This document shows, in pieces, positions 1 through 37,399 of a stretch of DNA of 37,399 nt. The stretch covers positions 1 to 37,399 of the forward strand of contig JABANN010000340.1 in the NCBI GenBank assembly GCA_013115125.1. Reading direction: 5' to 3'. This DNA comes from Perkinsus olseni. Its lineage: Eukaryota. The notes beneath the pieces were generated by a model. It ran no database searches, was not told where the DNA came from, and saw nothing but the letters and a program-made list of their open reading frames with translations. Position 1 is the stretch's first letter. Every line of letters begins with the position of its first letter. A program made the translations under genes and the position numbers.

Positions 1-141
1 ATCATAGCACTAGACCACACAACCGTGAACATAGTTGGTACCAGAGCGAGTTTGAGGGAGGCGTTCCGTCGTCGGGGCGCAGGTAAATTTTTCCCGACCC
101 GTCGTATTTTACCAGGATATGGAGGAAGGGTCGCTTAGATG

Positions 142-213
142 GGGCTGTGCCGAGAATTGAACTCGGAACCTCTCGCACCCTAAGCGAGAATCATACCACT
201 AGACCACACAGCC
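142..213 (-). tRNA. tRNA-Pro(AGG)
   Basis: Reverse complement GGCTGTGTGGTCTAGTGGTATGATTCTCGCTTAGGGTGCGAGAGGTTCCGAGTTCAATTCTCGGCACAGCCC is a 72-nt cloverleaf with A/B boxes and anticodon arm CTCGC-TTAGGGT-GCGAG. Confidence 0.93.
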
Positions 214-328
214 GTGAACAAAAGTGGTAGCAGAGCGAGTTTGAGGGAGGCGTTCCGCCGCCGGGCGCAGGTAAATTTTTCCCGACCCGTCGTATTTTAC
301 CAGGATATGGAGGAGGGGCGATTAGATG

Positions 329-400
329 GGGTTTTGCCAAGAATTGAACCCGGGACCTCTCACACCCTTAGCGAGAATCATACCACTAGACCCCACAGCC
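329..400 (-). pseudogene. Degenerate tRNA-Pro(AGG) copy
   Basis: Acceptor 3' strand is CAAAACC (mispairs with GGCTGTG), U33 is changed to A (TAAGGGT), and the anticodon stem has a C-to-T change. Confidence 0.75.
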
Positions 401-515
401 ATTGGTAAAGTTGGTACCAGAGCGAGTTTGAGGGAGGCGTTTGGTCGTCGGTCACAGGAAAATTGTCCTGACTCGTCGTATTTTACCAGGATATGGAGGA
501 AGCGTCGCTTATATG

Positions 516-585
516 GGGCTGTGCCGAGAATTGAACTCGGGACCCCTCGCACCCTAAGCGAGAATCATACCACTAGACCACACAG
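516..585 (-). pseudogene. tRNA-Pro(AGG) copy with its 5' GG and leader deleted
   Basis: Body is near-intact, but the plus strand reads cacag|gaaaattgtcc instead of cacagcc, a junction into mid-spacer sequence. Confidence 0.75.
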
Positions 586-643
586 GAAAATTGTCCCGAC
601 TCGTCGTATTTTACCAGGATATGGAGGAAGCGTCGGTTATATG

Positions 644-715
644 GGGCTGTGCCGAGAATTGAACTCGGGACCTCTCGCACCCTAAGCGAGAATCATACCA
701 CTAGACCACACAGCC
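644..715 (-). tRNA. tRNA-Pro(AGG)
   Basis: Consensus 72-nt copy with paired acceptor, anticodon and T stems. Confidence 0.93.
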
Positions 716-831
716 GTGAACAATGTTGGTACCTGAGCGATTTTGAGGGGGGCGTTCCGCCGCCGGGCGCAGATAAATTATTCCCGACCCGTCGTATTTT
801 ACCAGGATATGGAGGAAGGGTAGCTTAGATA

Positions 832-903
832 GGGCTGTGCCGTGATTTGAACTCGGGACCTCTCGCACCCTAAGCGAGAATCATACCACTAGACCACACA
901 GCC
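832..903 (-). tRNA. tRNA-Pro(AGG), one T-stem mismatch
   Basis: 72-nt copy whose T arm CCGAG-TTCAAAT-CACGG has one mispair. Confidence 0.8.
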
Positions 904-1020
904 GTGAACAAAGTTGGTATCAGAGCGAGTTTGGGGGGGGGCGTTCCGTCGTCGGGCGCAGCTGAAAATTTCCCGACCCGTCGTATCCTAGCAGGGCATG
1001 GAAATAAGGTGGATTAAATG

Positions 1021-1083
1021 GGGCCGTACCGAGAACTGAACTCAGGAGCTCTCGCACTCGAATCATATCACTAGACCACAGCC
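1021..1083 (-). pseudogene. Terminal tRNA-Pro relic
   Basis: Recognisable T arm and D arm remnants, with the anticodon region deleted (ctcgcactcgaatcat) and many substitutions. Confidence 0.85.
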
Positions 1084-1392
1084 GCGGATAAATTAGTTCT
1101 TACTACGAACTTCTTAGGGTAGGTGGCACTCCTCGTATGCGTCTCTCCCTAGAAGACAAGTCGGAGAGAGGAATTCGATCAGCTGCTGCTATGTGTTTCG
1201 CATCACTTTGCCCTGTTCTCCTCGTGAAATTCCCGAGGCGACCTCATCCTGCCACACGCGTTTTAGACTTTCGCGCTCTAGCCTCACGCGTAATCCGACT
1301 AGGATTATCCGAGTTGAGGTGCTAGACCCGCGTCAAGCAGTAGGCTCGCATGATTCCAGAACAGATCATACCACAATACAGCACGCCCGACG

Positions 1393-2798
1393 ATGTCTAC
1401 TATCCAGGGTTTTCTTGAAGGGTACTTCAGGACTTCTTCTCAGAGCTACGGCGGGTGCATGATGAACCTGCCATAGCCCTCCGAAAATATCACGCACTAT
1501 TTCTAGTACGCTGGCTGTTGGCTTCCGATTCGGAAGCTCTGAAGCATAGATAGGATCTTCTTCCCGCTGAGTTGGAGATTTTCACGATAAATCTCCGCTT
1601 GACAGCGCGATAGAATAGGCTAAAGTCTATGCTGAGTGACATGCCGAGACCTCAGGTCGGTCATCTTCAAGATTGCGACGGAATCTCGACTTGGTGCTGA
1701 ACGCGCCGGATGTCAGCCGGGTGGAGTTCGATTGTCAGAATGATACACAGGATGTAGCTGATTGACAGATACACTGTCGCATTGAAGTGTGGGATATCCC
1801 GGAAATGAACGGCAAGAGTTACAAAGTGGTCGCCTTTGACGAGGGAAGTTACTCAGGTGTGTTTCACCATCTCACCAGTCACGTGCACGCTCGGCTACAG
1901 CCATCGTTTGCAGTTAGAATCGTAGACGGTACGGTAGCGAATCTTTATCGGGCATCTGGTCAATATCAGATCGAGCGGGCAAATAAAACTGTTGTTGCTT
2001 TGGCGATCCCGTCATCCTACAGCAACACGTAGCATAGAGCCCGTGGAAGGTACTTCAGTGGATGGCATACCTATTCGGCGAGGTAAAGGGAGGAGGCTGC
2101 TGCCAGGGTCGTACTTGAAGATTGGAGACAGGGAGTTGTGGGCCCTCGAGTAAGGCTTCTCTTGTTCTCTCCCTAATACCGCCTCAGGCACCATAGACGG
2201 ATTGTGTTCTCGAGCTCGTCGGGTGGTGTCGGACCCAGTGGTGTCGGACCCAGTACTTCTCGTGTCCCTTCAGCCCTACTCTAGGTACAATTCATCCGGG
2301 CTCAATCGCCGACCCGTGAGCAACGTTGAGTCGAATCCCCCCTATGCGAGCGCTGCCGGGCAGCAGAAGCCGGCAGCTAGGGCCAACAACCGCTGCGTGT
2401 GGACCAGAGATTACACGGTTGACAGGAGTTGGTAATGCAAATGGTTCTCAGACTCCGGGTGAGCCTTTCCTCCCAGCACTGCGGAGGACCTACAAAGATG
2501 CGTCTCGACACAGGCTGTTGAAGAGTGGATGAGGGAGTAATGAAGGTTGGGGCTCCTGGTCTTGCCAAGGGGCCCCTGCGGCAGCCATTTCCGGACAGTA
2601 CTCCCTAACAACATGCGGCGTCTCAGGAACGTCTACACCCGCAATTGGGAGTATAACCAAGAAGATGCCGCGCGGATGCGTCTTCGCAGTTTCCGCATTT
2701 TCGATGAACAGAGGGATCCAAAGAACTGTGTTTCTCAGCGGATTATAGTCCGGAAGAAAGACACTGATGGTGCGAATGAGCGACAGTCTTGCCCGTAA
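1393..2798 (+). pseudogene. Possible degenerate multi-exon gene of unknown product
   Basis: Exon-like, GT/AG-bounded segments (VLQDFFSELRRVHDEPAIALRKYHALFL; IHCRIEVWDIPEMNGKSYKVVAFDEG; PSFAVRIVDGTVANLYRASG; NMRRLRNVYTRNWEYNQEDAARMRL). The linking frame has stops at 1568, 1616 and 1637. No family recognised. Confidence 0.3.
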
Positions 2799-3008
2799 AC
2801 CAAGTACTGGTCTCATCTACGCTCAGAATCTTCGAAGAGGCTCCAAGAAGGCCTACTCGGACTCACAGTAGGCTGTGTCATAGAGTGCGAGATAGAACAA
2901 GTCATGCACTGATGTGATGGTATGAGCCCAAGATGTCCACCAGGGGAAACGGAATTGTGTTCAAGTATCTCTGAAGGAGGGCGATTGAGCGGCAACCAAA
3001 CACTGTAA

Positions 3009-4944
3009 CTAAGACGCTGCATGAGTATCATCAACGTGTCTGTAATTCATGTCCATGGCTTGCAGGCGACAGCAGCCTTGAATGGCCGCTCTGCAACGTC
3101 AAGGGTGCCTCTGTCGTCAAATGTCGCGACTTACTGCACTGCTGGATCGAGCCGCGTAAACTTTACGAAGGCTCCTCTCCTTGTCGTCTTCATTGATACT
3201 CCCTCGAGTACCTCCACAAAGAGAAGAATCCCCGATCGGCAGATCATCATCCATCCCACCCGCTCTCCGTGCGTCCAAGCCACGCTGCACCGAGTCCATC
3301 CCCTTGCGCATGATGGCTGCCAGAGAGTGTGGATCGGTTGAGTCCTCTAGGAGATGCCTCGAAAGAATATAACAGAATGTTTGGGAGTGCTAATAGACCT
3401 CTCAAGAATTCCAAGAGGGCTCCCAGAATTGAATTCAAGGTGTAAGTGATCATCTTGGGTGCGCTCTCGAAACTCAGGAGAGGCCGTCTATGGCACACGG
3501 TCTACAACGTGAAGCTGCTCACTCAGCGATCAGCCTCAGTCCCTGCTCGTAGCAGTTGATCGCTGCGGAGGCGTTGCCCGTATACCTGCGGCCACCCGTG
3601 AGTTGACGCCAACGGTGACGCCAACGGTGACGCCTCACTCATATTCCACCGCCATATGCTGATACGCCGTACACAGAAGGACAACGCGCTCACGGAAGTC
3701 CGATGATGAGGATGCTGGGGGACCGTCGTCGAAAGAAGCCTGAAGCCGAGTTCAGGACCGCACCAGCATGGAACAGTTTCGCGTAGCAGGCGACAGTGCT
3801 ACAGAGGATCCCTCAGCCTGCCCCTCCGCCGTTCCACTAGCATCATCGTTCCCTGCCACACTCGAGCCGTGTACCTATAAAAATCTGTCCCTAACTCCAA
3901 TCAAGACTCGTGCTGTACTGGTAGCTCTATTATGCTGCTGGGAATCGACCGTGCTCCTGTCTTCACTCTGTTATTCTTCTTCTCATATGCTTGCTTCGCG
4001 TGCAGATCCCTAGTAATGACCTCATAGAGCTTGATGGCGGCCTCAGAAGCGTACAACATGGCCTCAAGGTGCCTGAGACACATCGTCGCTTCGCTAGTGA
4101 CCCGCAGCACCTCCTGGCGTACTTTCCCAACCGCGATTGAGTTGCCGATAAATTCAACCGTGTGCGGGCCTCCTGGTCCGGGTACTCTAATGCCAAAGCC
4201 TTCTCGAAGTACCTGAAACAATACAGCGGCAGATGGACAGCGACCCAGTAGGCTACTTCAATGCAGTGCGCAGCTTTCCACAGGCTCGACAGTACAACCC
4301 GACAGTGTTGTACCTGCAGGCGTCGTCAGCATGACCACAAGTGGACCCTCCACTACGTTAGACTGCGTTCCCGGAGTGTGCCTAGTGCTTCACTAAGATC
4401 TTCAGCACGTTCAAGTACGTCAGTAAAGGACCTGTAGGGACTGTCGGGCGGAGCTATTGGAGCCTGAGGAGCTTGATAGACATTCCAAAGAGGGACTGCA
4501 ATAGCCGCAGGTACCGCGCATCCAAGTCTGGACGGCCGTGTTGCACTCAAGGCAGAGGTCTCGCATGGCCGCCATAACCTGAGTACATCTAGAAAGTAGT
4601 GCTGATGTGAGGAGGTCACCTCGGGATGAGAATCAGGCAGAGCGGCCCGCCTCATTCGGAGGGACTTCTCGAGTACTACCAGCAGACGGAAGTGGTCAAC
4701 CGGGTAGGCCCTCTCTGAAAGCAGCAGACCCTCAGCTCCCAAGGTTCCTCAAGGGCAGAAATCAGTGGCAAAGGAACGTCCTCATTACTGACAACAGCGA
4801 CCTCATTATCAATATCCTCGAAAGCCTCCAGAGACGAGCCTGGCTGAAGCTCTTCAGACATGACGAATCGGTGTTACCCTGCGGCGGACGACTACGACTT
4901 TCAAGACACTCGACGACTACCAGCATGCGGTCCATCGAAGGCAT
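3009..4944 (-). CDS. TPR-like repeat hypothetical protein (multi-exon; ends approximate)
   Basis: Spliced segments LEKSLRMRRAALPDSHPEV (kinesin light chain-type TPR motif) and LCTAYQHMAVEY|YTGNASAAINCYEQGLRLIAE (TPR helix pair), with clear acceptors such as ttttatag|GTACAC at 3875. Confidence 0.55.
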
Positions 4945-4994
4945 GACAACTAAACACCGTTAATGGTGATAGAAACAGTAGATGGTAACAGACG

Positions 4995-6023
4995 TTATTG
5001 GATGGTAACCCGAGAATGGCCGCCGAACATACCCTTGATGAGCTGATCGATGGTCTCGTCATCGAAGTCGCAGGCCTCAGCGGGGATGCCAGTGTCCACA
5101 TGAGGCCCGTCCAGATCCTGAGGTGCCATGAAGTGCGCCAACTTCTCGATGGGTTTATAGCGGAGCTTTCGGCCTTTGGATGCCCTTCGATCAACAACTC
5201 CCTTGTGTAACTGGACGCCCCGCTCGAGTTTCTTCCCAGCTCCGCCGCTACCATCTCTTGAGCTCACTACATCCTTAAGCATGAGTGCATACAGCCCAGA
5301 ATCATCATACACCTCAAGGTCAGCAGCGTTCGGATCCTCGTCGACCTCTTCATTCCACCGAGCCCCGATTCTAGTGCCGTAATGACCCTTCCGAGGATGG
5401 CATCTGGCCGCTTGGTCGGCACTCTCAAGCTGACGGCCAAGGGACCTGTCGAAGGCCTTGAACTTCGTCTTATTGCCACCGAGCGAGGTCTTCTCCTGCC
5501 ACTCCTCGGCCACCGATAAACAGAACGAGTTTACAGCGTCATTCATCGGCTTCATAAGCTCGTCCCACTCCTTCTCATCAGAAACCCTGTCCCTGTCCGT
5601 CTCGCCGAGGGTCCGGGCGAGCTCCTGGAGTTCGGGTATCTTCTCGGCGGCATCAAGCTGCAGCTTCAGGAGACTTCGTGCGACGTCATCCACGGCAGAG
5701 TCGTCGATCTCTTCTCCCTGCAGGTCATCCTTGAAAGCACGAGGGGGCAGCCTGGCAGAGTCTGCAAGGAGAGGCTGCAGCTTGATCCGAGTGGCCAGTG
5801 CCTTATCCCAAGCATCGAGAACGGCTACAGCCTGCTTGGGCGCCTCGACGTCCTGGATCTCCTGTGCAGTGCTGACTAACTTGATGTCCGACAGCTGTCG
5901 CTCAATGTCTTCAGGAATCTGCCCACCGACGCCCACCGGGCTGAGATCATCCCCAGAGTCGAAGGCCTCTTCATCATCACTCGTTATACTGGCTATCGAG
6001 GCGATCTCGCTGTCGTCGCTCAT
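4995..6023 (-). CDS. AATF: AATF/Bfr2 (TRAUB-domain) SSU processome factor, intronless, 342 aa
   Basis: Acidic N-terminus MSDDSEIAS... and the C-terminal AATF motifs YDDSGLYALMLKDVV and VDRRASKGRKLRYKPIEKLAHFMAP. Confidence 0.88.
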   Translation of the reverse strand: MSDDSEIASIASITSDDEEAFDSGDDLSPVGVGGQIPEDIERQLSDIKLVSTAQEIQDVEAPKQAVAVLDAWDKALATRIKLQPLLADSARLPPRAFKDDLQGEEIDDSAVDDVARSLLKLQLDAAEKIPELQELARTLGETDRDRVSDEKEWDELMKPMNDAVNSFCLSVAEEWQEKTSLGGNKTKFKAFDRSLGRQLESADQAARCHPRKGHYGTRIGARWNEEVDEDPNAADLEVYDDSGLYALMLKDVVSSRDGSGGAGKKLERGVQLHKGVVDRRASKGRKLRYKPIEKLAHFMAPQDLDGPHVDTGIPAEACDFDDETIDQLIKGMFGGHSRVTIQ

Positions 6024-6106
6024 AGGATAATGACAACTACACCTCGCTCCCTGCACACCCACCATTACGACACTCGAACACAAAAACGAGGCTTTGGAAG
6101 AGACAC

Positions 6107-8231
<2,125 letters not shown>

Positions 8232-8705
8232 GACCGCTTTCCGTTATGCCCTCCGTGCGGTATCCTACGCCGTATCGATCGGATTGGCGCGCGCTAATCA
8301 CCAGCCATGGATTGGAGTCGCCGCCGAGGGTTACTTAGCGTGTAGCTGACCTTGCTTGGCACTGAGGTTGATCACTCTCGCAACCCATGGCCGACCTCTT
8401 CGTAGCAGCACCCCTCGGCGAAGCGGTGGATATGCGGTTGTTGTGCTGCCATTCTCTTATTTCTCTATTGCCGCTTGTGCGAGGCTGCTGTGTCGGGTTA
8501 AGCTTTACAGCTCCGTCGGCTGAGCGCACTTGGTTACTCCTGAATTATAGCTTGATCCTTATCGGCTCGTGTGAGAGTATCATCCGTGATGAGCATATCT
8601 TTGGGTCGTCATGGTAAGATTCAAAGTAGGTTGGATCGCAGTCCGGTGGCGGCTACACTTGAAATAGAATGTCACTGTGATTCTGATAGCTTTTCTTTTT
8701 CGATC
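8232..8705. promoter_or_regulatory. Divergent intergenic region (strand switch) between KATNAL2 and iPGAM-1
   Basis: Position between head-to-head ATGs at 8231(-) and 8706(+). A pyrimidine-rich run (tagcttttctttttcgatc) lies just before the iPGAM ATG. No specific element identified. Confidence 0.4.
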
Positions 8706-10699
8706 ATGTCTAACGAGTATACTCTCAAGCATCTCCCCAACTACAACGGTAGCCAGGGTCCCCTTCTTACCATCGTTCTCGATGGCTATGGACTCGGACG
8801 TCAGGATGACAGCGATTGCGTCCATCTTGCTGACCCCACCTACATGGAGAAGCTTGCCAGCGATGTAAGTTCGCGTGGGGTCGTCGTCACCTCTTGAGTG
8901 CCTTGTCACACCACCTGTGGTTTTCCAAAGTGGATTTCGTCGCTCTTTAGGCTCAAGCCAAGAATCTCTACTGCAGCTTGAAGGCTCACGGTACCGCCGT
9001 TGGCCTCCCCAGCGACGGCGACATGGGAAACTCCGAAGTCGGCCATAACGCTCTTGGTTGCGGTCAGTTGGTTGCTCAGGGTAAGCATCTTGCAGTCGGT
9101 CTATCGCGATCACTGTGATTTTGCCAGGTGCTAAGCTCGTCGCCAACTGCCTCGATGATGGCTCTCTCTTCAAGTCCAAGAACTTCACTCACATCGTTGA
9201 TGAACTCAAGGACGGCACTGGACGCACTCTCCACATGTTCGGTCTTCTCTCTGATGGTAACATCCACTCCCACATCGCTCATGTCGAGAAGATCATGAAG
9301 GAGGTCGCCAAGGAGGGTGTCACCGATGTTCGTCTCCACATTCTTACTGATGGTCGTGATGTCGGAGCCATGTCTGCCCCCACCTACGTCGAGCGCATCG
9401 AGAAGTGCCTCGCCGAGTGCGGTCCCAACTTCAAGATCGCCTCAGGTGGCGGACGTATGCAGGTCACTATGGACCGTTACAACTCCGATTGGAACATCGT
9501 CAAGAGAGGTTATGATGCTATGTGCTTCGGTATCGTTGACCCTGCCATCAACCCCGAGTGCGCCAAGGGCTGGACTGGTATGTACAAGGACGCTACCACC
9601 GCCATCATGGAGTGCCGCAAGATGTTCCCTGAGAAGACTGATCAGAACTACCCTCCCTTCGTCATTGTTGATGAGAACGGCAAGCCTGTCGGACCCGTTA
9701 AGGACGGCGATGTTGTCATCTGCTTCAACTTCCGTGGTGACCGTTCCATCCAGATCAGTCGTGCCTTCACTGAGCCCAACTTCGACTGCTTCGATCGCCG
9801 TAACGCCCCCAAGGTTGACTACTACGGTATGTTGATTTACGATAACGACCAGATGATCCCCAAACAGTCTCTTGCCCCCAACCCGGATATCACTCACGTC
9901 TTGTCCGAGTACATGTTGGCCCAGGGCATCAAGATGTACGCCTGCGCCGAGACTCACAAGTTCGGTCACGTCACCTTCTTCTGGAATGGCAACCGTTCTG
10001 GCTACCTCGACCCCAAGATGGAGCTCTACGAGGAAGTCACTTCCGAGTCGAATGACGCCATCCAGTACAACCCCGCAATGAAGGCCCGCGAGGTCACCAA
10101 CAAGGTTGTCTCCGCCATTGAGAAGGACGACTTCAAGTTCTACCGTGTTAACATCGCCAATGGTGATATGGTTGGCCATACCGGTCTTATCCCCCAGACC
10201 ATCGAGACCGTCAATGTCATCGACGAGTGCGTGAAGAAGATGGTTGAAGCCGTAAGTTCGGGTGGCCGCTGGTTGGACCTCATGGGATCGAAATCGCCTC
10301 TAGTCGGTCTGTATCGTACGTGACGGTATTGTATGTTGTCGTAGGTCACCGCTCGTAACGGTATCGTTGTGATCACCGCCGATCACGGTAACTGCGAGGA
10401 GATGAAGGACAAGAAGGGCAACATCAAGACCAGTCATACTCTCAACGCTATTCCCTTCATCATTGTTGATCCTAACTGTAAGTGGAAAGTCTTCTCCAGC
10501 TTATCATACTCGCGTGGCGCTTGCGATTTCTTTTTTCACCTCAGGCAACGGCAAGTACGTCGTTGACCCCACCGAGGATCCCAGCAGTATTGTGGAGCCG
10601 GTTGCCGGTATCACCAACGTTGCCGCTACTCTTTGCAATCTTCTCGGTTACGAGCAGCCTTCCTTGTACCGCAAGTCTCTCCTCAAGTTCCAAGAGTAG
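8706..10699 (+). CDS. gpmI: 2,3-bisphosphoglycerate-independent phosphoglycerate mutase, copy 1; exons 8706-8864, 8951-9080, 9128-10251, 10345-10477, 10545-10699
   Basis: Motifs [32 protein letters not shown] (catalytic Ser), [68 protein letters not shown]. All introns are GT-AG and in frame. Confidence 0.96.
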
Positions 10700-11131
10700 A
10701 TTACTGATGATAGTTGATGAATAATGAGGTCGTGGCCCAGCGCTCTTCTGAGGCGTCTCTAGTAGGAAGAGTCTCATTTCTTGCTGGGCGACCGTACGTC
10801 CCTTTCTTATGGGAGATATTGATACGATCATGCTGCTAGGTATCTTAGCTCCATGCTTGTTTCTCGAGGTTTCTCTTACTGTCTAGGACAAAATGAGTAC
10901 TGTGCGACACTTCTCAGTGAGAAGTCGCTAGAAGTGCTAATCTCGTTCAGAGAGCAATCCAATAATCTTGTCGAGTTTTTCAATTGCGTGGGGTTGGCGG
11001 CGTTCGTGAGCGAATCGGTGTGTTAGGCTGATTGCATTCGCCAGCTTAGCGCTCTGACTATCGGTGGATGTACAGGGAGAAGTTTTGTTTGTAGAGACGT
11101 AACGCCTTAGACGTTGATTAGCCAACTTGTA

Positions 11132-13155
11132 ATGGCGAACGAGTTCACCCTCAAACGTCTACCTAACTACTCCGGCCCTCAAGGACCTTTGCTCGTCATA
11201 GTCCTTGATGGGTTCGGAATTGGCCATAAGAACGACAGCGACTGCGTCTATTTGGCAGACCCGGCGTACATGCTGGGGCTTCGTCATAGTGTGAGTGCAT
11301 AACCCGCTCGAGCAGCTCCTTGAGAGAAGGGTGATAAAATCTGGAATTCTCATGTCGTCCGATATGATGTCACGATGTGGCTAGTCTTTACTTGTAGGCT
11401 TACGACAAGCATCTCTACTGCACCCTGAAGGCGCACGGCATGGCGGTTGGCCTTCCGACGGATGACGACATGGGGAACTCAGAAGTCGGCCACAATGCTC
11501 TGGGATGTGGGGAGCTGGTGGCACAAGGTGAGCCTCCTGCTCCTGTGGAAGTCGAGGAAGTCATGGATATCAGGTGCGAAGCTGGTGAATCAGTCCATTC
11601 AGGATGGCTCTCTGTTCAAGTCTAAGAACTTCACCAACATCGTTGATGAGCTCAAGGACGGCACTGGACGTACTCTTCACATGTTCGGTCTTCTCTCTGA
11701 CGGCAACATCCACTCCCACATCGCTCACGTGGAGAAAGTCCTGAAAGGAGTGGCCAAGGAGGGTTGCACCGATGTTCGTCTTCACATCCTTACTGATGGC
11801 CGTGACGTTGGTTCAATGTCCGCGCTGGACTACGTTGAACGTCTCGAGAAGTGCCTCGCCGAGTGCGGTCCTAACTTCAAGATCGCCTCTGGTGGCGGAC
11901 GTATGCAGGTCACTATGGACCGTTACAACTCCGATTGGAACATCGTCAAGAGAGGTTATGATGCTATGTGCTTCGGTATCGTTGACCCTGCCATCAACCC
12001 CGAGTGCCAGAGAGGATGGGTAGGAATGTACAAGGACGCCACCACCGCCATAAAGGAAGTCCGCAAGATGTTCCCCGAGAAGACTGATCAGAACTACCCT
12101 CCCTTCGTCATTGTTGATGAGAACGGCAAGCCTGTCGGACCCGTTAAGGACGGCGATGTTGTCATCTGCTTCAACTTCCGTGGTGACCGTTCCATCCAGA
12201 TCAGTCGTGCCTTCACTGAGCCCAACTTTGACTCCTTCGATCGCCGTAAAGCGCCTAAGGTTGATTACTACGGTATGTTGATCTACGATAACGACCTTAT
12301 GATCCCCAAGCAGTCCTTGGTTCCAAACCCTGACATCTCACGCGTCCTCTCTGAGTATATGCTCACTCAGGGTATTAAGATGTACGCCTGCGCCGAGACT
12401 CACAAGTTCGGTCATGTCACCTTCTTCTGGAATGGCAATCGTTCGGGCTACCTCGACCCCAAGATGGAGCTTTACGAGGAAGTCACTTCTGAGCCTAACG
12501 ACGCAATACCTGACAACCCGGCCATGAAGGCTCGCGAGGTTACCGCAAAGGTTGTGTCTGCCATCGACAAAAATGAGTTCAAGTTCTACCGTGTTAACAT
12601 CGCCAACGGTGATATGGTCGGCCATACCGGTCTTATCCCCCAGACCATCGAGACCGTCCACGTCATCGATGAGTGCGTGAAGAAGATGGTTGAAGCCGTA
12701 AGTTCGGGTGGCCGCTGGTTGGACCTCATGAGAACTCGCGTCTCTGTATTGTACATGTCGGTACTGTATGTTGTCGTAGGTCACCGCTCGTAACGGCATC
12801 GTCGTGATCACCGCCGATCACGGTAACTGCGAGGAGATGATGGACAAGAAGGGCAACATCAAGACCAGCCATACTCTCAACGCCGTGCCGTTCCTCATCG
12901 TTGATCCTAACTGTGAGTCTGGGATGCTGTTGAAGACCATGACTTTTAGCACGTTTACTCATCTTGACGTTCCTCCGTGTCGACGTCGTTGCCTTTGCGT
13001 CAGGTAACGGGAAGTACATAGTCAACCCCACGCAGGACCCAGACATCGAGGAGCCAGTGGCTGGTCTGACGAACGTTGCCGCTTCCATCTGCAATCTTCT
13101 GGGCTACGAACCACCGCCGCATTACCGGAAGTCCCTCATCGAGTTCACTGCATAA
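11132..13155 (+). CDS. gpmI: iPGAM copy 2; exons 11132-11290, 11398-11527, 11574-12697, 12780-12912, 13004-13155
   Basis: Same motifs and identical intron positions as copy 1. Confidence 0.96.
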
Positions 13156-13497
13156 CCATAAGGAGAGGTTTGAAGGCCTCATTTTTCTCCACCGAGACGA
13201 CGTTAGCGACCCGATTTCCCAGGCATCCTGTTCGTCCGCTGCCTTGCTGGACTGTAGTGGACGCGACCTCGCCTAAATGTGATTCTTTCGCATCAGTATC
13301 GTGAGGCTTCCTAACTGTGTTTGTTAACTCATTACGTAACTGCGTGGCGACGACTTCTCTCTGTATCGAGTAGTTTGATTATTATTTGACTGTATCGCCT
13401 TCAAGGCATTAATTTGAGTGAGTTTAGTTGTGTCAATTCGCTGGGAATAGCGACGAGGCTCTTCAGTGATTCTCTCCGTTTTCTCGTTGCATGATAG

Positions 13498-16444
13498 ATG
13501 GGTCCTCGATGCAATCCGCATCTGGAATCGAGGGCTGCAATTCACGCTTCACGGGGTAGTATGATCAATAGCATCATTGCTTGTCCGTGCCAGTTCGAGT
13601 GGCGTAGGTATGCATATGTCGCCATAAAGTTGGCCGCAGCAGCGGAGAAGCTCCAGCAGAGGGTATTCCTTCGCGAACTGTACCACCTGGCATTGCCAGA
13701 TCCCGAGCTAGTCAGTAAGTACCCTCCAATTGGTTGACGCAAAGAAGATGAGTTTTCTGGCGCACCTCGCTGTTCAGGTGAACTGGTGGATGCCGTATGG
13801 CGAGCCATTTGCGAGCCGGGTTTACGCATCGGGCTCGCTAGTTTAAGGAGCTGGTCGCGGACGCACTGTGTTCGGATGAACTCGGTACCAGAGCCCAGGC
13901 TGGGTTACTGAAGTTTGACTCAGCTCCAGCTCACCCTTCTCTGTAGTTGTTTCCACGCAGGTATCAGTGACGAGATCCAGGGAAGATCGTCTAGTTGAAC
14001 TTCTCTCGAGAGTCACTGCTCGCAGCGACCTGCAGGGTAGCATGCAGTCAGTGCTAAGGCGATGGAGGGAGATGAGCAGACGGGCCGAGGACGACAGATC
14101 CACTTTCTGCGGCGCCACGGACTCCTCTGGAGACGATACACGTAGGTTCAGCCAAGTGTATCACTCAATGATGTAGTCAACTGCGCCTTGAGTATGCTCT
14201 TTGAATATAGCTTTATAAGGCTCGGTCATCTCTGGTATGATATTGAGATCATTTGTATCTCTTTCTCAGCTACATTGAGTTGGAAAGATAACAACCGAGG
14301 GCAAGTCGCTGAAATGACGTGGATGCTCAGAGCATGGTTGACGATTGCAAAACAACGCCGTAGCTCAGCTAGGATTCTGTCTCGAATACTCGAGAACTCG
14401 GTAAGAGCTTCGACGATGCCGGCTCTAGGATAGCCCCGTTACGAAGGCTGTCCAGTGTGTCCCCTGCAGGTTCGGCGACAACTACTTGGCGGTTGGGCTC
14501 GTCTTCGCAAGCATGTGCTCAGTCCTTTGGATCAGGCTGGTGCTATTCGGGTGAGTTTGATCGCTGCCATCAACGGGTTCTCGTCCGGCTCAAGTGCACC
14601 GAATCTACAGGCCTCCTACGGCACCGTTGCTCGAGTCATTGCCGCCTGTCGTCGATATGCAAGTAAAACTGGCGCCTGTAGATCGACAGAACCCATGGTA
14701 ATGAGAAATTTGAGGCATTATTTGCGTCCTATCTTTTGGCCTGATTCGTAGTCTGTTAATTATCACTGCAGATGCTCCATGCTGTGTTGATCGAGCTCTC
14801 ACGGAAAGCGCTCAAGGTTGGATGGAGAGCTATGTGCATTCCCAAGAGGGATTGGGTCGCCAGGCGCCTTTTGTTGCGCGTCATAGGTAGTCTCTGAAAT
14901 TTTGAGATAGTTCTCGCGGTGTCTCTTCTTATCGCTCTGTCCTCCCATGGCCGGCGCCTCTGGGCCTTCGGCATCTCTTTCTACGATGAGGATACCTTCA
15001 GGTCAATGGAAGTCAGTATGTAGCGACCGTCGGGTGGCTGTGCGGCGAATGGCTCGTGTCATGAGCCATGTCACTGGTTGGGCATGGCGATGGGCCTTTA
15101 TGAGAATGGTCAGCCATAGGAGTAGCAACAGTGTGAGGTTGTTTCCGTCGATGAGCCCTTGTCAGCAGAAAGCGTTGCGCCTGGGTACGATCGGCTATCA
15201 GCAGCTACGCTGCTTGTCCGTGCTGTCGTCCGAGTGTCCCGAAGACTCATGGTCTGTGCACTATCAGCTCTCGGGCAGAATCATCCTGGAGAGCTGGCGT
15301 ATGACTATAGTAAATGCCTGGCTTTGACGGCAACTCTGAGGAGGCCCATCCTGAGAAAGGTATGCCGGGTGATCGCAAGAACCTCCCCATGTCTGCTCTT
15401 GATTCAACTAATCATGTCATGCTTGGCCCTCGGAGGGCCGAGCGGGAGGGCCGCCCTCCCAGAATCTTTTGGTTCAATCGTTGATAGCCTAACACTGATA
15501 ATTGTAGTCCTTTGCTGAGGCTTATTTGGCGATGCTCTCACAATCAGGTTGCCTCGGCTGTAAGGCTGCTGACCCGCCCTCCCGCTACTCGGAGTAAATC
15601 TTCGTCGGTGGCTCGAAATAAGAGACCGACACTGACAGTCGAGCATGGGAGCAAATTCAGAGTGAGCTGGAGGCCTCATCTTGAGCCTCATCTTCGTCTA
15701 TCAGGGTGTCGGTTATGCATTGTGTACAGTAGCTGTTTATGGTCATCTCTTGCAGGATCAGAGTGCAGCCGCTGTAGAGGCCCTATCTCGGGGTATATTG
15801 GTTGCGAAGTTCCACCAGAAGAATGGCCGGCGCGTCTCTCGTGTGCTGAGGATCGTCAAGAGCTCTCAGTAAGACGGCGTTGGGTCGCCCATATATTCAT
15901 TTCATTTGATCAGGAATGCGACGCTATGTTGGTGTGGAGGAGGACCGACGTCGTCCGGATCTTTGCTGCCAGGGCACTCTAGCGAAGCTCCTCTGAGAGA
16001 CTTTGTTGCTTGGATCCATGCATATGATGACAGTTGGAGTAGTCGTGGAGGTCCTAATGGTGCTAGATGGTACTGATCGGTGTTCCCTCAGGCCTGCAGC
16101 CGACTGACGATGCTGCTCTGGGTTTAATCATCGTGTTCAAGTCTCGACGGCTGAGTATATGCCTTTCGTCACTGCGGGACCTCCTCATTGTCACTACTGC
16201 ATTGGACAGGTTCTCGCAAACGAAGTCGTCCTCTCTTGGTAAGACCCCACATCACAGCACCTAGTGGGCTTCTGTTCCGAACAGACTGTGCATCATCACC
16301 ATGCTACTTTTGTCAGGTGGGCGCCTGCCTCTGATTATCTCCTTTATCAATAGAAGGCTGGCCAAGCAAGGGATATCCTTCAATAAGGCTCTTCTCACTG
16401 CCGTCTACACGTCAATTGATGAAGTAGAAGAGATGGCTGATTAG
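13498..16444 (+). CDS. Multi-exon hypothetical protein: Arg/Trp-rich helical repeats plus C-terminal PH-like domain (5' end uncertain)
   Basis: Short exons such as VLRRWREMSRR, MLRAWLTIAKQRR, LLGGWARLRKHV and LKVGWRAM. Spliced tail ALSRGILVAKFHQKNGRRVSRVLRIVKSSQ|NATLCW...LGLIIVFKSRRLSICLSSLRDLLIVTTALDRF follows a PH pattern. Last exon ends ...IDEVEEMAD* at 16444. Confidence 0.5.
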
Positions 16445-16597
16445 CTATGCTAACATGGCTAACATGCGGTTGTGTGCCCTCCAATAGGGTCGTGTTTAGT
16501 GCTGTTAATTTGAGACATGTGGCCCGGGCCACAGAGCGTCTGAGACGTCCTTTTTGAGGCTGGTGGAGATTGCTTCTCAGGTGTATGTAGTAGGACC

Positions 16598-17584
16598 ATG
16601 CCTGGTCTTGTTGCTAAGGCTAACGAGAGTAGGCTCCTCGAAGTTAGAGCCCCCTTGAATCCTGTGATGTTTTTTGTCCCCATCGCCTCGAGAAATCCTG
16701 CTCGGACCGCCGCCCCCACTTGTCGCAACGCTGTGGTCACGTCTAGCGGCAAGAGTCCATGCTCTGATGCCGGATCGACCTCGACTGGGGCCGGCGGTTG
16801 CAGCGATGACGATGCTACTGCCGGTATCATTACTAGTGGTGGTCTGCATCCCCAAATTGAAGGCCCCGAGTATGTCTGTGCCGCATTCTCTTGGGACTCA
16901 CCCAAGACAATTCATGCGTGAGTGGGAAGAGGGCGTCATTATCGATATCCTAGTACCCACGCTTTCAGTAGATTGTGTGGGAGGGTTCGTCATTTCTACG
17001 AATCATCAGTGACTATCCTCGATACCATCGTGAATAATGGTCGGGGAGGTGTCTCGTGTGTTTCAGTAATTGTCACTTCTATCCGCTTGTGATCTTCGCT
17101 TCTTCAGGGCTCCGTCTTTTGGCTCGAATGCCCACCCGGGTGGAGCTCCTCTGTGCTCTGATTCCCACACTCTCCATATGAGAGAGGTGGAGACACCAAG
17201 TCCGAGGCTTCTGCATGCTGACAGCTTACTAAGCATGATACAGGGTGCTTGGATACACATACGGGAACCAAAGATGTAAATATCCGCGCCGTCCTCCTCT
17301 TTCGATCTGCCTTTGGTTTTCCTTGTCTCAGACTTTATGAAATAGACGGGTCAGAGGTTCGCATAAGACGAGTAGATATGGACTACGGTATTATGGACAG
17401 CCATACGCTGTGTGTGTGCAACGACAATGTATATTGGAGTAATCGCCTCGTCTATGTCTGCATTCTGTATAGTCGCAATGCTATGGTCTGGAAGCGGATC
17501 TCGAAGTCCAACACTAGGGCCGTTGCCTGCTGCAACAGCAGCAGCGATCAGTCGTCATGTTATTGGATCCGAATGGTTCAGTAG
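16598..17584 (+). CDS. Unknown Trp-rich domain family, paralogue 1 (start approximate)
   Basis: Intron 17276-17331 joins LLSMIQGAWIHIREPK to ILYEIDGSEV...LCVCNDNVYWSNRLVYV...SRNAMVW...CYWIRMVQ*, which aligns with the next two genes. Confidence 0.55.
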
Positions 17585-18675
17585 GATCTCCAAAAGCAGC
17601 ATTCCCCTTCATCATCCAATCGTCGATGCCGCTGGTCCTGGCCCTATGTGGCCTTCGTGCATGGGCTGATTCGCTTATATCGATTTACTATCATCTTCAT
17701 TATCTCAGTGAGACTCCTGCTACTGCCGCTACTACTGCTATCACCATCCATACCTTCACGAAGGCTCGCTCCATTGAGACTATTCATTTTACCATTGCGC
17801 CACTGGTCGTGGCACGCTACATTCCTCTTGCCAAATGCTAGCTTATCATCGCAATGCTCACTAAAATCCTTGGTAATTGGGAACTTCCCTCGACTTCCCG
17901 CTCCCGCTTCCCTCCGTAGACTGCATCAATCGACAGTTCGGCATCACCTCGTTGAGCTCTGCACATCCATGGTCGCTCTCTGTGGTCCTTGTCTGGCGTA
18001 GTCCCAGACTTCGGCATTAGTCTCATCCTCTGTCTTTGGATACGCAAGAGGCTTGTGGCGGTGGAAGTTGTTTGGAGGTCGTTGCTTGACTTGTCTTGTT
18101 ACTATGGCTGCTGTCAACTACCACTACCCTTGCTGCCGACCCACTTACTCGAGTAGGATGGGTTGCCGTATCTTATATCATAATTCCGCACGTCGTGAAG
18201 AAGCCCTCTTCCGTCACATAGAAGGTGCATCCAACAACTCGCTACTACTACTCGATACTTGAACTATATAAGAGGATAATTAGTGATAAGTAACCACCAC
18301 CCATCACGTTATTAGTCGTGGTAGGCGGCGGCGCATGAATGTCACCATCATGCTGCTACGTGTCTTTTGACTTGAGTGAACAATTCGATCGTCGAGGGTC
18401 GCTGGTAAGTACGAGCCTTAGCTCTTGTTTTTTTTGTAATGAACCCCTTCGACACTCCGCCAGGACTGGAAACGTTGGGTTTATCCAACGGTTTAGGGTC
18501 CCGCGACTGTCCGCTGGCGAGGGACGTCGACTCTGCGTGAGAGTTCACTTGTCCAGACTTCGTGGTTCCCGATTCCCCCTGCTATCCCTGCTCGGTTTTG
18601 ATGCTGTTGTTCGTTGCAGAGTTCGATTGTTATTTGCGTCTTTCAGCGTCAAGCCTATCTCTGAGCTCAACCGCT

Positions 18676-19643
18676 ATGCTTGCCCTTTCGTGCCGTCGAC
18701 AGAGACCGACAACCAACAGAAAGAGAACGGTGTGGCGCAGGAGGTCTGACATCATTCCCGTCCATGACGCTCCAACTAGAAAGGGTCGTCTAGTCCGCCG
18801 ATCTGCGTATTCTTCTCAGTTCGTCGGCTGATACTGGGAATCTCAGGTTCAGCAGGCCAGCCAATCGGTAGGAGAAACCTTTCATTACGAGTCGTGCTCC
18901 TTGCATTTCACCGCCGTGGATAGAGGCAGCGATGGAGAGGACGAGGCGATGGATATGATTGCCGTTTATCAGCCTACGGACCATATTTTACAGGTTTGTT
19001 TGGCGATGACTCCCACCATGGTCTTCAGCAATTTTTCTTCTCAGAGCTGCGTGACGGCTGGCCGTTGTTGCATTCCTTGGCATGCGAAGTCGCCACACAT
19101 TCACATGGTGCCCATGCTCTATAACGCTCCTGCTGCAGCGATTTCTGATGCCGTGCCCGACGGAGATAATGAACTCGAGAATCCCTCACAGAGCGGTGGG
19201 AGAAAAGACGTAATTCCAACTGCTCCGACTTCTGAGTGACGCAGGTTTTGGTGTTTCAGGACTCGAGTGCTTCCGAAGGTGACAACTGCCAGCCCTTGTC
19301 GGCCAAAAAGATGCTAAGGATCATGTCTGGGCGGTGGTACTGTCCTACGGAAGCTCGAGGATTCGAATATGAAATCAGAGGCTCGAGCGTTACCAAGAGC
19401 GAGAGGCGGGAAAAGGATAAGTCGGAGTTCTCTCCCCTTTGGAAGAAGCGGCTGGTGATCAAGAAGGGAGCTATCTATTGGAGCTCATCGCTCAATTACG
19501 TCCTCTCGAAGACCAAGTTCACTCGCAATGAGATCAACTGGGAGTCCACTACCGGGAAGATGGGTTGGACCTGGCTCCGCGTGCCCTACAGCAGCGAGAG
19601 CGACGCCCACAGTACTTACGGTTCTGAGGAGTCCTCCCATTAG
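18676..19643 (+). CDS. Unknown Trp-rich domain family, paralogue 2 (start approximate)
   Basis: Exons MIAVYQPTDHILQ | CVTAGRCCIPWHAKSPHIHMVPMLYNAP | MLRIMSGRWY...YEIRGSSV...RLVIKKGAIYWSSSLNYVLSK...NEINWESTTGKMGWTWLR. Confidence 0.65.
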
Positions 19644-19814
19644 CCTGACACGCTGCATGCGCTTTCCTCCATGCTCGCAGAGCGGCTCACATTGTGGGCG
19701 TTTCCATCGCTAAGTTTGCAGCTGAGTTTTGTGGCTCCGGCGTTGTTGTATCCACCTTTCGGGATCGCCGCTTCAGCTCATTCCCGGCTGATTCATTTAT
19801 CTCCTTCTGTCACC

Positions 19815-21098
19815 ATGTGGCATGTTGTTCGCAGAGGCCGCGGAAACGACAGAAGTGCTGCGGCTACTCGCAGGGCCCCTAAGGCCTTTGCTCCCAAGTT
19901 CGAAGCCACTCGGAAGTAAGTGCAATCATCGCTGAAAGTTGTTGCGGACTGATCCACTAGCCAGCTCGCCAAGCCTTTGCTACCGCACCGATGCTATCGA
20001 GCTTTCTTCAGTACTGACAGGCGCTGGTGCGACATGGAGAGCAGTGATGAAGATGATGACTGCAGCGTGGAGCAGGACGACGTCTGGGCGAGGTCCTCGG
20101 TATCTGACGCTCCCTCACCTCGGAGGTGAATCAGAGTCGACGGGTATTTCGAGTTGTCACGTATGGCGGTCGCTGTTTCTCAGTGATATCGAAAATGTGG
20201 CTCCGAACCGCGACATCTGCGAGGCTGATGACGCGGCGTCTAGATCTGCCGCAACGGCAGAGCCGGGAACTCCGAGTTGGAAGAAACCGCGAGGCGATGA
20301 CAAAACACGCGTAGCATTTTACTCGGTCGGTTGAATTGCCTTGTGTGCTTTGACTTAGCCCCATGCTGCATCACTATCATCCGGATCTACTAGCACTGCA
20401 GAACCGACTCCCGTACCTGTGCCGTCTTACCCACCGCCGGCGCCATCCTATCCTCCACCCGGCATCTATCACGACCCTCCTCGATACGCTGCTACAGTGG
20501 AGGGCATGATCCCTGTATTCCACCCCAGCGGCCCCTTCCCTGAAGTGAGTGAGACGATGAGGGGACTGTGGTCGTATTACATGTTCTGTAGTGCGTCGTG
20601 CAAGGAGGAGCCTGTCCAATACCGTGGCACCCCAAAGAGCCCCACGTTCACGTCATGCACGTCCTGTTCAACGCCCCCGATAACAGCGCTAATGCGACCA
20701 ATGAGGCGGACGCGGATGCCGAAAGAGGAAGGCCCATCCAGGTGATAGAGCATGGCACTGGTCGTCTCTACTGGCCACTTTTCTTTCAGTGGGAGAGTGC
20801 CAAAGAAGTTCTCGAGGCCGTCAAGGGCCGGTGGTTCTGCTCCAGCGAAGGGCCTGGCATGGTGTACGATATCAACGCGAAGAGAAAGCGTGTTGCCAAG
20901 CTATGGATTGATGAGGATGGGGATGCTGTCTCTCGGATATGGGAGAAGAACCTGGTCATTGACTCACAGGACATCTACTGGGGCAATTCTCGAAGTTATT
21001 TTTTGTCCAAGCAACATATGTACGAGAATGAATTGAAGTGGGAGTCAACACGGGGCGGCAGAGGCTGGCGTTGGCAGCGGGGACGGCCCTCAGAGTGA
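19815..21098 (+). CDS. Unknown Trp-rich domain family, paralogue 3 (start approximate)
   Basis: Exons MIPVFHPSGPFPE | CVVQGGACPIPWHPKEPHVHVMHVLFNAP | VLEAVKGRWF...YDIN...NLVIDSQDIYWGNSRSYFLSK...NELKWESTRGGRGWRWQR, with acidic and Pro-rich N-terminal exons. Confidence 0.65.
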
Positions 21099-21204
21099 GC
21101 GAACTGTGAGTTTCCTCATCGTTTTCGCCATCATTTGCCATAGCGAACGGTTACTTACTACCAACATTCATCGGTATAGCGAGTAGTTTTGATGTTACTT
21201 CACC

Positions 21205-24200
21205 ATGCGTGATGGCCGTAGTGCATGTGCCGAGGCGTCGTGGAGCCTGTGTATTGTGAGTATGCTTTTCCATTGCGTCACTGGAAGTATTCAGTCCCCT
21301 ATCAATTCACCTGAGCCTTTGTCTACGTCGTTCTCATCGCTGGAGGTTGCCACCTCAGTTTGTTTCCAATGCGTCTCTTACTCTCCTCTTTACCGTTCCT
21401 TGGATGGTTACAAGTGTTGTACATGGGATGGGGCCCCTGGTACTCAGACGAGACGAGGAATCTGGTACGTTCGCAGTGCCCAACGTCCGAGCGTCTGAAT
21501 GGCGTCCCGTAGGCTGCGTACAGTAGTCACAATGACTGGCAGCAGATCGCTTTTCCCGTGTCTGTTCACCTAGGTGAGGACCGCTGCCTACACTAGCGAG
21601 ATCACGACTTTAAATCGAGGTCAGCACCGGACCTACAGACTGTCCTTTCGGCGGTATCACCCGGGGTACGGCGGACGAGATCAGACGGCCTTCTTATTCA
21701 TACACGGACACCTGGTGAGACAAACCCTTGCTCTTCCTCAAGTCACTGCTCATGCGTTGTGCTCATCTCAGGGCAGTTACCGTCAAGGTTTCAACATAGC
21801 CGAGTGGTGTACGACGAATCGAAGTGTTTGGTATACCATAGACTACGCCCCAGCGTCTCTCGCAGCATGCCGAGCATGCGAGATTCAATCCCAGGCTGAT
21901 TACGCGGCGACGGTCCTCCAGGATTTGAAGGAGCATCATCGCCAGGTTGTAGTGGTCGCCCACTCTATGGGTGGCATCGTCAGCGACCTCGCCCTCGCCC
22001 GCCTCGACGACGACCTCGATGCCGTCAGCAGCATACATCTCAATGTTCCATGGTCTGCCGGGCATCCGATTTTCACGCATCCCGCCTTGGCCATGGCCGT
22101 TTTCGGAAGACGTGGCAAAGCGAGTACTGGGCGAGTACGCATATCTTTCTCAAGCGGGCTGCGAGATAACGTAGTACCGACAATATTCACGGAGCCGGGA
22201 ATTCTCGATTTGAGCCGAGTGAGGAACGTCTATGAGAGTTTCACCCATGTCAATCTTCTGTTTTCGAGGCCCGTCCTCAGCATGTTCAAAGAGGAGCTTT
22301 TGCCGCTCATTTTGGAAGATCAGAGTGCTGTCTCAAGAGCAGCGGGAAAAATCCACGACCATCTCTCTGACGGGTTAGGGCAGCGCAAGCGGCCCAGGCA
22401 GCTGCACAGCAGCTCGCGCGATGATACTGGAGAAAGTATCGCAATGGCGATCGACCGGATACGAAGAATCGAACCAGGAACGACCATCCTTCAGGTGGAG
22501 GGGGTTCGAGGCTACTGGGAAATCAACGCCGTCAGCGTGATGCCGAAAACAGCGCTTCCTGCCAACAAGGTAGAATCTGGAAGTGCTGGCGATGACTTCA
22601 ATACGGCTGATTTGACAAGACCTGTGCTGAGCGTTTCCATCAAGTCTCTACAAGGTGATTGGATTCCTGTGCCGTGTGACTACATCGCACACCCGCGGAG
22701 GATCAGCCTCTGCATAACGAATCGTCAAGCGCATGAGGAGGAGTCGGCCAGCTCTATCGGCAGCGTCGTCATTCGTGTCGAAACAGAATCCCCTGTTCTG
22801 GTCTTACTAACCTGTACACCCAGGAGACAGGCTGAACTGGGTGTCTTGGGCGGCAAACTAGACTTGAGTACCGAAGTTGTTTGCTCGGTTGCGAAGGGGC
22901 CGCTCCCGTTGATAGCCGACAAGGTCCGAGGTTTGGCAATCGTTCCTGCTGGGCACGCGCACGGGAGCGCACCTTCTTCGACCGACCATGACTACTTAAT
23001 TGTGCGGACACCGCAGCATGAGCTATACTTGGCTCCATTGCGGTTAACATTCAGCGTAGACCTAGAGCGACTAGTAGTGAACGCAGTGCGTGAAGGGACG
23101 GGTGAGAAGACCAACGATCCCCCGACCCTTCAAGGTACCTCCCGCAGGCCGTCACCTCAGGTTCGGCGATAGTAACCTTCCTGGTCGCGTTGAGGCCCAA
23201 TACGGATTGTTTGGGGCTGGCTTTAACTGTGCTCCTTGTAGGGATCGTGACTTGTCTCTCGAGCAGCGGGGCGTGGGAGGTGAGATCCCCTTGCTGACAG
23301 ACGACTTCGTCGCGCCATATTTTCTATCATTGCCGCTCCCCAGGCCATTCCCGCACTTATCCTGATTGGCGCATCAGCGGCAGCAGGCCTGAGTCTGAGC
23401 TGCGTATTACCCAGGAAGTATCGTCCGGTCCCGAGACGCGTGCTGGTCTTCTTGGTGGTTTTCACCCCTGTGGCAACTCCCTTGTCCATTCTCTTCTGTG
23501 GTCTTTGTCACCTATTCGCCGGGAGTCCGGCGTGGGCTGTAGCTTCAGGTGAGCTCAAGGGACATTTCCTTTTTCCGCTGCTGTTTGAAAGAACCCCTGG
23601 AATGGCATACTATCAACGTTTTCACCTCTTTCGGGATCCGCCGAGAAAGTTAGATTCCAGCCGCTGAACGTTTCCCAATATTTTCAAAACAAAACCATTG
23701 GTGTTGAGGACAGAAGGAGACAGTTCGACGGATGCCGGTTCAAAGGGATAGGACCTTTCGCAGAGGAACGGTAAACCTGGAACCCGAGCGTGGCTGAAAA
23801 TTAGGCACATCTCCGCGGGATTTTGTTCTTCGCTGAACATCTAACTTTCGCTAGCAAAGTAGCTCCGATTAACCAGTGTGTTCAGACTATATCATTCATT
23901 AATGCTAGAAGGCCCTATGATAGAAACCTTCCTCGGTTCAACTATCAGCACTCCCATTTGATGAGATTTACACCGTTCACTCATCTGTCAGTCCTCGTGA
24001 GTCACCAATCCATACTATGCTTCGCTGTTCACATATGGTACACAAGGGAAGTGCCCAGCATGATCGGATTGGATGCCCAATCGGTTCTCGATAACGTCAT
24101 GGCTCTATCGAGTATCGTCTTACTCTGGCATGTAAGAATCATCCAGTGGATTGTCATGATGATCGATAACCTCGTTTCCTGTCAGGACTCCGAGTCCGCA

Positions 24201-24386
24201 AGAGGGAGCTCATTTGCTGTGGGAGTTTCATTTATTTTGCCTTTCATCGTCGTAGTGAGCAGTTCCTATGTCACCAGTTTATGGTGGGGTTTTTTTACCA
24301 CTGGCGTGATGGAAGTTCTATGTAGAACTGTGGTTGTCAGAAGTCAGTCATCGCACAACGAGAGACAGCCAACGGTAGATGATTGA
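21205..24386 (+). CDS. PGAP1/Bst1-like GPI inositol deacylase (alpha/beta hydrolase + C-terminal TM region); start approximate
   Basis: FLFIHGHL|GSYRQ (intron removed), YTIDY, IQSQADYA, nucleophile elbow VVVAHSMGGIV, SSGLRDNVVP and THVNLL. Hydrophobic C-terminal exons run to 24386. Confidence 0.75.
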
Positions 24387-24642
24387 TGATTTAAATGAAA
24401 TATTTGTTTCCTCCCAGACGGTTGTTTTTCGCGACCAGCTGAACGCCCCAAGCCGTGTTGCGTGATGACATCGAAAGCTCGGCTGGGGTGAGTTACAACG
24501 ATTTAACCACGGTGAGACACGCCGCACGGTCACTAGTGAACGCAACTTTCCTCGAAATACCATAACACCATCACGATATAGATATAGATATCACATGAAC
24601 ATAACAAAAAATGGGAAGTTGACTTCCTCTTCAATGCATGGT

Positions 24643-27600
24643 TTACTTAGCCTTCTTCTTAGCTTCAGCTAGAGCTACTTGGAAGACATCGACCCAGGCC
24701 CATTTAGACCTCTTGTTATCGTCCACTCCCCAAGGCCATGGGGTCTTCCTCTTTCCTGTGTAATGCTCCTCGATTTTCTTGGCGAGAGCCAGGCATTTGC
24801 CGTCCTCGAATGGACGGCAAATGACCTGCACACAGTCCGCTGAGGTACGAAGGTGCTGCAATAACCTCAGCCCCACCTGTATGCCGATGGGTAGCTCATC
24901 CTTGTTGTTTCTGACTGTCACCGTAACCGATGGGAATCCCAAAAGATTCGATGGCCATATGTACTTGAGCATGTTTGAGACCAAAGTACCGTCGAACAGA
25001 CCTGGAATTCTGCTCAAGGGACAGACGTCTTCTCGGGGATGGCCAGAGGAACCGTATAAAGGACTGATCCTGTACTAGGACTATTCTCTTCGTCTTACCA
25101 TATGAGCTAACTCCTGATCCGATCGGCTGCGCGGGAATCGCCATGGCCGGAGTCATAATCACATCCATCTTCTCGAACTGCTCCATCCTGACAGATCAAC
25201 AGCCAACCTCTGGAGGTACGATGAAGCTAACTGCACTCCACGTACCATTTCTCCGAAGCCCACCTCTTCACCTTCTCTGCTGCAGCGATAGCCTCCTCGT
25301 CGATTTCACTTCCGAGAGCGAGGGAAATCTGAGTTAAAGTGCTTTCCTCGTTGGTGAAAGGATCTCCTGCTGAGGATAATAATATTATCATAATACCTTC
25401 GTGTTCGGCTCGAGTATGCTATATTCGTCGTCCTTATGGGTTTGATGAAATTCAGCGGCGATGGTCAGAGCTGAAGTATTTGCGAGAGACAAAGGGATAG
25501 CGAACAATCCGAGGGGTAGATCTTTACTGTGAGCTAAAGCTTGATCTTTCCAGTGGGTCATGACAAAGTTATCCTTGATACTCCACCCCGGCTGCTCTTG
25601 AATCCAATCACGGACTTCGTAGAACATCTGAAGGTTGTAATATTCCGTTGGACTTCGGCAGTTCAGCTGTGACGATATACTCACCGTCTCGATCTCAGGA
25701 TCGCTATCATGCACCCAGGCAGTATCATAACCGATGGTGAAGTTGGGGTTCTTCTCGTACAGCGGAGCGAAATTGATTTTCGGCATGGGGACTTCGAACT
25801 GGTCGCGGTAGACCTTGTCGTAGAAGTGGTCACCTGACAGCGCACAATTAGATTGTTCCTGTCATAGCTTCTCCAACCCACCCTGGTTCTTAGTATTGGC
25901 GATCACGCTCATGACGATGGCTGCGTCGGCGACGTTAGCAGTGATCGGACCACAGTGGAGTGTGGTGAATACCTCGGTCTCAGCGTTGTGGTATCTGACC
26001 TGAAGACGGCGGCGAGCGCGTGCAAACGATACACAACGGAGACGTCGACTTACTGTGCCGAAAGTTGGGATAGCTCCGTCGACGCCAGACCACGAAGCCG
26101 GATCACGAACTGATCCACCTCCGTCGAATCCAATGGCGAATGGGAACTGACAAGATACTCCCTCTTCCAAGCAAAGATAGATTTTCGCTCACAAGTCCCA
26201 AGGCCACCCCAGTAGCGCTGCCGCTGGAACTGCCACCGGTATAGCGGGTACGGTCGAAAGCATTCAGAGGTCCGTGGTACCAGACTGATGAGAAAGTCAA
26301 CCGAATACGTCATGGCAAGGGGTAGGCGGGAGCTAACGGACCATTGTATCCAACAGGGCTGATACCATATTCATGCATCACGCTTGTACCGAAGAGTATA
26401 GCTCCAGCATCGAGGAGGGCTTGTACGACTGGATCGTTCTTGGTCTATCATGATGACGGTGTTAGTCAGTCTGTGGAAGAAGAAGTGTACTTACGGCGGG
26501 TCTGGCCAGGCGAGGGTTCTTCGAGTTCCTAGGATTGGTTCCCACGAGTTCCGTGAAGTTTTGTATCTGAACCCCGCGAACTGCGAAAGTGAATGATCGT
26601 TTTCTCAGAACTCCCGGGCTACACTCATTTCATCTTTGACAATGAACGGTATGCCGTCCAACTTGGACAATTGCTCGCCACGCTCGTAGCGTAACTTGCT
26701 TGCTTGGGCCGCCTTCTTGACTGTCGACCAAGGAGTTTGCTCTACCATGAAGTGAAACTCCTCATCCAGAGTGATCATCCACTCGTAAACAGTCTGCACG
26801 AGGAAAACGTGAAGGTTGGTCATCAAAGGTGAGAAGGCCTACGCCCGCAACGTCTACTGGACTAAGCCGGCCTTCCTTGTATGCGTTGTGGTACTCCTCG
26901 ATCGAGTGATAGGTTCTTATGCTGCGTCGGTCAAGGATTCCGTCCTGATTATAATAAGTCTCCAATTAACAAGAGCACGCGAACCACTAGCGGCGGACTC
27001 ACTTGGCTCGGATTCGAATCAGATCCCGCTTCCGATGATCTAGCTTCCTCGTCTGACAGATAAGAAGATGATGATGAATTGAAAAGCCCTTGGACACGGG
27101 ATTGTCGGTGCATTGAAGGAACCCGTCCTTGAGTCTCACCAATCTTGTAAATGGGCCACTTCATCCTCTCGACATCGAGTCCTGCGGCGAAGACCTTTAG
27201 TTCGCTAACCTGATGGATATCCACTACAGCGAGGATGACGCCACCATGCGGTCAACAGGTTGAACAGTTGAGGACGGGTTTTGTATACAGAGATACTGTA
27301 AGTTATCTCAGATAACCAAGTAAACTTACTCCGATATCCTTGAAGGTCTTTCTGGATACGAGTCCTCGTACATTCCGTCTCAGGAAACTGTTACCAGTAA
27401 CGAGGGAGCCAGCGGCCTGAATGGGGAGGTGTTTATCTACACTTCCCCATATCTACTCCTCCCAGCATGGCGACGGTGAGCGCTACTGAAGATCGGTGGT
27501 GACAAGGACTTCTCACTCGCAGAGGGAGGCCAGTCATTGGCACTAGGTTCATGGCTTTGAAGTCGTAGTTCTCAGCGGACTGTGCCCTTGCTTCGGTGGC

Positions 27601-27965
27601 CTGCCCAGTAAGCCCGGCAGATACGCCCGGCCCGGATAAAGTATCCGTCACGCCGCGCATTGCCTCGGTGACCGTCTTGTCGGTTTCCTTCTTCTTCGAT
27701 TTCCTCTACGATTGGAACAATCTACACCCTTCTCCTGGGTAGGGACTCACCGAAAACTTCTTGCGAATAGACGAACCCTTGGATCGGCTCGGACCAGCCT
27801 GAGGGAAGAGAATACAGCGTATTCCTTATTCGGGAATGAGTGCAGCGATCGGTCCAGAGGTGATGCGGCTCTGTATGGCAAGACAGGCGGCCTCCTCCCT
27901 ACTGTGTTTGAGGCAGCCTCCAGACGTGCTGCCAGTGAGAGTACCACTGCGAGTGTGACGCGCAT
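24643..27965 (-). CDS. Amidase-signature (FAAH-like) amidase 1 with predicted signal peptide, multi-exon
   Basis: LDGIPFIVKDE (catalytic Lys), TSVMHEYG, YTGGSSSGSATGVALG, GFDGGGSVRDPASWSGV (nucleophile Ser), NLLGFPSVTV, LPIGIQ. Exon 1 is MRVTLAVVLSLAARLEAASNT. Confidence 0.9.
26191..26552. repeat. 362-bp near-perfect direct repeat of 34768-35129
   Basis: Offset 8577 bp. One mismatch seen (26303 G vs 34880 A). The tract includes two whole introns. Confidence 0.92.
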
Positions 27966-27999
27966 TTAGAGTGTGAAGACAAGTCTGTGATGATTCGTT

Positions 28000-28826
28000 C
28001 ACTTGGGCTGACCATGGAAGTCTCTATCCGCTCAAATCGTCGGGTACCAATCCGCTCGCCCTGGAATCGAGACCGGAGGGGCGACGCGAGAGCATCGTTC
28101 AGGCGCACGGGCCGTGCGGCACGGCCAAGGAATCTATGCGACCCCTCCAAAGCCTCAGAAGGGAATTCCAACACATCGAGTGGAAGTTCGTCTTCTCCAT
28201 TGAAGATGTCCATCATCCATGCTTCCGTGCAAGGCCATGATGTGCATCCTACACAGCACGTGAGTGGTGTTTGCTTTCCAGTCACTGCCGCCGGCAGTCT
28301 GCCGGTCGCCAACAACGGACGGATAAGAAAATAAATGAAGGGGCCCCGTTAGCATTGACTGTATGGGACTCGACATTGAGAACGGGAATCCCGTTACGTT
28401 GAGTGACGGGCCGTTACTGTGCCGCGTACCTCGCTAGAGACGCCGCCAGTGGAGCAATCACAGCTGTTCTTCAAGGAGACCTCGAGACCAATATACAACT
28501 CGATATTACTACGGAGGCAGCAGTATTTACGTTGGATAAATGTCGGCGGGATGAACGTCATTGCCGTATTGCTCACCCTTACCTACCATCCAATCGGATC
28601 GTCCTCAGTTCCATGTCGCGCTTCATGTACACGGTCCCCTTGTCAATGCGAAGTCGTAAGGTGCGCTGGGAAGCCTTGAAATAATGCGAGATCCTTGGCA
28701 AGACTGAGAACTCAACGTCCTGTTTGGTACTGCAGAGAGTATTCGTGCTGCCCGAGGGCGTGCAAGATGAGACTCTTGCCGAGTAGCGGGGGCAGAAAGG
28801 CGCCGAGCAAGCGGCTTCTTCAACAT
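28000..28826 (-). CDS. Small multi-exon hypothetical protein, possibly PH-like (3' end uncertain)
   Basis: ATG at 28826. A 50-nt GC-AG intron (28779-28730) gives MLKKPLARRLSAPATRTKQDVEFSVLPRISHYFKASQRTLRLRIDKGTVYMKRDMELRTIRLDG. A later exon reads LTCCVGCTSWPCTEAWMMDIFNG. Confidence 0.4.
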
Positions 28827-29094
28827 TCTGTGATAGACTTTCTATCGAAAAAGGAAATCGGAACCTAGCGGAAGATTTCCGCTATTGGTAGAGCGAGACT
28901 CGGCGGCTGTCGGATAGAATAATTTTAGAGACGGCGCGAGGCCTGACAATCTACTGTTTAAAAATCTTTGATCGACAAACGTTTCTCTCGCAGCTGTTGG
29001 ATGAGTCCCATAGGAACGACATATGGTTCTCTATGAGAGAAACAACATAATTTGGTTTCACCGGAATGACTATGGTAGTTCCATCTCGGACGAA

Positions 29095-32000
29095 TCACAG
29101 TAATTCATGCTTGAAAATCTCCGGCTTGGCCCTTGACGCTTCCGTCCTTGCTTGGAAGTCACTGGCCACCTTCATCAGTCTGTCGTCTTCCCAATGCCGG
29201 CCGATGATCTGAACACGTCAGAATACATCCAAGAGCTGATGAGCCAGCATGAGCGTCGTCAGACCTGCAAGCCTATGGGCATTCCCTCATCATCCACACC
29301 CATCGGGACGCTTATGGAAGGATAACCGAGCAAGTTGGTAACCCACGTGGAACGAAGCAACTTCTCTTCGAGATTCGGATCGAACGGGCCTAATCGTGAA
29401 TTGATCGAAACATAGGGAGATCCGATCGGCGCGCCTTACGGTGATTGAAGTAATCCTCCGGGATGATTGGTGCGGTTTCATAAACAGTGGGAACGGCCAC
29501 AAAATCGACAGTTCGGAATAGAGCCTCCCTGAAGTGCAACATCAATGATGGTATCACCCTTGACAAACTATATGATAATTGTTATATATCTCTTTCTGTG
29601 CATGGCACCCAAATGAGGCAGAGGTAAGAGTCTAACTCAGCCGGTGCTGGCGTTAGGCTGTCAACTCACACACATGGTATCACTGGAGTCGTGCAGACGT
29701 TTCGAGGAGTCCGAGGTTACGCGATCACAGTCCTTACCATTTGCCCATAGCCCAGCCTCTCACAGCTGCCACCGCCTCGCTCTTCCTCTGCGACTTTGAG
29801 ATCTGCCTGGCCAGAGCTATCGACATCTGAGAATGATGCTCTATGGCAGTTGACCCAGGGTAAGGAGAACTGAAGGGCCCCACCTGAGAACTCCTCTCGT
29901 AGCTAGAGAGACTTCCGTTACGAAGCAGCTCCCCATACTCAGCAGCAAGGGAGAATACTAAACACACGAGTCCGTATCCACACTCGGTAATCGTGCAGGG
30001 CTCACTTTGCGTCTTCTGCTGACCAGCCATCTGTGGCATGGTGAAGTACTTGAACTTCCAACCCGGCATTTTCTCGACGGCGCCGTAGAAAGCCTAGTGG
30101 GAACGAATCCGACCGCTACAAGCATGGTAAATCCCACCTTGATAACCGATTTGGAGCAAGAGTCCACCCAGGCTCGGTAAATGCCAACCGTCACCGTGGT
30201 TTTGGGAGGGTGGGTGAAAGCTCTTAGATGCATCCTCGGCACACCAGTTTGGTTGAACTCTTTCTTGTATAGAGAATCGTACAAGCTTTCTTTCCCTATA
30301 CCACGAGGACGGAACCATTTCATCGCAGGTAGACTGATGGGCCCCAAACGTAAGCTAAGTTGAACTATCTCGCAGCGGATTCGCTTTCCTCACTGGGTCT
30401 AACTCGCCAAGAAGCTCACAACTCATTGCTCTCGGCATCTCAGAGGTAGCGAAATGGTGAGAACTGCGGTTCACATCGCCAGACTATCCCCCCTAGCCAA
30501 GCAGCGGTCCTCCCCCTACCTCCATTCTCAGCTATCACGGCCATAACATGAGCGGCATCTTCAGCGTTGGCAGTAATTGGCCCCAGGTGAACGTTGGTGA
30601 AAATCTCTGCAAGAGGACCATCAAGGGGAACCTGAAGAGGTCCGATGAGGTCCACAAATCCCCACCGCGCCACCGCGCTGAACGGCACGCCCATCGTTAG
30701 TGGGTTCCGCTGCTCCTTATCATTGAATACAACGTCTGACGAGCTCAGAAAGGGACCTCAGTCAAGAGGCCATGCAGGGGGTGACGGGACTACAGCGTCG
30801 TTGGCGTCGCTGACGCTTCCACCGCCAAAATCCAAGAGGAGCCTTCTGGAGGAGACACATGCTTACCCTGCCGTAGGTCGGGGCCATGCCTACCACACCA
30901 GTAAGGGCGGCTGGGCTACGGTTGCATCCATTGGCATCCGTGCCGATCGCGAATGGGACCTACGATAGAGCATCCGAGGAGTTCCACCCCTCCGGATTCG
31001 GCCTACCAATCCCATGGCCACCGCGACGGCGATCCCTGAGGAGCTCCCTCCAGTGAAACACTTGGGATTGTGCGGGTTCAGAGGACCCTTCTTCCACCCT
31101 GAAAGGCGGGCCGTCAACGTCGCACAAGCTATCACTACTTACCGTTGAATCCCGTTGCACTCAGTCCGAGCTCACTCTGAGTGCCGACTCCGATCAGGAT
31201 CGCTCCTTGGCTGAGCAGCCTGGCCACTACACGATCATGCTGCTCCTAAGAGGCCGGTGTTAAACCATCGAGGTTCGTGTTAATGAGAGCTCTCACTGCA
31301 GGATGTACGGTCCATCCAACCTTGCTGTCGGTTCTCCTGCCGGCCATCGTCCGGATACCCTTAACCTATGGTCGAATAAGACGATTCAACCAGCCGGGGT
31401 CCCATCCCGTTGTGCTCACATTGATATCATTCTTTACCATGAAGGTGACCCCATCCAGCATGGACAAAGGCTGGCCTGCTGCGAACCGGGCCTTGCTGGC
31501 CTCGGCCATCGCGAGGACCTCCTTGCGTGGCAACAGCTCTTCAACAGCATTCACCACTCGGTTCAACCGGACCGCTGCCTCCATAGCGCCCTGAAAGGCT
31601 CGATCGTCGAGTGGCAGCTCGACTGGAGGCTCCTCAGCGAGCCCACCTCAGCCACAGTGACGGGGTCAGCGGAACCGGAACGGAAGGCCCTATGCAGATC
31701 TTCAATGGACGTATAAACTCGCTTCTTCCCTCGGGGACCGAAGTAGCGTGTTACATTCTGAGATAGGCACGCCCGCTTCACACGGTCGCCAAACAGTTAG
31801 GCTCACATTCTGAAGGGATGCTTCCTCTTCCTTGCTGTAGCGCAGGGCCTCGGAGTGGGCCTTCTCGCCTGACAGGAAAATCGCCGAAGCTGCGATGTGA
31901 CTCACTGAGGCCTACTCAAACGTCTGAGAGGGCGGTCCAGTGGAGGGTATCGGGACGAGTTAACTTCAGTCCCCCAACGCTCGAGGCATCGGCCCTGAGA

Positions 32001-32370
32001 GATATTCGCTGAAGAAGGAAGTGCGAAGCTCCAACTTACACCGAACTTGTAGATGGTGTCAGCTCTCGCGGGCGCCGAAAACCATCTCCCTAGGAGGAAC
32101 GCGCTCATCTGAGAGGGTCCAGTAAGGCCTCGATTCGTACGTCGGCGTAGAAAGAGATCGCCGCCCTCCCCACCTTGAGGGTGACTCCAGAATAGCGAAT
32201 ATGCTGGCCTTCCCTCATGTTAAACCGAGCAGTCTCTAACTCGTCGCAAACGACGCCAAATCCGAGGACCTGCGAGAAGGTTACCGAACATAAGGTGCCT
32301 CGAAGCTTACCTTGGCAGGTCGCGTGACGAGCAGAAGCAATGGCGATATCAATAGTCGGAAACTGGGCAT
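29095..32370 (-). CDS. Divergent amidase-signature protein 2 (Cys at the nucleophile position) with predicted signal peptide
   Basis: [25 protein letters not shown]..., [86 protein letters not shown]...[21 protein letters not shown]...FKHELL*. Confidence 0.88.
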
Positions 32371-33248
32371 GATGATGTCCAGAAAACTGAGCACGAGTTA
32401 CCTTGCGCAGGCATTCTCTGGTGTCACGCTTATCGTGTTCACGTCACGCAGGACTTGCACGCAGGTCCAAGCGCGGGAAAGGCCAAAAGGCTCGAATGTT
32501 CTTTCTTTCTCAGCTGATCATCCTTCCGTTCACCGAGCTTATACCGTACGGAGTTGAAGAGTCAGAGGGGGAACGCGGAACAAGGGCATGGTTCTTAAGA
32601 ACGACCTCATTAGGTTGGGCGGAAATCTGTGCCCGAACCGAGGATAGAAGCAGCGGGATTCGCCCTGCCAGGCCTACGGAAGAGGCTCTCCCCTAGGTTG
32701 TCATACTCTACGAGGATCCCTTAAAGTTCTTAACGAAACCTCGCGATTGGCATGCTTTGAAAGCTCCAACTCGTTCGCAGGGGAAGGTGTGAGAAGTGGC
32801 CTTGTTGAAGTAGCATTTTGAAGGTTGTAAAGCGAAGCTCACAAAAGGCGTTTTCACTTCCGCGATCGAACCAAGTGTAGATGGCCATCGCGAGGCACGC
32901 TGAGTTGAGGTTGGATCTCGAGAGGGTTCTCAAAGTTTGACGGGTTCCCTTTTTAGCAGTCATGCCCGTTGCCCAGACTTGCAACTCGATACTCGATGGT
33001 AAACGAGGAAAAACGAGTAAGCGCGTAACATCGAAGTTAAGTGAAAGAACCGAAAAAACGAATGTTCATAGGAGTCTCCTGCGAGGAAATAACTCCTCCG
33101 AAATAGCTCAGGAAAGTAACTGAAAACACGAGTTAATCGAGAAAGTGAGCGAAATGGAGACTAGCATTGCTAGTCTAGCAACGCCCCAAAGTGAGGCAGG
33201 CCGAGGTCCGCGTCTTCCACCAGCATCAGCCTGAGTCATCCACTGTGA

Positions 33249-36200
33249 TTAACGGGCGTGATGCACGCCGCTTGATTCCTGAATAACATCAATCCATTGC
33301 TCTGGATGTTCTCTCTGTCCCTCGAAATGCTCCTCGATTTTCCTGGCGATGGACAAGCATTTGCCGTCCTCAAATGGACGACAGATCATCTGTACACAAT
33401 CTGTGAAGGTTTGAAGACGCCGAGTCAATCTCAGCCCCACCTGTATGCCGATGGGTAGGTCATCCTTGTTGTTCTTGATGGTCACCGTCACCGATGGAAA
33501 TCCCGCAAGATTCGCCGGCCATATGTACCTCGTCATGATCGAAACCAAGGTAACGTTGAATAGACCTGAAGATCCAGCACAGGGTTCTCAATCCCAGTGG
33601 CTAATTCTCTTTGCCCTACCATATTTATTTACCCCCTTCTGTATGATCTGTGGCGGAATCGCCATGGACGGTGTCATCACCGCGTCCATTTTCTCGAACT
33701 GTTCCAGCCTGAATGCTCGGAAATAATCCCCATGGCTACGAATCATCCTCACCATCGCTCCGAGGCCCACTTCTTCACCTTCTCCGCCGCTTCGATGATT
33801 CCTTCATCAACTTCGCTCCCGAGATCAAGGGAGATCTGCCCGGGCAAGCAACCTCGCGGTACCACTGGAAGGGCCAGTCCATACTCACCTTGGTGTTCGG
33901 CTCTAGAATATCAATAACATCGTTCTTGTGAGTTTGATGGAATTCAGAACCGATGGTCAAGGCTGAGGAAGGTACGGATGATGATGATGATGCTCGAGCC
34001 CATGTTCTGGCGGCTACTGTGAGATATGGCCTGCTCGTTCCAATGAGTCATGACAAAGTTATCCTTGATACTCCACCCCGGCTGCTGGTGAATCCAATCA
34101 CGGACGTCGTAGAACATCTGATGAAGGTTGTAATATTCCGTTGGACTTCGACAGTTCAGCTGTGACGATATACTCACCGCCTCGATCTCAGGATCGCTAT
34201 CATGCACCCAGGCAGTATCATAGCCGATGGTGAAGGTTTTCTGGCACGGCGGAGCGAAATTGATCTTCGGCATCGGAACACCGAACATCCCCTGGTAGAC
34301 CTTATCATAGAAGTGCTTACCTATCATCGGCGCGACATCCGGACTGACTGCTCACCCCAACCGAGTTTCTCTGACCCACCTTGGTTTTTAGTATTGGCCA
34401 TGACGCTCAGGACGATGGCTGCATCGTCAGCGTTGGTTGTTATCGGACCACAGTGTAGTGTGGTAAAAATTCCAGTCTCATCATTCTCGAATTTGACCTG
34501 GAGAAGACGGCAGCAGCTTCACCGGTTATATCGAGGAGGAGGAGGAGGAGGAGGTCGAACCGCTCCGAAGTTCGACCAACGCTAAACGAGCGATTCTTTC
34601 GAACAGAGACACAACCTTACTGCGCCGAAGGTTGCGATGGCCCCAACGACGCCAGACCATGCCGATGGGTCTCTAACCGATCCGCCTCCGTCGAATCCAA
34701 TAGCAAATGTGAACTGAAAGAAGACTAGCTCATCCAAGGACGAGTTCACTTCAAGGCGTTGCCTCTTACAAGTCCCAAGGCCACCCCAGTAGCGCTGCCG
34801 CTGGAACTGCCACCGGTATAGCGGGTACGGTCGAAAGCATTCAGAGGTCCGTGGTACCAGACTGATGAGAAAGTCAACCAAATACGTCATGGCAAGGGGT
34901 AGGCGGGAGCTAACGGACCATTGTATCCAACAGGGCTGATACCATATTCATGCATCACGCTTGTACCGAAGAGTATAGCTCCAGCATCGAGGAGGGCTTG
35001 TACGACTGGATCGTTCTTGGTCTATCATGATGACGGTGTTAGTCAGTCTGTGGAAGAAGAAGTGTACTTACGGCGGGTCTGGCCAGGCGAGGGTTCTTCG
35101 AGTTCCTAGGATTGGTTCCCACGAGTTCCATCAAATGCTCAACCTGAGGGAGCACCATCGTGACCATCCATCCGCCCCCTGGCTCCTGGATACACTCATC
35201 TCTTCCTTAATGATGAATAGAAGGCCGTCCAGCTTGGACAAGGGCTTGCCGCATTTGTAGCGCTGTGAGCTGGCTGAGGCAGCCTGCTGAATTGATTGCC
35301 AATCGGCAAACTCTGCCATAAAGTGGAAGCTCTTATTCAGCAACTTCGCCTGATTGTAAACGACCTGCAAGATAAAATAGTGGGAGTTGGCAAGTAATGA
35401 ACCATGCACTCACGCCAGCGACGTCTAATGGGTCGAGCGCGCCTTGCAGGAACGCATGATGGTAGTCCTCGATGGAGTAGTAGGGTCGGGGGCCGGGTCC
35501 AGTGAGGTCTTCTCCCTAATCACAATTCTCTTGACAGCCAGCGTGCCGCAACGGCTGGCCTTTGGTAAGAGGTTCACCTTGCTGGGGTCTTGATCTACGG
35601 CGTCCGATGGGCTGGCCTGTTTGCCTGGGAGGAACACGGAGGACAGCGGAGCCGAAGCGGACTAATTTCCGTTGTAAATTTTGATGAACGGAAGCCACCA
35701 TAACAATCATCAGTCGACTTACTCAATCTGTAAAACGGCCATTTCAACCTTCCTTCAAGAGTATCAGCGAAGGTCTTGAGAGCAGGCACCTGAGAGGTAC
35801 AAACTGATATCAGGAGTTGCACCGAAGATGGTATGCAGCTCGACCGTCGGGAGCGACCAGCACGACCAGAAAACCTCGACTCACTCCTATGTCTTTGAAG
35901 GTCTTCTTCGCTACGAGTGAGCGTATCGTCCTCTTGATAAAATTGGTTCCTGTCATCGCGTAGGCAGCGAGCTGAGGCAGCAGTATCCATCCACACAGCA
36001 CCCGGCCGCCCGATGCATCCTTATCATCTCACCTTCAACGGTATTCCAGTCAGCGGCATCACGTTCATGGCTTTTAGGTCATAGTTGTCAGCAGATTGCC
36101 TTTGTGCGTCTGTCAGCTGGGCAGTAGATTCCTAGAAAAAAAACATCACGCGGCTTTTGCCTCGCTGGAACACACTCGCGACTAAACTTGGTGCTATTTG

Positions 36201-36348
36201 AGAACAATCCGCGGAGAAACGCTCCGCGCGGACTATGAACAAATGACTAGAGCCGCAAGGGTGCCAAGAATTGGCGCCTTCCTACCGTGCTTGGGGCAGC
36301 CATTAAAGGGTTGCTCAGGCAGAACAGCAGAGCGATGGTGATACGCAT
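33249..36348 (-). CDS. Amidase-signature (FAAH-like) amidase 3 with predicted signal peptide, multi-exon
   Basis: MRITIALLFCLSNPLMAAPST|..., LDGLLFIIKEE, GGSSSGSATGVALG, GFDGGGSVRDPSAWSGV, NLAGFPSVTV, LPIGIQ. Core intron positions match amidase 1. Confidence 0.9.
34768..35129. repeat. 362-bp near-perfect direct repeat of 26191-26552
   Basis: Partner of the tract above. The ORF track gives an identical 62-aa antisense ORF at both sites. Confidence 0.92.
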
Positions 36349-37399
36349 GGTAACGGCAGACCTAAGGAGATGTAGCCGATTTGATGGACCGTACGATCCT
36401 GTCGTTTCCGACAGCGAGCCCCCGTCACGCGGGAGCATGCGTGCTCTACGGTGACACGTGAGAGCCTTTGATAACGAGTACCCTCAATCGGTATTCGTCG
36501 TCAGCATCTCCAGTGTTCCTTCGCGTGGTTGACGGAAGCCGAACGGAGTGTACCATTGTGCGTCGCGACTCGCGAATCACAAGGCAAGCTTGAACCTGCA
36601 CATCATGACATTTTCCTTTCTCACTTCGCGCCGTCGCGCCCGCGCGCACGAGTCACCGCGGGAGACCACCAACCTCGTAAATGAGCTCAAAATACGTATC
36701 TTAGCGTCCCCAGAGAACGTGGCTGACTCCGTATCACAACGCAGTCAGCTACGGTGACACCATGGGCCCCTGCACAAGGTAGCTTAGGAGACCAACTCGA
36801 GGTTGGCTTCGCGTATGGTCGCTGCTTGGTGTCAGTCCGAAGGGGACAATAGACTTGTCTCTTTCCTGTTGTGGCCGTCCAGGAGTTGGCCGGACGGATG
36901 AGCGGGGAGGCAGAACGTGGCGTAGTTCGATTGCAGCTAGTAATGGTACACGCGTGCACCCCAACAGCGCTAGTGTACGAAGCTACGCAGATCCCTCGGT
37001 GCAGGCTAGCGGCTGGGAAGCTTTGTGCGACAGGTGGGCACATCAGCGAGCCTCCAGTACACCCGCCGTGAACCAACGCTGGAGCTCGTCTACTCGTCAA
37101 CGCGTAGGTGGTTCTCTCATTATGGTCGATATCTCTATGACATACACGATTGCCGGCCCAGTTACTGGGCCCCAGTAGATCCATCCTTTGGAAGCAACAA
37201 GTAGTGAAACCATATTAACAGTCCGCGGGGCCTGAGATCGTCGTTATTCCTATTTTGCCCTTGTCTCACAGTACTGCCCCAGTTGTGCGCATAACCTCTG
37301 CCGTGAGAGAGTTCACAGGAGGGAGGGACTATACAGGGTGTTCCAATTCGATATGCAAATCACAAAAATCAGTCTAATTCAGCACATACTACGTGTTTG

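Follow-up and report, generated by a model that had tools for sequence, protein, structure and literature searches.

The window analysed here is a stretch of 37,399 nucleotides from Perkinsus olseni, and it carries an array of three amidase genes on the minus strand (Table 1). The middle gene, amidase 2, is a plant-FAAH-like member of the amidase-signature fold. The two flanking genes are canonical; as the earlier note had read, both contain GFDGGGSVRDP, starting at 26122 in amidase 1 and at 34689 in amidase 3, and the DNA of these two genes is 71-91% identical. Homology between the N-terminus of amidase 2 and its two neighbours was considered and rejected, as chance-level matches alone were found. 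A megablast comparison of the amidase 2 gene with plasmids gave no match.

Table 1. Positions of the amidase genes and of the features of amidase 2 in the window
Feature	Position	Strand	Basis or remark
Amidase 1	24739..26808	-	partial extent, tblastn; canonical GFDGGGSVRDP and GGSSSG; Ser codon TCA
Amidase 2 (middle gene), coding region	29095..32370	-	model: 19 exons, 18 introns, 617 residues
Amidase 2, 15 GT..AG introns	between 29209 and 31915	-	from spliced X7 and X8 contigs
Nucleophile-loop exon, 31 residues	30867..30959	-	Pfam Amidase profile positions 143-173; gapless to GatA 167-197; contigs with 0 other letters
TGC codon (Cys316 in the model), nucleophile position	30924..30926	-	sequence; alignment to Ser178 of S. 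aureus GatA
47-nt intron, GGSSSG exon to nucleophile exon	30960..31006	-	joint in X7 and X8; GTAGGCCG...TATCGTAG
GGSSSG exon	31007..31098	-	Pfam Amidase profile positions 118-142; cis-Ser codon 31043-31045
Lys exon (FMVKND)	31420..31590	-	Pfam Amidase profile positions 10-59; AAG 31432-31434
Amidase 2, three 5' introns	31995-32039, 32109-32173, 32270-32310	-	inferred: splice signals and homology to P0003
First exon, hydrophobic signal-peptide-like start	32311..32370	-	predicted: sequence, homology to P0003 N-terminus, hydropathy
Amidase 2, ATG	32370	-	inferred: splice signals and homology to P0003
Amidase 3	33300..35488	-	partial extent, tblastn; canonical GFDGGGSVRDP and GGSSSG; Ser codon TCG

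In the gene model, the frame of amidase 2 is open across all of its exons to a stop codon that ends at 29095. Spliced contigs from two studies lie over the gene, 2142 nt in X7 and 2130 nt in X8 (word depth 162), with zero other letters, and each of the 15 listed joints has minus-strand GT..AG borders. X7 and X8 are taken as transcript contigs since both carry all of the spliced joints, no run being recorded as RNA. The overlay of these contigs reached 32100; the three 5' introns and the start codon are predicted. X11 and X13, two runs under another organism's name, also contain short spliced pieces of amidase 2; the parts of the gene that they leave uncovered carry no information. Every word sampled from the stretch was present in six DNA runs from two studies, some of which are possibly the source of the assembled DNA. 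Amidase 2 is thus intact, spliced and transcribed, and the expectation that its exons run in frame to a normal amidase C-terminus was borne out by the last Pfam match, at profile positions 401-434, ahead of the stop.

Among the enzymes of the amidase-signature family are FAAH, GatA, allophanate hydrolase, the nylon hydrolases and the urethanases; its defining feature is the Ser-cisSer-Lys triad. Of 53 stop-free pieces in the region of the gene, five match Pfam Amidase (PF01425), and they are collinear, at profile positions 9-61, 79-109, 118-143, 143-176 and 401-434. In an alignment of 131 sequences the catalytic Lys of FMVKND and the GGSS serines, previously reported as kept, are indeed retained: the Lys column holds Lys in 127 sequences and gaps in four, and the cis-Ser column holds Ser in 130, amidase 2 included. 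GGSSSG starts at 31051, and the two residues are Lys212 and cis-Ser292 of the model. The distance from the cis-Ser to the Cys of amidase 2 is 24 residues, the same as that to the Ser nucleophile of the family, which is itself absent there. The 22 multi-stretch HMMER matches are GTDANG-repeat proteins with neither GGSS nor the amidase loop, and were rejected.

The exon that carries the Cys scores 33.3-36.8 bits against Pfam Amidase by itself (cut-off 27) and aligns gaplessly to five solved GatA/AtzE chains. Its minus-strand codons at the nucleophile loop read GAT GCC AAT GGA TGC AAC CGT. The placing of the Cys at the nucleophile position is upheld by gapless alignment to Ser178 of S. aureus GatA and, by way of the homologue P0003, to Ser305 of Arabidopsis FAAH; in 6dhv this residue is the Ser itself, and in the S305A mutant 8eww it is Ala. 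Residues 144-172 of the malonamidase E2 chain 1o9q, which we take to be the S155C mutant, align to query residues 1-29, with residue 155 opposite the Cys. The contigs of two studies cover the nucleophile exon with zero differences, the TGC codon included. The intron that precedes this exon begins GTAGGC and ends CGTAG; it is real, since X7 and X8 are joined exactly there and the flanking exons fall at consecutive Pfam Amidase profile positions.

The column of the nucleophile contains Ser in 127 of the 131 aligned homologues, Cys in three and Pro in one. The earlier note described the oxyanion-hole loop as rebuilt, which is overstated: Asn stands two residues before the nucleophile in 18 of the 131 homologues, otherwise with Ser, including the solved 6c62. 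The unusual residues of the loop are the Cys and the Asn that follows it, and no others. The residue after the nucleophile is Ile or Val in 125 of the 131 homologues and Asn in two, both of them Cys proteins (amidase 2 and P0003), so that the Asn looks like co-adaptation and not like decay. The same facts, a nucleophile that is not Ser and an Asn exclusive to the two Cys proteins, also suit a pseudoenzyme, the main rival reading, possible though less probable. Here the Ser-to-Cys change would inactivate or greatly slow the triad, and the retained FAAH-like pocket would hold an acyl-amide or other ligand, or a partner protein, but not turn it over. The two canonical Ser paralogues that adjoin amidase 2 could then supply the ordinary activity. 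This reading must account for the fact that a single triad residue is changed, and to the one residue still able to act as a nucleophile; dead enzymes commonly lose several catalytic residues.

P0003, an orthologue of 561 residues named as from Perkinsus chesapeaki, is 59% identical to amidase 2 (330 of 558 aligned residues), and 64% over the domain. It scores 206 bits against Pfam Amidase, over profile positions 7-444. Its nucleophile loop reads GTDGNGCNRIPA, with Cys at the nucleophile position, and the search for this residue in another species thus had a positive result. Both proteins keep the Lys, the cis-Ser, GGS(S/T)SG, GTD and the Arg after the nucleophile, in spite of their distance. 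The windows around the catalytic residues, 76-90% identical, are among the most conserved, and the most conserved 21-residue window of all starts at the Cys (90%; 86% around the Lys). Such conservation is a further argument against a pseudoenzyme. Since P0003 shares the Cys at this level of identity, the change is old and conserved, and not a private allele; its presence in a related species suggests that amidase 2 is probably a working thiol enzyme and not an error.

It is therefore extremely improbable that the Cys is an artefact, whether from faulty sequencing or assembly, from a private allele or from decay of the gene into a pseudogene. Two word-index searches with single exons gave no orthologue (41 residues, 12 candidates; 57 residues, 44 candidates; none scored in either), and a third, with P0003, returned P0003 followed only by amidases of 24-42% identity, mostly named as bacterial, with no second Perkinsus orthologue. 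These results may seem to speak for an artefact. The failure of the single-exon searches is put down to the shortness of the queries and does not mean that homologues are absent. Against an artefact, the same codon occurs in the contigs of two studies that are taken as RNA and the sampled words are in the six DNA runs mentioned above, some possibly the source of the DNA; the open frame and the Cys of the orthologue tell against it as well.

Whole-protein and fold searches were run on P0003 as a proxy for the amidase 2 protein. Its AlphaFold2 model has a pTM of 0.83, with pLDDT of 95-97 in the 10-residue blocks around the Cys and below 50 in residues 1-76. With a limit of E <= 0.001, Foldseek gave 109 matches in the PDB; amidase-signature enzymes headed the list, Arabidopsis FAAH structures first (TM 0.75-0.78, 28% identity). 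P0003 is thus predicted with confidence to have the amidase-signature fold.

Exon 32174-32269 of amidase 2 matches P0003 residues 14-46, and the short hydrophobic start of the protein resembles a cleavable signal peptide by hydropathy. With such an N-terminus the protein probably acts along the secretory route or in the extracellular space, a view that depends on a signal-peptide-like first exon placed by homology. Its probable entry into this oxidising pathway is one reason to consider an active enzyme whose Cys serves regulation or redox switching rather than simply standing in for the Ser; reversible oxidation or a disulfide might gate the activity, or the cis-Ser or another residue might make the attack. 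Three Cys are common to amidase 2 and P0003 (28/21, 316/261 and 419/363), and the CX3C signature amidases are proposed, in the accessible text of PMC8393822, to use an accessory Cys centre beside the Ser. The CX3C motif (C-x-x-x-C), however, is absent from both the 617-residue model and P0003, the Cys is exactly in the nucleophile column, and another candidate for the nucleophile is not evident. We regard such a switch as unlikely.

The reading put forward here, held with about even confidence on the grounds of sequence, is that amidase 2 works in the secretory pathway as a catalytically competent amidase or transacylase with a Cys-cisSer-Lys triad. The nucleophilic Ser would have been replaced by Cys while the Lys, the cis-Ser and the rest of the signature were kept. 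The Lys/cis-Ser relay would deprotonate the thiol, which would attack the carbonyl of an acyl-amide or related compound, or a nitrile carbon, to form a thioester (or thioimidate) acyl-enzyme, and this would be resolved by water or by an amine. In a Perkinsus-like parasite, the setting would probably be the secretory route or the extracellular space. Many hydrolase folds occur in both Ser and Cys versions, the Cys serving as an effective nucleophile, and thioester acyl-enzymes favour aminolysis, as in the ligases engineered from subtilisin by Ser-to-Cys exchange. Catalytic competence, thioester chemistry, the class of substrate and secretion are all matters that we infer here; the binding of lipid amides is suggested by analogy, solely from plant FAAH being the closest solved relative.

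Several points count against activity, and some of them favour a pseudoenzyme. In the data reached, the Cys version is confined to two species. Ser-to-Cys swaps engineered into serine hydrolases, such as thiolsubtilisin, usually cripple amide hydrolysis, and malonamidase E2 S155C is reportedly among them. A protein that only binds should likewise show high conservation of the loop. The Asn in place of a near-universal Ile or Val might disturb the loop, and secretion would expose an unpaired catalytic thiol to oxidation. In favour of a pseudoenzyme, the family has non-catalytic members, plant Toc64 and, among the PDB matches, Tse8. Sequence data cannot choose between an active Cys enzyme and a pseudoenzyme, and conservation favours the active one no more than moderately.

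A more extended form of the active-enzyme reading is speculative and rather doubtful. Amidase 2 would then be a natural thiol-type amidase-signature enzyme, the first of its kind, with Cys-cisSer-Lys and a co-adapted Asn; its thioester intermediate would move the chemistry away from plain hydrolysis, to transacylation and aminolysis or to nitrile and thioester substrates, and Perkinsus-like parasites would secrete it onto host or bacterial acyl-amide signals in infection.

No natural amidase-signature member with Cys at the nucleophile position was found in the literature searched. The search for Cys-cisSer-Lys in this family gave as its sole mention the accessory CX3C Cys at another site, in the accessible text of PMC8393822. 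Searches for amidase-signature pseudoenzymes or for a nucleophile "replaced by cysteine" found none, as did one for Perkinsus fatty acid amide hydrolase; the literature on Perkinsus amidases held none relevant by title or abstract, and nothing relevant was among the matches listed for malonamidase or S155C. A conserved and expressed natural Cys version would reveal how the Lys/cis-Ser relay copes with a thiol, and would offer enzyme engineers a template for thioester-forming, ligase-like variants of the fold. It would also indicate an unstudied, probably secreted, lipid-amide-related activity in mollusc parasites. If inactive, amidase 2 would be a clean example of a pseudoenzyme, reached by the most conservative substitution possible.

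Among known systems, Arabidopsis FAAH (6dhv; S305A mutant 8eww/8ey1) is the best solved relative of P0003 by both sequence and fold, and the likeness runs through the C-terminal half. Residues 76-556 of P0003 align to residues 122-600 of 6dhv with an E value of 2.6e-54, and the next best solved family has 1.7e-30. The plant enzyme shares with amidase 2 and P0003 the Lys, the GGSSSG cis-Ser and the GTDxxG-x-R-x-P loop, but has Ser305 followed by Val where they have Cys followed by Asn. The N-termini also appear to differ: P0003 has a short signal-peptide-like segment and a low-confidence region, whereas plant FAAH has a membrane-binding cap, as described in the accessible part of PMC10169808.

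In the CX3C signature amidases of Rhodococcus rhodochrous J1 and Sulfolobus solfataricus, an accessory Cys-cisSer-Lys centre has been proposed in which Cys is the nucleophile for nitriles (PMC8393822, accessible text). According to the same text, this subgroup keeps the canonical Ser and has its Cys in the separate CX3C motif, whereas the Cys of amidase 2 replaces the canonical Ser. ClbL, an amidase-signature enzyme of the colibactin pathway, makes amide bonds from thioester substrates rather than hydrolysing them, which shows that the fold is capable of transacylation (bioRxiv 10.1101/567248, accessible part). It is bacterial and works in a biosynthetic assembly line, and the accessible part of that report describes the Ser-cisSer-Lys triad of the family and reports no Cys nucleophile; ClbL was thus rejected as a Cys precedent. 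The ClbL structure (PDB 8es6) is the rank 37 structural match to the P0003 model.

Malonamidase E2 S155C, thiolsubtilisin and subtiligase have the same exchange of nucleophile as amidase 2, but they are laboratory mutants without co-adapted neighbours. Precedents for an amidase-signature fold without catalysis are Tse8 (6te4, among the PDB sequence matches) and plant Toc64. Tse8 keeps the Ser triad, and in Toc64 the nucleophile has been lost to a residue that cannot act as one. The replacement residue of amidase 2, unlike that of Toc64, is a Cys, which can still attack.

On the minus strand, the middle amidase-signature gene of the window reads GAT GCC AAT GGA TGC AAC CGT, or D-A-N-G-C-N-R, with TGC at 30926-30924, exactly where the earlier note had placed a Cys in the position of the nucleophile Ser. 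Since the GGSSSG and nucleophile exons fall at the Pfam Amidase profile positions listed in the table, excision of intron 30960-31006 restores a gapless signature; this intron, also proposed in that note, is among the listed GT..AG joints of the spliced contigs. An ungapped alignment pairs the nucleophile exon with residues 167-197 of S. aureus GatA and sets the Cys opposite Ser178, which we take to be the nucleophile of GatA; four other solved GatA/AtzE chains align to the exon in like manner. Through P0003, a 561-residue orthologue with the source name 'hypothetical protein FOL47_000183 [Perkinsus chesapeaki]', the Cys column corresponds to Ser in Arabidopsis FAAH (6dhv) and to Ala in 8eww, titled 'mutant S305A'. 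The cis-Ser and the Cys are 24 residues apart, the same spacing as between Ser217 and Ser241 of FAAH. The Lys, cis-Ser, GTD and Arg of the signature are all retained.

Among 131 aligned sequences, the nucleophile column holds Ser in 127, Cys in 3 and Pro in 1. There is nothing unusual about an Asn two positions ahead of the nucleophile (18/131, including the solved enzyme 6c62 with loop TNGS), whereas an Asn directly after it is found in the two Perkinsus Cys proteins only; the other sequences have Ile (98), Val (27), Thr (2), Leu (1) or Ala (1). To call the oxyanion loop rebuilt, as was done earlier, is therefore an overstatement. From the alignment, the actual change is a two-residue signature, Cys-Asn replacing Ser-Ile/Val. 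The Asn directly after the Cys also begins an N-R-S glycosylation sequon (window 30921-30923 region, model residues 317-319); P0003 has N-R-I at the same place and lacks the sequon.

Sequencing runs were searched with the stretch, and 14 matched. Six of these, from two studies, contain every sampled word of the stretch, and the source of this DNA may be among them. Four further runs (X7, X8, X11 and X13) were aligned to the gene, X11 and X13 over window positions 28900-32100. A contig of 2142 nt in X7 and one of 2130 nt in X8 (word depth 162), taken as transcript contigs, span the gene with introns removed and 0 other letters, and both carry the TGC codon inside the piece 30865-30957. Artefact or pseudogene is essentially excluded by these contigs and by the Cys in P0003. 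X11 and X13 carry the label of another organism; their short spliced segments match the window exactly but do not reach the Cys codon, and they fit parasite transcripts in host-derived samples. There are 16 splice joints, and the 15 listed are all GT..AG on the minus strand. Joining the exons at their coordinates gave an open frame to a normal amidase C-terminus, in agreement with the earlier reading. With the three 5'-most introns, which are inferred from splice signals and homology, the gene model comprises 19 exons for a protein of 617 residues (CDS 32370 to 29095, minus strand) and places the catalytic residues at Lys212, cis-Ser292 and Cys316. Three introns are of 209-235 nt (29529-29737, 30296-30519 and that following the nucleophile exon); the other 12 RNA-supported introns are of 44-57 nt.

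Features of the window and of the Cys gene
Feature	Position	Strand	Remarks
Direct-repeat block	1-1083		period roughly 190 bp; copies 77-98% identical
AATF/TRAUB homologue	4995-6134	-	
Tandem cofactor-independent phosphoglycerate mutase copies	8948-10690, 11395-13146	+	Pfam iPGM_N, Metalloenzyme
Long open frame	21574-23172	+	weak PGAP1-like alpha/beta-hydrolase match
Flanking amidases	24749-26552, 33313-35129	-	canonical Ser
GFDGGGSVRDP starts, two outer genes	26122, 34689	-	motif reading
GGSSSG starts, three amidase genes	26237, 31051, 34814	-	motif reading
Intron after nucleophile exon	30632-30866	-	235 nt, spliced-contig joint
Nucleophile exon	30867-30959	-	Pfam Amidase profile positions 143-173
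GGSSSG exon	31007-31099	-	Pfam Amidase profile positions 118-142
Small exon	31807-31868	-	both borders supported by RNA joints
Small exon	31916-31994	-	3' border by RNA joint; 5' border (intron 31995-32039) inferred

P0003 shares 59% identity with the window protein (330/558 aligned positions), or 64% within the domain, and its tblastn segments stop at the exon borders of the window gene. The 21-residue window of highest identity begins at the Cys (90%), followed by those that surround the Lys and the loops on the substrate side (86%). The match assigns the window to a Perkinsus-like organism. Because the Cys is common to both proteins, the sequences place the Ser-to-Cys change before the split of the two species. 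The conserved cysteines (window protein/P0003) are 28/21, 316/261 and 419/363; a role of the nucleophile-position Cys as a redox switch is considered improbable. When the 31-residue exon was compared by HMMER with 1.84 billion representatives (E <= 0.001), 62 matches were returned, of which 40 have the amidase loop, 38 with Ser and 2 with Cys (P0003 and P0034); the other 22 were rejected as GTDANG-repeat proteins with no relation to amidases. P0034, an amidase of 435 aa truncated at the N-terminus so that the Lys region is missing, has Cys in the loop GTDTGGCLR (GTDTGGCLRIPA). The Atlas clusters nearest to it consist of ordinary amidases, and the protein appears to be a second natural case that arose independently. 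Pro occupies the position in P0174, a 380-aa homologue (GTDTGGPVRVPA) which retains Lys and cis-Ser and is likely a pseudoenzyme.

The window is eukaryotic, with AATF/TRAUB, two tandem iPGM genes (83% DNA identity over about 1.77 kb) and numerous short GT..AG introns. Its minus strand carries three amidase-signature genes, of which both outer ones have the GFDGGGSVRDP reported earlier. These two flank the Cys gene and are recent duplicates of each other, with 71-91% DNA identity; the middle gene has no detectable DNA similarity to either. Its protein shows 26-58% identity to them across tblastn segments, with shared intron positions. Since these Ser paralogues next door are far more distant than P0003, the Cys lineage represents an old paralogue.

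P0003 scores 206 bits against Pfam Amidase, and among solved proteins it is closest to Arabidopsis FAAH (E 2.6e-54, nearly full length; next family 1.7e-30). An AlphaFold2 model of this orthologue, built from a 108-sequence alignment, gave pTM 0.83 and mean pLDDT 77.7, with 95-97 in blocks around the Cys and <50 for the N-terminal 76 residues. Foldseek ranked Arabidopsis FAAH chains first (TM 0.75-0.78), then GatA, AtzE, peptide amidase and others. P0003 begins MSRLLALLALPLSVSG; in the window, ATG 32370 opens a hydrophobic stretch that matches it, then FGV-x-CD as in P0003. By homology and hydropathy, the N-terminus fits a predicted signal peptide, in keeping with the secretion proposed earlier. 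Two small exons give the window protein 47 extra residues absent from the P0003 model, which runs IYKFG straight into NVTRFF at that place.

The reading we favour, with evenly balanced confidence, is a triad that is active with a thiol as its nucleophile, because the nucleophile alone has changed, to a residue still able to attack, because the relay residues and loop are visibly constrained in two species, and because the Cys is accompanied by a unique change next to it. The Cys would act as nucleophile and form a thioester intermediate. As in engineered subtilisin ligases, whose thioester intermediates favour aminolysis, this intermediate could be transferred to amines rather than hydrolysed. 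Conservation alone cannot tell binding from catalysis, and Ser-to-Cys swaps made in the laboratory usually cripple amide hydrolysis; a pseudoenzyme therefore stays a tentative alternative, though in our view a less likely one. If the thiol is active, the Cys could also open a route to nitriles, a chemistry proposed for the accessory Cys in the CX3C subgroup of signature amidases (PMC8393822).

No natural Cys nucleophile in the amidase-signature family was found in the literature searched, a negative that is not proof of absence since most subscription journals lie outside that coverage; there, no papers matched 'amidase signature' with 'pseudoenzyme' or 'replaced by cysteine'. The fold and family are ordinary here, as are two of the three triad residues, whereas the conserved, expressed nucleophile swap is not. 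In the CX3C subgroup, the one related case found in the literature searched, PMC8393822 describes an accessory Cys at a different site with the Ser kept, whereas in the Perkinsus protein the Cys replaces the Ser itself.
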